Shown here piece by piece: positions 1 through 64,000 of a stretch of DNA of 64,000 nt (positions are counted from its first letter, which is position 1; each line of letters opens with the position of its first letter). The translations under genes were made by a program, and so were the position numbers. The stretch is taken from assembly GCA_036259255.1 (NCBI GenBank), contig DATACC010000228.1, forward strand, positions 592-64,591, written 5' to 3'. The DNA comes from Thermoanaerobaculia bacterium (lineage in GTDB: Bacteria; Acidobacteriota; Thermoanaerobaculia; Multivoradales; JBCCEF01). Below the pieces are notes generated by a model. That model was given only the letters and a program-made list of their open reading frames with translations. It had not been told where the DNA came from and did no database searches.

Positions 1-777
1 GCGGAACCGCAGGGCCCCGCCCTCGTCGAGCCGGCGCGGTTTGCCGGTGCCGTAGGTGTCGCTGGGGCCGAAGAAGACCTGCGGCTCGACCCCCGACGCC
101 GGCTCGGCCCCGGTGACCACCACCTCGATCTCCGGGAGCTCGCCGTCGTCGCCCCAGTCGATCGCCGCCTCGCTGGTGATCCCCTCCACCGACGCCACCG
201 GCTCGGGCACCCGGGCGCCCCACTCGGCGAGCAGCGGAGCGGTGGCGGCGTCCGGCACCGGGCTTTCGCCGGGGCGGGCCACCGGCTGCTCGGCGGTGAG
301 CTGGTAGCGGTAGGGGATGCACTCGACCTCGCACACCAGGTAGTCGACCTCGGCGGTGAGGGTGATGCGGTCGCGGCCCGCCGCGTCGATGCGCGCGGCG
401 ACGGGGTAGACCACCTCGCCCTCGTAGCCGAAGGCCACCAGGTCGCCCGGCAGCTCGTAGCGCTCCGGCGCGGGCCACAGCAGCTCGAGGGCGGAGAGCT
501 CCGGCGTGGCTTCGAGATCGATGGCCGGCGGGTAGCCGGCGTCGCCGCTGTTCTTCCAGTACACGTGCCAGCCCGGGGCCGTCTCGAAGTGGAGCCCGAG
601 GCGGATTGGCCCCTCGGCGGGAGCGACGTCGAAGGGCGTGACGAGCCGTACCCGGGACTGGTCGTTCTCCTGCCACGGGCTGGCGACGGCGCCGGCCGGC
701 GGCGCGGCGGCCAGGGCGAGGACGGCCGCGGCGAGGGCGGCCGGCAGGAAGGCGCTGAAGTGTCGTCGAGAGGTCAT
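1..777 (-). CDS. Partial (C-terminus beyond window start) secreted protein with DsbD N-terminal (alpha) domain-like motif [11 protein letters not shown] and CEVEC; thiol-disulfide interchange related, tentative
   Basis: Minus-strand ATG at 777..775 followed by signal-peptide-like [30 protein letters not shown]; high GC3; reading frame runs off window start. Family call from motif memory only. Confidence 0.5.
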
Positions 778-878
778 GGCGGTCGCCGAGTCTACCGTCC
801 CGCCCGAGCGGAGGTCCGCTCCCGGCCCGGTTGGGTGAAGACCCTTCTGTATACGGAGCGGAGCTAGGATCGTTTGCG

Positions 879-1781
879 ATGCCGGAGCTGCCGGAGGTGG
901 TCGCCTATCGCGAGGCGCTGGAGGCGCGGGTGGTGGGCCAGCCGCTGGAACGGGTGCGGCTGGCGAGTCCCTTCCTGCTGCGCTCGGTGGCGCCGCCGCT
1001 GACGGCGGCCGAGGGACGTCGGGTGGTGGGGCTGGCGCGGCTCGGCAAGCGCCTGGTGGTGGAGCTCGAGGAGGAGCTCTTCCTGGTGCTCCACCTGATG
1101 ATCACCGGGCGGCTGCGCTGGCGCGAGCGGGGGGCGAAGCTCCCCGGCAGGAATGGCCTCGCGGCCTTCGACTTCCCCGGGGGTACGCTGATCCTCACCG
1201 AGGCCGGCTCGAAGAAGCGCGCGTCGCTGCACGTGGTGGCGGGGCGCGGGGCCCTGGCGGAGCACGACCCCGGCGGCCTCGAAGTGCTGGCGGCCGGGCT
1301 GCCGGCGTTCCGTTCGGTGATCGCCGCCGGCAACCACACGCTGAAGCGGGCGCTCACCGATCCGCGCATCCTCTCCGGCATCGGCAACGCCTACTCCGAC
1401 GAGATCCTGCACCGCGCGCGGCTGTCGCCGTTCCGGCGCACCCGGCAGCTGGACGACGGGGAGGTCGAGCGCCTGTGGCGGGCGGCGCGGGAGGTGCTGG
1501 GGGAGTGGATCGAGCGCACCCGCGACGAGCTCGCCGGCGCCTTTCCCGAGAAGGTCACCGCCTTCCGGCCGGGATTCGCCGTGCACGGCCGGTATGGCCA
1601 GCCGTGTCCGGTCTGCGCCACGCCGGTGCAGCGCATCCTCTACGCGGAGAACGAGGCCAACTACTGCCCCACCTGCCAGACCGCCGGCAAGCTCCTGGCC
1701 GACCGCGTCCTGAGCCGCCTGATGAAGGACGACTGGCCGCGGACGCTGGAGGAGCTGGAGGCGAGGAAAGCCGGCGGCTGA
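879..1781 (+). CDS. mutM: Formamidopyrimidine-DNA glycosylase (Fpg/MutM)
   Basis: Starts MPELPEV (catalytic Pro2); C-terminal zinc finger CPVC-x16-CPTC; about 300 aa; start placed at ATG 879 inside track ORF 831..1781. Confidence 0.9.
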
Positions 1782-1873
1782 GCGTGCGGTAGCATCGCGG
1801 GCCGGCGCGATCGCCAGACGGCTCGGCTTCCCGGGCGACAGCCGGGCCTCGATGGAGCGGGTGCTGCGAACCG

Positions 1874-3250
1874 ATGCGGGTCTTCTTCACCAATCTCGGC
1901 TGCAAGCTGAACCAGGCGGAGCTCGAGCGCCTGGCGCGGGAGTTCCACGCCGCGGGGCACCGGGTCGTCGCGGAGCTCGGGGAGGCGGATCTGCACGTGG
2001 TCAACACCTGCACGGTGACCCACCTGGCGGCCCGCACGTCGCGCAAGAGGGCGCGACGCGGGGCGCGGGAGCGGCCCGGGCTGCGCACGGTGCTCACCGG
2101 CTGCTACGCCACCGGCTCGGCGGACGAGGCGGCGCGGCTCGCCGGGGTCGACCTGGTGGTGCCCAATCCGGACAAGGAGCGCCTCCTCGAGCGCGTGCAG
2201 CAAGCCTTCCCCGACCTCGCGGCCGGCGAGGGCGGAGCCCTGCCAGGCCCCCCAGCAGGCCTCGATGTCCCCTACGTGCCTCTCGCCTTCGGCAACACCC
2301 GCGCCCTGGTGAAGATCGAGGACGGCTGCAACGTCGGCTGCACGTTCTGCATCATCCCGTCGACCCGCGGCCGGCAGCGCAGCCGGCCGGTGGACGCGGT
2401 GGTGGCCGAGGTCGCGTCGATGGCCGCGGCGGGCGTCGTGGAGGTGGTGGTCACCGGGGTCCAGATCTCCCACTACCGCGACGGCGCCGCCCGCCTGCCC
2501 GACCTGGTGGCGGCGCTGCTGGAGCGCACCCGGGTACCGCGCCTGCGCCTCACCTCCATCGCGCCGTGGCGTTTCGACGAGCGCCTGCTCGAGCTGCTCG
2601 CCGAGCCGCGCCTGTGCCGCCACGTCCACCTGTCGTTGCAGAGCGGCTGCGACGCGACGCTGGCCCGCATGCGCCGCCCCTACACGGCGGCCCGCTACGC
2701 TCGCCTGGTCGAGCGCCTGCGCACCGCCGTCCCCGGTGTGGCGGTCACCACCGACGTCATCGCCGGCTTCCCCGGCGAGAGCGACGAGGAGTTCGCCGCC
2801 AGCCTCGCCTTCGTGCGTGCGATGGGCTTCGCCCGCATCCACGCCTTCCCCTACTCGGCGCGGGAGGGCACGGCGGCGGCGGCGATGCCGGACCCGGTCG
2901 CCCTCGAAGCGAAGCGGGAGCGGATGGCAGAGCTCCTGGCGGTGGCGGACGGCGCCGAGCGCGCCTTCCGCGCCGCCCAGGTCGGCGGCCGCGGCGAGGT
3001 GCTCTGGGAGAGCCGCCGCGACGGCAGGTGGCAGGGCACCACCGACACCTCCCTGCGGGTGTACGCCGACGACTCCAGGGCGGCCGGCGCCGTCGCCCTT
3101 CTCGGCAGCCTCGCCAACACCCTCACGCCGGCTCGCCTGACGGGGCTGACTGCGGATGGCCTGTCGGGCGTCCCTCTGGGCGCGGCGGCTAGTCGTTCTG
3201 CCTCGCCAGCCAGGAGACCAGGGCGCCCAGCTCCTCGTCGCTGCCCTTGA
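1874..3250 (+). CDS. MiaB/MtaB-family radical SAM tRNA methylthiotransferase
   Basis: N-terminal MTTase domain (FTNLGCKLNQ, VVNTCTVT), radical SAM CNVGCTFC, C-terminal TRAM-like region; 458 aa. Confidence 0.85.
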   Translation: MRVFFTNLGCKLNQAELERLAREFHAAGHRVVAELGEADLHVVNTCTVTHLAARTSRKRARRGARERPGLRTVLTGCYATGSADEAARLAGVDLVVPNPDKERLLERVQQAFPDLAAGEGGALPGPPAGLDVPYVPLAFGNTRALVKIEDGCNVGCTFCIIPSTRGRQRSRPVDAVVAEVASMAAAGVVEVVVTGVQISHYRDGAARLPDLVAALLERTRVPRLRLTSIAPWRFDERLLELLAEPRLCRHVHLSLQSGCDATLARMRRPYTAARYARLVERLRTAVPGVAVTTDVIAGFPGESDEEFAASLAFVRAMGFARIHAFPYSAREGTAAAAMPDPVALEAKRERMAELLAVADGAERAFRAAQVGGRGEVLWESRRDGRWQGTTDTSLRVYADDSRAAGAVALLGSLANTLTPARLTGLTADGLSGVPLGAAASRSASPARRPGRPAPRRCP

Positions 3251-3545
3251 AGGCCTTCTTGTGCTTCTCGCCGTCGATCGCGGTCTTCTGGCGCAGGTAG
3301 TCGGTGAGCACCGCCGGGGGGCGGTCCGCCACCTCGGAGAGGTCCGGGCCCCGGATCTTCTCGGACTTCACCGTCGCCTCGATGCCGGCCTTGCCCACCG
3401 CGTGACACAGGTTGCACTTCTCGTTCAGGAAGATCTGCCTGCCGTCGAGGGTCGCCTGGGCGGACGCGGAGGGCGGCGTCGCCAGAGCGGCGAGCAGACC
3501 GAAGCCGGCGGCGGAGAGCAGGAGGAAGAGGAACGGCTTGCGCAT
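3189..3545 (-). CDS. Small secreted class I cytochrome c (single CxxCH)
   Basis: MRKPFLFLLLSAAGFGLLAALA signal peptide then CNLCH heme motif; 118 aa; sits inside a longer artefactual track ORF (3189..4937). Overlaps 3' end of the methylthiotransferase ORF by 62 bp (convergent). Confidence 0.7.
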   Translation of the reverse strand: MRKPFLFLLLSAAGFGLLAALATPPSASAQATLDGRQIFLNEKCNLCHAVGKAGIEATVKSEKIRGPDLSEVADRPPAVLTDYLRQKTAIDGEKHKKAFKGSDEELGALVSWLARQND

Positions 3546-3697
3546 GGCGCCTCCTTGGATTCGCGGGGGGCGTTCCGGGGCGGAGCGCGTTCCGTCCCCG
3601 GTCGACGGCAGGGACGACTGCACCTTCCAGACCAGGCGGCATCCCGAGCGGCGAGGGGGGTGCCGGAGGCGGCGGCGCGGGACCGCGAGCAGGTTCC

Positions 3698-4396
3698 TCA
3701 GTGGATGGCCTGGGAGGGGCCGCGCTGGGGCGGGAGCAGCAAGCTGTGGCTCACGCCGCCCTCCGCCGGCACCAGCTCGGTGATGGGGTGGCGCAGGGCT
3801 TCGATGGTGCCGTCGGGGTGGCACACCAGGCCGGCGCCGAAGGGGATGCCGAGGCCGCGCACCGGCGGCCGGGCCGCCTCGACGCGGCGGCGCAGGGCCG
3901 CCCAGTCGTCCGCCTCCTCGTGGGCGCCGATCAGTGCCGGCACCAGGTTCAGGTGGTCCCAGCCCAGGTGGACGGCGCCGGCCGAGACTCCCAGCAGCAC
4001 CGCGCCGGCGGCGTAGCGCGCCAGCAGCGCCTCGCGAATGCCGGTCTGCTCGAAGATGCGCCAGGCGCGGCCGGCATCGCCGCCGGCGAGCACCACCAGG
4101 TGGGCCGATTCGAGCCACTGCCGGTCGGCCTCGCCGTAGGCGGAGCGCACCATCGCGTGCTGGTGGATGCCGGCCGCCTCCACCGCCCCCGCGAACAGGT
4201 CGTAGAAGGCGGGATCGTCGTCGTTGGCGGCACCGAGATAGGCGGCCCGCGGGTCCTCCGGCAGGCGGCGGCGGGCGATGTCGTCGAGGACCGATCCCTC
4301 GCCGCCGCGCCGGAAGAGGAGCTGGCTGTCGGCCAGCACGTACAGGGGCTGGAAGGGGCTGTCGTGGCCCGACTCGGTGCTGCCCGGCTCGCTCAC
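3698..4396 (-). CDS. Peptidase S51 family (peptidase E / cyanophycinase-like)
   Basis: VLAGGDAGRAWRIF...LLGVSAGAV motif typical of S51. GTG start at 4396 overlaps the TGA stop of the upstream hydrolase (GTGA coupling). Only the C-terminal 233 aa of track ORF 3698..5404 is coding-like. Confidence 0.65.
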   Translation of the reverse strand: MSEPGSTESGHDSPFQPLYVLADSQLLFRRGGEGSVLDDIARRRLPEDPRAAYLGAANDDDPAFYDLFAGAVEAAGIHQHAMVRSAYGEADRQWLESAHLVVLAGGDAGRAWRIFEQTGIREALLARYAAGAVLLGVSAGAVHLGWDHLNLVPALIGAHEEADDWAALRRRVEAARPPVRGLGIPFGAGLVCHPDGTIEALRHPITELVPAEGGVSHSLLLPPQRGPSQAIH

Positions 4397-5634
4397 CGCG
4401 GATCCTCCTCGCCGCCGCCCGGTTCGTTCGCTTCGATTCCGTCGTCGTCGCCGGCCGCGTCTTCGGGGGCGGCGAGCCCGAGGTCGCGGTAGAGGGCGTC
4501 GAGCACCCGGCGCACCCGCGCCTCGTGGGCGTCGGCCGCCGGCGTGCCGTTGAAGGCCAGCGCCACCGCCAGGCCGTGCTCCGGGTCGGCGAGCCCCACC
4601 ATCGAGCGGAAGCCGCTGTGGCCGTAGGTGCGTCGCGAGCAGAGATGGCCGTAGGCGTAGGGCACGGTGTCGGCGCCGTACTGCTTGGAGTCGATGATGA
4701 AGCCGAGGCCCCAGTCCATGACGTGCTGGAAGGTGTGGTCGAACAGGCCAGCCCGATGGCGCGCCACCATCGCCTCCACCGTCTGCGGCGCCACCAGGCC
4801 GCCGCCGCCGTCGAGCAGCGCCTCGTAGAAGCGGCCCAGCGAGCGCATCGGCCCCCAGCCGTTGCCGCCCGGCGAGGGACGGGTGACGCGGAGCTCGGCG
4901 TCCCAGCCCTGGTCGCGGGGGCCCTCCGCGGCGGCATCCTCCGCCGTGTCGAACACCGGTGCCAGGCGCCCGTCGTCGCGGTAGGCGCGCCAGCGCTCGG
5001 GCGGCATGCCGATCCAGGCGTCCGGCTGGCCGAGGGGCAGGAAGATCTCCTCGCGCACGTAGTCCTCGAAGCGGCGGCCGTCGAGGCGTCGGACCAGCTC
5101 GCCGAGCACGAACCAGCTCGACGCCTGGTGGTAGCCGGCCTTCTCGCCCGGTACCCACCGCGGCTCGAGCTTGCGTGCCGCGACCCGGGCGATCAGCGCC
5201 TCCCAGGGCTCGTCCGGCCAGCCGGTCTGCAGCATGCGAATCCCGGCGGTGTGGGTGAGCAGGTGGCGAATCGTCACCCGCTCCTTGCCGCCGGCGGCGA
5301 ACTCCGGCAGGTGCCGCGCCACCGGATCGTCCAGCGCCAGAAGCCCGTTCTCCCAGAGCTGGGCCACGGCGAGGGCGGCCACCGGCTTGGTGGCGGAGAG
5401 CCACAGCATCAGGTGGTCCGGGGTCAGCGGCGGCCCGCCCGGGCGCGTCACCCCGGTGGCGAGCTCGGCCACCGGTCGGCCGGCGAGGGAGACGTAGAGC
5501 TGCGCGCCGAGGTGGAGCCCCTCGCGGCGCCCCGCCTCGAGGGCCGCGACGGTGCCGGCCACCCGCTCGGCACCGCGGCCGGTGGGGCGGAGCGCGGCGG
5601 TGGCGGAGGCGCCGGTGCGGGGTTCGGTGGTCAC
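4393..5634 (-). CDS. Beta-lactamase-family serine hydrolase (class C / D-aminopeptidase-like)
   Basis: SxxK motif in LSATKPV, LLTHTAGI, HSGF region typical of beta-lactamase/PBP fold; GTG start. Confidence 0.8.
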   Translation of the reverse strand: MTTEPRTGASATAALRPTGRGAERVAGTVAALEAGRREGLHLGAQLYVSLAGRPVAELATGVTRPGGPPLTPDHLMLWLSATKPVAALAVAQLWENGLLALDDPVARHLPEFAAGGKERVTIRHLLTHTAGIRMLQTGWPDEPWEALIARVAARKLEPRWVPGEKAGYHQASSWFVLGELVRRLDGRRFEDYVREEIFLPLGQPDAWIGMPPERWRAYRDDGRLAPVFDTAEDAAAEGPRDQGWDAELRVTRPSPGGNGWGPMRSLGRFYEALLDGGGGLVAPQTVEAMVARHRAGLFDHTFQHVMDWGLGFIIDSKQYGADTVPYAYGHLCSRRTYGHSGFRSMVGLADPEHGLAVALAFNGTPAADAHEARVRRVLDALYRDLGLAAPEDAAGDDDGIEANEPGGGEEDPR

Positions 5635-5855
5635 GGAACCGATTGTCTCATCCCGCGACGGGGCGGCGGGTGCACGGGGTGGCGCGAGGGGCCGGTGCTC
5701 CGGCCCCTGCGATTCTCTGCGGGCGGCCCAGGGCCGCGGGGGTGGGTCGACGGCAGGCGGCGCCGAGGCGTCGCGTGGGGCAGGTCATGCACCACGGATG
5801 CGGTGCGGCGAGCCCCGGAAGGTATTCACTAATACGGATGAGTCTAGCAGTGCAT

Positions 5856-8078
5856 CTAGGGAGCGGCAACCGTATCTGCGGATGCGCTGCGGGGAGCGCT
5901 CACGTCGAGATGCAGCGTGCCGCCCGCGGAGAGGGTGCCGCGGTCGCAGCGGTCGACATCGGGAGGCCGGGCGCACAGCTCGTAGGTGCCGACGGCCATC
6001 GACGGCAGCACCCAGCGCCCCTGGCGGGGAAAGGTGCCGTGCATCTCGGCCCAGGCGCTGAACAGCGGCAGCGGCAGATCGATACCTTCGCGGTGCAGGC
6101 GGGCTCCCGCCTCGGCGCCGGTGAGCAGCAGCGTGCCTCCGAGCTCCGGAACCTCCAGCACCACCTCCTCCGCCGCGAGCGGATCGACCGCCAGGTCGCC
6201 GGCGGCGAAGCCGTAGGGCAGGACGACGAGGCGGATGCTCTCCACGCCCACCGGCACGTCGAGCTCGAAGCGGCCGTCGGGATCGGTGCGCGCCGACCGC
6301 ACGGGGAGCCACTTCGGCGTGGGGAGGCTCCACACCGTGACCCCCGCCAGCGGTCGGCCGCCGCCCAGGAGGATGCCCGTGATGCGGCCCGGTGGGCGCA
6401 AAACCAGGCGGACGGTGGTGACCTCACCCTCCCGCAGCTCGACCACCGCCTCCGCCGTAGCGCCGCCGAGGTGGGTCACCACCCGGTGGTGGCCCGGCGG
6501 CAAGCCGACCAGTTCGAAGCGCCCGTCCCGGAAGCCGCCTCGGCTCGTGCGGTGGGGCGGCCGCTCCTCGCGGCTCTTCACGTTGCCGGAGCGCAGCGGC
6601 CGTCCCGCCGCATCCACCACCTCGCCGCGCAGCAGGGTGTCGGGCACGACGAGCTCCACCGGCACGGGGCCCCCGTCCGTCGCCGGCTCGATGTCGATCG
6701 GGTCGAGCTCGACGAACGGTGCGCTCGGACGCAGACGGACTTTCACCTCCCAGTGCCCCGGCTCCGGCAGCACGGCCGAGAAGCGCCCGTCCTCCGGGTG
6801 CAGCCGGATCTCTCGGCTGCCGTGGCCAAAGATCAGGCCGGCCTCCACCGGCTCGCCGCCCCGCTCGACCGTGCCCTCGATCGGTACCAGCGGCAGGTCG
6901 ATCCAGACCGGCGGCGTCTCGGGTTGCACGTCCACCTCCCCGGCCCACCAGCGCTCGCCGCGGACACCAGCCCGCAGCTCGAGGTGGTACCACCCCGGCG
7001 AGAGCTGCTCGAGGCGGGCGGTACCCGTCGGATCCGTCGCCACCTCGCGATCGGGCGCCTGGCTCCGCGCCGGGTCGGCGGTGACGATCCAGGCGGCACC
7101 CTCCGGAGGCTGGGGCGGCCGCACCCTCACCTCCAGGAGGAGAGGAGGCCCCATTCGGAGCGGCTGCGCCAGGACGGCCTCCCGGCCGGACAGCACCTCG
7201 AACGGCCCGTGCACCACCGGCGCCAGCCCCTCGCCGGAAGCGAGGAGGGCATAGGAGCCCGGGCGCAGGTCGCGGAACTGGAACAGCCCATGCTCGTCCG
7301 TGGTGCTCGTCTGCTTCAGCCCGTCGAGCCGGTCCTGGCGTGGGCCGCTGTTGCCGATCTCGCTGGCGGCGACGAGCTGCACCTCCACCGGAACCACGCG
7401 CGGACTTTCGATCTCGACGAAACCGATCAGAGAGGCTCCGGGGGAGAGCACCAGCCGGTCGATGGTGGTGGTGACTCCCGCGGCGACGGTCACGTCCCAG
7501 CGGAAGATCGAGGCCCAGCCGGGCGCATGGAAGCGCAGATCGTGGAGACCCGCGGGCACCTCGCAGCTCCAGCGGCCTGCACGGATGGGGCATGGAATGA
7601 TGGCGGTGAGCGTCGTCCGTCGCCGGTCCCCCGTGCTCGCGGACAACTCCACCCGGATCTCTCCGGGGGCCTCGGCATCCTCCGCGATCGTCCTGACTTC
7701 ACCGGTGAGCTGTCCCGTCGGATGAAGGACGATGTCCACGGCGCCGGCGTCTGCGGCGACCACCACCTCCCGGGCCCACCAGCCGGGAGTTTCCGAGCGC
7801 ACGCGCCACAGCGAGCCCTCTGCGACCTCGACCCCGAACGTACGAGAGCCCCGAATGGGCACCACCACCTCTTCGAGGCCCGCGGCGGACGCCCCGTCGG
7901 CGGGGAGTAGGCGAAGCACGCCCTGAAGCGGTGCGGGTTCGGCGGCTCCCGAAACGGTAAGCACCTGGATCTCCAGGGTGACCGCTCCGGCGGCCAGGCT
8001 CGGCCACGGGATCGCCACGAGAACCGCGGCGGCAATCGCGCCACCCGCGATCCTGCGGCGGCTCACGTGGAGTAACAC
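5856..8078 (-). CDS. Large secreted protein with multiple carboxypeptidase-regulatory-like (CarboxypepD_reg / Cna-B-like) beta-sandwich repeats
   Basis: Repeated motifs TDEHGLFQFRDLRPGSY, TDPDGRFELDVPVG, TDPTGTARLEQLSPGWY; N-terminal RRR-containing signal-like segment. True start may be GTG at 8066 (VSRRRIAGG...), which overlaps the TGA of an upstream Cys-rich frame. Confidence 0.75.
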   Translation of the reverse strand: MLLHVSRRRIAGGAIAAAVLVAIPWPSLAAGAVTLEIQVLTVSGAAEPAPLQGVLRLLPADGASAAGLEEVVVPIRGSRTFGVEVAEGSLWRVRSETPGWWAREVVVAADAGAVDIVLHPTGQLTGEVRTIAEDAEAPGEIRVELSASTGDRRRTTLTAIIPCPIRAGRWSCEVPAGLHDLRFHAPGWASIFRWDVTVAAGVTTTIDRLVLSPGASLIGFVEIESPRVVPVEVQLVAASEIGNSGPRQDRLDGLKQTSTTDEHGLFQFRDLRPGSYALLASGEGLAPVVHGPFEVLSGREAVLAQPLRMGPPLLLEVRVRPPQPPEGAAWIVTADPARSQAPDREVATDPTGTARLEQLSPGWYHLELRAGVRGERWWAGEVDVQPETPPVWIDLPLVPIEGTVERGGEPVEAGLIFGHGSREIRLHPEDGRFSAVLPEPGHWEVKVRLRPSAPFVELDPIDIEPATDGGPVPVELVVPDTLLRGEVVDAAGRPLRSGNVKSREERPPHRTSRGGFRDGRFELVGLPPGHHRVVTHLGGATAEAVVELREGEVTTVRLVLRPPGRITGILLGGGRPLAGVTVWSLPTPKWLPVRSARTDPDGRFELDVPVGVESIRLVVLPYGFAAGDLAVDPLAAEEVVLEVPELGGTLLLTGAEAGARLHREGIDLPLPLFSAWAEMHGTFPRQGRWVLPSMAVGTYELCARPPDVDRCDRGTLSAGGTLHLDVSAPRSASADTVAAP

Positions 8079-8259
8079 CTGTTGGTGTTTTCGCAGGGAG
8101 TCCCGCCGCCGGAAACCGAGCAGTTCACATAGCCGTCACCGCCCACGTTGCCTTGGCAAATCAAAGGATAGCCGGGCTGTCGTCGTCGATCGAGCATTCG
8201 TTGCAGCTGGAACAAGCTCCCGAAGGACAGTCGTTCAGCCACGGATCACAAGGCTCCGG
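8064..8259 (-). pseudogene. Cys-rich coding-like continuation of the small ORF: same frame after TAG gives PEPCDPWLNDCPSGACSSCNECSIDDDSPAIL; after TGA and a frameshift gives ICQGNVGGDGYVNCSVSGGGTPCENTNRCYST. Likely a disrupted Cys-rich secreted protein gene, or assembly errors
   Basis: Cys/Asn/Asp/Gly-rich translation continues across one amber stop and one frame change. Final TGA (8064..8066) overlaps GTG start of the large downstream gene. Confidence 0.3.
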
Positions 8260-8364
8260 CTAGTGCTCCTCGCATCCGAAGGGGGCACAGCCCTGAGCTT
8301 CGACGGACGCCGGCACTGCCACCAGGAAGCAGCCGAAGAAAAGAAGCAGACGGGGCATGCTCAT
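8260..8364 (-). CDS. Small secreted Cys-containing peptide ORF (MSMPRLLLFFGCFLVAVPASVEA-QGCAPFGCEEH), 34 aa, ends at in-frame TAG
   Basis: Perfect RBS AAGGAG plus 7 nt plus ATG; signal peptide; lies in a lower-GC AT-richer intergenic patch. Not in ORF track (below 60 aa). Confidence 0.4.
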   Translation of the reverse strand: MSMPRLLLFFGCFLVAVPASVEAQGCAPFGCEEH

Positions 8365-8385
8365 GGGCTAGCTCCTTTTGCTTTT

Positions 8386-8425
8386 AAGCCGAGCATAAGC
8401 AACAACGGTACTCCCGGTCAAGTCG
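8386..8425 (-). promoter_or_regulatory. Candidate sigma70-like promoter (TTGACC, 18 nt spacer, TATGCT) for the small Cys ORF / large secreted protein operon, in the divergent region shared with the ClC gene
   Basis: Read on minus strand: ttgacc gggagtaccgttgttgct tatgct about 25 nt upstream of the AAGGAG RBS. Confidence 0.3.
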
Positions 8426-8450
8426 TGATCCCCTGATAGATTCGGCCATC

Positions 8451-20180: not shown

Positions 20181-20942
20181 CTACCGCCGCTTCGCCCGCA
20201 GCTCCGCCAGGAAGCCGCGGATCGCGTCCAGGGTGCCGGCGCTCGACCAGGCGGCGACGAGGTCGTCCAACTCGTCGGCGACGTCCGTGAGCCCCTGGTG
20301 CTCGCGGAGCTGGCGTTTGGTGGCGGCGAAGGCGGGCGGCGGGACGGCGGCGAGGCGGTTGGCGACCTCGAGGGCGCGGGCGGCCAGCTCGCCGGGGCTC
20401 ACCAGCTCGTGGAGCAGACCGTGGCGATGGGCCTCGGCCACCGGCATCGGCTCGGCCAGGTAGAGCATCGGCTCGCGCAGGTGCACCGGAGTGACCGCAA
20501 GCACCATCGCCTGGGCGATGCGCGGAAACGGCACCCCCACCTTGAGCTCGGTGAAGCCGATCGTCGCCGGGCCTGTGACGCCGATCCGGTAGTCGCAGCC
20601 GCAGGCGGTCACGAAGCCGCCGGCCAGCGCGTGGCCGTTCAGCGCCGCCACCAGCGGGCGCGGGAACTCGACCAGCTGGTGGAACAGGGCGCACAGCTCG
20701 GCCAGGAAACGCTCCCGGTACTCGCCCGCCTCCTCGACCAGCCGGAAGAGGTCGACCCCGGCGGAGAACACCGAGCCGGTGCCGGTGAGCACCACCGCCG
20801 ATCCCGCCGCCTCCGCCGTCGCGAGCTCCTGCGCCAGCGCCGCGACCAGCTCCCGGTCCAGGGCACTCACCTTGCCGTGGGCCAGGCGCAGCACCGTCAC
20901 CGCCGATTCCGTCCCTTCTCCGTGCCTTTCTCGTTCGATCAT
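20181..20942 (-). CDS. Enoyl-CoA hydratase/isomerase (crotonase) family
   Basis: VVLTGTGSVFSAGVDL, ALNGHALAGGF crotonase motifs; ATG 20942 with GGAGG RBS (track ORF 20181..22070 overextended). Confidence 0.85.
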   Translation of the reverse strand: MIERERHGEGTESAVTVLRLAHGKVSALDRELVAALAQELATAEAAGSAVVLTGTGSVFSAGVDLFRLVEEAGEYRERFLAELCALFHQLVEFPRPLVAALNGHALAGGFVTACGCDYRIGVTGPATIGFTELKVGVPFPRIAQAMVLAVTPVHLREPMLYLAEPMPVAEAHRHGLLHELVSPGELAARALEVANRLAAVPPPAFAATKRQLREHQGLTDVADELDDLVAAWSSAGTLDAIRGFLAELRAKRR

Positions 20943-21041
20943 CGCTTCCTCCTCGGTGGCCGAGCTTAACCGCCGGCGCGGGCCCGCGGGACGCGGTGCG
21001 TCGTGCGCCCGGCCGGCGGATGGGTTAATCTGATCGTCACC

Positions 21042-22585
<1,544 letters not shown>

Positions 22586-22589
<4 letters not shown>

Positions 22590-25369
22590 GCGAAAGCACC
22601 CGCAGGTCCGCGAGCGGCCGGTTCGTCGTGGTCGACGGCAACGAGGTTCCCTACCGCGAGGGCGAGACGGTGCTCTCCGCCGCCCGGCGCCTCGGCGTCG
22701 ACATCCCCACCCTGTGCCACGACGACCGGCTGGAGCCCGCCGGCGCCTGCCGCATGTGCCTGGTGGAGGTCGAGGGACAGCGCCGCCTGCAGCCGGCGTG
22801 CGCCTGGCGCACCGAGCCCGGCATGGTGGTGCGGACCACGACGCCGCGGGTGGAGCGCAATCGCCGCTTCCTGCTCTCGCTCCACCTCGCCGACACCATC
22901 GCCGACCGCGCGGTGGCCGAGGACGCCAACCCGTCGCGCCTCCACGATCTCGCCGAGCGCCACGGCACGGCGGGGGAGTGGGCGCCGGTCGAATCTCCCC
23001 GGGCGGCCCGCCCGGGCGACGACAACCCCTACATCGCCTTCCGCCCGGACCGCTGCATCGCCTGCGGCCTGTGCGTGCGCTACTGCGACGAGATCGAGGG
23101 GGTGAGCGCCATCACGCTGGCCGAGCGCGGCGCCCGCACCACCATCGCCACGGCCGACGGGCGTTCGCTCACCGACACCACCTGCGAGCTGTGCGGCGGC
23201 TGCGTCGGGGTCTGCCCTACCGGGGCGATGACCGAGCGCCCGGCGCTCGCCCACGGCAAGGCGGAGCGCGACCTCGACAAGGTGCGCACCACCTGCAACT
23301 TCTGCGGCGTCGGCTGCCAGATCGATCTCGTGGTGGACCGCGAGGCGGAGCGCGTGGTGAAGGTGACGGCGCCGCCGCCGGGCACCACGGTCAACGACGG
23401 CAACCTGTGCGTCAAGGGCCGCTTCGCCTACGACTTCATCCACCACGAGGACCGCCTCACCACGCCGCTGGTGCGCGCCGAGGACGGGACGCTGCGCCCC
23501 GCCTCGTGGGACGAGGCCCTCGACCGCGTGGTGGCGGGCCTCCAGGGGGTCGCCGCCGAGCACGGCGCCGACGCGCTTGCCTTCATCTCCTCGAGCCGCT
23601 GCACGGGCGAGGAGAATTACCTGATGCAGAAGATGGCGAGGGCCGCCTTCGGCACCCACAACATCCATCAATGCGCCGCCACCTGACACGCTCCCACGGT
23701 CGCCGGTCTGGTGACCACGTACGGAGCGGGGGCGATGACCAACTCGATCCCGGAGATCCGGGACGCTGACTTCCTGTTCGTCATCGGGTCGAACACCACC
23801 GAGGCGCACCCGATCATCGCCATGGAGATGAAGCGGGCGGTACGCCGCGGCGCGAAGCTCGCCGTGGCCGACCCGCGCCGCATCTGGCTCACCGAGATCG
23901 CCGACTGGCACCTGCAGATCGCCCCCGGCACCGACGTCTGGCTCTTGAACGCGATGGCCCACGTGATCCTCTCCGAGGGGCTGGAGGACCGCGCCTGGAT
24001 CGAGGCCAACACCGAGGGCTTCGAGGCGATGCGCGAGACGGCGCTGCGCTACACCCCGGAGGAGGCGGAGAAGGTCACCGGCGTACCGGCGGAGACGATC
24101 CGCGAGGTGGCCCGCGCCTACGCCACCACGCCCAACGCCGGCATCTACTACACGCTGGGCATCACCGAGCACACCACCGGCACCGACAACGTGTACGCGC
24201 TGTCGAACCTGGTTCTGATGACCGGCCACCTGGGCCGCCGCTCGGCGGGGCTCAACCCGCTGCGCGGCCAGAACAACGTGCAGGGTGCCAACGACGCCGG
24301 TGCCACGCCGGTCTTTTACCCCGGCTATCAGCGCGCCGGCGACCCCGAGGTGCGCGAGAAGTTCGCCCGCGCCTGGGGCGTGCCGCAGAGCGAGACTCCC
24401 GGGCTCAACCTCAACGAGATGATGAAGGCGATGAGCGCCGGCAAGGTGCGCGGCATCTACCTCATGGGCGAGGACATCGTGATCTCGGAGCCCAACGCCG
24501 CGCGGGTGGAGGAGGCGCTCAACGGCATCGACTTCCTGGTGGTCCAGGACATCTTCTTCAACGAGAGCTGCCGCTGGGCCGACGTGGTGCTGCCGGCCAC
24601 CTGCTTCGCCGAGAAGGACGGCGTGTTCACCAACTCCGACCGCCGGGTGCAGCGGGTCCGCAAGGCGGTCGAGCCGCCGGGCGAGGCGCGGGCCGACTGG
24701 TGGATCCTCGCCGAGGTGATGCGCCGCGCCGGCCTCCGGCAGCCGGACTACGCCGACCCGGGGGAGATCTACGCCGAGATGGCGGCCCTGTCGCCGAAGT
24801 TCGCCGGCATCAGCCACCAGCGGCTCGAGCGCGAGGGCGGCCTGCAGTGGCCGTGTGCGGCGCCGGACCAGCCGGGCACGGAGTTCCTGCACCAGGGCGG
24901 GGTGCTGCGCGGCAAGGGGCTGTTCGAGGCGGTGGAGTACCGGCCGCCGGCGGAGTGCTCCGACGCCGAGTACCCGTTCATCCTCTCCACCGGCCGCACC
25001 CTCTACCACTACAACGCCGCCACCCAGACCCGGCGTAGCGAGGGGCTGGACCGGAAGCAGCCGGAATCCTTCGTCGAGATCCACCCCCGCGACGCCGCCG
25101 ATCTCGGGGTGGCCGACGGCGCCCTGGTGGAGGTGGTCACCCGCCGCGGTCGGGTGCGCGCCCGGGCGATGCTCAGCCGCCAGGTGAAGCGCCACGTGAT
25201 CTGGATGCCCTTCCACTTCGCCGAGTCGCGCACCAACTACCTCACCAACGACGCCGGCGACGCCGTCACCGGCACCGGCGAGTACAAGGTGTGCGCGGCG
25301 CAGGTCGTCCCCGTCGCCGGCGCCACGGCAGAGCAGCGCTTCCCGGGGGCGTGGGCGGCGGCGGAGTAG
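22586..25369 (+). CDS. Formate dehydrogenase alpha subunit (molybdopterin; NuoG-like 2Fe-2S/4Fe-4S N-terminus), selenocysteine-containing: in-frame TGA at 23684..23686 read as Sec
   Basis: Track ORFs 22586..23686 and 23711..25369 are the same frame separated only by TGA. Junction CAAT-U-HAPTVAGLVTTYGAGAMTNSIPEI matches the FdhF CARV-U-HGPSVAGL...GAMSN active-site region from memory. Confidence 0.85.
23687..23725 (+). promoter_or_regulatory. Bacterial SECIS-like stem-loop downstream of the UGA (GGTCGCC-GGUCUG-GTGACC)
   Basis: Hairpin 23698..23716 about 11 nt after UGA; apical GGUCUG as in E. coli fdhF SECIS (recalled from memory); sequence begins UGACACG like fdhF. Confidence 0.55.
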
Positions 25370-25637
25370 GGGCGGCACCCGCAGCCGATTCGCGCCAGGC
25401 GCGCCGCGTCGTCCTCGTTCGAGCTCGACCAGCTTCGGGCCATCCTCCAGGGCGGTATCCACGATGCGTACGCTCGCGCCGGTCAACTCCACGGTGGCCG
25501 GGCGAGGCGCTGAAGTGCTGGCTGGGATGTTGGGCTCTAGTGGCCGTTACAGGACGGCGAGGTGATGATTCCTCGCGCCACCGGAGACCACAGGCGCCGC
25601 GGTGGTGCATCTTGACGGGTGTCAGATAGCGCGCCAA

Positions 25638-25866
25638 GATGACACCCATGGTGAAGACCCAGGTCTATTTCCGAGCCGAGGAGCTGGAGGGCCTGCACCG
25701 GGTTGCCCAGGAGTCCGGAGGCGGCGTGGAATTACTTCCGCGGACGTAAGCTGCACAAGCTGTCGGCGGTCGCCACGAGCTTCGTCCTGATGAAGCGGGA
25801 GGGGATCCGCCTCGCCTTCACGTTCGACCATCATTTCGCCACCGTCGGCTACCGGATGGTGGGTTG
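25638..25866 (+). pseudogene. Decayed toxin-antitoxin remnant: RHH/VapB-like antitoxin N-terminus (MTPMVKTQVYFRAEELEGLHRVAQESGGG) frameshifted into a PIN/VapC-like C-terminal fragment (...GIRLAFTFDHHFATVGYRMVG)
   Basis: Two short frames linked by a frameshift near 25720; total far shorter than an intact vapBC; located in 720-bp fdhA-fumC intergenic region. Confidence 0.35.
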
Positions 25867-26091
25867 AGCAGCCGGCACACGGATCCTGCGTGCTAGGTTT
25901 CTATTCTTGAGCAAGCGCAATCTCACCTTGGACGACGACCTCCTGGCCCGGGCCCGCGAGGTGGCGGCGCGGCGCAGACGAGAACGCTGGTGTCGACGAA
26001 CGCCTCGCCCTCAGCGGGCATGGAGCTCGTCCCAGCGGGGCAGCGGCCGTCTCGAGAATCCCTTTTCCGGCCCCGATCGAGGAGCAGTGAC

Positions 26092-27492
26092 ATGAGCGAG
26101 TCTAGGACCGAGCGCGACAGCCTGGGGGAGATCGAGGTTCCGGCCTCGGCCTATTACGGGGCGCAGACGGAGCGGGCGCGGCGCAACTTTCCGGTGTCGG
26201 GGTTGGTGTTTCCGCACCGGTTCGTGGCCGCCATGGCGCGGCTGAAGCGCGAGGCGGCGCGGGTCAACGCGGAGATGGGGCTGGTGCCGGCGGAGGTGGC
26301 CGAGGCCATCGTCCAGGCCGCCGACGAGGTGATCGCCGGGCGCCACCGCGACCAGTTCCCCCTCGACGTCTTCCAGACCGGCTCCGGCACCTCGACCAAC
26401 ATGAACGTCAACGAGGTGCTGTCGAACCGGGCCATCGAGATCCTCGGCGGCGTGGTCGGCTCGAAGTCGCCGGTGCACCCGAACGACCACGTCAATGCCG
26501 GGCAGTCGTCCAACGACACCATCCCCACCGCGATCCACGTCGCCGCCTACGGTGCGGTGGCCGAGGACCTGGAGCCGGCGCTGGTCCACCTCGCCGAGAC
26601 CCTGGAGGCCAAGGCCGCCGAGCTCGACGACGTGGTGAAGATCGGCCGCACCCATCTCCAGGACGCCGTGCCGGTGCGCCTCGGGCAGGAGTTCTCGGGC
26701 TACGCCGCCCAGGTGCGCTACGGCCTCGACCGCCTGGCCGCCGCTCGCGAGCGCCTCGCCGAGCTGGCCCTGGGAGGCACCGCCGTGGGCACCGGCTTGA
26801 ACGCGCCGCCGGGCTTCGCCGACCGGGTGATCGCGGGCGTCGCCGAGGGGACCGGCCACCCGTTCCGCCCGGCACCCAACAAGTTCGAGGCGCTGGCCGC
26901 CAAGGACGCGGCGGTGGAGACCTCGGGCCAGCTCAAGACCCTGGCCGTGTCGCTCACCAAGATCGCCAACGACATCCGCTGGCTCGCCTCCGGCCCGCGC
27001 TGCGGCATCGGCGAGATCGAGATCCCGAGCCTGCAGCCGGGCAGCTCGATCATGCCCGGAAAGGTCAACCCGGTGATCCCGGAGTCGGTGCTGATGGTCT
27101 GCGCCCAGGTGGTCGGCAACGACGCCACCATCGCCGTGGGCGGCATGGCGGGCAACTTCGAGCTCAACGTGATGATGCCGGTGATCGCCTACAACCTGCT
27201 GCAGTCGATCGAGATCCTGGCCGCCGCCTCGCGCCTGCTGGCGGACCGCTGCGTGGCGGGCCTCGAGGCGCGCCGCGAACGCTGCGAGGAGCTGGTGGAG
27301 CGGTCCCTCGCCATGGTCACCTCGCTCGCCCCGAAGATCGGCTACGACGCCGCCGCCGACATCGCCAAGGAGTCGTGGAAGACCGGCCGCCCGGTGCGCG
27401 AGCTCGCCCGCGAGCGCCAGGTGCTGCCGAGCGACGAGCTGGAGCGCGCGCTCGACGCCCGCGCCATGACGGAGGGCGGCATCCAGGAATGA
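26092..27492 (+). CDS. fumC: Fumarate hydratase class II
   Basis: [27 protein letters not shown] signature; start ATG 26092 with GGAG RBS (track ORF starts 25990). Confidence 0.9.
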
Positions 27493-28757
27493 TCGCGGCC
27501 CGGGGGGCCGCCGCCATGACCTCTTCCGACCCGAGTGCCGACTGCCCCGCGGCGCTGGCCGGCGCCCTGATGGCGGCCTTTGCCGACCGCACGGGCCTCA
27601 CCGCTCCCGAGCCGGACGCCGAGCCGGACGCTCCCGGCGGGTCTTTCGGCCGGCCGGCGCCGCCGCTCCGGCGCTACCTGTGGACCGACGCCTTCGCCGT
27701 CTGCAATCTCCTGGCGCTGGAGCGCCGCACGGGCGATCCCTCCCACCGCCGCGGCGCCCTGCGCCTGGTCGACCAGGTCCACGAGACCCTCGCCCGCCAC
27801 CGTCCGGACGACGAGCGCACCGGTTGGATCAGCGGCCTGTCCGAGCAGGAGGGGCGCCGCCGCCCCACCGCCGGCGGCCTGCGCATCGGCAAGGAGCTGC
27901 CGGAGCGGGCGCCCGGCGAACCGTACGACCCGGACCGCGAGTGGGACCGCGACGGCCAGTACTACCACTACCTGACGAAGTGGATGCACGCCCTGGCGCA
28001 GGTGGCGTCGGCGACGGGCGAGACGCGCTACCACCGCTGGGCCGCGGAGCTGGCTGCGGTGGCCCAGCGCCGCTTCACGGTGGACGGGCGGATGGCGTGG
28101 AAGATGAGCCTCGACCTCACCCGCCCGCTGGTCCCCTCGATGGGCCAGCACGATCCCCTCGAGGGTTGCGTCACCGCGCTGGTGCTCACCGCCACGGCCC
28201 CGGCGGTGCGCGGCTCCGACGGGGAGCCGGAACCGGACCTCGCCCCCACCACGGCCGCCCTGGCCGTGCTCTGCGAGCGGGGGCGCTGGGCCACCGAGGA
28301 CCCGCTGGGCATCGGCGGCCTGCTCACCGACGCCTGGCGCCTGGCCCAGATCCTCCCGGCGGAGGCCGGGCCGGCGCCGTCGGAGGCGGAGCTGACCGAG
28401 GCCCTGCTCGCTCAGGTCCTGGCGGACTCGGCCCGCAGTCTCCACGCCTTCACCAGCCGCCCCGGTCTCGACCTGCCGGCCGACCGTCGGCTCGGTTTCC
28501 GCGAGCTGGGCCTCGCCCTCGGCCTCGCCGCGGCCGGGCGCCTCGCCGCCTGGAGCCGCGAGGCGCCGCGGGGCCGGCGCTGGCGCGAGCGGATCGAGCC
28601 GCTGGAGCCCTGGGTTGCGCTGGGAGCCCGGATCACGGAGTTCTGGCTCCAGCCCGCGAACCGCAGGGCCCCCACCTGGACCGGCCACCGGAACATCAAC
28701 GAGGTGATGCTGGCCACGGCCTTGGTTCCCGAGGGCTTCCTGGACCTCCCCCGGTAG
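27489..28757 (+). CDS. Hypothetical protein (possible alpha/alpha-toroid enzyme; no confident family)
   Basis: ATG overlaps fumC stop (ATGA); coding-like GC3; motifs [28 protein letters not shown]. Confidence 0.55.
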
Positions 28758-28797
28758 AGGCGGGGCCGGCTGGGAACGGCCACCCGGCCCGCCGGGC

Positions 28798-29898
28798 CTA
28801 CGAAGCCAGGCAGCTCTCCAGAGCCTCCGCCACCGTCGAGGCGCTTCCGTAGCGCCGCTCCGGATCCTTCTCGAGGCACCGCAGCACGATCGCTTCCAAC
28901 CGCGGCGGCACCCCCGGCGCGAGCTCGCGCAGGGGGCGGGGCTCGTCCTGGAGGGTCATCGTCAGCATCGCCTCGCGGGTCTCCGCCGCGAAGGGCCGGC
29001 GGCCGGAGGCGAGCTCGTAGAGGGTGGCGCCCAGGCCGTAGACGTCGGTGCGCGCCTCGATGCGCTCCGCCTCGCCCCGCGCCTGCTCCGGAGCCATGTA
29101 GGCCGGCGTGCCGACCACCCCCTGGGTGCGGTACGGCCGGTGACGACGGATCTCCTCGGCGATGCCAAAATCGATCACCAGCACCCGTCGGCGCCCGCCG
29201 GTGCCCGGCACCACCAGCAGGTTGCGGGGGTTGAGGTCGCAGTGGACGATGCCGCGACGGTGGATCTCGGCCACCGTCCGGCAGGCTTCGGCCATCAGCG
29301 CCACCGCCTCGTGCAGGGACAGGTGGGGTCGCTCGTCCTTCAGGGTGCGGGCGCCGGCGTACGGCATGGAGAACCACGGGTGGCGCCCCAGCATCCCCCG
29401 GGCGAGCACCGGCAGCACGCCGGGATGCTCCACTCGGGCCTGTAACCGCGCCTCCCGCAGCGGCTCGGCGGCGTCGCGGGGACCGAGTGGGAACTTGATG
29501 GCCACCTCGCGGCCGGCGCCGTCGACGGCGCGGAACACGCGGCCCATGCCGCCGGCGCCGAGGAGTTGCACGTTGCGGAACACGGACCAGCCGGCGAGCA
29601 GCCGGCCGGAAGGGCCCGGCGGCGGTGAACTGCCGGGCCCGGGGAGGACCTGCGTCGGCTCACCGGGGGCGACGGTGGGCCGCTGGGCCGGCTCCTCCCC
29701 GGGGAGGGACCAGATCACCGTCGGAACGACCGGTGATCCGCCCCAGGGCCGCCCCCAGCCCAGGCCACCGGCCGCCGTCCCCGGGGGGTTGGCGCAGGTG
29801 GCTTGCTGGGCTGGTGACGGTCCTCTCATCCCTCGGCGAAGCCGGTGAGGGGCACGGGCTTCTAGGAGGGAGTGGCGGCCGGGGGCGAAACGTTTCAC
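28798..29898 (-). CDS. Hanks-type Ser/Thr protein kinase with low-complexity Pro-rich N-terminus; start uncertain
   Basis: GAGGMGRVFRA...VAIKF, catalytic loop HCDLNPRNLL, DFGIA, GTPAYMAPE. Confidence 0.8.
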   Translation of the reverse strand: MKRFAPGRHSLLEARAPHRLRRGMRGPSPAQQATCANPPGTAAGGLGWGRPWGGSPVVPTVIWSLPGEEPAQRPTVAPGEPTQVLPGPGSSPPPGPSGRLLAGWSVFRNVQLLGAGGMGRVFRAVDGAGREVAIKFPLGPRDAAEPLREARLQARVEHPGVLPVLARGMLGRHPWFSMPYAGARTLKDERPHLSLHEAVALMAEACRTVAEIHRRGIVHCDLNPRNLLVVPGTGGRRRVLVIDFGIAEEIRRHRPYRTQGVVGTPAYMAPEQARGEAERIEARTDVYGLGATLYELASGRRPFAAETREAMLTMTLQDEPRPLRELAPGVPPRLEAIVLRCLEKDPERRYGSASTVAEALESCLAS

Positions 29899-29920
29899 CG
29901 GCGAACCGGCCGCCGCCCGA

Positions 29921-29951
29921 CGAAAAGCGCCCGCCTCCCAAGAAGGCGGGC
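29921..29951 (-). terminator. Rho-independent terminator candidate (GCGCCCGCC-loop-GGCGGGCGC followed by TTTTCG on minus strand)
   Basis: 9-bp perfect stem with 9-nt loop, U-run immediately 3' on the minus strand, just after the 88-aa gene stop. Confidence 0.5.
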
Positions 29952-29977
29952 GCCGAGGGATCCTGTCCGGGGCGGTG

Positions 29978-30244
29978 CTACTCCGAGCTCATCGAGGCGT
30001 CGACCAGGATCCGGATCCAGCAGGATTCGACGTCCAGGACGACCACCAACGCGTCCGGCTCGTCGAACAAGCCAGTCCGGCAGTCGGTGTCGAGGATCGA
30101 GAGCCGGAAGCTGTGGCTGCCGGCGGTGGTGAAGCGCATCCAGGCCCCGGCCGGCAACCACGCCCGGACCGACTTCTCCTCGTTCTCGTCGAAGCCGGTC
30201 TGCTGGAAGTGGATCGGGATCTCGGTTCGGTTGTAGATCTCCAT
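29978..30244 (-). CDS. Hypothetical small protein (88 aa)
   Basis: ATG with G-rich RBS 7 nt upstream; follows 112-aa gene by 17 nt; slightly lower GC than flanks. Confidence 0.45.
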   Translation of the reverse strand: MEIYNRTEIPIHFQQTGFDENEEKSVRAWLPAGAWMRFTTAGSHSFRLSILDTDCRTGLFDEPDALVVVLDVESCWIRILVDASMSSE

Positions 30245-30261
30245 GTCGGTTCCCCCCGGGT

Positions 30262-30600
30262 CTAGGTGCAGGTACCGGTAGCGGTCGGCGCTGGGTTCAC
30301 TTCGACGTCGGGCGGATTGGACCTGAGGTCGCGCACGGTGATCACCGTGGCGGGGTCGGTGAACTGCACCCAGTAGCAGCCCCCGAAATCGTTGGTCACG
30401 ACGGCGATGTAGTCGAAACTTCCCGTCGGAGTGAACATCACCTCCGCAATCGGTGGCAGCGTGCCCCAGATCACGTCGTCCCCGGGGCCGGTGGCCGGAG
30501 GATCCTTGATCAGGGCGAGAAACTCGTCCAGCGTGTGGCCGCCGCCCCCTCCGGTCTGGTTGTAGTCGACGTCGTCTTCGGTCTCGTTGTCGATCTTCAT
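30262..30600 (-). CDS. Hypothetical small acidic protein (112 aa)
   Basis: ATG 30600 with GGGAG RBS; track ORF 30262..30771 overextended. Confidence 0.45.
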   Translation of the reverse strand: MKIDNETEDDVDYNQTGGGGGHTLDEFLALIKDPPATGPGDDVIWGTLPPIAEVMFTPTGSFDYIAVVTNDFGGCYWVQFTDPATVITVRDLRSNPPDVEVNPAPTATGTCT

Positions 30601-30652
30601 CCCGATCTCCCGTTCGAAAAGGAAGGACCCCGGTGCCCTGTCCGGCGATGCC

Positions 30653-33600
30653 TCAGTGCCAGACGCCCTGCAGCGTGAACGGAGCCCAGTAATAGGGAGC
30701 GCTCCAGCGCTCCTCACGAACCATCGAAAGCTGCGCCTCCCGCAGCGCTGCGGCCGGCGGCAGGCCCGCATGGAGGATGCCGCCGTAGAAGCGGGTCATC
30801 ACCTCGGCGGTGGCGCGGTCCTGCACGTCCCACAGGCTCGCCACCACGCGCGCGGCGCCCGCGTACATGAAGCCGCGGGTCAGCCCCACCAGCCCCTCCC
30901 CGCGCACCTCCTGTCCCAGCGCCGTGCTGCAGGCGCTCAGGGTCACCAGGTCGGCGTTGAGATCGAGGCCGTAGATGTCGTGGAGGCGCAGGAAGCCCTC
31001 CGCCGGACGGCCCGCCTCGTCGACCAACGACAGCACCAGCCCGGAGAGCTCCGGCACGTCGCCGTGGAGCACCCCGTGGGTGGCGAAGTGGACGAAGCGG
31101 TAGTCGGCCAGCCGGGGCCCGGTGACCGCCTCGCGGGAGGCGGCGAAGTCGAGGGCCACCAGCCGTTCGGACGGCGGCACCAGCTCGGCGATGCGCTCGC
31201 CCTCCTGGCGCGAGAAGCGCAGCCGCCGGTAGTCGAGGGCCGGGGGCGCCGCCCGGCGCTCGGCCGCGAGTTGCACGCCGCCGCCGGCGCCGGCCTGCTG
31301 CGCGGCGGCGCGCGCCACCCGGGGGTCCGAAGGGTGGAACACCGGATCGGCGAACACCGCCAGCAGGCGGCTGGGCGCGGTGCGCTCGGCCATCTCCTGG
31401 CGCAGCAGCACGGCCACCGAGGCCGACGGCAGGTTGACGATCTCGTGGGAGGCGATCAGCGGCTGCGGACCCGTCCCGCCGCCCGGCGAGGACGGGTCCG
31501 CGAGGGCCGCGAACGGCACCAGGTGCAGGGCGCCGTCGGCGACCACCACCAGGCGGCGGTCGCCGAGACGCCCGGCCGCGGGAGCGAGCACCATCTCCGA
31601 CAGCGCCGCCGCCTCGGCGGCCAGCGCCGCGGCGCCGTCGGCCGTCGGCGCCGCGCTCAGGAGCTGGTGAAAGCGGCGCGCGCGCTGCTCGATGGCGGCG
31701 CGGCCGGGCAGCTCGTAACTGGTCAGCCCGTCGGTGCCGAGCACCCAGAGGAAGCTGCGCTCCTCGGCCAGGCTGTACTCGAGCAGCAGCGTGGCGTCGT
31801 CGGTCAGCACCCGGGTGCGCAGCTCGGCGGCGGACAGCGGCGCCGCGGTCAGCGCCGCCCAGCGCGGATCGGTGAGGCGGATCTCCGACTCCAGGAACTG
31901 CAGGTCGTTCTGCACCCGGCGGATCTCCAACTCCAGGCGCTCGATCTCCGCCGCGCCGCCGGACGGCAACGCCTGCGCCGTCTTGTCCTCGGCGTCGTCG
32001 AGCTCCAGGCGGCGCCGAGCGAGACCGTTGAGCTGGCGCCGCAGACCCTCCTCGCGGCGGGCGAGCTCCGGATCGAGGCCGCGGCGCAGCTCCATGCTGG
32101 CCTCGCCGAGCAGGTCGAGCAGGGTGCGCGCCCGCGCCCGTTCGCTGACCGCCAGCGCCTCGCCGTCCCATCCCGCCGCACCGTCGCGGCGGTGCAGCTC
32201 CATCAGCAGGTCGATCAGCTCCTGGTAGTGCTCCTGGCGGTGGGCGAGGTAGCTGGTGCGCAGCTCCTGGACGGCCACCGCGCGGCGCACCTGTTCGCTG
32301 CGGTCGAGGGCCTCCTCCAGGGTCTCGCGGGCGGCATCGAGGCGCCCCAGGGCGCGCTCCGAGCGGGCCCGCTGCAGCAGGTCGCCGACCACCGTCAGGC
32401 TGCCGGTGCCTTGGCTGAAGGCGAAGGCCGCCGCGAAGTGCTCCAGCGCTTCGGCGTGGCGGCCGCGGCGCGCTTCCACCCGGCCCAGGTAGTGGCGCAG
32501 GCGCGCCACCTGGGGGCGCAGACTCTGGCCCTCGGCGCGGGCCAGGCTCTGGCGCAGGTGCTGCTCGGCGGCGGCCAGGCGGTCGGCTTCGAGCTCCGCC
32601 ACGCCGACGGCGAGCAGCACCTGGATCTCGGCCTGCGGATCGTCGACCCGCTCCAGGGCGGCGAGGGCCCGCTCGAGGTGGGGCAGGGCCTCGGCGGGAC
32701 GGTCGCGCAGCACGAAGGTCCACGCCAGGTTGGACAGCGCCAGCGCCTCGGCGCGGGGGTCGTCGCTCTCGCGGGCCAGCGCCACGCTCTCGGTGAAGAA
32801 GTGCTCCGCCTCGTCGTTCTCGCCCATCAGGTGGTGCAGGTTGCCGATGTTGCTCACCGCCACCGCCTGGGCGCGGCGATTGCCGCTGTCGCGGGCGATC
32901 TCGCGCACCTCGCGGTAGCTGGCGAGGGCCTCCTGCACCCGACCCTGGTACTCGTAGACGGTGCCCAGGTTGTTCAGCGCCCCGGTCAGCACCGAGCGGT
33001 CGCCGTCGGAGCGGGCGATCTCGAGGGCGCGTTCGAAGTGACCGACCGCCTCCTCGACCCGGCCCAGGTGGATCAGCAGCATTCCGAGATTGTTGAGCGA
33101 GAGCGACTCGCCACCCCGGTCCTCCAACGCGCGGTGCAGCTCGATCGCGCGAGCCAGCTCGGCCAGGGCCGCGGGATAGTCGCCGCGGCGGCGGTGGAAG
33201 GTGCCGGCGCTCTGGTAGGCGAAGGCGAGATCGTCGGTGGCGCCGGCGTCCTCGAGCCGCGCCAGGGCCTCGCGGAAGCGGCGGTCGGCCTGCTCGCCGT
33301 CGCCGGCCCGTACCGCCGCGCGGGCGAGGTGGAGCAGCGACTTGCCCTCGCCGGCGGCGTCGCCGGCCTCCCGCCACAGGGCGAGGGCCTCCTCGAAGGC
33401 GGCGGTGGCGGCCTCGGGCTCTTCGAGCACGCTGTAGAGCCGGGCGAGGTCGTGGAGCACCCAGGCCTGTCGCCGCCGATCGCCCAGCTCGCGCCACAGC
33501 GTCGCGGCCTCGCGGTGGGCGGCCACGGCGCGCCGCCGCCGCTCCGGATCGCGGGTGGTCCAGGCGAGCAGGGAGGCTTCGTACTGGGCGCGCTCGGCGG

Positions 33601-34123
33601 CCACCCGGCGCTCGTCGCCCGGGGCGGCGGGGCGCCGCGCCTCGAGACGCAGAAGGTAGCTGCCGGCGCTATCCTCCCCCGCCACCACCTCCAGCCGATG
33701 CAGGCCCGCCGCCCCGGCCAGGTAGGAGAGGGTCTCGGCACCCCACTCCCCGCTGGTGCTGTCGATCTCGGCCGCCGGCATGCCCGCCGCATCGAGCAGC
33801 CGCAGCGACAGGTCGACGCCGCGCTGGTCGACGATCACGCGCAGGAAGTCACCGGCGGCCAGCATCACCGTCCAGGCGTGGGCGGCGGGGCCGGCGATGC
33901 GCCACTCGGCGGCGGCACCGAGGGGCGGCAGCGCCGCCGCCTCGGGTGCGGCGCCGGGGCCCGGCTCGGCCGGGCGTGCGGTCTCGGCTGGGCCGCCTTC
34001 GGGGAGCTCGGCCCGGGGCTGCTTTTCAGCCGTGATCGGGAGGGCGGCCAGCAGGCAGAGCATCGCCGCGGCCAGGAGCGAGCGGAGCGACGGCGGGGGC
34101 TGGAGGCGACCGTGCCGCATCAT
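30653..34123 (-). CDS. Secreted TPR-repeat protein with C-terminal CHAT (caspase-like) protease domain and an N-terminal PPC-like beta domain
   Basis: Signal peptide after MMRHG; many TPR-like AxxxxxAL repeats; CHAT catalytic dyad context FVHFATHG and LVTLSACSTALG; about 1157 aa. Confidence 0.8.
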   Translation of the reverse strand: MMRHGRLQPPPSLRSLLAAAMLCLLAALPITAEKQPRAELPEGGPAETARPAEPGPGAAPEAAALPPLGAAAEWRIAGPAAHAWTVMLAAGDFLRVIVDQRGVDLSLRLLDAAGMPAAEIDSTSGEWGAETLSYLAGAAGLHRLEVVAGEDSAGSYLLRLEARRPAAPGDERRVAAERAQYEASLLAWTTRDPERRRRAVAAHREAATLWRELGDRRRQAWVLHDLARLYSVLEEPEAATAAFEEALALWREAGDAAGEGKSLLHLARAAVRAGDGEQADRRFREALARLEDAGATDDLAFAYQSAGTFHRRRGDYPAALAELARAIELHRALEDRGGESLSLNNLGMLLIHLGRVEEAVGHFERALEIARSDGDRSVLTGALNNLGTVYEYQGRVQEALASYREVREIARDSGNRRAQAVAVSNIGNLHHLMGENDEAEHFFTESVALARESDDPRAEALALSNLAWTFVLRDRPAEALPHLERALAALERVDDPQAEIQVLLAVGVAELEADRLAAAEQHLRQSLARAEGQSLRPQVARLRHYLGRVEARRGRHAEALEHFAAAFAFSQGTGSLTVVGDLLQRARSERALGRLDAARETLEEALDRSEQVRRAVAVQELRTSYLAHRQEHYQELIDLLMELHRRDGAAGWDGEALAVSERARARTLLDLLGEASMELRRGLDPELARREEGLRRQLNGLARRRLELDDAEDKTAQALPSGGAAEIERLELEIRRVQNDLQFLESEIRLTDPRWAALTAAPLSAAELRTRVLTDDATLLLEYSLAEERSFLWVLGTDGLTSYELPGRAAIEQRARRFHQLLSAAPTADGAAALAAEAAALSEMVLAPAAGRLGDRRLVVVADGALHLVPFAALADPSSPGGGTGPQPLIASHEIVNLPSASVAVLLRQEMAERTAPSRLLAVFADPVFHPSDPRVARAAAQQAGAGGGVQLAAERRAAPPALDYRRLRFSRQEGERIAELVPPSERLVALDFAASREAVTGPRLADYRFVHFATHGVLHGDVPELSGLVLSLVDEAGRPAEGFLRLHDIYGLDLNADLVTLSACSTALGQEVRGEGLVGLTRGFMYAGAARVVASLWDVQDRATAEVMTRFYGGILHAGLPPAAALREAQLSMVREERWSAPYYWAPFTLQGVWH

Positions 34124-34219
34124 CGAGACATCCTGCAGGTTACCGAGTGGTCCCCATGCTAGAAGCGAGGGCGGCGCGTGTAAAGCGCGGGAGTCGCGGA
34201 GCAACTCCGCCGGCGGCGC

Positions 34220-35224
34220 TCAGCGCCGCACCGGACCGCGCACGACCTCGATCTCGAAGGCGCCCACCAGCTCGGCGCGGTCGCCGTCGGCGAGGCCCTC
34301 GACCAGCACCTCGTGGCGGCCGGCGACCAGTGCCTCGGCCGGTACGGTGACCGCGACCACCGGTCCGGCGTCGGTGGCTGTCTGTTCGGCGCCGGTGCGG
34401 CTCCACACCTCGCTGCCGGTGGGGCCGAGCAGGCGCACCCGGTAGGCGGGGTAGCCCTCGTCGCCGCCGGTGTCGAGCTGGAGGTGCACCAGCTCGGCCT
34501 GCGGCGGCACCGCCAGCTCGCGGACGCCCCGATCCGAGCGGGTGGCGAGGGCCAGCAGGAAGCTCACCGCGACCGGCTCGCTGGCGGCAGCCTCCGTCTC
34601 CAGCCGGGCCAGCTCGGCAGCCAGGTGGTCGGCGCGCTGGCGCACGGCGGCGAGCTCGGAGACGGTGCCGGCAGCGGGCTCCTCGGCGTCTTCGCCTCCG
34701 GAGTCGGCGGCGGCTCGACGAGCCTCGGCGAGCTGGCGTTCCAGCGCGGCGATCTCGGCCTCCTGGGCCTCCGCAGCCGCCTGCTCGGCCTGCATCGTCT
34801 CCACCCGCTCCTCGAGCTGCGCGGCGCGCCAGCCGAGCCAGCCGGTGAGCGCCACCAGCACGACGAAGGCGCTCGCGGCGGCGAGGCGCAGGGCCGGGCG
34901 GGGGAGCCAGCCGAAGACGCGCCGCGCCGGCCGGGGAGCATTGCGCGCCGCGTGGCGCGCCTCTTCGGCCAGGACCCGGGCGAAGGCGATCCGCTCACCC
35001 ATGCCCTCGCGGCCGAGGTGGCGCGCGGCGAATTCGGCGTGGTCGCGGCGGTCCAGATCGCCCCGGGCGTACTCCTCGATCAGCTCGTCCTCGGCGGCGA
35101 GCACGGCCTCGTAGGCGTCGTCGTCGGCCAGGAGCCCGGCCTCGAAGCGATCGCGCTCCCGATCGTCGAGCCTACCCAGCAGGTAGCGGCGGGCCTGGTC
35201 GTGGCGGCTGTCGAGTGTGCTCAT
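34220..35224 (-). CDS. Putative anti-sigma factor (single TM, coiled-coil, C-terminal periplasmic domain)
   Basis: Immediately downstream of ECF sigma; TM segment ALRLAAASAFVVLVALTGWLGW; Ala/Glu-rich coiled coil. Confidence 0.55.
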   Translation of the reverse strand: MSTLDSRHDQARRYLLGRLDDRERDRFEAGLLADDDAYEAVLAAEDELIEEYARGDLDRRDHAEFAARHLGREGMGERIAFARVLAEEARHAARNAPRPARRVFGWLPRPALRLAAASAFVVLVALTGWLGWRAAQLEERVETMQAEQAAAEAQEAEIAALERQLAEARRAAADSGGEDAEEPAAGTVSELAAVRQRADHLAAELARLETEAAASEPVAVSFLLALATRSDRGVRELAVPPQAELVHLQLDTGGDEGYPAYRVRLLGPTGSEVWSRTGAEQTATDAGPVVAVTVPAEALVAGRHEVLVEGLADGDRAELVGAFEIEVVRGPVRR

Positions 35225-35294
35225 CGCGATCGTCTCCCTCGGTTGGCGCCGGACCCATCCCGACTTCCACCCTGGAGTGACGTGGCCGTTGAAT

Positions 35295-35909
35295 TCATTT
35301 CACATCGACGCACTGTCGCACGCAGTCTTCCAGCTTCGCGCGCAGGCGATGGGCGCGGATGCGGAGTGCGTTGATCGGCACGCCGAGGTCGTCCGCCAGG
35401 CGCTTGCGGTTCTCGATGCGGGCCCCGCCCTCGCCGCTGTGGTAGCGCAGCAGCAGGTCGCGCTGCCGCGGGTGGAGCTCGCCGAGGCACTGCTGCAGAC
35501 AACGCATGCGCTCGTCGTCGGAATCGTCGGGTTCGGGCTCGCGCACTTCGCGCCCCATCTCGGCGACGGCCGCTTCCTGCCGCTTCTGGTCGCGCAGGAG
35601 CTCCTTGAACACGAGATAGGCGACGCTGCAGGCGTAGCGGAAGGGGTCCTCGGTGCGCAACTCCAGCCCGCCGGCGGCCTTGTGGGCCACCCGGTTCATG
35701 GTTTCGTCGACCAGCTCGTCGGGGCGCGGGCAGCCGCGCCATTCGAACAGGCGCAGCAGCTTGGCGCGAATGCGCTCGTACTCCCGCGCCGCGGTGTCGC
35801 GGTCGGGACCGAGGAGGTCGAGAAGCCCGGCGAGGGCGTCGGGGGTCAACGCCCACCGCTCGCCCCGGGCCGCGCCGCCCCCGCGGCTGGTGGACTCGTG
35901 AGTCGCCAT
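35295..35909 (-). CDS. ECF (sigma-70 family group IV) RNA polymerase sigma factor
   Basis: Region 2-like FEWRGCP...DELVDETMNRV and region 4 HTH RRLADDLGVPINALRIRAHRLRAKL. Confidence 0.8.
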   Translation of the reverse strand: MATHESTSRGGGAARGERWALTPDALAGLLDLLGPDRDTAAREYERIRAKLLRLFEWRGCPRPDELVDETMNRVAHKAAGGLELRTEDPFRYACSVAYLVFKELLRDQKRQEAAVAEMGREVREPEPDDSDDERMRCLQQCLGELHPRQRDLLLRYHSGEGGARIENRKRLADDLGVPINALRIRAHRLRAKLEDCVRQCVDVK

Positions 35910-35989
35910 GTCGATTACGCAGACATTGTAACCGCCTCCGGCACGGACCGGGAGCCGGGGCCGGTGTGCAGGTGGGTAAGATCGTGGCG

Positions 35990-37117
35990 ATGAGCCCCCC
36001 GCGGGTGCGCCGCATCCTGCACTGCGATATGGACTGCTTCTACGCCGCGGTCCACATGCGCGACGACCCGTCGCTGGCCGGCCGCCCGGTGGTGATCGGC
36101 GGCGATCCGGGTGGGCGCGGCGTGGTGGCGGCGGCGAGCTACGAGGTACGCCGCTTCGGCGTGCGCTCGGCGATGCCGGCGGCGGAGGCGCGCCGGCGTT
36201 GCCCCGAGGCGGTGTTCCTACGCCCGGACTTCCCGCGCTACCGCCGGGAATCGCAGGCGATCTTCGCCATCCTGCGCGAGCTGACGCCGCGGGTGCAGGC
36301 GGTGTCCATCGACGAGGGCTATCTCGACGTCACCGACCACCTCGAGCCCTTCGGCAGCGCCACGGCGGTGGCCCACGAGGTCCGTCGGCGGGTGCGCGAG
36401 GAGCGCGGCTTGACGGTGAGTGTCGGCGTGGCGCCCAACAAGCTGGTGGCCAAGATCGCCTCGGACCACGGCAAGCCGGACGGCCTCACCGTGGTGCGTC
36501 CCGGCGAGGTGGCGGCCTTCCTGGCCCCGCTGCCGGTGCGGCGCCTGCACGGGGTGGGCCCCGCCACCGAGCGGGCGCTGGCGGACCTCGGCGTGACCCG
36601 GGTCGCCGAGCTGCGCCGCCTGCCGGCCGACGTGCTCACCGCCCGCTTCGGCAGCCACGGCCGGCTGCTGTGGGAGTACGCCCGGGGCCTCGACGCCCGC
36701 GAGGTGGAGACCGCCACGGAGCGCAAGAGCCTCGGCACCGAGAACACCTACGAGCGCGATCTCACCCGCCGCGCCGAGATGGAGGCCGAGCTGGTGCGCA
36801 TGGCCGAGGAGGTGGCCGGTGGCCTGGTGCGGCGCGAGATCGCCGGCCGCACGGTGACGCTGAAGGTGCGCTACTCGGACTTCACCACCATCACCCGCTC
36901 GCGCACCCTCGCCTCGCCGACCGCGGCGGCGGCGGAGATCGGCACCCACGCCCGCGACCTGCTGGCCCGCACCGACGCGGCGCGGCGGCCGGTGCGGCTG
37001 CTCGGGGTGACGATGTCGAATCTGGCCACGGGGGAGGGCGAGCAGCTCGTGCTGCCGCTGGCGCCGCCGGCCGGCTTCGCGGGTGATAGCCTGCCCCCGA
37101 AGGAGGCGAGCCGATGA
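35990..37117 (+). CDS. dinB: DNA polymerase IV (Y-family)
   Basis: ILHCDMDCFYAAVHMRDDPSLAGRPVVIGG, SIDEGYLD motifs; 375 aa. Confidence 0.9.
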   Translation: MSPPRVRRILHCDMDCFYAAVHMRDDPSLAGRPVVIGGDPGGRGVVAAASYEVRRFGVRSAMPAAEARRRCPEAVFLRPDFPRYRRESQAIFAILRELTPRVQAVSIDEGYLDVTDHLEPFGSATAVAHEVRRRVREERGLTVSVGVAPNKLVAKIASDHGKPDGLTVVRPGEVAAFLAPLPVRRLHGVGPATERALADLGVTRVAELRRLPADVLTARFGSHGRLLWEYARGLDAREVETATERKSLGTENTYERDLTRRAEMEAELVRMAEEVAGGLVRREIAGRTVTLKVRYSDFTTITRSRTLASPTAAAAEIGTHARDLLARTDAARRPVRLLGVTMSNLATGEGEQLVLPLAPPAGFAGDSLPPKEASR

Positions 37118-37770
37118 ACGGTCCCCGCACGATCCACTCCGCAGGCCATCCCGAGCCCCGAGCCACCCGGTCCACCGCCAGCGCCCCGTCGCGCGCCACC
37201 TCCGAAGAGCGCTCCACCACCGGGGAGCTGATCGCGCGGTTGCGCTCGGCGGTGCGGCTGGACGAGGAAGCGGCCATCGCCCATCGCATCGAGGAGGATC
37301 TGACGGAGCTGATCGAGGCCGGTCTGGAACTGCCCGAGCCGCTCACCCGTCCGCTTCCCGACACCTACGCGCGGCGCCTGCTCCACCGCGAGCCGGACGG
37401 TAGCTTCTCGGTGGTGGTGATGACCTGGGGAGCGGGGCAGCGCACGCCGATCCACGACCATGCCGGCATCTGGTGCGTCGAAGGCGTGGTCGACGGGCGC
37501 ATGCGGGTGGAGCGCTTCGAGCTGGTCGACGAGGAGCCCGGCGGCCGTTGCCGCTTCGCCGAGCGCGGCGCGGAGACGGCCGGAGTCGGCTCCTCCGGCG
37601 CCCTGATCCCGCCCTTCGAGTACCACGTGCTGGCCAACGCGCTGGACGATCGACGCTCCGTGACCCTGCACGTCTACGGTGGCGACATGGACCACTGCTG
37701 CACCTTCGAGCCGGCCGCCGACGGCCACTGGCAGCGGCGCGAGCACCGGCTCTCCTTCCACGACGACTAG
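37114..37770 (+). CDS. Cysteine dioxygenase type I family cupin (low-complexity N-terminal 45 aa)
   Basis: VMTWGAGQRTPIHDHAGIWCVEGVVDGRMRVERFE cupin metal site; ATG overlaps dinB stop (ATGA). Confidence 0.65.
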   Translation: MNGPRTIHSAGHPEPRATRSTASAPSRATSEERSTTGELIARLRSAVRLDEEAAIAHRIEEDLTELIEAGLELPEPLTRPLPDTYARRLLHREPDGSFSVVVMTWGAGQRTPIHDHAGIWCVEGVVDGRMRVERFELVDEEPGGRCRFAERGAETAGVGSSGALIPPFEYHVLANALDDRRSVTLHVYGGDMDHCCTFEPAADGHWQRREHRLSFHDD

Positions 37771-37902
37771 CGGGCGCCGCCGCCCGGTGGCACGCCCGTT
37801 GCTGTCGAAGCGTCTCAGCGGTACCAGGGCATTCCGGTCGTCGCACGCCGGTGGTCGGCACGGCCGGCCGCGGGTGCCCGAACCACGAAAAGGAGAGCCA
37901 CC

Positions 37903-38079
37903 ATGCTTCTGAAGTGGGCATTGATCGCCGCAGTCGTCGCGCTGATCCTCTGGCTGCTCGGCTTCACCGGAGCGGCGGGGACTTTCGCCGGAATCGCGCA
38001 GTTCCTGCTCTGGGCCTTCGTCATCGTCTTCCTGGTGCTGCTGGTCCTCCACTTCTTGCAAGGCCGAAAGGTGGTCTGA
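37903..38079 (+). CDS. UPF0391/DUF1328 small membrane protein (58 aa)
   Basis: MLLKWALIAAVVALILWLLGFTGAAGTFAGIAQFLLWAFVIVFLVLLVL matches the YtjA-like pattern; GGAGA RBS 7 nt upstream; not in ORF track. Confidence 0.6.
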   Translation: MLLKWALIAAVVALILWLLGFTGAAGTFAGIAQFLLWAFVIVFLVLLVLHFLQGRKVV

Positions 38080-38219
38080 GTGCGCTCGGGAGGCGCGGCT
38101 TGCCGGTTCCGGTGAAGCACCTGGTGCCGCGGGAGGACCGCGACTCCGAGCCGTCTCTGGGCTCGGCCGCGGGAGCCCTGCGGCCCGGGCGCCGACAGCG
38201 CGCCTCCTCGATCCGCTCC

Positions 38220-39248
38220 ATGGCCCTCACGGGCCTGTTCATCCTCGCCGTCTTCTACACCCTCTACTTCGCCCGGCTGTTCCTGCTGCCGGTGGTGGTT
38301 GCGGTGCTGCTCAACCTGCTGCTGGCGCCGGTGATCCAGGCGCTGACTCGCATCCGCATCCCACCGGCGGTGGGGGCGGGCATCGTGGTGCTGGCGCTGC
38401 TCGGCGTGATCGGCGGGTCCGGCTACCTGCTGGTCGGGCCGACCACCGAATGGCTGAACCGGGCTCCCACCAGCTTCGCGCGCATCGAGGAGAAGCTCGA
38501 GCAGCTACGCCAGCCGGTGGAGCGGGTGAACCGGGCGACCCAGGACATCCAGAAGCTCGCCGGCGGTGGCTCGGCCGCGCGGCAGGAGGGCACCGAGGTC
38601 ACGGTGCGCCGGCAGAGCCTGCCTTCGGTGCTGTTCGAGAGCGCCACGGCCATCGTCACCGGCCTCGCCGTCACCCTGGTGCTGCTCTACTTCCTGCTTG
38701 CCTCGGGGGACCTGTTCCTGCGCAAGCTCATCCGCGTGCTGCCGACCCTCGACGACAAGAAGCGGGCGGTGGACATCGCCAACCAGCTCCAGAGCGACAT
38801 CTCCCTCTACCTGTCCACGATCACCGTGATCAACATCGTCCTCGGGATCGCGGTGGGTCTCGCGATGCACCTGCTCGGCATGCCGAACCCGATGCTGTGG
38901 GGCGTCATGGCGACGGTGCTCAACTTCATACCCTACATGGGGGCGATCGTCGGCATCCTGGTGATCGCGGTGGTGGCCGCCCTCACCTTCACCGGCGTCG
39001 GCGCCATCCTGCTGCCGCCACTGGCCTACTTCGGCCTCACCGCCACCGAGGGCTACTTCGTCACACCCCTGGTGCTGGGACGGCGCCTGACGCTCAACCC
39101 GGTGATGATCCTGCTCGGGCTGATCTTCTGGGGCTGGCTGTGGGGGGTGCTCGGGGCGGTCCTGGCGGTGCCGATGCTCGCCTCGTTCAAGATCTTCTGC
39201 GACCACATCAAGCCGCTCGAGCCGATCGGCGAGTTCCTGGGCAGCTAG
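38220..39248 (+). CDS. AI-2E family transporter (PerM-like)
   Basis: 8 TM profile, VLNFIPYMGAIVG and C-terminal FWGWLWGVLGAVLAVPM typical of AI-2E. Confidence 0.8.
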   Translation: MALTGLFILAVFYTLYFARLFLLPVVVAVLLNLLLAPVIQALTRIRIPPAVGAGIVVLALLGVIGGSGYLLVGPTTEWLNRAPTSFARIEEKLEQLRQPVERVNRATQDIQKLAGGGSAARQEGTEVTVRRQSLPSVLFESATAIVTGLAVTLVLLYFLLASGDLFLRKLIRVLPTLDDKKRAVDIANQLQSDISLYLSTITVINIVLGIAVGLAMHLLGMPNPMLWGVMATVLNFIPYMGAIVGILVIAVVAALTFTGVGAILLPPLAYFGLTATEGYFVTPLVLGRRLTLNPVMILLGLIFWGWLWGVLGAVLAVPMLASFKIFCDHIKPLEPIGEFLGS

Positions 39249-39278
39249 CCCGCTTCCGGGCTTCCGCCGGCGGGTCCT

Positions 39279-39668
39279 TCAGCTTTCCGGGCCGGCGTCG
39301 TCGCGGAAGCGGTCGATCTCGCGGCGCTCTTTCTTGGTCGGGCGGCCGGCGCCGCGCTCGCGCCGCGCCGGCGGCACCCGCATCAGCCGCTGCAGGGGGT
39401 CGGGCTGGGGCGGCGGCGGGCTGAGGTCTTCGTAGAGCTCGGCGGCGGCGGCCTTGGCGACCGGCTTGTCGCGTAGCTCGCGCACCACCAGGATGCGGGT
39501 CCAGTCGCCCTTCTCGACCTCGATCCGGTCGCCGATCTCGACCCGCCGGTGGGGCTTGGCGGATTGGCCGTCGACCCGCACGCGGCCGCCGACGCAGGCC
39601 TGGGTGGCCTGGGTGCGCGTCTTGAACATGCGCGCCACCTGGAGCCATTTGTCGAGGCGCACTTCCAT
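39279..39668 (-). CDS. S4 RNA-binding domain protein (Hsp15/HslR-like)
   Basis: MEVRLDKWLQVARMFKTRTQATQACVGGRVRVDG S4 fold; basic tail. Confidence 0.75.
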   Translation of the reverse strand: MEVRLDKWLQVARMFKTRTQATQACVGGRVRVDGQSAKPHRRVEIGDRIEVEKGDWTRILVVRELRDKPVAKAAAAELYEDLSPPPPQPDPLQRLMRVPPARRERGAGRPTKKERREIDRFRDDAGPES

Positions 39669-39692
39669 GGGCGCGCAGTGTATCGTCGGGCC

Positions 39693-40061
39693 ATGATCCG
39701 CATGTCGCCGGAGCAGTTCGAGGAGCTGGTGGCCGAGGCGTTGGACCAGTTGCCGGAGGAGTTCGCCGACCTGCTGGACAACGTGGTGGTGCAGGTGGAG
39801 GAGGAGCCTTCCGCCGACGACCTGGCCGAGGTCGGCATGGAGCCCGACGAGGAGGGCGAGCTGTTCGGTATCTACCACGGGGTCAACCAGCTCGAGCGCG
39901 GCTTCGAGTACTCGGCCCTGCCGGACCGCATCGCCATCTTCCGCGGCCCCATCCTGCGCGCCTGCGCCAGCCGCCGCGAGGTGGTGCGCGAGGTGCGCGA
40001 CACGGTGATCCACGAGCTGGGGCACTACTTCGGGATGGAAGAGGACCAGATGCCTTACTAG
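39693..40061 (+). CDS. Zincin-like minimal metallopeptidase (DUF1025, HExxH)
   Basis: C-terminal VIHELGHYFGMEEDQ motif; 122 aa. Confidence 0.7.
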   Translation: MIRMSPEQFEELVAEALDQLPEEFADLLDNVVVQVEEEPSADDLAEVGMEPDEEGELFGIYHGVNQLERGFEYSALPDRIAIFRGPILRACASRREVVREVRDTVIHELGHYFGMEEDQMPY

Positions 40062-40125
40062 GCCGCCGCCAGGGACGGCGTGCCGCGAGGCGTGCTGACC
40101 CGGCGGGAGGGGTGGCCGTTGCGCT

Positions 40126-40282
40126 GGGCGGGTGGAGGTGGTGGGGCTGCGGACGCGGGGCGACTCGGTAGGGATCAACGGCTGGCCCCGCTCTGTTGAG
40201 CCGGCTGCCATCGCCGGTGGCTCCATCACCGACCGGAGCGACGCCGGCTCAAAGGCCGCTGCCCCACCACCTCCACCCGCCC
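40126..40282. repeat. 22-bp perfect inverted repeat (GGGCGGGTGGAGGTGGTGGGGC at 40126..40147 and its reverse complement at 40261..40282) with 113-nt spacer; part of a larger structured element about 40100..40420
   Basis: Exact reverse-complement match read directly. A third copy-like segment GGAGGTGGTGGAGG at 40315..40328 allows alternative pairing; also the 8-bp hairpin CCAGGACC...GGTCCTGG at 40344..40372. Confidence 0.7.
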
Positions 40283-40541
40283 GGTCGCTCCAGCGGCCAC
40301 CCCTCCCGCCTCCGGAGGTGGTGGAGGAGAGGAAAACCCAAACCCCAGGACCCGACCCCAGGCCCGGTCCTGGAAGCTGGTCGGTCCAGGGGCCACCCTT
40401 CGCCTGGGGGGATCCCGTCCCACCGGGTCGCTTCTTCTCGAGCCAGGCTCATGCAAAACGCTGGTAGGAGCTCCAGGGCGAGCGCCTGGCGGAGACGATC
40501 TGCAAGGAACTCGGCGCCGACGCCGAGGCGAGCGCCCCGCG

Positions 40542-40844
40542 TCAGCGCGCGCGGAGCGCGTCGAGCTTGCTCTCCCGGTCCGCCTCGATCTGGCGGCGCT
40601 CGCGGCGGTAGTCCTCCTCCTCGGCCTCGCGGGCGGTGGGGTCGGCGAGGCGCTTCAGGCGGTCGCGGTGGAGGATCTCGAGCTCGGCGATCTTTGCCTC
40701 GGCGCGCTGGCGTACCTCCGCCATCTCGCGCTTCACCTCCTCGCCGAGGGCCTCGCCGCGGGGGCGCTCGATGCCCTGGCTGTCCATGCGCTCGAGGGCC
40801 AGCTCGTAGGCCGATTTCATGCCCGACTTCTTGTCGTCTGCCAT
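40542..40844 (-). CDS. Hypothetical small charged protein (100 aa), weak RBS
   Basis: MADDKKSGMKSAYELALERMD...; coding-like GC3; track ORF 40542..40997 probably overextended. Confidence 0.4.
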   Translation of the reverse strand: MADDKKSGMKSAYELALERMDSQGIERPRGEALGEEVKREMAEVRQRAEAKIAELEILHRDRLKRLADPTAREAEEEDYRRERRQIEADRESKLDALRAR

Positions 40845-41040
40845 GCCGGGAGGATAGCAGCGCCGCGGCCGGAGGGCGGCGACCTTCTGCCATAATGACG
40901 CGTCGTCGCCGCGGGCCAGGCCGCACTCCAGGGGGATCACCCCCGGGCGGCGCCGCGGCATCGCTCTTGCTCCGCGGCAGGGCCGGGTGCGGATCACCGG
41001 CCCGCGTGGATCTCCCGCGGCAGCCCCGAACGAGGAACCG

Positions 41041-42054
41041 ATGATCGAAGCGCACGAGCTGTCACGCCGCTACGGCCCCTTCACGGCCGTCGACCGCATC
41101 TCCTTCTCGGTCGCCGAGGGGGAGATCGTCGGCATCCTCGGACCCAACGGCGCCGGCAAGACGACGACGATCCGCATGATCACCGGCTTCCTGCCCCCCA
41201 CCGGCGGCACGGTGACGGTCGGAGGCAGGGACCTGTTCACCGAGCCCCGCAAGGCGCGGCGCGACATCGGCTACCTGCCCGAGAACGTCGCCCTCTACAC
41301 CGAGATGCGGGTGCGCGAGTACCTCGCCTACCGCGCCCGCCTCGAAGGCATGCGACGCACCGACGCCCGCCGCGCGCTGGCCGACACCATCGACCGCGCC
41401 CTTCTCGGCGAGGTGGCGGACCAGATCATCGGCACGCTCTCGAAAGGCTACCGCCAGCGCGTCGGCCTCGCCGCCGCGATCCTCCACCAGCCCCGGGTGC
41501 TGGTGCTCGACGAGCCCACGGTCGGCCTCGATCCGCGCCAGATCATCGCCATCCGCGAGCTGATCCGCGAGCTCGGCCGCGAGCGCACGCTGCTGCTGTC
41601 GACCCACATCCTCCCCGAGGTGGAGCTGCTGTGCGACCGGGTGCTGATCATCGACGGCGGCCGCATCGTCGCCCAGGGCACCGTCGCCGATCTCCACCAG
41701 CGTTGGCTCGGCCAGGCCAGCGTGCGAGTGGAGATCCAGCCCGGCTCCGCCAGCGCCGTCGAGGTGGCGGAGGTGCTCTCGGCGGTGCCCGGCGTCACCG
41801 CCGTGCGCCCGGTGGCCGACGACGGCTCGCCCCACCTGTGGCAGGTCGAGGCGGCCGGCGGCGCCGATCCGCGGGCCGAGATCTTCCGCGCCGCCGTCGA
41901 GCAGGGCTGGGTGCTGCTCGGCCTCGCCGAAGAGCGCGGCACCCTGGAGGACGTCTTCGTGCACCTGACCACCCGCGAGGAGATCGCCCCGGCCGGCACC
42001 GGGTCGGAGGCGCCACCGCCCGCTTCCGGCGCGCCCGGGGAGCTGCCGTCGTGA
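41041..42054 (+). CDS. ABC transporter ATP-binding protein
   Basis: Walker A GPNGAGKTTT, signature LSKGYRQR, Walker B VLVLDEP. Confidence 0.9.
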   Translation: MIEAHELSRRYGPFTAVDRISFSVAEGEIVGILGPNGAGKTTTIRMITGFLPPTGGTVTVGGRDLFTEPRKARRDIGYLPENVALYTEMRVREYLAYRARLEGMRRTDARRALADTIDRALLGEVADQIIGTLSKGYRQRVGLAAAILHQPRVLVLDEPTVGLDPRQIIAIRELIRELGRERTLLLSTHILPEVELLCDRVLIIDGGRIVAQGTVADLHQRWLGQASVRVEIQPGSASAVEVAEVLSAVPGVTAVRPVADDGSPHLWQVEAAGGADPRAEIFRAAVEQGWVLLGLAEERGTLEDVFVHLTTREEIAPAGTGSEAPPPASGAPGELPS

Positions 42055-42785
42055 GCGCCGTCCTCGCCACCTTCGGCCGCGAGCTGCGGGCCTACTTCCT
42101 TTCGCCGCTGGCCTACGCCGTGCTGTTCTTCTTCCTGCTGGTCAACGGCGTCATCTTCTCGATCATCGTCAGCTACCTGATCGACCCGCGGGTGCCCGCC
42201 GGCATGCAACCCTTCGCCCCCTTCTTCGGCACCGTGGTGTGGTGGCAGCTCGTGCTGGTGCCGCTGATCACCATGCGGCTGATCGCCGAGGAGCGCCGCT
42301 CCGGCTCCATCGAGGTGCTGATGACCGCCCCCGCCACCGAGGGGCAGGTGGTGACCGGCAAGTTCCTGGCCGCCCTCGCCTTCTACCTCTTCCTGTGGCT
42401 GCCGACCCTCGCCTACCCGGCCTTCGTCGAGCTCTACGGCGAGGTCGACTGGGGCCTGGTGGCGGGCGGCTACGCCGGCACCGTGCTGGTGGGCGCCTTC
42501 TTCCTCGCCATCGGCATGGTGACCTCCGCGCTCACCCGCAGCCAGCTCCTGGCGGCCCTCGCCGGCGCCGCCGTGGTGATGCTGTTCATCTTCGTCGACG
42601 CCGCCGGCGGCCTGGCCACCGCCCAGGGCACCCAGGAGGCCGTGGGCTACGTCAGCGTGCTGTCCCACATGGACGAGCTCGGCCGCGGCGTGGTCGATTC
42701 GCGCCGGCTGGTCTTCTACCTGTCCGGAGTGGTGTTCTTCCTGTTCGTCGCCGCCCGCATGCTGGAGGAGCGCAAATGGCGCTAG
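42051..42785 (+). CDS. ABC-2 type transporter permease (GldF-like)
   Basis: GTG overlapping upstream TGA; 6 TM; ABC-2 family pattern. Confidence 0.75.
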   Translation: MSAVLATFGRELRAYFLSPLAYAVLFFFLLVNGVIFSIIVSYLIDPRVPAGMQPFAPFFGTVVWWQLVLVPLITMRLIAEERRSGSIEVLMTAPATEGQVVTGKFLAALAFYLFLWLPTLAYPAFVELYGEVDWGLVAGGYAGTVLVGAFFLAIGMVTSALTRSQLLAALAGAAVVMLFIFVDAAGGLATAQGTQEAVGYVSVLSHMDELGRGVVDSRRLVFYLSGVVFFLFVAARMLEERKWR

Positions 42786-44407
42786 GCACCGACCGCCGCG
42801 GCCTCCTGCGCACCGGCATCGCCGGCACCGCGGTGCTGCTCGCCGCGGCCCTGTTCGTCATCGTCAACTACTTCGGCTGGAAGTACCACCAGCGGTTCGA
42901 CTGGACCGAGAGCAATCTCTACACCCTGTCGCCGAAGACCGAGAGCGTGCTGGCGGCGCTCGAATCCGACGTCGACGTCTACGTCTTCCTCGATCCCCAG
43001 GACCAGCTCTTCGAGCCCACCCGCGAGCTGCTCGCCCGCTACGAGGCGGCGTCGCCGCGGCTGTCGATCCGCATGGTCGATCCGGCGAAGAACCTGATGG
43101 AGACCCAGCGCCTGGTGGAGCGCTTCGACCTCGACCGCGCGGCCGTGGTGTTCGCGAGCGGCGACGAGAAGCGGGTGGTGCCGCGCAACGACCTGGCGGA
43201 GCTCGATTTCTCCACCCTCCAGTTCGGCGGCCAGGAGCCCGAGGTGCAGGCGTTCCGCGGCGAGCAACGCTTCACCCGGGCGCTGATCGACCTCGGCGAG
43301 GCCGAGCCGCCGCGGGTGCTGTTCACCGTCGGCCACGGCGAGCTGCGGCTCGACGAGCGGGGCCAGCGGGGCCTCGGCGAGCTGCAGCGGGTGCTCGGCA
43401 CCGACAACTTCCAGATCGACGAGTGGGCGAGCCTCGGCGAGGAGGCGGTGCCCGCCGACGCCGACCTGGTGGTGATCGCCGGCCCGTCGTCGAGCTTCCT
43501 GCCTCCCGAGCTGGCGATGCTCGACGCCTACCTCGAAGGCGGCGGCGCCCTGCTGGTGCTGCTCGACTCGCCCCTCGAGGGCGGGGGGGCGGGCGGCGGC
43601 GGCGCCGCGGAGGAGGCCGCGAGCGGGGCCGGCCCCGAAACCGCCGACGACTCCGCGGACGGAGCCGGCGGCGGCGCCGCGGCGCTGGCCGAGTGGCTCG
43701 CCGGCTACGGCATGGAGGTGGGTGGCGACACGGTGGTCGATCCGGAGGGGACGCTGCCGTTCTACGGCGCCGGCACTTTCTTCGTCAGCCGCTACCCGTC
43801 CCAGCACGCGGTCACCGCGCCGCTCGCCGGTGACGAGCTGCCGGTGCTGATGAGCCTCGCCCGTTCGGTCTCTCCGGGCGAGGCGCCACCGGGGCTGACC
43901 GTCGAAACCCTGCTCGCCAGCTCCGCCGACGCCTGGGGCGAGACCGACCCGTCGGAGCTCGTGCGCGGCCCGGGGGACACCCCCGGGCCGGTGTCCCTCG
44001 GCGTGGCGGTCGAGCGCGAGGGGGCGCGGGACGAGGGCGTGGAGGAGCTCGACGTCGAGGATCTCGGCGCCGAGGATCCCGCCGGCGAGGACTTCCTGGC
44101 CGAGGCCGGGGAGGGCCCGGGGGAGGCCGGCGGCGGGGACGGCATGCGCCTGGTCGTCTACGGCGATTCCGGCTTCGTGACCGACCAGTTCCTGGGCAAC
44201 TTCGGCAACGCCGCCCTGGTGTCGAGCACCGTCAACTGGCTCACCGAGCGCCAGGCGCTGGTGGCGATCCCGCCGCGCACGCCGGAGTCCTCCCGCCTCG
44301 AGATCACCGGCAGCGAGCTGCGCGGGCTCTACCTGCTGTCGCTCGTCCTGCTGCCCGGCCTCTGCCTGGCCGCCGGGGTGCTCGTTTGGTACCGGCGCCG
44401 GAGGTGA
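42776..44407 (+). CDS. GldG-like ABC transporter auxiliary component
   Basis: N-terminal TM, large periplasmic domain, C-terminal TM and RRRR; typical position after ABC-2 permease. Confidence 0.7.
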   Translation: MALGTDRRGLLRTGIAGTAVLLAAALFVIVNYFGWKYHQRFDWTESNLYTLSPKTESVLAALESDVDVYVFLDPQDQLFEPTRELLARYEAASPRLSIRMVDPAKNLMETQRLVERFDLDRAAVVFASGDEKRVVPRNDLAELDFSTLQFGGQEPEVQAFRGEQRFTRALIDLGEAEPPRVLFTVGHGELRLDERGQRGLGELQRVLGTDNFQIDEWASLGEEAVPADADLVVIAGPSSSFLPPELAMLDAYLEGGGALLVLLDSPLEGGGAGGGGAAEEAASGAGPETADDSADGAGGGAAALAEWLAGYGMEVGGDTVVDPEGTLPFYGAGTFFVSRYPSQHAVTAPLAGDELPVLMSLARSVSPGEAPPGLTVETLLASSADAWGETDPSELVRGPGDTPGPVSLGVAVEREGARDEGVEELDVEDLGAEDPAGEDFLAEAGEGPGEAGGGDGMRLVVYGDSGFVTDQFLGNFGNAALVSSTVNWLTERQALVAIPPRTPESSRLEITGSELRGLYLLSLVLLPGLCLAAGVLVWYRRRR

Positions 44408-44408
44408 G

Positions 44409-45926
44409 GTGAGACCGCGCGCGCTGGTCGTCCTGCTCGTCCTGGTGCTGGCGCTCGGCGCCTTCATCTGGTTCTACGAGCGCGAGCTGCCCGGCAGCGA
44501 GGAGCGCGAGGAGATGGCCGGCCGGGCCCTGCCCGGGCTGCTCTCCGACCAGGTGCGTGCCCTCACCCTGGAGCGCCCGGGCGAGGAGGCGGTGCTCCTG
44601 GTGCGCGCCGAGCCGGCCGTCGAGACCAGCAGCGGGGACGATGGCGAGCTGGAAACCGCCGGGTCCGCCGCGCCCGCCGCCGCGGCCGGGGCCGCCGACG
44701 CCGAGCCGCTGTGGCGCTACGCGGCTCCGAAGCGCTTCGCCGGTGCCCGCGCCGATGGCCAGGTGGTGGAGGATCTGCTGTCGGCTTTGGCCGCCCTCGA
44801 ACGCACCCGGTCGCTCGACGAGCACGACCCGGCCTCCGTCGGGCTCGCGCCGCCGCGCCTGCTGCTCACCCTGGAGCTCGCCGGCGGCGAGCGGCAGGTG
44901 CTCGCCGTGGGCGGCGAGGTGCCGGCCAGCAACGACATGGTGGTGGCGCGCGGCGGGAGCGAGGGCGGCGACGGCGGAGGCTTCGAGGAGGCCTTCCTGG
45001 TCGACCGCTCCCTGTGGACCGACCTCGACCGCGAGCCCGGCGACTGGCGGTCGCGCCAGGTGTTCCCCGGCCGGCGCGCCGAGATCGAACGGGTGAGCCT
45101 GCTCGGCAACGGTGCCGAGGTGGTGCTGGTGCGGCGCGACACCGGCGCCTTCTGGGTGGGCCAACCGGTGGACGATCTCGCCGACCGCAGGGCGGTGGAC
45201 AGCCTGCTCGACGCCCTCGTCGGTCTGCGAGTGAGCCGCTTCCTCGAAGCGGGCCAGGACCTCGGAGCCCTCGATCTCGCGCCGCCGCGGGGCGTCGTCA
45301 CCGTCGAGGCCGGAGGCGGTGAGCCGTTCCGGCTCGAGGTGGGGGCGCCGGCGCCGGAGGGCGGCGGCCACGTGCTGCGGGCCGGTACCAGCTTGCTGGT
45401 GGCCGAGACCCCGCTGGTGCGCTCGCTGCTCCAGTCGCCGCAGCAGTGGCAGAGCCGGAGCCTCACCGAGCGGCAGATCTTCGAGATCGAGGAGATCGAG
45501 GTCCGCGGCGCCGCCGCGCCCGGCGAGCCGCTGCGCATCGAGCGCGCCGGCACCGACTGGCGACGCGGCGGTGAAACGATCCGCTACACGCCGGTGGCCG
45601 ACCTGCTGTTCGCACTGATCGAGGCGCGGGCCGAGCGGCTGGAGGTCGCCGCCGCCCTCGGCCTCCGCAAGCCCGAGCGGGTGATCCGCCTCACCGCCCG
45701 GCCGCAGGGCGCGGCCTCCGCGGTGGTCGAGGAGATCGCGCTGCACCCGCCGCGGGACGGCGTCGTGCCGGCGACGGTCGAAGGGCGCGCCTGGGCGCTG
45801 CTGCTGCCGGCCGACGCCGTCGAGGAGATCGAGCGCCACCTCGCCCGAGTGCGCGATGCCCGGCCGGCCGCCTCCGGCGCCGAGCCCGCCGATCCCGACG
45901 CTGGCGCTGCCGGCGCGACGCCCTGA
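44409..45926 (+). CDS. DUF4340-like protein (commonly follows GldG)
   Basis: N-terminal TM anchor; gene order conserved with GldG-type operons; family call tentative. Confidence 0.55.
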   Translation: MRPRALVVLLVLVLALGAFIWFYERELPGSEEREEMAGRALPGLLSDQVRALTLERPGEEAVLLVRAEPAVETSSGDDGELETAGSAAPAAAAGAADAEPLWRYAAPKRFAGARADGQVVEDLLSALAALERTRSLDEHDPASVGLAPPRLLLTLELAGGERQVLAVGGEVPASNDMVVARGGSEGGDGGGFEEAFLVDRSLWTDLDREPGDWRSRQVFPGRRAEIERVSLLGNGAEVVLVRRDTGAFWVGQPVDDLADRRAVDSLLDALVGLRVSRFLEAGQDLGALDLAPPRGVVTVEAGGGEPFRLEVGAPAPEGGGHVLRAGTSLLVAETPLVRSLLQSPQQWQSRSLTERQIFEIEEIEVRGAAAPGEPLRIERAGTDWRRGGETIRYTPVADLLFALIEARAERLEVAAALGLRKPERVIRLTARPQGAASAVVEEIALHPPRDGVVPATVEGRAWALLLPADAVEEIERHLARVRDARPAASGAEPADPDAGAAGATP

Positions 45927-45968
45927 GCCGCAGCGCCCCACGACCCGCGCTGCGCCGCGCAGCCGCCT

Positions 45969-46003
45969 GAAAAGCGAACGGCCGCCCCCGAAGGAGCGGC
46001 CGT
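45969..46003 (-). terminator. Rho-independent terminator candidate (ACGGCCGC-loop-GCGGCCGT then UCGCUUUUC on minus strand)
   Basis: 8-bp GC stem with 10-nt loop and U-run on minus strand, about 27 nt after the small ORF stop. Confidence 0.5.
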
Positions 46004-46029
46004 CCAGGCTTCGTCGTGTCGCGGCGCGT

Positions 46030-46140
46030 CTAGTAGTGGCGCACCGGCGTGGTCGTCGTGGTGCGACGGGGGGCGCGGCGAGTGCGCCCGAACACGCGTC
46101 CGAAGAGGCCTGAGAAGGTTCCGAAGAGTCTGCGTAGCAT
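46030..46140 (-). CDS. Small Arg-rich ORF (36 aa, MLRRLFGTFSGLFGRVFGRTRRAPRRTTTTTPVRHY)
   Basis: AAGGAG RBS 6 nt upstream of ATG; followed by terminator; not in ORF track. Confidence 0.35.
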   Translation of the reverse strand: MLRRLFGTFSGLFGRVFGRTRRAPRRTTTTTPVRHY

Positions 46141-46238
46141 GTGCGTCTCCTTGCTGTGAGTCCCTGGTGCGATGACGTTGCGAGCAGATCGCTTGGTCTG
46201 TCTCACCCCTGGTCAAGAGCAAGGGCGGTGCCAACTCC

Positions 46239-47885
<1,647 letters not shown>

Positions 47886-47970
47886 CGCCTGCCATTCTAG
47901 ACCCTGCAACCGCCGGCGCCGCGCCGCCGTATGCTCGCGGCAGGACCCGAGACCCGAAAGGAGCCCGACG

Positions 47971-48978
47971 ATGCGAAACCTGCCGTGCACGATCCTGTCG
48001 CTGGTGGCGCTGGGCGCCGCCCTGCTCGTCGCCGCCCCGGCGGCGGCGGACACCCTGCTGGTGGCCAACAAGGGGGAGGCCACGCTCGCCCTGGTCGATC
48101 TCGCCCGCGGCGAGGTGGTGGCCACCCTGCCCACCGGCGCCGGCCCCCACGAGGTGGCGGTTTCGCCGGACGGGGCGCTGGCGGTGGTCGCCGACTACGG
48201 CGGCCGCGAGCCCGGCTCGACCCTCACCGTGGTGGACGTGCCAGGGGCGAAGGTGGTGCGCACCGTCGACCTCGGTGGCCACCGGCGGCCCCACGGCGTC
48301 GTCTTCCTCGACGCGCGCCGCGTGGCGGTGACCACGGAGGGCTCCGGCTCGCTGCTGGTGGTCGACGTGGTGGCCGGCGAGGTGGCGCGGGCGGTGGAGA
48401 CCGGCCAGCGCGTCTCCCACATGGTGGCGGTGGCGCCGGGCGGCAGCCGGGCCTGGGTCGCCAACCTCGGCTCCGGCAACGTGACGGTGGTGGATCTGGC
48501 TGCCGGCGAGAAGCTGGGCGACGTCGCCACCGGCGCCGGGGCCGAGGGGGTGGCGGTGTCGCCCGACGGGCGCTGGGTGTGGGTCACCAACCGCGAGGCC
48601 GACACGGTGAGCCTGGTCGACGCCGGGACCCTCGAGAAGGTGGCCGACGTGCCGTCGGCGGAGTTCCCGATCCGCGCCGAGGTGACCCCCGACGGCCGCT
48701 GGGTGCTGGTGAGCAACGCCGAGTCGGGCGATCTCACGGTGATCGACGCCGGCGAGCGCCGGGTGGCGCGGCGCATCGAGCTGCCGGCAGGGAAGACCTC
48801 GGCGCCGATCGGCATCGAGATCGCCCCGGACGGCAAGCGGGCCTGGATCGCACACACCGCCGCCGACCTGGTCCAGGTGCTCGATCTCGAGACCTGGAAG
48901 CCGACCGCAACCCTGGCGACGGGCGACGAGCCCGACGGCATGGCCTACTCGCCGGTGACGGTGCGCGTCACCCGGTAG
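47971..48978 (+). CDS. Secreted YVTN-family beta-propeller repeat protein (YncE-like)
   Basis: Signal peptide; seven repeats of the form VAVSPDG.../VWVTN...; GGAG RBS. Confidence 0.75.
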
Positions 48979-48988
48979 AGTCGGGGGC

Positions 48989-49774
48989 ATGCTGCGCGCG
49001 ATCGCCGACGATCTCAACGCCGACCTGGAGGACCTCGCCTTCGGGCCGCCGGTGACCCACGTCTACAACCCGGCGGTCTACGCCCGGGAGCCCCACGCCG
49101 CCTTCCTGGAGCGCTTCGGCGCCGCCCCCAAGGAGGTGCTGCTGGTCGGCATGAACCCCGGGCCGTGGGGGATGGCCCAGACCGGCGTGCCCTTCGGCGA
49201 GGTGGGGGTGGTGCGCGATTGGCTGGGGATCTCGGGCGCGGTGGGGCGGCCCGACCCGGAGCATCCGAAGCGGCGGGTCCAGGGCTTCGGCTGCACCCGC
49301 AGCGAGGTCTCCGGCAGTCGGCTGTGGGGCTGGGTGCGGGAGCGCTTCGGCGCGCCGGAGCGCTTCTTCGCGCGCTTCTTCCTTCACAACTACTGCCCGC
49401 TGGTGTTCCTGGAAGAGAGCGGCCGCAACCGCACGCCGGACAAGCTGCCGGCGGCCGAGCGCGAGCCGCTCTTCGCGGCTTGCGACCGGGCGCTGGTGCG
49501 CACCGTGGAGCATCTGGCGCCGCGCTGGGTGGTGGGAATCGGGGCCTTCGCCGAGGCGAGGGCGCGCCAGGCCCTGGCGGGCCGGCCGGTCGAGATCGGC
49601 CGCGTTCTCCACCCCAGCCCGGCGAGCCCGCTGGCCAACCGCGATTGGGGAGGTCAGGTGGACCGGGCGCTGGCGGAGCTGGGAATCCAGGCCACCTGCC
49701 GCGGACCCTCGGACGGCTCGGAATCGAGCTCCGGCACGAGCGAGGTCTCGCGCTCCTCGCCGCCGCGCCAGTAA
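48989..49774 (+). CDS. SMUG-type (family 3) uracil-DNA glycosylase
   Basis: GMNPGPWGMAQTGVPFGE motif. C-terminal 40 codons overlap the convergent gene, so the true 3' end is uncertain. Confidence 0.7.
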   Translation: MLRAIADDLNADLEDLAFGPPVTHVYNPAVYAREPHAAFLERFGAAPKEVLLVGMNPGPWGMAQTGVPFGEVGVVRDWLGISGAVGRPDPEHPKRRVQGFGCTRSEVSGSRLWGWVRERFGAPERFFARFFLHNYCPLVFLEESGRNRTPDKLPAAEREPLFAACDRALVRTVEHLAPRWVVGIGAFAEARARQALAGRPVEIGRVLHPSPASPLANRDWGGQVDRALAELGIQATCRGPSDGSESSSGTSEVSRSSPPRQ

Positions 49775-50640
49775 CGCACCAGCAGCTCCTCGCCGAGGGG
49801 GGCGTCGCGCACCGCGTCGAGGAAGTCGAGGGGCCGGCGGGCGGCGACGCCGTCGACCTCGAGCAGCAGGTCGCCGCGGCGCAGCCCCCGGTGGGCCGCC
49901 TGGCCGGCGGCGCGCAGCACCACCAGGCCCGGACGGTCGGGCAGGGAGAACTCGGCTCGCAGGGTGTCGCTCGGAGTCACCACCGTGAGGCCGAGCGCGC
50001 GCACCACCTGCTCCGGCTCGTCGGGAGCGAGGAAATCGACCTCCGGCGTCTCGTCCAGGATCTTCTGGGCGACGCGGATCGTGGCCCCGGAGCGCAGGGC
50101 CAGGGCCATGCCGTCGCTCGGCCGGGTGTCCACCGCCACCGATTCGCCGCCGGCCGCCGGCCGCACCGAGAGACGGCCGAGGTAGGTGCCGTCGACGAGA
50201 TCGTGGATCACCAGCTCCTCCACGCGGCCGCCGAGCTTGACCACCAGATCGGCCATCAGGTCGTGGGTCATCGGGCGGGGGAACGGCACCTCGAGCAGCG
50301 CCGCCGCGATCGCCTGGGCCTCCGCCACGCCGACCCAGATCGGCACCACCTGCCCGGTGTCGGGCTCGCGCAATAGAACCACCGGCGCGGTGGTGGTGGC
50401 GTCCCAGCCGACGGTGGTCACCTCCACGGTGCGCAGGCCGTCGGCGGCGGCCGGGGCGGCGTTGACCGCGGAGGCGGGGGCCGGCGGTGGCGCGCCGGTG
50501 GTGAACCGGTCGGCGGCGGCGCCCTCGCCGGCCGGCGAACCGGAGCCGGCGGTGCAGGCGGCGAGCACGACGGTGCAGGCGGCGAGAAGCAGGGCGCGCC
50601 GGGGAACGGCGCAAGGGCACGGCGGGAGGTTCGGCAGCAT
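49654..50640 (-). CDS. Lipoprotein with bifunctional-nuclease (DUF151/BFN) domain plus C-terminal PDZ domain
   Basis: Lipobox LLLAACTVVLAAC; VVLLREPDTGQVVPIWVGVAEAQAIA...RPMTHDL BFN motif; PDZ-like GLVVLRAAGQAAHRGLRRGDLLLEVDG. Confidence 0.6.
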   Translation of the reverse strand: MLPNLPPCPCAVPRRALLLAACTVVLAACTAGSGSPAGEGAAADRFTTGAPPPAPASAVNAAPAAADGLRTVEVTTVGWDATTTAPVVLLREPDTGQVVPIWVGVAEAQAIAAALLEVPFPRPMTHDLMADLVVKLGGRVEELVIHDLVDGTYLGRLSVRPAAGGESVAVDTRPSDGMALALRSGATIRVAQKILDETPEVDFLAPDEPEQVVRALGLTVVTPSDTLRAEFSLPDRPGLVVLRAAGQAAHRGLRRGDLLLEVDGVAARRPLDFLDAVRDAPLGEELLVRYWRGGEERETSLVPELDSEPSEGPRQVAWIPSSASARST

Positions 50641-50686
50641 CGACGACTCCTGTGGTCAGGCGCCCTCGATGCTAGCACCGGGTCCG

Positions 50687-51289
50687 TCACAGCCGTTCGA
50701 GGAGCACCAGGTTGGCCGCCAGCGCGCCGGCCGGGGCGGTGAGCGGCAGCGGCACCAGCGGGCCGCGGACGAAGCGCGGCGGCGGGAACCAGCGGTCCAC
50801 CTCGGCGGCATCCACCGCCACCAGGCCTTCCTCGTCTTCCCCGGCGCGGGCGCCGTGCAGCAGCAGCCGGCCGCCGGGGACGAGGACGCGGGCCATCTCC
50901 GCGGCGTAGAGCGCCCGGTCGTCGGGGTCGACGACGTGGAAGCAGCCGCGGTCGAGTGCGAAGCCGGCCTCGCCGTCGGCGAGCGGCAGGCGCCGGGCGT
51001 CGCCGTGGCGCCAGTCGACCGCCAGGCCCGCCGCCGCGGCGCGGCCGCGGGCCAGCTCCAGGGCGACCTCGCTCGCGTCGACCGCGATGACGGGAAAGCC
51101 GAGACCGGCCAGGTAGAGCGCCTCGAGCCCGCCGCCGCAGCCGACGTCGACCACCCGGGTTCCCGCCCGCAGCACCCCGGCGGCGACCAGGGCCGCCAGC
51201 ACCGGGCTGGCGGGCTCGCCCTCCCAGTGACGCAGGTGGTCGCCGGCGCGGAAGGCGCGGTCCCAGAAGCTTTCCCAGTTGGAGGACAT
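50687..51289 (-). CDS. Class I SAM-dependent methyltransferase
   Basis: VVDVGCGGGLEALYLAGLG motif I. Confidence 0.75.
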   Translation of the reverse strand: MSSNWESFWDRAFRAGDHLRHWEGEPASPVLAALVAAGVLRAGTRVVDVGCGGGLEALYLAGLGFPVIAVDASEVALELARGRAAAAGLAVDWRHGDARRLPLADGEAGFALDRGCFHVVDPDDRALYAAEMARVLVPGGRLLLHGARAGEDEEGLVAVDAAEVDRWFPPPRFVRGPLVPLPLTAPAGALAANLVLLERL

Positions 51290-51383
51290 GGTGCAAGATC
51301 AGCGGCCGGAGATCCGATGCCGGCGCCGCGGGTGGAGTCTACCGGGCGCGGGCGGAACGCAACGAGAGGAGAGGGAGCCGGAG

Positions 51384-52388
51384 ATGGCGGAGACGATTCG
51401 AGTCGCGCAGTTCGGCCTGGGCCCCATCGGCCAGGCCTGTGTCAGGACCCTGGCGGCCAAGCCGGGCATGGAGGTGGTGGCGGGCATCGACCTCGATCCG
51501 GAGAAGGTGGGGCGCGACGTCGGCACCGTGTGCGGCCTCGCCGAGCCGCTGGGGGTGGAGGTGGAGCCGGATGCGGCGGCGTCCCTGGCGCGCGCGCGCC
51601 CCCACGTGGTGCTGCACACCACCCAGTCGTTCCTCCACACCGTCGAGGAGCAGCTGACCACGCTGCTCGGCGCCGGCGTCGCGGTGGTCTCCTCCACCGA
51701 GGAGCTGTTCTACCCCGAGCCGCGGGACTCGGACTTCTGCGACCGCATCGACCGGGTGGCCCGCCAGCATGGCGTGGCGGTGGTCGGCACGGGCGTCAAC
51801 CCCGGCTTCGTCATGGACCTGCTGCCGGTGTTCCTCACCGGCATCTGTACCGAGGTCGATACCCTCGAGGTGTTCCGGGTGGTCGACGCCGGCCAGCGGC
51901 GGCTGCCGCTGCGTCGCAAGGTGGGGGCGGGCCTCACCGTGGAGGCTTGGGAGGAGCGCCGCCGGGCCGGCGGCTTCGGCCACATCGGCCTGGTGGAGTC
52001 GGCCCTGGCGGTGGCCGGTACCCTCGGATGGCCGGTGGACGCCTACACCGACGAGCTGGAGCCGGTGGTGGCCGAGCGCGCGGTGGCCGGCAGCGAGCCG
52101 GCGGTGGAGGCCGGGAGCGTGGCGGGCATCCACCAGGTGGTCCAGGTGTCGAGCGGCGGCCGGCGGCGCCTGACGCTGGATCTGGCGATGTACGTCGGCG
52201 CCGAGGGCTCCGAGGACCGGGTGGTGGTCCACGGAACGCCGCCGCTGACCGTCCGCGCCGAGGGCGGCATCTTCGGCGACACCGCCACCGTCGCCGCCCT
52301 GGTCAACACCATCCCCCAGATCCTGGGCGCCCGGCCGGGCCTGCGCACCATGATGGACCTGCCGGTGCCGCGGGCCTTCGGGACCTGA
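51384..52388 (+). CDS. Dihydrodipicolinate-reductase-like NAD(P)-binding oxidoreductase (DapB N/C fold; amine dehydrogenase-like)
   Basis: IRVAQFGLGPIGQACVR Rossmann start; GAGGGAG RBS. Confidence 0.65.
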   Translation: MAETIRVAQFGLGPIGQACVRTLAAKPGMEVVAGIDLDPEKVGRDVGTVCGLAEPLGVEVEPDAAASLARARPHVVLHTTQSFLHTVEEQLTTLLGAGVAVVSSTEELFYPEPRDSDFCDRIDRVARQHGVAVVGTGVNPGFVMDLLPVFLTGICTEVDTLEVFRVVDAGQRRLPLRRKVGAGLTVEAWEERRRAGGFGHIGLVESALAVAGTLGWPVDAYTDELEPVVAERAVAGSEPAVEAGSVAGIHQVVQVSSGGRRRLTLDLAMYVGAEGSEDRVVVHGTPPLTVRAEGGIFGDTATVAALVNTIPQILGARPGLRTMMDLPVPRAFGT

Positions 52389-52393
52389 GGGGC

Positions 52394-53194
52394 GTGCCGG
52401 AGCTCGGGCCGGTCGCCCGCCTCCTGCCGGTGCGCTATCCGCGGGACCAGGCGCTCGTCGAGGGGCGGCTCGTGCGGCGCTACAAGCGGTTCATCGCCGA
52501 CGTCGAGCTGGCCGGCGGCGAGGTGGTGACGGCCCACTGCGTCAACACCGGGGCGATGGAGGGGTTGGTGCGGCCCGGGGCGCGGGTGTGGCTGTCGCGG
52601 GCCGAGAACCCGGCGCGCAAGCTGGCGTGGACCTGGGAGCTGGTGGAGTCGGGCGGGCAGATCCTGGGTGCCAACACGGCGCTGCCGAACCGGCTGGTGC
52701 GGCGCCTGCTCGACGAGCGCCGCCTGCCCTGGCTGCCGGGCTACGAGCGGGTGGAGGCGGAGCGGCCGCTGGGGGAGCGCTCGCGGGTCGACTTCGTCCT
52801 CGCCCGCGGCGGCCCCGGCCGGCGGCGGCGCACCCTGGTCGAGGTGAAGAACTGTCACCTTCTCTATCCGGACCGGCGGGCCTACTTCCCCGACGCCGTC
52901 TCCGAGCGCGCCGCCCACCACCTGCGCGAGCTCGCCCGCGCCCGCTCGACGACCACCCGCTGCCACGTCTTGTTCGTCTGCCAGGTGCCCGGCGCCCGGT
53001 CGCTGCGCCCCAGCGACGCCCACGATCCCACCTTCGCCACCGCCGCCCGCGAGGCACGAGGTGCCGGCGTCGGGTTCTCCGCCCTCGAGGTCACCCACAC
53101 CCCGGAGGAGATCCAGGTGGTGCGCCGACTGCCGGTGGATCTGAAGCCCTACCGGGTGGAGCGGGTGGCGCGGTGGCGGGCGGCGGGGCGCTAG
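52394..53194 (+). CDS. sfsA: Sugar fermentation stimulation protein A homolog (SfsA nuclease family)
   Basis: VRRYKRFIADVELAGGEVVTAHCVNTGAM matches SfsA N-terminus; GTG start assumed. Confidence 0.75.
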   Translation: MPELGPVARLLPVRYPRDQALVEGRLVRRYKRFIADVELAGGEVVTAHCVNTGAMEGLVRPGARVWLSRAENPARKLAWTWELVESGGQILGANTALPNRLVRRLLDERRLPWLPGYERVEAERPLGERSRVDFVLARGGPGRRRRTLVEVKNCHLLYPDRRAYFPDAVSERAAHHLRELARARSTTTRCHVLFVCQVPGARSLRPSDAHDPTFATAAREARGAGVGFSALEVTHTPEEIQVVRRLPVDLKPYRVERVARWRAAGR

Positions 53195-53204
53195 GCTCCT
53201 TCCG

Positions 53205-54113
53205 CTAGAGAGCCGAGCGGCCCTCCCACAGCCACGCCGCCCCCCGCACTCCGCTGGCCGCGCCGTGCTTCGGCGGCAGCAGGGGCGTGTCGACGCGGTC
53301 GGAGAAGATCCACTGGCTCCACTGGCGGGGGACGTTCTCGTACAGGCTCTCGATGTTCGACAGGCCGCCGCCGAGGACGATCGCGTCGGGGTCGAGCAGG
53401 TTGATCACCGTGGCCAGGCCGCGGGCGAGGCGGTCCTCGTAGCGGTGGATCGTGGCGGCGGCGGCCGGCTCGCCGTCCGCCGCGCGGCGGACGATCTCCA
53501 TCGGCGAGAGGTTCTCGCCGGAGCTGCGCTCGTGATCGCACTCGAGGCCCAGGCCGGAGAGCCAGGTCTCCATGCAGCCGCGGCGGCCGCAGAAGCACTC
53601 CGGTCCCGGCGATTCGCTGGAGCGCGGCCAGGGCAGCGGGTTGTGGCCCCATTCGCCGGTGATCGCGTTCGGTCCCACCAGCGCCCGGCCGCCGAGTGCG
53701 ATGCCGCCGCCGACCCCGGTGCCGAGGATGACGCCGAACACCAGCCTCCGCCCGGCGGCGGAGCCGTCGGTGGCCTCGGAGACGGCGAAGCAGTCGGCGT
53801 CGTTGGCGAGGCGCACCTCGCGTCCGAGGCATCTCTCGACGTCGCGGTGGAAGGGATGGCCGCTCAGCCACACGGCATTGGCGTTCTTCATCACGCCGGT
53901 GGCCGGCGACAGGGCACCCGGTGTGCCGATGCCCACCGTTCCCCGCTGCCCCACCTCCTCCTCGAGCTCCAGCACCAGCGCGCACACCGCGTCCACGGTG
54001 GCGGCGTAGTTGCCGGATGGCGTGTCGATCTTCAGCCGCAACAGCTCGCGGCCGTCCTCGGCGAGGGCGATGCCGGCGATCTTGGTGCCGCCCAGGTCGA
54101 TGCCGATGCGCAT
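53205..54113 (-). CDS. ROK-family sugar kinase (N-acetylglucosamine kinase-like)
   Basis: MRIGIDLGGTK, GEWGH, CxCGxxGC zinc motif (CFCGRRGC). Confidence 0.85.
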   Translation of the reverse strand: MRIGIDLGGTKIAGIALAEDGRELLRLKIDTPSGNYAATVDAVCALVLELEEEVGQRGTVGIGTPGALSPATGVMKNANAVWLSGHPFHRDVERCLGREVRLANDADCFAVSEATDGSAAGRRLVFGVILGTGVGGGIALGGRALVGPNAITGEWGHNPLPWPRSSESPGPECFCGRRGCMETWLSGLGLECDHERSSGENLSPMEIVRRAADGEPAAAATIHRYEDRLARGLATVINLLDPDAIVLGGGLSNIESLYENVPRQWSQWIFSDRVDTPLLPPKHGAASGVRGAAWLWEGRSAL

Positions 54114-54117
54114 GAGG

Positions 54118-55266
54118 TCACTCCGGTTCCAGGTTGCGAGCTCCTTCGATCGGCGCCGCGCGAGGGGCGGCGAGATCCCCCTCCGGGGGCAAATCGCCTG
54201 CCAGGTACTGCCGGCGCCCGATACCATCTACCTCGGCCACCTCGGCCACCTCGGCCACCTCGGCCACTTCGGCCACCTCGGCGGCGGCGGCCTCCGGGCC
54301 GGCCCAGCGCCGCACCGCCACCGCGCGCTTCACCTCGTCGATCAGGTCGAGGACGGTCTGCTCCAGCAGGTGCTCGATCTCGCCGTGGCCGAGCTGGCTG
54401 GCGAAGATCTCCATCACCTCGTCCACCAGGTTCTCGAGGGCCCGCCGGCCCTCGGCGCTGCGCAGCGAGGCGGTGAGGGTCTCGACGATGGAGTCGTAGA
54501 TCACCTCGCCGGTGGTCCGCACCAGCGGCGTCAGGATGGCGTCGGGCAGCGGGATGCGGCGCAGCGCCGGCGAGCCGGCGACGGCGCCCTCCAGGTTGAC
54601 GCGCAGGAATGAGCCGGCCCGTTCGTGGAGGTTGGGGTCGGCCAGCAGCTCGACCAGGCGCGCCACCAGGACGTTGCGCACCTCGTCGCGGCGCGGCAGC
54701 AGGGTGGCGCGGGTGACCTGGGACAGCGCTCCGGCCTCGATCTCCTGCCGGGTGAGGTCGAGGATGCGCAGCGCCACCCGGTCGGTCACCTCCTCGCTGA
54801 TGACGTCCGAGAAGCGCCGCACCAGGCGCGCCACCACGTCGTCCTCCATCGACACCACGTCGCTGCGGCGCAGCCGCATGTAGACCGAGATTACCCGGAA
54901 CAGGCGGAAGAAGCGGAACTCCCGGGCCGGAACGATGCCGAGCAGGTCGTACCAATGGGCGAAGGGGAAGACGTACCAGCGCACGTAGGTGCGCCGCCGC
55001 ACCGCCAGGACCCAGCGGGTGAAGAACTCGCCGGCGAAGACCAGCAGGAACGGCAGGTCGATGAGCCAGAACCGCTCGCGCCGCGGGTCGTACCAGTCGA
55101 CCACCCCGGGCGCCGCCGCGAGCCACGCCGGACGCAGCCACGGGTAGGTGTAGTCGAAGAGGATCAGCGCCACGTTGACCACCGCCAGGACCAGCATGAA
55201 CAGGTCCCAGGACAGCAGCAGGCGCTGCCGGAGCGGGCGGATGGCGGGTGGGTCGGAGGCAACCAT
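54118..55266 (-). CDS. Membrane protein with voltage-sensor-domain-like N-terminus (4 TM, S4-like FRFFRLFRVISVYMRLRR) and about 250-aa cytoplasmic tail containing (EVA)5 repeat
   Basis: Arg every third residue in fourth TM; acidic residues in TM2/TM3 (AGEFFTRW, HWYDLLG); stop 4 nt before ROK kinase start. Confidence 0.55.
   Translation of the reverse strand: MVASDPPAIRPLRQRLLLSWDLFMLVLAVVNVALILFDYTYPWLRPAWLAAAPGVVDWYDPRRERFWLIDLPFLLVFAGEFFTRWVLAVRRRTYVRWYVFPFAHWYDLLGIVPAREFRFFRLFRVISVYMRLRRSDVVSMEDDVVARLVRRFSDVISEEVTDRVALRILDLTRQEIEAGALSQVTRATLLPRRDEVRNVLVARLVELLADPNLHERAGSFLRVNLEGAVAGSPALRRIPLPDAILTPLVRTTGEVIYDSIVETLTASLRSAEGRRALENLVDEVMEIFASQLGHGEIEHLLEQTVLDLIDEVKRAVAVRRWAGPEAAAAEVAEVAEVAEVAEVAEVDGIGRRQYLAGDLPPEGDLAAPRAAPIEGARNLEPE
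54231..54275. repeat. 9-bp tandem repeat CCTCGGCCA x5 (one unit CTTCGGCCA), in-frame inside CDS, encodes EVAEVAEVAEVAEVD
   Basis: Read directly: cctcggcca cctcggcca cctcggcca cctcggcca cttcggcca. Confidence 0.85.
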
Positions 55267-55414
55267 GGCGACGCGGCGAACGGCCCCAATCTACAGGAAC
55301 CGCCGCCGCGCCGGATCGCAGCGGATGCCCCCGAGGCGCCAGTCGGGTTCGGTCCGACGCCAGCCTGGCGCGGGACATCGTCTGCGCTACACTTGGCGGA
55401 CACGGAGGATTCGC

Positions 55415-56092
55415 ATGGACGAAGGCAAGCGCAAGGACGGGGGCGGCCGCGGGGGTGGCCCTGCAGGGCCGGAGCCCGTCAGTCCGGGACTCAGCCGGCG
55501 CTCGTTCCTGCGCGGTGCCGCGGTGGCGGGCCTGGCGGCGCCGGAGCTGGCACGGGCGGCCGAGGCGGCGGCGGGGGACCCTGTGCGCCGCGAGCACGGG
55601 GTCGAGGTGCTCGGCCCCGGTCCGGTGCCGGTGCGGCTCGACGTCAACGGCCGGGTGCGCGAGGTGCGCGTGGAGCCGCGGGTCACTCTGCTCGACGCCC
55701 TGCGCGACCGGCTCGGCCTGACCGGCGCAAAGCGTGTGTGCGACCGCGGCACCTGCGGCGCCTGCACCGTGCTGCTCGAAGGCCGCCCGGTCTACGCCTG
55801 CAGCCTGCTCGCGGTGCAGGCCCGGGGCCGGCGGATCGAAACCGTGGAGAGCCTCGGCACGCCGGAGCGGCTGCATCCGCTCCAGGCCGCCTTCGTCGCC
55901 AACGACGCCCAGCAGTGCGGTTTCTGCACGCCCGGCTTCGTGATGGCCGCCAAGGCCCTGGTCGACCGGGTGCCGGATCCCTCGGTCGAGCAGGTCCACG
56001 AGGCGCTGTCCGGCAACTTCTGCCGCTGCGGCACCTACGCCGGTCTGCGCCGGGCGGTGGCCGGTGCCGGGCAGGGAGGCCGCGATGCCTGA
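55415..56092 (+). CDS. Molybdenum hydroxylase (xanthine dehydrogenase/aldehyde oxidoreductase family) 2Fe-2S small subunit with Tat signal
   Basis: SRRSFLRGAAVAGLAAP twin-arginine signal; CDRGTCGACTV and CGFCTPG 2Fe-2S motifs; GGAGG RBS. Confidence 0.85.
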   Translation: MDEGKRKDGGGRGGGPAGPEPVSPGLSRRSFLRGAAVAGLAAPELARAAEAAAGDPVRREHGVEVLGPGPVPVRLDVNGRVREVRVEPRVTLLDALRDRLGLTGAKRVCDRGTCGACTVLLEGRPVYACSLLAVQARGRRIETVESLGTPERLHPLQAAFVANDAQQCGFCTPGFVMAAKALVDRVPDPSVEQVHEALSGNFCRCGTYAGLRRAVAGAGQGGRDA

Positions 56093-58262
56093 GTACGCCT
56101 GGCCCCCCGCCGCCGAGCGCCGCCTACTCGGCAAGCGCATCGCCCGCCTCGATGGACCGGGCAAGGTGACCGGCACCGTCAAGTACACCTACGACCTGCA
56201 GCCGGAGGGCATGCTCCACGGCCGCATCCTCCACTGCCCCCACGCCCACGCCCGGGTGCGCCGCCTCGACGTCTCCCGCGCCGAGGGCATGGCCGGCGTG
56301 CGGGCGCTGCGGGTGATCCACCCCGAGGGCTCGGAGATCCGGTGGGCGATGGACGAGGTGCTCTACCTCGCCGCCGACAGCGAGCAGATCGCCGCCGACG
56401 CCCTGGCCGCCGTGGTCGTCGAGTACGAGGTGCTGCCCCACTTCGTCGATGCCGAGGACCGCGACGGGGCGCCGGAGACGCGCGACGACGAGGAGGAGGT
56501 GGTCGGCGATCCTGCCGCCGCCCTCGCCGGCGCCGCCCACCGCCACGTCGGCGAGTACGGCCTGCCGACGGTCGCCCACAACTGCCTGGAGGCCCACGGC
56601 CAGGTGTGCTCCTGGGAGGGCGACGAGCTGACCGCGTGGTGCTCCACCCAGGCGGTCAGCGCCCTGCCGGCCCAGTTCGCCGAACGCCTCGGCGTACCGG
56701 CGGCCAACGTGCGGGTGCGCACCGAGGTGCTCGGCGGCGGCTTCGGCAGCAAGTTCAGCGTCGACCGCTGGGGGATCGAGTGCGCCGAGTTGGCCCGCGC
56801 CGCCGGCCGGCCGGTGAAGCTGATGCTCGAGCGCGAGCCGGAGCTGACCATCGCCGGCGACCGGCCCTCGGCCTACGCCCGCGTCGAGCTGGCCGCCGAC
56901 GCCGAGGGCCGCCTGGTCGGCTGGAGCTCGGAGTCGTGGGGCTCGGGCGGCCTGGCCGGCTCGGGCTCGCCGCCGCTGCCCTACGTCTTCGCGGTGCCCG
57001 ACCGGCGCCACCGTCACGTCTCGGTGCCCACCCACGTGGCCGGCTCCCGCGCCTGGCGGGCGCCGAACCACCCGCAGGCGTGCTTCATCACGCTCGCCGC
57101 CCTGGAGGATCTGGCGGCGGCCGCCGGCCTCGATCCGCTGGAGCTGGTGCGCCGCAACCTCCACCTCACCGGGCGCCTGGAGCGCATCTACCGCGACGAG
57201 CTGGAGATCGCCGATCGGTTGATGGGATGGTCGCGCCGCTGGCGGCCCCGCCCGGCGCGCCGGGAGGTCGGCCGCTGGGCGGACGGGCCGCGCCGCCGCG
57301 GCCTGGGGCTGTCGGTGCACACCTGGGGCGGCCGCGGCCACCGCAGCAACTGCGCGCTGACGTTGCACCCCGACGGCGGCGTCGACGTGCGCATCGCCAC
57401 CCAGGACCTCGGCACCGGCACCCGCACCGCCGTGGCCATCGTCGCCGCCGAGACCCTGGGGCTGCCCCTCGCCGCCGTGCGCGTGCACCTCGGCGACAGC
57501 CGCTTCCCGGCCTCCGGCGCCTCCGGCGGCTCGACCACCATCGGCGGGGTCGCCTCGTCCACCCGGCGCGCCGCCCAGAACCTGCTCGAGGACCTCTTCC
57601 GCCGCGTGGCACCGCAGCTCGAGGCCGGTGCCGACGAGCTGGAGGCGCGGGACGGCCGGGTGGGCGTGGCCGGCGATCCGGACCGCTCGATGCCGTGGAA
57701 GCGGGCGGCGGCGCTGGCCGGACCGTCGCCTCTGGTCGCCACCGGCGCCAATCCCGGCCCGGGCGAGCTCACCGAGTCCGGCGTCGGCGGCGTGCAGATG
57801 GCCGAGGTGACGGTGGACACCGAGACCGGCGTGGTGCGGGTCGAGAAGATGGTGGCGGTGCAGGACTGCGGCCTGATCGTCGACCTGGAGACCGCCGAGA
57901 GCCAGGTCTACGGCGGCCTGATCATGGGCATCAGCACCGCGCTGGCCGAGGAGAAGGTGATCGACCCGGTGACCGGGCGCATGCTCAACGTCGACTTCGA
58001 GTCCTACAAGCTGGCCGGCATCGCCGACGTCGGCGAGCTGGTGGTGCACATGATGACCGGTCCGGGCTACGACGACCGCGGCGCCATCGGGCTCGGCGAG
58101 CCGCCGGTGATCTCGCCCGGTGCGGCGATCTCGAACGCCGTCGCCAACGCCCTCGGGGTGCGGGTGCCGTACCTGCCGCTGACCCCCGACCGGGTGCTCG
58201 CCGCCCTGGAAGACGCGGTCCGCGCACCGGCCACGGCCGGCGGCTCCGGGGGGAGCGCCTGA
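56085..58262 (+). CDS. Molybdenum hydroxylase molybdopterin-binding large subunit
   Basis: XDH/CoxL-family length and motifs (GGGFGSK, VQDCG...E); start overlaps small subunit stop. Confidence 0.85.
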   Translation: MPEYAWPPAAERRLLGKRIARLDGPGKVTGTVKYTYDLQPEGMLHGRILHCPHAHARVRRLDVSRAEGMAGVRALRVIHPEGSEIRWAMDEVLYLAADSEQIAADALAAVVVEYEVLPHFVDAEDRDGAPETRDDEEEVVGDPAAALAGAAHRHVGEYGLPTVAHNCLEAHGQVCSWEGDELTAWCSTQAVSALPAQFAERLGVPAANVRVRTEVLGGGFGSKFSVDRWGIECAELARAAGRPVKLMLEREPELTIAGDRPSAYARVELAADAEGRLVGWSSESWGSGGLAGSGSPPLPYVFAVPDRRHRHVSVPTHVAGSRAWRAPNHPQACFITLAALEDLAAAAGLDPLELVRRNLHLTGRLERIYRDELEIADRLMGWSRRWRPRPARREVGRWADGPRRRGLGLSVHTWGGRGHRSNCALTLHPDGGVDVRIATQDLGTGTRTAVAIVAAETLGLPLAAVRVHLGDSRFPASGASGGSTTIGGVASSTRRAAQNLLEDLFRRVAPQLEAGADELEARDGRVGVAGDPDRSMPWKRAAALAGPSPLVATGANPGPGELTESGVGGVQMAEVTVDTETGVVRVEKMVAVQDCGLIVDLETAESQVYGGLIMGISTALAEEKVIDPVTGRMLNVDFESYKLAGIADVGELVVHMMTGPGYDDRGAIGLGEPPVISPGAAISNAVANALGVRVPYLPLTPDRVLAALEDAVRAPATAGGSGGSA

Positions 58263-59308
58263 TGCAGCCCTTCGACTACGCCGTGCCCGCCACCGCCGAG
58301 CAGGCGGTGCGCCTGCTCGGCACCCGGGGCGCCGCCGGCCGCCCGGCGGTGCCGGTGGCCGGCGGCTCCGACCTGCTGGCCCTGGTCAAGGACGGGGTGC
58401 TCTCGCCCGGGCGGCTGGTCGACCTCTCCGGCCTCGACGGCCTCGCCGAGGTGGCCGTCGTGGACGACAGCCTGGTGCTCGGCGCGCTGGCTCCCCTCGC
58501 CGATCTCGCCGCCCACCGCGAGGTGGCGGCGCGCCAGCCGGCGCTCGCCCGGGCGCTCTCCCGGGTGGCGAGCCCGCAGATCCGCCACGTCGGCACCCTC
58601 GGCGGCAATCTCTGCCAGCGTCCGCGCTGCTGGTACTTCCGCCGAGGCTATGGGCTGCTGGCGCAGCTCGACGGCGTCTCCATGCCGGTGGCCGGCGACA
58701 ACCGCTACCACGCGATCCTCGGTACCGGCGGCGCCGCCGGCGGCCCGGCCTACTTCGTCTCGCCTTCGACGGTGGCGCCGCTGCTGGTGGCGCTCGGCGC
58801 CGAGGTGCGGGCGGCCGGGCCCGGCGGTGGCCGCACCGTGCCGCTGTCCAGCCTCTACCGGGTACCGCGCCGGCCGGAGGAGGGCGAGATCGCGCTGGCA
58901 CCGGCGGAGATCGTCACCCACGTGGTGGTGCCGCCGGCGCGGGGGGCGCGCGCGGCGAGCTACGAGGTGCGCCAGCGCCGCTCCCTCGACTGGTCGCTGG
59001 CCACCGCCGCGGTGGTGCTGCGCCTCGACGGCGAGCGGGTGGAGGAGGCCCGGGTGGTGCTCGGCCAGGTGGCGCCGGTGCCGTGGCGGTGCGAGGCGGC
59101 GGAGCGCTGGCTCGTCGGCAGGGTGCTCGACGCGGAGACGATGGCGCGGGCCGGCGAGGAGGCGGTGGCCGGCGCCCAGCCACTCTCCCGCAACGGCTAC
59201 AAGGTGCAGCTCGCCCGCACCGCGGTGGCGCGGGCGCTCACCGCCGTCCTGCGCGGTGGCGCCGCCGCCACCGCTCCGGCGCCCGCCCCCTCCGGAGGTG
59301 CGCGGTGA
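58262..59308 (+). CDS. Molybdenum hydroxylase FAD-binding subunit (CoxM-like)
   Basis: AVPVAGGSDLL FAD-binding start; TGATG stop-start junction. Confidence 0.8.
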   Translation: MQPFDYAVPATAEQAVRLLGTRGAAGRPAVPVAGGSDLLALVKDGVLSPGRLVDLSGLDGLAEVAVVDDSLVLGALAPLADLAAHREVAARQPALARALSRVASPQIRHVGTLGGNLCQRPRCWYFRRGYGLLAQLDGVSMPVAGDNRYHAILGTGGAAGGPAYFVSPSTVAPLLVALGAEVRAAGPGGGRTVPLSSLYRVPRRPEEGEIALAPAEIVTHVVVPPARGARAASYEVRQRRSLDWSLATAAVVLRLDGERVEEARVVLGQVAPVPWRCEAAERWLVGRVLDAETMARAGEEAVAGAQPLSRNGYKVQLARTAVARALTAVLRGGAAATAPAPAPSGGAR

Positions 59309-59526
59309 GCCCGGCGACGGCGGGCGGCCGGGGCGCCGCGGCACGGCCGTGCCGCTGCCTGCGGTGGAAGGGAATGTACGTCGAGGCGGAGCCCGACCCC
59401 CTGGTACCCAACACCAGCGCCGGGCTCTACTGGTGCATCCACACCATGAATTGCCTCGGTCCGGACGGCCGGGTGGCCGAGCCGGCGGCGTGCTCCGCGC
59501 GGCGGGGGTGCTTCGAGGACGGCTGA
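59305..59526 (+). CDS. Hypothetical small Cys-rich protein (73 aa, 6 Cys) trailing the hydroxylase operon
   Basis: GTG overlapping TGA of FAD subunit; high GC3; CRC...YWCIHTMNC...CSARRGC. Confidence 0.35.
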   Translation: MSPATAGGRGAAARPCRCLRWKGMYVEAEPDPLVPNTSAGLYWCIHTMNCLGPDGRVAEPAACSARRGCFEDG

Positions 59527-59639
59527 CCAGTGGGCGGCCGCTTCGCTGCCGAGGCGGCCGGTGACGGGGAGGAGGGCCGATGGAGCGCGGCCGGAGGGCG
59601 GAGCCGGAATGGTGCCGGGTGGCCCGGCCGGCCGGTGGC

Positions 59640-60044
59640 CTAGGAGGCCTTCGGACGGGCGCAGGCGCGGCGGATCGTCTCGATCAGCACCTTGGATCCC
59701 ACCTCGCCCTTGAGCAGGTAGTCCTCGACTCCCTGCTCGACGATGCGGCGGGCGAGCTCCGGATCGTCGTTGCCGGTGAGCACCACGATGGGTACCTCGG
59801 GCATTTCGGAACGCACCCGGCTCAGGGTGTCGATGCCGTCGCTGTCGGGCAGCGACAGGTCGAGCAGCACCAGCTCGAAGCCGCCCTGCTTCAGCTTGCC
59901 GAGGGCCTCGGCCAGCGAGGAAGCCATGGTGGCATCGATCTCCGCCTCCCGGGTGTGGCCGAGGGCCTCCTCGAGGACGAAGGCGAGCGAGGGATCGTCC
60001 TCGACGGCGAGCAGCTTGATGGCATCTTCCTTGGTTCGGTTCAC
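59640..60044 (-). CDS. Single-domain CheY-like response regulator
   Basis: LLAVEDD...LLDLSLPDSDG...VLTGNDDPE...EDYLLKG receiver motifs; GTG start with GGAGG RBS. Confidence 0.8.
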   Translation of the reverse strand: MNRTKEDAIKLLAVEDDPSLAFVLEEALGHTREAEIDATMASSLAEALGKLKQGGFELVLLDLSLPDSDGIDTLSRVRSEMPEVPIVVLTGNDDPELARRIVEQGVEDYLLKGEVGSKVLIETIRRACARPKAS

Positions 60045-60129
60045 GTCAGTCCTCCCTCCCTTTCCGGCGTCCCAGGTGCAACACCCGCGCCGGGTCGGGC
60101 GGGAGCGAGTCTTGCACAATGGAGGTGAC

Positions 60130-60672
60130 ATGGAGATACCGCTGAACATCACCACGCGCGACGTCGATCTGACCCCCGACCTCGAGGACCTGGTGCGCCG
60201 CAAGGCCTCCAAGCTGGAGCGTTTCTACAACGGCATCGTGGGTTGCCGCATCACCCTCGAGGGGCCGGGGAACCACCACAACACGGGCGGCCCTTACAAC
60301 GTGCGCCTGTACATCACCGTCCCGAGCGGCGAGATCGTGGTCAGCCACAAGGAGCAGGAGACCCTGCGTGCCGCGATCCAGGCCTCGTTCCAGGCCGCCG
60401 AGCGCCAGGCCGAGGACCTCTCCCAGCTCCAGCGGGGCGAGGTGAAGACCCCGGTCACGCCGCCGGAGGGTCCGGTAGTCGGCCTGTTCCCGAACGAGGG
60501 GGAGGGTTACGGCTTCATCGCCGCCCAGGATGGCCGCCAGATCTACTTCCACCGCAACGCGGTGCTGCCCCCGGGCTTCGACGAGCTGTCGGTGGGCGAC
60601 CGCGTGCGCTTCGCCGAGGAGCAGGGCCACGAGGGGCCCCAGGCGAGCACGGTGGAGCGGCTGAAGGGCTGA
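60130..60672 (+). CDS. Ribosome hibernation factor (HPF/RaiA-like) N-domain fused to C-terminal cold-shock (CSD) domain
   Basis: MEIPLNITTRDVDLTPDLEDLVRRKASKLERFYN matches HPF start; C-terminal GLFPNEGEGYGFIAAQDGRQIYFHRNAV...GDRVRF resembles CspA fold. Confidence 0.7.
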   Translation: MEIPLNITTRDVDLTPDLEDLVRRKASKLERFYNGIVGCRITLEGPGNHHNTGGPYNVRLYITVPSGEIVVSHKEQETLRAAIQASFQAAERQAEDLSQLQRGEVKTPVTPPEGPVVGLFPNEGEGYGFIAAQDGRQIYFHRNAVLPPGFDELSVGDRVRFAEEQGHEGPQASTVERLKG

Positions 60673-60818
60673 GCCGACGGCGCCGAACGATCGCCGGGAT
60701 CAGCGCCCGCCGGCGGCGGGCGCCTCCCGGCTCCGCTTTCATCGCGCAGAACATCTCCCGGTCCAACGGACCGGTTCGAGAATCGGCTCCCACAGGCCCC
60801 CGCGAATCTCCTGGGCCC

Positions 60819-61514
60819 CTACTCCTGGTTCCACTCCTCGAGGCATTCCGGGTTGTCGTTGGCGGGGCTGTTGACGCGGCGGCTGACGCGGCGCAGCGCC
60901 AGGGAGGCCGGCTCGCGGGCGAGGACGGCCTCCAGCGGCTCGCGCTCGCCGACGGCGGGGTCGAGCCACAGCGGCCAGTCCTCGCGGGCGAGCACCACCG
61001 GCATGCGGTGGTGGATCTCGGCCGCCGCGCCGGTGGCGTCGCGGGTGAGGATGGTGAAGGTCTCCAGCGGCTCGCCGCCCTTCGCCCAGCGCGACCACAA
61101 GCCGGCGAAGGCCACCGGTGCCCCGTCGTCGCGGTGGATCCAGTACGGCTGCTTGCCTCCGCCCTCCTTCTTCCACTCGTAGAAGCCGTCCGCCACCACC
61201 AGGCAGCGCTGTCGCCGGAAGCTGCTGCGGTAGGCGGGCTTCGTGGCCACCGTCTCGGCACGGGCGTTGATCATCCGGTTGCCGATCGAGGGATCCTCGG
61301 CCCAGTAGGGCACCAGGCCCCAGCGCAGCAGGTCGAGGCGGCGGGGCCCGGTGGCCTCTTCGGCCGCGGGGGTCACCTCCTCGACGACCCGCACCACCGG
61401 CGCGACCTGGGTCGGAGCGATGTTGAATCGCGGCACGAGCTGCGGCACCTCCGCCAGCTCGAAGAGATCCGCCAGCACCTCGCCGGGCGTGGTCAGCGTG
61501 TAGCGCCCGCACAT
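60819..61514 (-). CDS. SOS-response-associated peptidase (SRAP/YedK, abasic-site crosslinking)
   Basis: MCGRY N-terminus (catalytic Cys2), conserved WGL.P.W and H motifs; GGAGG RBS. Confidence 0.85.
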   Translation of the reverse strand: MCGRYTLTTPGEVLADLFELAEVPQLVPRFNIAPTQVAPVVRVVEEVTPAAEEATGPRRLDLLRWGLVPYWAEDPSIGNRMINARAETVATKPAYRSSFRRQRCLVVADGFYEWKKEGGGKQPYWIHRDDGAPVAFAGLWSRWAKGGEPLETFTILTRDATGAAAEIHHRMPVVLAREDWPLWLDPAVGEREPLEAVLAREPASLALRRVSRRVNSPANDNPECLEEWNQE

Positions 61515-61761
61515 CGGTTCAGCCCTCCTCGTTCGCTGCTGCCGTCGTCGATCCTGCCGCGGCGAACGCCCTCCGGACGGTCCGCCGCCGCAGCGCCTCG
61601 GCCGCTTCCGCCGCGACCCGCATAGCAGGCTCTTGCGCTCCAGCCGCGAGAGCCGCCGGCTCGGGCCGCGATCTTTACAGACTTCGATCAGGACGACCCG
61701 CTCCACCTGCCGGGTGGCGCCGTCGGCGAAACGTCCTCGGTGGCGCCGGTCGCGGCGCCGC

Positions 61762-63096
61762 TCAGGCGGGCGGTGCGTCCCAGCGCCCGGCCACCGCCGA
61801 CGCCGTCACGGCCGCGTTGCCGGCGCCGAAGAGGAACGCCGCGGCCAGCGTCCCGGCGTCCGCCCTGGCAAGGCTCGGATGGTCGAGGTCGAGCAGGGCG
61901 AAATCCGCCCAGTGCCCCGGCACCAGGTCGCCCGCCGGCAAGCCCAGCGCCCGCGCTCCGCCCCGCGTGGCCGCCGCCATCAGCACCGGCGCCACCCGCC
62001 CGTTCGCGTCGCGCAGGGCGCCGCGGCGTTCGCCGGCCAGGCGCTGGCCGTACTCGAGCCAGCGCGCCTCCTCGGCCATCGAGATGCGGGCGTTCGAATC
62101 GGTGCCGAGGCAGAGGTGGAGGCCGGGCGCGGCGTCGAGTGCCGGCAGGCCATCGCCCAGGTTCGCCTCGGTCAGCGGGCACAGGCAGGCGTTGGCGCCG
62201 GTGGCGGCGAAGCGGGCCAGATCGGCGGCCGAGGTGTGGGTGCAATGGACCGCGGTCAGCTCCGGCCCCACCGCCAGCTCGTCGAGCAGCAGTGCCATCG
62301 GCCGCCGGCCGTAGGCCGCCTCGATCTCCTCGATCTCGCGGCGCTGCTCCTCGAGGTGGAGGTGGAACACCAGGCCGCGGCGGCGCGCCTCGCGGTGCAG
62401 GGCGGCCACCGTCTCCGGTGGCGCGGCCCGCAGGCTGTGAGCGACGGCGCCCAGGGTCTGGGTGCCGTCGGCCCCGAGGCGGCCGGCGAGGTGGTCCATC
62501 TGGCGCCAGTACTGCTGAGGCGACGCGCAGGCGAAGCGGCGCTGGCCGCCGGCCAGCGGCTGGCCGGGCCCGCCCGTCTCGTAGTACGCCTGGAGCAGCA
62601 CGATGCGGATCGGTGCCGCGGCGGCGGCGGCCAGCACCACCTCGTCGAAGCGGAAGTCGGCCCGCTCCGGATTCTCGTGGTGGAGGTAGTGGAACTCGCC
62701 CACCGCGGTGATGCCGGCGGCGCGCATTTCGCGGAACGCCCGCAGCGACAGGTCGTGGAGAGCGGCGGCGTCGAGGCCCTCGACCAGGGCGTACATCTCC
62801 TCGCGCCACGTCCAGAAGCTCCCCGCCCCGGCCGGGAAGCTCTCGCCGCGGCCGCGCAGGCCACGCTGGAAGGCGTGGGAGTGGGCATCGACGAAGCCGG
62901 GCAGCAGGGCGCGCCGGGGCAGCCGGGTCACGGCGCGGCCCGCCGGGGGCCGCTCGCCGCGCAGCACCCGGACGATGCGACCGTCGGTGCCGACCTCCAC
63001 CAACACGTCCGGCGCGAACCGTTCCCCGGTCCAGGTGAGCTCGGCGGCGAGGACGCCCGGCACCGGCGGGACGTTCGGCGCGTGCGCCGCCGTCAC
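61762..63096 (-). CDS. Amidohydrolase-1 family deaminase (formimidoylglutamate deiminase / guanine-deaminase-like)
   Basis: PGFVDAHSHAFQ metal-binding HxH, HLHLEE, CTH motifs; GTG start overlapping upstream TGA. Confidence 0.75.
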   Translation of the reverse strand: MTAAHAPNVPPVPGVLAAELTWTGERFAPDVLVEVGTDGRIVRVLRGERPPAGRAVTRLPRRALLPGFVDAHSHAFQRGLRGRGESFPAGAGSFWTWREEMYALVEGLDAAALHDLSLRAFREMRAAGITAVGEFHYLHHENPERADFRFDEVVLAAAAAAPIRIVLLQAYYETGGPGQPLAGGQRRFACASPQQYWRQMDHLAGRLGADGTQTLGAVAHSLRAAPPETVAALHREARRRGLVFHLHLEEQRREIEEIEAAYGRRPMALLLDELAVGPELTAVHCTHTSAADLARFAATGANACLCPLTEANLGDGLPALDAAPGLHLCLGTDSNARISMAEEARWLEYGQRLAGERRGALRDANGRVAPVLMAAATRGGARALGLPAGDLVPGHWADFALLDLDHPSLARADAGTLAAAFLFGAGNAAVTASAVAGRWDAPPA

Positions 63097-64000
63097 GCGG
63101 CGCCCTCGACGCAGAACCGCTCCACCAGCCCCGCCAGGTGCCGCCGCGCCGCCACGAGGTCGGCCTTCGGCACGAACTCGTCGGGGCGGTGGGCCACCTC
63201 GATGGAACCCGGACCGAAGATCACGCACTCGAGGCCGAGGCGCGCCAGCCAGCCGGCGTCCGTGGCGAAGGCCACGCTCTCGTCGCCCTGCTGGTCGAGG
63301 GCGGCGGCCAGGTGGTGGTGGAGCACCGAGGCGGCGGGGGTCTCCAGCGGCGGGCTCTCGGAGAGGATCTCGGTGCTCATCGGCACGGGGTCGCCGTGCT
63401 CGGGGGCGGCGGCGGCGTGCTCGGCGGCCTGCCGCACGCGGCGCTCCAGCGCCTCGGCGTCCGCCCCGGGCAGCGTGCGCACACCCACCTCCACCACGCA
63501 GCGCTCGGGCACCACGTTGACGGCGGTGCCGCCGCGCACCGTGCCGACGTTGAGGGCGACGTAGGGCACGTCGGGGAACAGCGCGCCGAGGGCCGGCGAC
63601 TCGGCCTCGAGCTCGCGCCGCAGCCGCGCCAGCGCCTCGATCGCCCGGCCGCCGCCCTCGATGGCGTTGCGGCCGAGGTGGGGATAACCGCTGTGGGCGC
63701 TCTGGCCGTGGAAGGTCAGGCGCAGCTTGAGGTGCCCCTTGTGCAGCCGCACGGCGGCCAGGCGCGTCGGCTCGCCGATCACCGCCGCGCGCGGCAGCGG
63801 CCCGATCTCCGGCTCCACCGTGTCCCAGCTCTCGGCCAGCCGCCGCGCGCCCAGGGTGCCCACCTCCTCGTCGTAGGTGAAGACGAGCACCAACGGAGCG
63901 GCGAGCCGCCCCGGGTCCACCTCGCGGGCGAGGTTGGTGGCGAGCGCCAGGAATCCCTTCATGTCGGCGCTGCCGCGGCCGACGAAGCGATCGCCGCGGT
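63093..64000 (-). CDS. M20-family metallopeptidase/deacylase (ArgE/DapE-like), N-terminus beyond window end
   Basis: ADMKGFLA, GHSAHSGYPHLGRNAI, dimerisation domain; reading frame continues past 64000. Confidence 0.8.
   Translation of the reverse strand, partial: RGDRFVGRGSADMKGFLALATNLAREVDPGRLAAPLVLVFTYDEEVGTLGARRLAESWDTVEPEIGPLPRAAVIGEPTRLAAVRLHKGHLKLRLTFHGQSAHSGYPHLGRNAIEGGGRAIEALARLRRELEAESPALGALFPDVPYVALNVGTVRGGTAVNVVPERCVVEVGVRTLPGADAEALERRVRQAAEHAAAAPEHGDPVPMSTEILSESPPLETPAASVLHHHLAAALDQQGDESVAFATDAGWLARLGLECVIFGPGSIEVAHRPDEFVPKADLVAARRHLAGLVERFCVEGAA

Follow-up and report, generated by a model that had tools for sequence, protein, structure and literature searches.

A probable recent pseudogene for a small exported Cys-rich protein and its beta-sandwich partner in a Thermoanaerobaculia genome

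Disulfide-rich mini-proteins are uncommon in bacteria. The bacterial cis-defensins (CS-alpha-beta), found in Myxococcota and others, are defined by a CxxxC...CxC signature and an alpha-helix, and are usually cationic (PMC11561630). The small proteins analyzed here are similar in size, in having a signal peptide, in being multi-disulfide candidates from high-GC Gram-negative bacteria and in having six Cys in the minimal members. However, their Cys follow the spacing CxxC...C...C-x6-8-C-x5-C without CxxxC...CxC, they are acidic (net charge -1 to -16) instead of cationic, the low-confidence model has beta strands and no helix, there is no Pfam match, and a large beta-sandwich protein accompanies them in every case. 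The defensin reading was rejected because Cys spacing, net charge and predicted (low-confidence) fold do not fit. RiPP precursors typically have a leader that lacks a Sec signal, and are encoded next to modifying enzymes such as radical SAM enzymes, cyclodehydratases or lanthionine synthetases. This reading was rejected as well, because all the loci encode a Sec-type signal peptide and no modifying enzyme recurs across the loci of the pair.

For the large partner, the best PDB matches of the structural model were beta-sandwich rods, namely Gram-positive pilins, MSCRAMM B-repeats, the B. anthracis TIE protein (6fwv) and NOMO-like proteins, although the global TM-scores were at most 0.16, no sortase signal, thioester or isopeptide signature was noted, the host here is a diderm Acidobacteriota known as a MAG, and the known systems have no small Cys-rich partner cistron. 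The gene order resembles translationally coupled small/large subunit operons with ATGA or GTGA overlaps, because a 4-nt GTGA is present both in the window (the whole 64,000-nt stretch of DNA that was analyzed) and in a related metagenome contig, L001, and the junction is tight or overlapping elsewhere. Unlike in those operons, coupling and a complex are deduced here only from gene geometry, and in the window a TAG would break the coupling. The locus is also like an ordinary bacterial pseudogene in having an intact orthologue in a close relative, two disabling lesions with the regulatory signals kept, and a substitution pattern that still reflects earlier purifying selection. It differs in that the parent gene is not a member of any described family and in that the loss would uncouple translation of a conserved downstream partner.

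Positions 8364-8063 of the minus strand are very probably a gene that encoded a small exported Cys-rich protein and became a pseudogene recently. A sequence-only reading of this DNA had listed a recently inactivated gene of this kind among its options, and had pointed to relatives as the place where a single uninterrupted ORF might be found. Such an ORF is present in L001, which has approximately 90% nucleotide identity to the window; its product, P0001 (L001:832-1137), is 76-79% identical in amino acids to all three segments of the window copy and supports that option. It is the one intact orthologue known (n = 1). The synteny of L001 is that of the window, with a divergent CLC channel gene upstream and a large gene downstream with a GTGA overlap. 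The features of the window are listed below.

8392..8421, minus strand: promoter-like site, TTGACC (8421-8416), 18 nt and TATGCT (8397-8392), found by consensus scan
8377-8372, minus strand: Shine-Dalgarno sequence AAGGAG, seen in the sequence itself, with a spacer of 7 nt before the ATG (8364-8362)
8260..8364, minus strand: remnant ORF of 34 codons and TAG, MSMPRLLLFFGCFLVAVPASVEAQGCAPFGCEEH, also a Logan gene call (P0003)
8364-8296, minus strand: signal peptide MSMPRLLLFFGCFLVAVPASVEA, part of the 34-codon remnant
8262-8260, minus strand: premature stop codon TAG, CAG (Gln) in the orthologue (DNA alignment A1)
8177..8259, minus strand: second segment, PEPCDPWLNDCPSGACSSCNECSIDDD(S), in the original frame, aligned codon for codon with residues 45-72 of P0001
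between 8177 and 8176: 1-nt deletion, AG-CCCGGC in the window versus AGTCCCGGC in L001 (DNA alignment)
8063..8176, minus strand: third segment, PGYPLICQGNVGGDGYVNCSVSGGGTPCENTNRCYST, and TGA (8065-8063), in the shifted frame, with the domain core and the C-terminal Cys pattern
8152-8150, minus strand: GGC (Gly), TGC (Cys) in the orthologue (alignment with L001)
5856..8066, minus strand: intact partner gene for a 736-aa protein, GTG start at 8066-8064 (Pfam PF13620, E = 2.2e-33)

The AAGGAG, 7-nt spacer, ATG, signal peptide and QGCAPFGCEEH before an in-frame TAG, which had been described earlier, are all present in the sequence, and so are the in-frame continuation to a TGA and the Cys-rich reading in a shifted frame that runs into the TGA/GTG overlap. 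The 34-codon remnant aligns with residues 9-43 of P0001, and its mature part consists of 11 residues, QGCAPFGCEEH. The continuation in frame after the TAG (PEPCDPWLNDCPSGACSSCNECSIDDDSPAIL) reaches a TGA at 8163-8161, and translation from the ATG at 8364 no longer reaches the second segment. The shifted-frame reading (...GYPLICQGNVGGDGYVNCSVSGGGTPCENTNRCYST) terminates at the TGA at 8065-8063, which overlaps the GTG of the large ORF at 8066-8064 as GTGA (8066-8063). The change of frame had been placed at the upstream TGA; the real break is at 8177/8176, 15 nt upstream of that codon, where the deletion puts the remainder of the gene out of frame, and a tblastn search with P0001 as query gave two HSPs that split at this point.

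The number of Cys in the three segments is 12, not approximately 16 as had been claimed, and one of them is within the signal peptide. The remaining 11 in 77 mature residues correspond to a binomial P of approximately 1e-9 against the 1.1% Cys background of the window, and this value together with the existence of the intact orthologue indicates that the Cys-rich reading is not due to chance. Because of the Cys/Gly difference at 8152-8150, for which Cys is presumably the ancestral state, the mature part has an odd number of Cys (11) in the window versus 12 in the orthologue. A lipoprotein reading was rejected, as the Cys of FFGC, only 11 residues into the protein, is in the middle of the hydrophobic region, which continues after it, and this reading is also disfavored by a signal-peptidase I site between VEA and Q.

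The patch is AT-richer than its surroundings, as had been noted, with a GC content of 0.60-0.64 compared with 0.72-0.78 in the flanks. Rfam gave no credible RNA in the whole window at gathering thresholds or in 7900-8600 at E ≤ 10, and for this reason a riboswitch or sRNA was dropped as the cause of the patch. One promoter-like site was found by consensus scan versus 0.1 expected, located in the divergent intergenic region common to the small gene and the CLC channel gene. TTGACC is kept in L001 and the spacer and -10 region are not; TTGACC/TATGCT is a putative promoter, judged by consensus. No paralogue of the small or the large gene was found within the window.

The dN/dS between the window and the L001 orthologue was 0.22 when the gene was compared over its full length and 0.25 for the part after the TAG, values obtained from two sequences with no outgroup and therefore not attributable to either lineage. 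Non-synonymous changes were far below the neutral expectation (P = 1.3e-5 for the whole gene, P = 7.6e-4 after the TAG), and the small gene is a local peak of divergence between the close relatives. Since the substitutions still show past purifying selection, the inactivation is likely to be recent.

The 736-aa partner has an N-terminal signal peptide and repeated CarboxypepD_reg/transthyretin-like beta-sandwich domains, and PF13620 matched it in three stretches (114.9 bits versus the gathering cut-off of 32.3). Its AF2 model is all-beta (pLDDT 77.5), and Foldseek searches with this model returned only strings of beta-sandwich domains. The GTG at 8066, suspected earlier to be the true start, was given by two independent gene calls together with the 4-nt GTGA overlap, and both are conserved in L001. 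In public annotation, the large gene product seems to lack part of its N-terminus, and a call of 34 aa is all that is left of the small gene. No record matched the 740-aa ORF (start 8078) or P0004 exactly, and none of the 91 pattern matches obtained by scanning genome contigs with the 740-aa protein was confirmed. The neighboring genes in the window encode a CLC channel, the CarboxypepD_reg partner itself and a protein of the beta-lactamase family.

Full-length homologues of the large protein, with 26-34% identity, were found in four further lineages, along with a more distant paralogue. Directly adjoining each of them on the upstream side is a small ORF with a Shine-Dalgarno sequence, a signal peptide and 6-12 Cys, at the following positions.

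L083:848-1210 and L083:8025-7672: small upstream ORFs, two loci in L083
L084:2494-2787 and L090:16-255: small upstream ORFs, L084/L090 lineage
L087:1964-2341 and L089:8001-8378: small upstream ORFs, L087/L089 lineage
L088:309-536: small upstream ORF, L088 lineage

The two cistrons at these loci overlap or are separated by no more than approximately 35 nt. Cys enrichment was significant for each small protein (P from 1e-4 to 1e-10), and the C-terminal spacing C-x6-8-C-x5-C is common to five lineages, with 3-4 residues after it to the end of the protein in four of them and a longer tail in L087/L089. A profile of the small family retrieved a new member, P0011, which again precedes a large homologue. 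At every locus found, the small gene is the first cistron and is followed by one for a homologous secreted protein with multiple beta-sandwich domains. The small-protein family is very rare: word-indexed searching of 5.8 billion protein clusters, together with phmmer against 1.84 billion cluster representatives drawn from approximately 15 billion proteins, found approximately seven loci. When genome contigs were scanned with CarB, the matches were from Thermoanaerobaculia only, with 60-63% identity at best, and a Cys-rich homologue was found in 0 of 80 loci. A scan of metagenome contigs with alignment A2 was swamped by chance pattern matches, and a degenerate DNA pattern for VGGDGYVNC gave no match and missed L001 too, indicating that the collection does not contain that sample. 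No description of a pair formed by a small Cys-rich and a large beta-sandwich protein was found in literature searches. The arrangement suspected from the sequence to be undescribed is a recurring gene pair.

The interruptions of the window copy could have other origins. The sequence comes from a MAG (the annotation of P0004 reads 'MAG TPA ... Thermoanaerobaculia bacterium'), the deletion adjoins a short C/G run (AGCCCGGC) and the substitutions still look constrained, all of which would fit a gene that is intact in the organism, with the TAG and the missing base being sequencing or assembly errors. However, an independent Logan assembly contains a contig (L002, SRR13837113) that is 100% identical to window positions 5279-8923 (3,645 bp), lesions included. 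Because both lesions are reproduced exactly, assembler error is unlikely, although L002 and the MAG may share one read set, and systematic read error is then possible in both. It would also be unusual to have two different error types and a Cys>Gly change within 300 nt when the surrounding 3.6 kb has none, and a stop-creating substitution is atypical as a consensus error. The error option of the sequence-only reading is weakened by these results, and we consider it unlikely. The Cys pattern kept in the downstream segments and the low dN/dS after the TAG would also be expected if the gene were functional by programmed recoding, with read-through or pyrrolysine at 8262-8260 and a -1 frameshift near 8177. 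Recoding events are usually conserved among orthologues, but the uninterrupted P0001 gene has CAG and the extra base and needs no recoding. In addition, C CCG GCT is not a slippery heptamer of the type X XXY YYZ, no Rfam RNA family was detected, and two independent events would be required within 90 nt. TAG terminates 11 of the 34 high-GC3 ORFs of the window, indicating that it is an ordinary stop codon in this genome. Recoding, also raised earlier, is extremely improbable. Alternatively, the 34-codon ORF may now be a gene of its own, with relics downstream, for a secreted 11-residue peptide with one possible disulfide, as the ORF has an undamaged Shine-Dalgarno sequence, ATG and signal peptide, still has the promoter-like site and is predicted as a gene by a gene caller. 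Against this, the truncated form is absent from every other member of the protein collection searched, the whole C-terminal Cys core common to the lineages is lost, and the stub by itself, with its too small number of sites, gives no evidence of selection. We regard this explanation as very unlikely, and recent pseudogenisation is the preferred reading of the locus.

A different alternative concerns the gene pair, namely that the upstream Cys-rich ORFs are unrelated genes that are alike by convergence or chance and do not form a single family or module. Leave-one-out HMM scores were significant against shuffles in three cases (p = 0.004, 0.01 and 0.0095) but not in three others (p = 0.12, 0.14 and 0.83), the non-significant ones belonging to L083a, L088 and L083b. 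The phmmer search of P0001 against the 1.84 billion representatives found no small protein across lineages and returned only the 34-aa ORF of the window and P0002, a repeat protein with an ESPGYF..C motif in common, a similarity judged to be probably fortuitous. MAFFT columns were unstable outside the C-terminus. The small protein had no relevant Pfam match at E ≤ 10, no NCBIfam match except a signal-peptide-like one (E = 0.03) and a best match to PDB sequences of E = 0.96, and its AF2 model (pLDDT 54), with beta strands and no helix in the mature part, is unreliable and too low in confidence for a fold search. Sequence homology among the small proteins of the lineages thus appears marginal, and the case for a family is based mainly on position and composition. 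Nevertheless, in all the lineages examined the small ORF has a Shine-Dalgarno sequence, a signal peptide, 6-12 Cys and an acidic charge and is closely spaced from a homologous large gene, three leave-one-out tests gave p ≤ 0.01, and the profile recovered P0011 ahead of a large homologue. Convergence or chance is accordingly a rather doubtful explanation, and we prefer to regard the small proteins as one family.

From these observations we propose that the ancestral product was a protein of approximately 100 aa, from which cleavage after VEA would remove a Sec-type signal peptide to leave an acidic mature domain of approximately 77 aa with 12 Cys. The change of CAG to TAG at 8262-8260 and the 1-nt deletion at 8177/8176 would have disabled the gene, with Cys>Gly at 8152-8150 as a third change, and only the 34-codon stub would now be translatable from the original Shine-Dalgarno sequence and ATG. 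In relatives, the gene is intact and is the first of two cistrons, the second encoding a secreted string of CarboxypepD_reg beta-sandwich domains of approximately 740 aa. The small protein may fold in the periplasm as a compact beta-rich domain, in which a core of six Cys, with six more in this lineage, would hold the fold by disulfides or possibly by metal ligation. It may be made in a fixed proportion with the large protein and act with it as a periplasmic or extracellular complex. In this genome, the small partner would have been lost and the translational coupling to the large gene as well, since ribosomes should now halt 194 nt upstream of the start of the large gene.

Tentatively, the pair might be a two-component secreted system, not described before, of uncultivated high-GC bacteria (Thermoanaerobaculia and others), in which translation of a fast-evolving, acidic mini-protein with 6-12 Cys is coupled to that of a beta-sandwich rod of approximately 740 aa. 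The mini-protein, disulfide-held or metal-binding, would be the subunit that gives specificity to a periplasmic or surface scaffold or binds its ligand, and would be quickly lost and diversified, in keeping with its pseudogenisation in the window and its local peak of divergence. This is a possible but speculative interpretation.

The broken copy is ordinary, and the gene pair that it exposes has not been described previously. The dead gene itself is routine genome decay, and what makes it useful is that it points to the intact form. The locus also illustrates two annotation problems, the truncated large product and the 34-aa small call. The intact form probably represents a family of its own, of exported small proteins rich in Cys that have no Pfam, NCBIfam or PDB relative, and its conserved operonic partner provides a concrete hypothesis for co-expression and structural work.

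Reading of the minus strand from 7700 to 8700, together with the ORF listing, located every element that the sequence-only reading had described for the small gene: Shine-Dalgarno sequence, ATG, signal peptide, TAG, frame change and overlap with a GTG. The features, all on the minus strand, are as follows.

8421-8392: putative sigma-70-like promoter match, TTGACC-18-TATGCT, upstream of the small gene
8377-8372: Shine-Dalgarno AAGGAG, followed by 7 nt and the ATG at 8364
ATG 8364 to TAG 8262-8260: 34-codon ORF, MSMPRLLLFFGCFLVAVPASVEAQGCAPFGCEEH
past the TAG to TGA 8163-8161: in-frame continuation, PEPCDPWLNDCPSGACSSCNECSIDDDSPAIL
to TGA 8065-8063: segment in the shifted frame, ...GYPLICQGNVGGDGYVNCSVSGGGTPCENTNRCYST
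8066-8064: GTG of the large ORF, overlapping the TGA 8065-8063 as GTGA

The signal peptide of the 34-codon ORF has a positive n-region, a 12-residue hydrophobic core and V-E-A ahead of the likely cleavage site. GC of the patch is 0.60-0.64, compared with 0.72-0.78 in the flanks, and the three segments have GC3 values of 0.77, 0.64 and 0.74, whereas neighbouring genes reach 0.87-0.96. The segments hold 12 Cys in total, one of them inside the signal peptide, rather than the roughly 16 counted earlier. No RNA element was found at the locus by Rfam.

When the concatenated translation was used as query for an intact single ORF in a relative, one protein was matched, P0001 (E 1.9e-43), a 109-aa call from JGI metagenome 3300080737. 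It lies on contig L001, which follows the window collinearly across 2.5 kb at ~90% nucleotide identity. On the upstream side of the small gene there is a divergent CLC channel gene, and the large gene follows downstream with a 4-nt overlap; DNA alignment shows the small gene of L001 as a single unbroken ORF from the ATG homologous to 8364. Compared with L001, the window carries CAG>TAG at 8262-8260, a 1-nt deletion at 8177/8176 (AGTCCCGGC -> AG-CCCGGC), an in-frame 3-nt indel right behind the signal peptide and TGC>GGC (Cys>Gly) at 8152-8150. Repair of both lesions gives a window protein that shares 76-79% identity with P0001 and keeps 11/12 mature Cys. The intact orthologue thus supports the leading proposal, that of a Cys-rich secreted protein, coupled to the large one, whose gene was inactivated recently.

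Two other explanations of the broken frame were weighed. An independent Logan assembly of SRR13837113 records the 34-aa product, and its contig L002 matches window 5279-8923 at 100% identity, both lesions included, which argues against an assembler artefact. Programmed recoding is very unlikely, because TAG is an ordinary stop here (it terminates 11/34 high-GC3 ORFs of the window), no slippery heptamer was found at the frame break and the L001 orthologue needs no recoding. The locus in the window is most probably an ordinary pseudogene.

Comparison of the small gene in the window with that of L001 gave dN 0.118, dS 0.54 and dN/dS 0.22 (0.25 for the part 3′ of the TAG), and non-synonymous differences fell far short of the number expected under neutrality (P = 1.3e-5 over the entire gene and 7.6e-4 beyond the TAG). 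Most of the divergence therefore arose in a functional gene, which makes the inactivation a recent event. Divergence also peaks locally at the small gene, with nucleotide identity of 76-85% against 90-98% in flanking genes, and its promoter region is below 50% identity with 18-nt and 5-nt indels. The peak spans window 8063-8450 (L001:700-1137) between genomes otherwise 90-98% identical, and its dS of 0.54 compares with 0.12-0.23 in the flanks; it may stem from relaxed codon bias, from diversifying pressure or from allele exchange.

The large protein (736 aa; window 5856-8066, minus strand) carries an N-terminal signal peptide and three significant CarboxypepD_reg stretches (PF13620, E 2.2e-33). 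Its AF2 model is all-beta (pLDDT 77.5), and Foldseek matched it only to strings of beta-sandwich domains (TIE protein 6fwv, TEP1, Gram-positive pilins and CnaB repeats) at query-length-normalised TM-scores <=0.16. The NCBI product P0004 ('MAG TPA ... Thermoanaerobaculia bacterium') is 100% identical to it; this 567-aa call begins at an internal GTG, between ...EV and PAGLHDLRF, with the signal peptide and first 169 residues missing. The start at 8066 is backed by the JGI and Logan callers and by conservation in L001. Detectable homologues are few (P0005-P0008, 27-34% identity).

Elsewhere in the window are housekeeping genes of a chromosome, among them those for CarB, fumarase and methylmalonyl-CoA mutase; when CarB was compared with GTDB species representatives, Thermoanaerobaculia gave the best matches, at 60-63%. 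The C-terminal part of ORF 3189-4937 (~3189-3560, minus strand) encodes a putative small exported c-type cytochrome with signal peptide MRKPFLFLLLSAAGFGLLA... and a CNLCH haem motif, downstream of a Pfam-supported beta-lactamase-family gene (4393-5634) and a putative peptidase S51-like ORF. A 1,188-aa TPR and CHAT-domain protein (30653-34219, minus strand) is unrelated to the pair. A putative 753-aa ORF (16199-18460, plus strand) has no Pfam match at E<=1e-5, and its comparison as a paralogue of the 736-aa protein was negative.

In every readable contig, a small ORF with Shine-Dalgarno sequence, signal peptide and 6-12 Cys lies directly upstream of the large homologue.

Small ORFs and the large genes downstream
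L083:848-1210, 120 aa; large gene 754 aa
L083:8025-7672, 117 aa; large gene 734 aa, a distant paralogue
L084:2494-2787, 97 aa; large gene 747 aa
L087:1964-2341, 125 aa; large gene 778 aa
L088:309-536, 75 aa; large gene 760 aa

A profile of the small proteins retrieved two further members, P0011 (L089:8001-8378), which precedes a 777-aa large homologue, and P0012 (L090), which is the L084 small protein again, called shorter in a different sample and also preceding the large gene. The 12.7-kb contig L083 holds two modules, 848-3484 (plus strand) and 5433-8025 (minus strand), and L084:2494-7192 (plus strand) holds a single small gene ahead of two large paralogues in tandem, 34% identical to each other, indicating that the module duplicates within genomes.

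Cys enrichment is significant for every small protein (P 1e-4 to 1e-10 against a 1.1% background), and all are acidic once mature, with net charges from -1 to -16. C-terminal spacing C-x6-8-C-x5-C is common to five lineages, with a tail of 3-4 residues in four of them and a longer one in L087/L089; an upstream CxxC and G-[YW]-x-x-C also recur. Leave-one-out profile scores exceeded composition-preserving shuffles in three lineages (p = 0.004, 0.01 and 0.0095) and were no better in three others (p = 0.12, 0.14 and 0.83), and a phmmer search with P0001 through 1.84 billion representatives recovered no small protein of the other lineages. Sequence homology among them is thus only marginal, so the case for the module is carried chiefly by conserved position, export signal and composition. 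The small proteins have no family match in Pfam, NCBIfam or PDB, and the AF2 model of P0001, at pLDDT 54, cannot be relied on. P0002 (462 aa, three ~116-aa repeats) matched P0001 at E 5.9e-9 through SVDPESPGYFAVFPC against SIDYESPGYFFIC; because P0002 is not Cys-rich, this is probably a fortuitous local motif.

Both products carry a Sec-type signal, and the cistrons, closely spaced or overlapping, recur as a pair across lineages. Once in the periplasm, the small protein may adopt a compact beta-rich fold stabilised by three disulfides, or by metal ligation, and the window lineage would have three further disulfides. Its synthesis would be proportional to that of the large beta-sandwich rod, with which it would act as a complex. 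A defensin-like antimicrobial is argued against by the acidic charge and the missing CxxxC/CxC signature (criteria from PMC11561630), and a RiPP by the finding that no locus has modifying enzymes. In the window, where the small cistron is disrupted, the TAG would halt ribosomes 194 nt before the GTG at 8066; coupling would be lost and the large gene left dependent on its own weak Shine-Dalgarno sequence. Beyond this probably dead copy, the interest lies in the gene pair that it revealed, which is undescribed, rare and mildly new, with a tiny family of small proteins.

Follow-up and report, generated by a model that had tools for sequence, protein, structure and literature searches.

An in-frame UGA, almost certainly a selenocysteine codon, and a conserved downstream hairpin unite two open reading frames into a single formate dehydrogenase alpha subunit gene

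The apparent stop codon that splits the fdhA gene within the analyzed window (the whole stretch of DNA studied here, 64,000 nucleotides in length) is almost certainly a selenocysteine (Sec) codon, whose decoding is aided by a conserved RNA hairpin located just downstream. Positions 21003–25369 very probably constitute a two-gene formate dehydrogenase operon, in which UGA codon 367 of FdhA is decoded as selenocysteine via a SECIS hairpin at 23698–23716. What goes beyond chance is that the TGA stands on the active-site column and is kept in 77 of 77 loci, and that the hairpin shows covariation together with synonymous-site conservation. The features of the locus, all on the forward (+) strand, are as follows.

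21003–22589, + strand: beta subunit gene, with fused NuoE-like and NuoF-like parts, 528 aa from GTG 21003
22575–22579, + strand: Shine-Dalgarno-like GGAGG, read from the sequence, 6 nt before the ATG of fdhA, within the 3' end of the beta subunit gene
22586–25369, + strand: fdhA, predicted formate dehydrogenase alpha subunit, 927 residues, Sec at residue 367
22586–23686, + strand: fdhA 5' open reading frame (ORF), 366 aa, ATG start
23681–23739, + strand: sub-threshold match to Rfam SECIS_3 (RF01989), including a possible lower stem
23684–23686, + strand: putative selenocysteine codon UGA for residue 367 (motif U-H-A-P), the residue predicted to bind the Mo/W centre
23698–23716, + strand: putative SECIS upper stem-loop, within the codons for T-V-A-G-L-V-T
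23698–23704, + strand: 5' arm of the hairpin, GGUCGCC
23705–23709, + strand: apical loop, GGUCU
23710–23716, + strand: 3' arm, GGUGACC
23711–25369, + strand: fdhA 3' ORF, 552 aa, GTG start

Translation of the region 22586–25369 in a single frame yielded one internal stop, i.e., the TGA of codon 367, and the junction reads HQCAAT*HAPTVAGLVTTYGAGAMTNSIPEI. The earlier note had claimed that the two ORFs share a common frame, with this TGA as the sole interruption, and that the codon falls on the Sec active-site column of FdhF. The former was borne out by the ORF list and the translation, and the latter by an alignment in which codon 367 stands opposite Sec140 of Escherichia coli FdhF and the active-site cysteine of Rhodobacter capsulatus FdsA ('carvCHsptgygl'), so that the TGA occupies the column of the Mo/W ligand. 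A U-H-x-P motif is given for FdhA in Table 1 of PMC13188914, and in the window the UGA is followed by H-A-P. The coding signal runs across the TGA, with a third-position GC content (GC3) of 0.96–0.97 before and after it. Moreover, HAPTVAGL, the translation of the eight codons separating the TGA from GTG 23711, is invariant, while codons +2 to +5 vary at synonymous sites; since nothing other than synonymous sites varies in this segment, it must be translated.

Judging by sequence comparisons, the product of 22586–25369 is a formate dehydrogenase alpha subunit of the FdhF/FdhA type, a predicted Mo/W bis-MGD enzyme. NuoG-like 2Fe-2S and 4Fe-4S domains make up its N-terminus, and the catalytic molybdopterin (bis-MGD) domains come after them. 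The cofactor-binding domains recognized by Pfam were PF04879, PF00384, and PF01568, the second of which is split by the TGA (profile positions 1–76 before and 96–352 after it). The joined FdhA, scored with a cysteine put in place of Sec, passed the NCBIfam model TIGR01591 with 802.4 bits against a cut-off of 666.25, over the entire profile (1–672 of 672), and its relatives in PDB were 9wxb_B (E-value 2.5e-224), 6tg9_A (9.7e-219), and 7e5z_A (2.9e-212). All catalytic and cluster residues of FdhF that were considered (Sec140, His141, Arg333, Lys44, and Cys8/11/15/42) were aligned and identical in the window protein, in which they correspond to residues 367 (UGA), 368 H, 560 R, 277 K, and 237/240/244/275 C, respectively.

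The same codon was a TGA in each of the 77 related loci carrying the junction; these loci come from species-level genomes of Acidobacteriota, Myxococcota, Planctomycetota, Chloroflexota, and others. In the public protein collection, the 66 close homologues were, without exception, called as truncated proteins (543–567 aa) starting just past the TGA. More distant, full-length homologues (at most 64% identity) had a cysteine at the Sec column in 54 of 54 cases. The window copy belongs to a group of approximately 80% identity, composed mostly of metagenome-assembled genomes (MAGs) of Thermoanaerobaculia-type Acidobacteriota. The locus of Plesiocystis pacifica SIR-1 has the TGA and the same hairpin, and its protein is 69% identical to the window protein in the C-terminal part of the latter.

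The earlier note had also pointed to a hairpin 11 nt past the TGA with an fdhF-like GGUCUG, and this element was found to have the fdhF geometry and to agree with the bacterial SECIS (bSECIS) model. The spacer between the TGA and the hairpin comprises 11 nt (23687–23697), and GGTCTG lies at +21 to +26, counted from the T of the TGA, exactly as in E. coli fdhF. The bSECIS model (PMC13188914) assumes an apical loop of 3–9 nt and an upper stem of 4–16 bp, a G as the first or second loop nucleotide (mostly with G or U after it), a UGA-to-loop distance of 16–37 nt, and a minimum free energy (MFE) of −7.5 kcal/mol or lower. In the window, a 5-nt loop GGUCU closes a 7-bp stem (23698–23716), the loop opens with GGU (as in 77 of 78 sequences), 18 nt (23687–23704) separate it from the UGA, and the calculated energy is −10.9 kcal/mol for the 19-nt hairpin and −24.2 kcal/mol for a 62-nt segment.

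It should be stressed that the hairpin alone is not beyond chance in DNA of 72% GC. Its folding energy was no better than that of shuffled sequences (z-score of −0.89; 42 of 200 shuffles folded as well), and, of the 897 TGA trinucleotides in the window, 11.4% precede a hairpin that has SECIS-like geometry and 7 bp or more; on these two grounds, folding energy was rejected as evidence. The cmscan search gave a match to the full SECIS_3 model (1–59 of 59) with 40.2 bits (E-value 3.7e-08 in a 201-base search) against a gathering score of 63, and no Rfam match for SECIS at the gathering threshold was obtained in the window or in 11 related loci. By the curated threshold, the element of this clade is outside SECIS_3, though, as far as its sequence indicates, it works like members of that family. 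It was also observed that the cassette SECIS is nearly frozen in sequence while escaping this threshold. A possible lower stem (23689–23694 with 23723–23728) was predicted by both the MFE fold and the Rfam model. Pairing reaches 85% in the lower helix, where the two pairs that vary are open in roughly 45% of sequences; the treatment of this stem as a conserved helix was therefore abandoned, as it had no support beyond coding constraint.

The comparative evidence on the upper helix, based on 75 distinct sequences, is strong: 97.5% of cells were paired. The stem pair 27–39 occurred as CG (49 sequences), GC (19), UA (5), and UG (2), and was unpaired in none, the compensatory switches between C-G, G-C, and U-A falling at synonymous sites; one G-C swap was noted for the pair 30–36. 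Changes on both sides were found at three upper-stem pairs, the covariation score was reached by none of 500 shuffles, and the pair state changed at least seven times on the neighbor-joining tree. As GGUCUG is mostly forced by the conserved protein motif VAGL, independent RNA-level information resides only in the third codon positions, and it is precisely these that are frozen. Among the 168 fourfold sites in the gene, the three that vary least are the third positions of GCC GGU CUG (entropy of 0.099 bit for the three loop-proximal positions versus a gene median of 1.40), and the loop GGT codon is the sole one among 43 conserved glycine codons that prefers GGT. In six Cys-type homologues this glycine codon was GGG (4), GGC (1), or GGT (1). 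On the strength of these comparisons, the hairpin 23698–23716 is evidently under strong selection at the RNA level.

By analogy with E. coli fdhF, this bacterial SECIS hairpin within the reading frame would direct the decoding: SelB, loaded with Sec-tRNA(Sec), would bind the apical GGUC(U) loop with the ribosome positioned at the UGA, and selenium would thereby enter the protein as a selenocysteine serving as the metal ligand of the active site. The genes for the insertion machinery were not found nearby. Neither a Pfam search of about 44 ORFs (including all confident ones) nor tblastn with E. coli SelA, SelB, and SelD found selA, selB, or selD in the 64-kb window, and Rfam and ARAGORN found no tRNA-Sec there. 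Likewise, sel genes and tRNA-Sec were not found in the 6-kb flanks of 80 related loci (ARAGORN was run on all 80), and tblastn with the same three proteins gave no match in 84 related loci. The genes selA, selB, selC, and selD would be expected elsewhere in the genome; in the published cases of this operon type the sel genes do lie elsewhere (PMC4807772).

Of the other readings of the UGA, the one that survives best, while still being very unlikely, is its translation as cysteine or another standard amino acid by a suppressor tRNA (a selC*-type tRNA-Cys or an allo-tRNA). Opal-reading tRNA-Cys resembling tRNA-Sec and acidobacterial allo-tRNAs do exist (PMC5389517), but general suppression needs no SelB-type hairpin with the fdhF GGUC loop at an identical offset and strong selection acting on the RNA. 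It would also be costly, since TGA is an ordinary stop codon in the window, terminating 19 of the 29 confident genes (the beta subunit gene included); on the same count, a genome-wide reassignment of UGA was rejected. Furthermore, no suppressor tRNA was found in the window by Rfam, and complete Sec machinery is present in a published organism with the same operon architecture (PMC4807772). Two ARAGORN calls (82 and 88 nt) were considered as unusual tRNAs and rejected, as they were without Rfam support and one of them lies inside a protein gene. A minus-strand in-frame TGA at 12239–12241, with coding signal on both sides, was in turn rejected as a sign of a second selenoprotein, because it separates two tandem paralogues, the second of which has its own ATG 15 nt downstream.

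Even less probable is that the TGA is a genuine stop and FdhA is naturally split into a 366-aa Fe-S protein and a 552-aa molybdopterin protein initiated at GTG 23711. This is how gene callers annotate the locus in every close relative (the 66 proteins mentioned above), and TGA is a normal stop codon in this genome; nevertheless, such a split would remove the metal-ligand residue and cut PF00384 in mid-domain, and it leaves unexplained the translated HAPTVAGL segment, including the catalytic histidine, between the TGA and the GTG. GTG 23711 is not preceded by a Shine-Dalgarno sequence, and, depending on the relative, the start is called at the V of LVTTY or at the M of GAMTNS, which is expected of an arbitrary choice by gene callers. 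Finally, the TGA might have arisen in a Cys-type fdhA through a pseudogene mutation or through faulty sequencing or assembly; a single base change from TGC or TGT would suffice, and Cys-type homologues are common. This reading is effectively refuted by the presence of the TGA in 77 of 77 independently assembled related genomes, and is further opposed by the undiminished coding signal and protein conservation before and after the codon and by the selection on the neighboring hairpin.

The NuoEF-like gene that had been reported directly upstream of fdhA was confirmed: it is adjacent, and its stop codon (TGA 22587–22589) overlaps the fdhA start as ATGA. ATG 21043 may be the true start of this gene. 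The NuoE-like half of the product corresponds to a 2Fe-2S thioredoxin-like module and the NuoF-like half to an FMN/NADH-binding, 4Fe-4S module (Pfam domains PF01257, PF01512, PF10531, and PF10589). The best solved relative was 7e5z_B, the beta subunit of a tungsten-containing formate dehydrogenase (E-value 4.8e-99, residues 44–516). Against the NCBIfam model nuoF_fam the protein scored 422 bits, under the cut-off of 558, and it is for this reason described as NuoF-like and not as NuoF proper. The linkage of the enzyme to NAD(H) is probable on the basis of homology, i.e., of the FMN/NADH-binding domain PF01512. FdhD was not seen beside the window cassette; Cys-type relatives have it next to the operon. 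The operon would encode a soluble formate dehydrogenase, probably linked to NAD(H) and dependent on molybdenum or tungsten, composed of a fused NuoE/NuoF-like flavoprotein as the beta subunit and a single 927-residue FdhA as the alpha subunit, with NAD+ as the presumed electron acceptor.

A selenocysteine-containing FdhA with a SECIS element is a well-known arrangement, so the finding made in the window is correct but ordinary, and it leaves the current understanding of selenocysteine decoding unchanged. Nor is it novel, as the nuoEF-fdhA(Sec) operon has already been presented in PMC4807772. Its main value lies in the correction of annotation, from two ORFs to one 927-residue selenoprotein, the same error being present in all 66 close homologues retrieved. 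Additionally, fdhA(Sec) indicates that the host, probably an acidobacterium of the Thermoanaerobaculia type, uses selenocysteine; no specific result came from a literature search on selenoproteins of Thermoanaerobaculia or Multivoradales. We consider it possible, albeit tentatively, that the cassette represents the Sec version of the oxygen-tolerant, soluble, NAD-linked formate dehydrogenases and a self-contained unit of two genes, nuoEF-like and fdhA(Sec), that moves, independently of the sel genes, across five or more phyla. A NAD-linked formate dehydrogenase with Sec is of some biotechnological interest for CO2 reduction and, if functional as proposed here, the cassette enzyme could prove practically interesting as a CO2 reductase coupled to NADH. 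The PDB relatives (from R. capsulatus and M. extorquens, and 9WXB) are all Cys-type, and no description of a purified enzyme of this Sec cassette clade was found in the literature.

In comparison with known systems, the catalytic part of the window protein resembles E. coli FdhF (PDB 1AA6/1FDO; 41% identity over 693 aligned residues), with which it shares Sec on the same column followed by His (U-H-x-P), as well as the equivalents of Arg333, Lys44, and the four [4Fe-4S] cysteines. In both genes the SECIS stem is separated from the UGA by 11 nt and GGUCUG occupies +21 to +26, whereas the upper stem has 6 bp, a bulged U, and a GGUC tetraloop in fdhF, and seven uninterrupted base pairs (one of them G-U) and a loop of 5 nt in the window. 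With the Rfam SECIS_3 consensus, the window element has in common the core UGACACG...CC.ACGGU.GC..GUCUG. Unlike the window protein, FdhF is devoid of the NuoG-like N-terminal Fe-S extension and of a NuoEF partner, and it functions in the formate-hydrogen lyase complex.

The two-subunit layout is that of FoDH1 of Methylobacterium extorquens, a NAD-dependent tungsten enzyme forming an alpha-beta heterodimer (PDB 7E5Z/7VW6), i.e., a NuoG-like Fe-S plus bis-MGD alpha subunit and a fused NuoE/NuoF-like beta subunit encoded adjacently. The metal ligand of FoDH1 is, however, a cysteine ('crlCHassvaal'), as opposed to UGA/Sec with a SECIS in the window, and its metal is tungsten, while the window enzyme would hold molybdenum or tungsten. 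The closest solved alpha subunits, alignable from end to end, are those of the NAD-dependent molybdenum enzymes FdsABG(D) of R. capsulatus and Cupriavidus necator (PDB 6TG9/6TGA; also 9WXB), which contain Cys and not Sec and in which the NuoE-like FdsG and the NuoF-like FdsB are separate chains, in contrast to the fused protein of the window. The same architecture as in the window cassette was described for the nuoEF-fdhA(Sec) operon of planctomycete P1 and P. pacifica SIR-1 by Kim et al. 2016 (PMC4807772), where the operon was reported not to be co-located with the Sec-insertion genes (a full Sec machinery is encoded elsewhere in the P1 genome) and to have spread by horizontal transfer. The published description came from two genomes only, whereas the cassette was found here in 77 species-level genomes of several phyla and is thus widespread.

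Translation of 22586-25369 in a single frame gave 927 sense codons with a sole internal stop, codon 367 (TGA, 23684-23686), and thus agreed with the earlier note, according to which two ORFs lie in one frame with only this TGA between them. The elements of the locus are as follows.

21003 or 21043 to 22589, + strand: fusion gene with NuoE-like and NuoF-like parts (Pfam domains)
22586..23686, + strand: ORF 1, 366 aa, ATG start
23698-23716, + strand: hairpin GGUCGCC-GGUCU-GGUGACC, starting eleven nt past the TGA
23711..25369, + strand: ORF 2, 552 aa, GTG start

The third-position G+C of the joined gene, fdhA, is 0.96 on the 5' side of the TGA and 0.97 on its 3' side (72.5% G+C in the window as a whole), and the TGA interrupts the molybdopterin domain PF00384 (Pfam), whose profile positions 1-76 are matched upstream and 96-352 downstream.

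For structure and family comparisons, Cys was put in at codon 367. The joined protein matched solved NAD-dependent formate dehydrogenase (FDH) alpha subunits from end to end, i.e., 9wxb_B (E 2.5e-224), FdsA of R. capsulatus (6tg9_A, E 9.7e-219), and the tungsten FDH of M. extorquens (7e5z_A, E 2.9e-212), and it passed the curated cut-off of NCBIfam TIGR01591, formate dehydrogenase subunit alpha (802.4 bits versus 666.25). In the alignment to the solved subunits, the Cys of "carvCHsptgygl" falls in the column of codon 367. The proposed correspondence of the junction to the selenocysteine (Sec) active-site region of FdhF was borne out by comparison with E. coli fdhF (taken from NC_000913), as its TGA (Sec140) and the window TGA share one alignment column; in the window protein, His141, Arg333, Lys44, and the four [4Fe-4S] cluster Cys (FdhF numbering) all have identical counterparts.

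Among the best 120 matches in a collection of 5.8 billion proteins, all 66 close relatives (approximately 78-83% identity) are fragments of 543-567 aa beginning just past the TGA site, with annotated starts (among P0006-P0119) at the V of LVTTY or the M of GAMTNS, and Cys occupies the site in each of the 54 full-length matches (identity of 64% or less). The selenoprotein clade is systematically misannotated, with every close homologue within the best 120 entered as truncated by the same split, and the practical value of the present result lies in correcting such annotations. Moreover, an fdhA of this type flags its host as a probable Sec user.

Taken on its own, the hairpin carries little weight as evidence. 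The 62 nt fold no more stably than shuffled sequence (z = -0.89), 11.4% of all TGA trinucleotides in the window (897) precede a hairpin that is SECIS-like in geometry and has a stem of 7 bp or more, and the conserved peptide V-A-G-L dictates much of GGUCUG. Sequence reading and folding confirmed its noted position 11 nt 3' of the TGA, and its values (5-nt loop, 7-bp stem, loop GG, 18 nt from UGA to loop, -10.9 kcal/mol) agree with all four constraints of the bacterial SECIS model (PMC13188914), which asks for a loop of 3-9 nt closed by a stem of 4-16 bp, G within the first two nucleotides of the loop, a UGA-to-loop distance of 16-37 nt, and a minimum free energy of -7.5 kcal/mol or lower. The earlier comparison of its apical GGUCUG with the E. 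coli fdhF SECIS also proved sound, since in both elements the stem starts after 11 nt and GGUCUG occupies +21..+26, and GGTCTG occurs at that offset after only one of the 897 TGAs. The whole length of the Rfam model SECIS_3 (RF01989) aligned to 23681-23739 (40.2 bits; E 3.7e-08 for a search of 201 bases); the gathering score of 63 was reached neither by the window element nor by the 11 relatives examined. The element works like a SECIS, though it is below the RF01989 threshold and not filed as a member. For a lower stem, proposed by both the fold and the Rfam model, covariation gives no support.

Scanning of GTDB species representatives yielded 80 related loci, the majority from Acidobacteriota/Thermoanaerobaculia/'Ca. 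Multivoradales' MAGs (77-84% identity) and the remainder (67-75%) labelled as Myxococcota, Planctomycetota, Chloroflexota (Caldilineae, Anaerolineales), and other groups. When the hairpin region of 78 sequences was aligned without gaps, 97.5% of cells in the upper helix were paired, compared with 34-57% in shifted registers, and none of 500 shuffles reached the observed covariation score. The pair 27-39, which joins the third positions of two Val codons, was C-G in 49, G-C in 19, U-A in five, and U-G in two of the 75 distinct sequences and never unpaired, with at least seven state changes, each to another pair, in a neighbour-joining protein tree. The closing pair was swapped once (C-G to G-C), and a Thr-to-Ala replacement turned U-A into U-G, leaving pairing intact. 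Across 168 fourfold-degenerate, amino-acid-conserved codons of the whole-gene alignment, codons +6, +7, and +8 counted from the TGA (GCC GGU CUG) have the three lowest third-position entropies (0.099 bit each; next-lowest 0.77, median 1.40), and GGT is preferred at just one of 43 conserved Gly codons, namely that of the hairpin loop. Six Cys-type homologues (Cys codon instead of TGA) were recovered as DNA; they have GGG (four), GGC (one), or GGT (one) at this Gly codon, and most have lost the pairing. Judged from these alignments, the comparative evidence for RNA-level selection on the hairpin is decisive.

One of the six, P0004 from a planctomycete MAG (4084-4128 of its locus), has 7/7 pairs in the SECIS register after TGC and keeps GGT CTG; an intact SECIS-like register was not seen in the other five. 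Its hairpin may be a remnant SECIS, as reported for Sec-to-Cys conversions (PMC1794560).

Three other explanations are each contradicted by the evidence. Read-through of the UGA by a suppressor tRNA that inserts Cys or some other residue is very unlikely, given a hairpin with SECIS layout under RNA-level selection and the use of TGA as an ordinary stop in 19 of 29 confident genes of the window, including that just upstream of fdhA, which indicates that UGA is not reassigned genome-wide. A true split gene encoding two polypeptides is even less probable: the eight codons from the TGA to the next possible start differ in their third positions among relatives yet always specify HAPTVAGL, so this stretch is translated. 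A pseudogene or sequencing error has a negligible chance of being correct, as the TGA is present in all 77 loci (of 80) that include the junction. The data therefore establish one reading frame with an intact catalytic apparatus, a UGA at the metal-ligand position that is kept in 77 genomes, and, at the right distance from it, an RNA hairpin under selection.

The earlier note placed the NuoEF-like gene immediately upstream of fdhA and took the two to be translationally coupled. The adjacency was confirmed, with the fusion-gene stop and the fdhA start overlapping in ATGA and GGAGG located 6 nt upstream, which makes the coupling itself plausible. Among solved structures, the fusion gene product is closest to 7e5z_B (E 4.8e-99), the beta subunit of the tungsten NAD-dependent FDH from M. 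extorquens. DNA similarity to the 80 relatives spans approximately 21000 to 25370, precisely the extent of the two genes, and the flanks are unrelated; thus, the pair acts as a cassette with differing surroundings, and these borders are consistent with a mobile two-gene cassette. In one locus, approximately 1.3 kb of extra DNA separates the nuoEF-like gene from fdhA. Cys-type relatives have FdhD and MoaA alongside, whereas neither gene flanks the window cassette, downstream of which a class II fumarase/aspartase-family gene is located.

Other features of the window are listed below.

11585-12877, - strand: two tandem paralogous ORFs, ~200 aa each, no Pfam match
16199-18460, + strand: 753-aa ORF, no Pfam or PADLOC match
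18464-19567, + strand: type II DNA methyltransferase-like ORF (PADLOC PDLC03325, 5.8e-30)
28753-28834, - strand: tRNA-Thr(CGU), 82 nt (ARAGORN)
28798-29898: Ser/Thr protein kinase gene, adjoining the next two genes
30653-35299, - strand: TPR and CHAT (caspase-like protease) domain protein, 1188 aa, then a 359-aa ORF without family match
33911-33998, + strand: tRNA-Pro(CGG), 88 nt (ARAGORN), within the CHAT-TPR gene on the opposite strand
55944-58262, + strand: xanthine dehydrogenase/aldehyde oxidase family molybdopterin-binding subunit (PF02738, PF20256, PF01315), the second molybdoenzyme gene in the window

The 753-aa and methyltransferase-like ORFs lie in a low-GC island (16000-19600; 52-60% G+C versus ~72% around it). 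This island, located 5' of the fdh cassette at a distance of approximately 1.4 kb, is probably restriction-modification-like and horizontally acquired. The tandem paralogues have common motifs (e.g., NPEFR..F and VKLDPW.D) and share one frame, with a TGA (12239-12241) and 15 nt between them; a second selenoprotein was rejected here, as the second ORF has its own ATG, pointing to gene duplication. Neither ARAGORN call had an Rfam tRNA match, and both are probably false positives of GC-rich DNA.

By analogy with E. coli, SelB in complex with Sec-tRNA(Sec) would bind the GGUC(U) loop while the UGA sits in the ribosomal A site, and Sec would be inserted there. Its selenium would become a ligand of Mo or W in the bis-MGD centre, and electrons taken from formate would reach NAD+ by way of the chain of Fe-S clusters in the NuoG-like N-terminus and then the FMN of the beta subunit, with reverse flow for CO2 reduction. 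The clade may constitute a Sec-containing counterpart, as yet uncharacterised, of the oxygen-tolerant NAD-linked FDHs, putatively spread across phyla as a two-gene cassette.

Homologues of selA, selB, and selD and tRNA-Sec were found neither in the 64-kb window nor in the 6-kb flanks of the 80 related loci, which is unsurprising, since in the planctomycete P1, whose selenoprotein fdhA is in an operon with nuoEF, the Sec-insertion genes are located apart from that operon (Kim et al. 2016, PMC4807772). The P1 nuoEF-fdhA operon is conserved in Plesiocystis pacifica SIR-1 (PMC4807772), and the locus of this strain in our set has the TGA and the same hairpin. Zhang et al. 2006 (PMC1794560) counted FdhA, the most widespread bacterial selenoprotein, in 67 of 75 genomes that use Sec. 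The selenocysteine reading of fdhA is almost certainly correct, its arrangement is a textbook one, and the operon architecture is already in the literature.

Follow-up and report, generated by a model that had tools for sequence, protein, structure and literature searches.

A gene module in Acidobacteriota that joins a divergent ECF-type sigma factor and a membrane anti-sigma factor to an exported TPR–CHAT protease and small β-sandwich proteins

The window, a 64,000-nucleotide stretch of a Thermoanaerobaculia bacterium genome, contains a minus-strand module made up of a divergent ECF-type sigma factor, a membrane anti-sigma factor, an exported TPR–CHAT protease and small β-sandwich proteins, which is undescribed in the literature that we searched. 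We propose, with a probability of about 45%, that the exported protease acts on the periplasmic part of the anti-sigma factor to release the sigma factor, as a split counterpart of the DdvA–DdvS pair of Myxococcus xanthus. A recheck of the reading frames placed the five genes and the hairpin where an earlier note on this DNA had put them, with the TPR–CHAT protein shortened from 1,157 to 1,156 aa at its first ATG. The ribosome-binding sites claimed for the two small genes are also present, as G-rich, Shine–Dalgarno-like stretches 5′ of both (GGGAGA; GGGGGGAA). The features are as follows.

35925..35930, minus strand: TACAAT, a putative −10-like box 15 nt 5′ of the sigma ATG, leaving a short leader
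35295..35909, minus strand: divergent ECF-type sigma factor, 204 aa (TIGR02989, TIGR02937)
34220..35224, minus strand: single-pass anti-sigma factor, 334 aa (AF2 model, fold matches, zf-HC2)
34538..34540, minus strand: codon of anti-sigma Arg229, a candidate cleavage or recognition site
34156..34184, minus strand: TTTACA-17-TAGCAT, a sigma-70-like promoter candidate in the intergenic gap that separates anti-sigma from CHAT
30653..34123, minus strand: exported PPC-like/TPR/CHAT protein, 1,156 aa (Pfam matches, catalytic dyad)
30262..30600, minus strand: small protein 1, 112 aa (AF2 model, family found by profile)
29978..30244, minus strand: small protein 2, 88 aa, a paralogue of small protein 1 that has diverged (BLASTP)
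29922..29954, minus strand: intrinsic-terminator-like hairpin, 13-bp GC stem followed by UUUUC
28798..29829, minus strand: soluble Ser/Thr protein kinase, 343 aa (Pkinase, E = 3e-34)

Profile searches bear out the domain calls made earlier for the largest protein. Its CHAT domain (about residues 837–1153) matches PF12770 over profile positions 3–288 of 289 (E = 2.2e-65), and seven stretches match TPR_12. The expected His and Cys motifs, FVHFATHG and LSACSTALG, are in place, and the catalytic pair that they contain, H1016 (codon 31076–31078) and C1065 (codon 30929–30931), is invariant in 63 of 63 related CHAT domains. C1065 aligns with the cysteine of the separase GCS motif, which we take to be the catalytic cysteine of separase. 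Separase was also the only PDB sequence matched by the CHAT domain (E = 0.003), and a profile search found nothing; DdvA showed no detectable sequence similarity, and neither, in PDB sequence and profile searches, did solved TPR–CHAT anti-sigma proteins. A signal peptide is predicted within residues 1–33 (boundary MMRHGRLQPPPSLRSLLAAAMLCLLAALPITA|EK), and signal-peptide-like or lipobox-like N termini occur in almost all homologues, in agreement with the proposed export. The PPC-like N-terminal domain stands less firmly: the window protein’s own N-domain has no Pfam match to PPC (PF04151), but 7 of 10 homologous N-domains match that profile, sub-threshold, at the same position.

The linkage of sigma factor, anti-sigma factor and exported TPR–CHAT protein is strongly conserved across Acidobacteriota. 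Our synteny sample comprised 79 genome loci with 82 sigma genes, from Acidobacteriota-like MAGs encoding the sigma family. A CHAT gene lies within 6 kb of 70 of the 82 sigma genes, and of 45 of the 49 whose flanks extend far enough for a verdict; the anti-sigma gene follows sigma in 75+ loci and comes after every sigma orthologue at 52–80% identity. The usual gene order is CHAT–sigma–anti-sigma, with sigma–anti-sigma–CHAT and divergent arrangements also seen, and the window’s clade has sigma–anti-sigma–CHAT–small–kinase. The longer string of dinB, sigma, anti-sigma, CHAT, small gene, kinase and fumarase is repeated on independent metagenome contigs. Recurrence in dozens of independent genomes puts the arrangement far beyond chance. 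Tandem paralogous modules are present in some genomes (L034, L046 and L070). Given the conserved linkage, the export signals and the invariant dyad, the general frame of the earlier note, an extracytoplasmic proteolytic signalling module, is correct.

The assignment of the sigma factor to the ECF type holds with a qualification. Its matches to TIGR02989 (E = 6e-12, residues 85–197) and TIGR02937 (sigma70-ECF; E = 1e-8, residues 63–195) are significant, but the protein is divergent and all matches fall under the curated cut-offs, including Sigma70_r4_2 at 21.3 bits (cut-off 25.7); a domain profile search gave no match to Sigma70_r2. Two cysteines, C141 and C196, are invariant in 87 of 87 sequences. 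A GGTATGAT/GGTTACAAT box is kept at the position of the TACAAT element in all five aligned orthologous sigma upstream regions.

The AF2 model of the anti-sigma factor consists of a cytoplasmic helical bundle, one transmembrane helix (about residues 110–132, codons 34829–34897), a periplasmic coiled coil and a C-terminal Ig-like β-sandwich that matches FN3/Ig-like folds, with a pLDDT of ~90 in both the bundle and the sandwich. The earlier proposal of a putative single-pass anti-sigma factor holds, and 7 of 10 homologues weakly match zf-HC2 (best E = 5e-5). The N-domain contains no cysteine and hence no CHCC zinc site, which sets it apart from DdvA, as does the coiled coil plus Ig-like domain of its periplasmic part. 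Within that part, which spans roughly 200 residues, the sole invariant residue is Arg229 (R in 77 of 77 homologues), embedded in the motif h-h-L-x-[PL]-[GA]-x-x-R-[GSD]; residues 228–231 form a low-confidence loop in the model, with a pLDDT below 50. Arg229 as a cleavage site is only a guess, because CHAT protease specificities vary.

In the mechanism that we favor, the anti-sigma factor would hold sigma inactive at the inner membrane, and the exported protein would use its TPR and PPC-like parts to detect a cue in the envelope or outside the cell, or to bind the anti-sigma factor. The CHAT domain would then cut the periplasmic portion of the anti-sigma factor, possibly next to Arg229, where the coiled coil meets the Ig-like domain, as a site-1 step permitting intramembrane proteolysis and release of sigma. 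One to three small cytoplasmic β-sandwich proteins, present solely alongside the protease, would accompany this machinery. The signal-peptide-like or lipobox-like starts of the CHAT proteins imply that the protease and the periplasmic part of the anti-sigma factor should share a compartment, and this portion is a better placed candidate substrate than the small proteins. The observations behind this scheme are the gene content, the domain identities, the intact dyad, the export signals and the co-occurrence of sigma, anti-sigma and CHAT across the phylum; we infer the cleavage partners, the signal, the regulon and the part played by the small proteins.

Two such systems are close in logic. DdvS–DdvA of M. 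xanthus pairs an ECF sigma factor with a transmembrane anti-sigma factor carrying a fused periplasmic TPR–CHAT region, whose proposed self-cleavage would be the site-1 step, and controls a CBASS–CRISPR island (PMC11506125). The same CHAT-mediated first step is proposed here, but the TPR–CHAT protein is separate, bears a signal peptide and has an extra PPC-like N-domain, so that the module would be a split, trans-acting counterpart of DdvA; it also has no attached defence island and adds the small β-sandwich proteins. Fused DdvA-like proteins have been reported only in Myxococcota and one Comamonas, whereas the split form is widespread in Acidobacteriota. The module thus looks like an unfused version of the sole studied anti-sigma factor carrying a TPR–CHAT protease, and it is common in that phylum. 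In the type III-E CRISPR system (Craspase; Cas7-11, the TPR–CHAT protease Csx29, Csx30, Csx31 and CASP-sigma), Csx29 cleaves anti-sigma-like Csx30 and frees an ECF-type sigma factor (PMC10028731). Craspase likewise links a TPR–CHAT protease genetically to the sigma factor whose inhibitor it cleaves, but it is cytoplasmic, RNA-activated and bound to Cas7-11, with a soluble Csx30, whereas the window locus has no cas genes, an exported protease and a membrane protein as sigma inhibitor.

More distant parallels share parts of this design. In RseA/DegS/RseP and RsiW/PrsW, too, part of a single-pass anti-sigma factor lies outside the cytoplasm and the proposed first cutter is a dedicated extracytoplasmic protease; here, by contrast, the site-1 role would fall to a caspase-like CHAT protein of clan CD with a long TPR array, rather than to a serine protease or metalloprotease, and this protein is encoded beside sigma. 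The window locus contains no site-2 protease gene. Actinobacterial ECF54, for which proteolytic control is also proposed, has carboxypeptidase, subtilase or CHAT proteins in its conserved gene context and is described as lacking an anti-sigma factor (PMC8999054), whereas the acidobacterial family always has one.

The cluster may not be the single operon that was first supposed. TTTACA-17-TAGCAT is the sole promoter-like site in 8 kb, where 0.1 would be expected, and its hexamers are identical, within different flanks, in the closest relative (L005). Furthermore, three loci (L003, L004 and L007) keep sigma and anti-sigma with no adjacent CHAT gene; the pair can evidently work, or be regulated, without CHAT, which also counts against the mechanism that we favor. 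These observations would suit a rather unlikely alternative, in which the sigma/anti-sigma pair perceives an envelope cue independently and turns on the TPR–CHAT protease as an output, to process other envelope or extracellular proteins with the small proteins as co-expressed accessories. ECF operons often hold effector genes beside sigma, and in the window’s clade the CHAT gene and the small genes sit together as a cassette that has a promoter-like site and a terminator of its own. That reading is opposed by the look of the promoter-like elements 5′ of both CHAT and sigma, which seem to be of housekeeping type (TAnnAT boxes) and share no recognisable ECF-type motif, although this look weighs against the favored mechanism as well. 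CHAT, moreover, mostly opens the string CHAT–sigma–anti-sigma, a position more in keeping with a co-expressed partner than with a downstream target, and both precedents tie TPR–CHAT proteins to anti-sigma cleavage. The strong terminator noted earlier is supported: the hairpin in its 76-nt context has a folding energy of −43.9 kcal/mol (z = −2.35), and four of five relatives (L002, L009, L014 and L092) have a strong hairpin at the same place, after the last small gene, with a different stem sequence in the last three.

The small reading frames are real genes of an unannotated, new all-β family, and they are present in relatives, whose lack of them would have spoken against the earlier note. Members gathered by profile search share the N-terminal motif M-x-[IV]-x-N-x-[TS] ... 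Q-x-G-G-G and the invariant residues N5, T7, Q15, G17, F56 and G60. Small protein 1 is modeled with nine strands and one helix (AF2 pLDDT 86, pTM 0.79); it has no match in Pfam, NCBIfam or PADLOC, and the best PDB match of the model is IglE/TssJ (E = 0.03, TM about 0.5). Small protein 2 resembles it by BLASTP (E = 1e-3), including the N-terminal motif, and has orthologues of its own type (P0022 and P0024) and a GC3 of 0.97 in its reading frame. With one to three copies per locus, the small genes always adjoin the CHAT module, occur only at loci with a CHAT gene (17 of 17) and seem to have disappeared along with CHAT from the L003/L004/L007 subclade. Their products are 42–46% identical where neighboring genes reach 70–95%, and so diverge much faster than the neighbors do.

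None of the small proteins has a signal peptide, and their acidic N termini (MKIDNETEDD and MEIYNRTE) open directly with a β-strand; they should therefore be cytoplasmic, the protease being exported. The earlier note had cast them as CHAT substrates, with cleavage products acting as signals or effectors. Strict co-occurrence with CHAT, immediate adjacency and fast divergence would fit such a role, but we consider it improbable: substrate and protease would occupy different compartments, the N-terminal strand is part of the fold, no basic or acidic residue is invariant in the family to mark a cleavage site, and most CHAT-linked loci lack the small genes, the many in which none could be detected belonging mainly to Blastocatellia and Pyrinomonadaceae.

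We suggest instead, tentatively and with low confidence, that the small proteins may be dedicated partners of the protease, such as a cytoplasmic inhibitor or chaperone, by analogy with staphostatins and staphopains. Staphostatins are cytoplasmic β-barrel inhibitors encoded beside a secreted cysteine protease. The resemblance lies in a small all-β protein of about 90–110 aa that lacks a signal peptide, is encoded beside a secreted cysteine protease and is present solely when the protease is. On the other side, Foldseek gave the small protein 1 model no fold similarity to known protease inhibitors, with neither staphostatins nor chagasin among its top hits, and at many loci it is the anti-sigma gene, rather than the protease gene, that the small gene follows.

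The soluble Ser/Thr kinase gene follows the module throughout the window’s clade (L002, L009, L014, L090 and L092) and probably forms a transcription unit of its own. Two further clades (L031 and L088) also have kinases. Sigma could conceivably be controlled mainly by this kinase through phosphorylation, as in ECF43-type systems, with CHAT unrelated to regulation; the persistence of the kinase directly after anti-sigma where CHAT is absent (L004 and L007) and its recurrence elsewhere would agree with this. We find the idea quite doubtful, given that the kinase gene lies beyond the terminator of the cassette, that most loci of the family lack a kinase whereas about 90% have CHAT, and that the anti-sigma factor is conserved and always present here whereas kinase-regulated ECF groups are described as lacking one (PMC8999054).

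It is similarly improbable that the module serves anti-phage defence or conflict, with a periplasmic TPR–CHAT protein detecting a phage component and sigma activating defence genes. Such a role would resemble that of DdvA–DdvS in M. xanthus and Craspase, and would be compatible with the fast evolution and variable copy number of the small proteins, with the tandem modules and with the weak match of one sigma homologue to the model for type III-E CRISPR-associated sigma factors (E = 3.3e-5). PADLOC, however, matched only generic TPR and kinase models, and no cas or CBASS genes were found among the neighbor annotations examined. The flanks are housekeeping genes (dinB, fumarase, carB, TauE and thymidine kinase), and the module keeps a syntenic position from one genome to the next, which points to vertical inheritance within the core genome rather than to a mobile defence island.

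The cluster proposed in an earlier note on this DNA, consisting of a sigma factor, an anti-sigma factor, a TPR-CHAT protein, two small open reading frames (ORFs) and a hairpin, is present on the minus strand from 35909 to 29922, with a Ser/Thr kinase gene next downstream. The large protein had been given as 1157 aa, one too many when it is counted from the first ATG. The features are as follows:

35295-35909, minus strand: sigma-like protein, 204 aa
34220-35224, minus strand: membrane protein (anti-sigma), 334 aa
30653-34123, minus strand: TPR-CHAT protein, 1156 aa from first ATG
30262-30600, minus strand: small protein 1, 112 aa
29978-30244, minus strand: small protein 2, 88 aa
29922-29954, minus strand: hairpin, 13-bp GC stem then UUUUC
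28798-29829, minus strand: Ser/Thr kinase, 343 aa

Every coding frame of the module carries a strong third-position GC bias, as do the real genes of the source metagenome-assembled genome (MAG; Thermoanaerobaculia, Acidobacteriota; GC content ~74%), and GC3 reaches 0.86 in the first small ORF and 0.97 in the second. A DinB/IMS translesion polymerase gene (35966-37117, plus strand) diverges from the sigma gene with 56 nt between both start codons, and a cysteine dioxygenase-like cupin gene (37114-37770, plus strand) lies on the same side of the module. The divergent dinB-sigma pairing is kept in L003, L006, L009 and L090 (L numbers denote related loci from other genomes or metagenome contigs).

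The CHAT and TPR parts first read from the sequence of the large protein are borne out by profile searches. PF12770 covers positions 3-288 of its 289 in the CHAT domain (221.4 bits, cut-off 24, E = 2.2e-65), and TPR_12 matches seven stretches of the protein. Both catalytic motifs, FVHFATHG and LSACSTALG, are present, 63 of 63 sigma-linked CHAT homologues keep their H1016 (ATHG) and C1065 (SAC), and the cysteine aligns with that of the separase GCS motif. We therefore regard this as a CHAT domain with an intact His-Cys dyad of the clan CD cysteine peptidase type and the protein as a predicted protease. Apart from separase, PDB searches revealed no solved TPR-CHAT structure with detectable sequence similarity; with the CHAT domain, the sequence search returned separase alone (E = 0.003) and the profile search returned nothing. 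The N-terminus, MMRHGRLQPPPSLRSLLAAAMLCLLAALPITA followed by EK, resembles a signal peptide in its distribution of charge and hydrophobicity. Such a segment is found in nearly all CHAT homologues, many of which also carry a lipobox-like L-x-G/A-C, and the n-region and h-region place the TPR-CHAT protein outside the cytoplasm by prediction, in agreement with the export originally proposed. The PPC-like N-domain of the earlier note fared less clearly: PF04151 was not detected in the window protein, and it matches 7 of 10 homologous N-domains below threshold at an identical position.

The sigma-like protein has the size of a two-domain ECF sigma factor (sigma2 + sigma4, about 200 aa), and the ECF model spans residues 63-195. 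TIGR02937 (35.1 bits, cut-off 42.9, E = 1e-8), TIGR02989 (45.8 bits, cut-off 124.6, E = 6e-12) and Sigma70_r4_2 (21.3 bits, cut-off 25.7) all score under their cut-offs, and ECF models match seven of seven sigma orthologues significantly, again under threshold in every case. Pfam found no Sigma70_r2, PDB sequence and profile searches returned no sigma factors, and hhalign against an approximate E. coli RpoE sequence aligned region 4.2 alone (E = 0.095). Directly after the sigma gene, a single-pass membrane protein, the expected cognate anti-sigma factor, is encoded in at least 75 loci. These features point to a divergent ECF-type sigma factor. Region 4 contains the cysteine pattern C-x3-C ... 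C-x3-C (C137, C141, C196 and C200), in which C141 and C196 are invariant in 87 of 87 sigmas and C137 and C200 are present in 71 of 87; these residues could form a metal or redox site within the sigma factor itself. Separately, NF041236, the model for the type III-E CRISPR-associated RpoE-like sigma factor, weakly matches one sigma orthologue (E = 3.3e-5), a hint that the two sigma groups linked to CHAT are distantly related.

In the AlphaFold model of the 334-aa membrane protein, a helical bundle at the N-terminus, predicted with confidence, leads into a single membrane helix and an extended coiled coil, and the C-terminus folds as an Ig-like sandwich. The bundle helices (residues 2-15, 21-33, 35-54, 59-69 and 75-95; pLDDT ~90) are followed by a helix from residue 110 that holds a hydrophobic segment (110-132), with basic residues before it. 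This predicted order, a cytoplasmic helical bundle and then one transmembrane helix, is that of a class I anti-sigma factor. Pfam gave no match to the window protein, with zf-HC2 absent even at E up to 1, and zf-HC2 weakly matches 7 of 10 homologues (best E = 5e-5). The H-x3-C-x2-C zinc motif was sought and not found. Because residues 1-105 contain no cysteine, the protein is not a zinc anti-sigma factor; it is at best a degenerate, non-zinc relative of the zf-HC2/ZAS class. The C-terminal part, of roughly 200 residues, is predicted to be extracytoplasmic. Its one residue that never varies among 77 anti-sigma homologues is Arg229, within the motif h-h-L-x-[PL]-[GA]-x-x-R-[GSD] where the coiled coil meets the Ig-like domain, a segment modelled with pLDDT < 50.

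A scan with the sigma alignment of one genome per GTDB species yielded 79 loci, with few exceptions from Acidobacteriota-like MAGs (Thermoanaerobaculia, Holophagales, Blastocatellia, Pyrinomonadaceae, Chloracidobacterium and Terriglobales), whose six-frame ORFs we searched with profiles built from the window's proteins. A CHAT gene lies within 6 kb of the sigma gene for 70 of 82 sigma genes, and for 45 of the 49 with at least 4 kb of upstream and at least 5.5 kb of downstream sequence. The commonest order in the family is CHAT>sigma>anti-sigma on one strand, with CHAT downstream or divergent in a few loci, and anti-sigma and CHAT occupy separate ORFs also in the related loci inspected. Three loci (L034, L046 and L070) hold two modules in tandem, less than about 10 kb apart in each case, which points to paralogous expansion in some Pyrinomonadaceae genomes. 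Because the module is flanked by housekeeping genes (dinB, fumarase, carB, TauE and thymidine kinase) and its position is syntenic, we interpret it as vertically inherited in the core genome rather than as a mobile island. Housekeeping genes were also all that a search of the conserved neighbours for candidate regulon genes returned. As a further observation, a Peptidase_C11 protein (clostripain family, clan CD) recurs in 12 loci, in each ~5 kb upstream of the sigma gene (for example, L051:14508-16781, minus strand).

In a neighbor-joining tree of sigma sequences, the window, L009, L014, L008/L012 and L023 group with L003, L004, L006 and L007 in one clade, whose ancestral order is sigma>anti-sigma>CHAT>small(1-3)>kinase. 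Among independent contigs retrieved by way of small-protein homologues, L009 and L090 repeat the exact arrangement, including the flanking dinB and fumarase genes at either end, and L092 has the stretch from anti-sigma to kinase. Among metagenome homologues of the anti-sigma factor, sigma and anti-sigma form a fixed pair beside dinB and the genes that follow vary: TPR-CHAT in L005 and L008, a kinase and PspA in L004 and L007, and cytochrome c peroxidase in L003. Neither CHAT nor small genes occur in the L003/L004/L007 subclade, an absence that looks like joint loss; the L006 contig ends soon after the anti-sigma gene. L004 also encodes a TIR_2-domain protein (10423-11817, minus strand) and an AAA protein a few kilobases downstream of its sigma, anti-sigma, kinase and PspA genes.

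Caspase-like CHAT proteases have lately been linked with sigma control in two special cases, DdvA of Myxococcus and Craspase of type III-E CRISPR. DdvA of M. xanthus is an anti-sigma factor with a fused periplasmic TPR-CHAT part whose self-cleavage has been proposed as the site-1 step, and its authors found this fused form in Myxococcota and one Comamonas only (PMC11506125). Csx29 cleaves the sigma inhibitor Csx30 (PMC10028731). By analogy with DdvA and Csx29, both of which link TPR-CHAT to sigma control, we propose that the exported CHAT protein would cleave the anti-sigma factor in trans and so start sigma release, a reading to which we assign a probability of about 0.45. The protease and the C-terminal part of the anti-sigma factor share a predicted extracytoplasmic location. 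Relatives with sigma and anti-sigma but no CHAT favor the main rival, in which CHAT is an output of the sigma factor and not its regulator; we judge this reading less likely than cleavage in trans. Trans cleavage can also be stated more fully: the exported TPR-CHAT protein would be a trans site-1 protease that cuts at the invariant arginine, the split form would be nature's common design and one large clade would have added small beta-sandwich partners acting as inhibitors or chaperones. This composite is doubtful as a whole. On this reading the split design would be commoner than the rare fused form of DdvA, given its conservation throughout Acidobacteriota.

The module would work like DdvA-DdvS but outside that architecture. 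DdvA joins anti-sigma, transmembrane segment and TPR-CHAT in one polypeptide, whereas the window's module uses separate genes, with a CHAT protein that has its own signal peptide and starts 96 nt after the anti-sigma stop. Like DdvA, the window's module has its TPR-CHAT part outside the cytoplasm by prediction; unlike DdvA, its anti-sigma factor has no zinc site. In Craspase, Csx29 is cytoplasmic and accompanied by Cas7-11 and a CRISPR array, whereas the window's protease carries an export signal; the annotated parts of the window contain no cas genes, and PADLOC gives generic matches only. Actinobacterial ECF54 has CHAT proteins in its gene context and no anti-sigma factor (PMC8999054). The ECF43-like arrangement has an adjacent kinase and no anti-sigma factor; the window's clade has the kinase, but the anti-sigma factor is always present. 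Full-text literature searches found no description of a split sigma/anti-sigma/CHAT module. The main text of the ECF reclassification paper does not mention CHAT, and an earlier ECF-group annotation of this gene context is possible. The module suggests that the pairing of TPR-CHAT with an ECF-type sigma factor and its anti-sigma factor is a signalling design widespread in a major soil phylum and inherited vertically there, which would extend a recent regulatory principle to the whole phylum. The split form is also easier to dissect than the fused one, with protease and proposed substrate separate and a single invariant candidate site.

The two small ORFs, whose absence from relatives would have counted against them, have homologues and are always found with CHAT. 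They are weak paralogues of each other (E = 1e-3) that share an N-terminal motif, M-x-[IV]-x-N-x-T ... Q-T-G. Their homologues emerged only from an exhaustive profile search, which returned about a dozen of 85-101 aa, whereas a word-indexed search of 5.8 billion proteins was nearly blind to them, returning the query itself and one 46% homologue. An iterated profile over the fetched loci places a small gene directly after anti-sigma in at least 16 CHAT>sigma>anti-sigma loci from Thermoanaerobaculia and Holophagales, and profile search detected none in Blastocatellia and Pyrinomonadaceae loci. CHAT is present in 17 of 17 GTDB loci that carry the small gene. The small gene itself occurs in one to three copies. 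Small-protein identity between the window and its closest relative is 42-46%, compared with 70-95% for the neighboring genes. In L026 (11669-11842, plus strand) and L042 (11674-11850, plus strand), a Gly-rich ORF of about 58 aa (MPRKYESSGTEPDDGSIRVGTGGGGGG...KGGAKSSKGA) follows anti-sigma and occupies the place that the beta-sandwich gene has in other loci.

AlphaFold predicts an all-beta sandwich for the small protein (pLDDT 86, pTM 0.79). The first strand begins at residue 2, which leaves no room for a signal peptide or a cleavable leader. A Foldseek search of the PDB returned non-significant sandwich matches only (best IglE/TssJ, E = 0.03), and Pfam, NCBIfam and PADLOC gave no family matches. 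The family had no earlier annotation; its predicted fold is confident, and in the genomes it is strictly linked to the protease. Because the first 20 residues are conserved and end in GGGG, we considered leader-plus-core, RiPP-like precursors; we rejected this idea, as in the model that segment folds as the opening beta-hairpin of a confident globular structure.

A signalling role for extracytoplasmic proteolysis had been suggested at the outset, with the small proteins as CHAT substrates. The module and its extracytoplasmic protease stand; the substrate assignment is disfavored by a mismatch of compartments, as the protease is exported and the small proteins have no export signal; moreover, no charged residue that could point to a cleavage site is invariant among them. 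Staphostatin-type inhibitors are small cytoplasmic beta proteins encoded beside a secreted cysteine protease. The small proteins occupy a comparable gene setting (85-112 aa, no signal peptide, all-beta model, always in a CHAT module). Foldseek lends this likeness no fold support, with neither staphostatin nor chagasin among the top-50 PDB matches. A role as dedicated partner of the CHAT protease is consistent with their strict dependence on CHAT, apparent co-loss, missing export signal and rapid divergence. The role of the small proteins, once found, could show how bacteria keep such proteases in check.

Transcription signals argue against the single operon first envisaged. A sigma-70-like site, TTTACA-17-TAGCAT, lies at 34184-34156, in the gap that separates the anti-sigma stop from the CHAT start, and is the sole such site in 8 kb (0.1 expected); both hexamers are unchanged in L005 despite differing flanks. 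A TACAAT/TATGAT box stands 10-15 nt upstream of the sigma ATG in five of five aligned orthologous regions, and this position suggests a very short leader for the putative sigma transcript. At the end of the gene string, the 13-bp GC-rich hairpin and its UUUUC tract have the form of an intrinsic terminator, which with four U falls below the five-U rule of the scanner. Four of five relatives also have a strong hairpin at this point after the last small gene, and in three of these the stem sequence differs. Given promoter-like sites before CHAT and sigma and a hairpin after the second small ORF, three predicted transcription units are likeliest: sigma/anti-sigma, CHAT/small genes and kinase. Prediction of the sigma regulon from a -35/-10 region had been suggested; no ECF-type promoter motif was found upstream of sigma or CHAT, and as candidates for an autoregulatory promoter common to both, these regions offered only TAnnAT-type -10-like boxes, a result that is not decisive for the regulon. 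In Thermoanaerobaculia loci of the order CHAT>sigma>anti-sigma>small (L015, L017, L018, L020, L022, L024, L025, L032, L036 and others), a conserved GACGATAAAAT / ACGGTAGAAT box lies ~95-110 nt upstream of the CHAT start and is followed by a conserved leader ending ...GCCGCCCAGACAGAAGAACGAATG; box and leader are possibly a promoter plus a regulatory 5' UTR.

Elsewhere in the window, a low-GC stretch at 16-20 kb was considered as an rRNA operon and ruled out because the whole window has no Rfam match. This island (16199-19567, plus strand; ~56-57% GC compared with ~74% for the genome) directly follows carB and encodes a 753-aa ORF without a Pfam match and a 367-aa N6/N4 DNA methyltransferase (PF01555, E = 7.5e-15, SPPY motif). 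Its probable identity is a restriction-modification-like or defence cassette gained by horizontal transfer.
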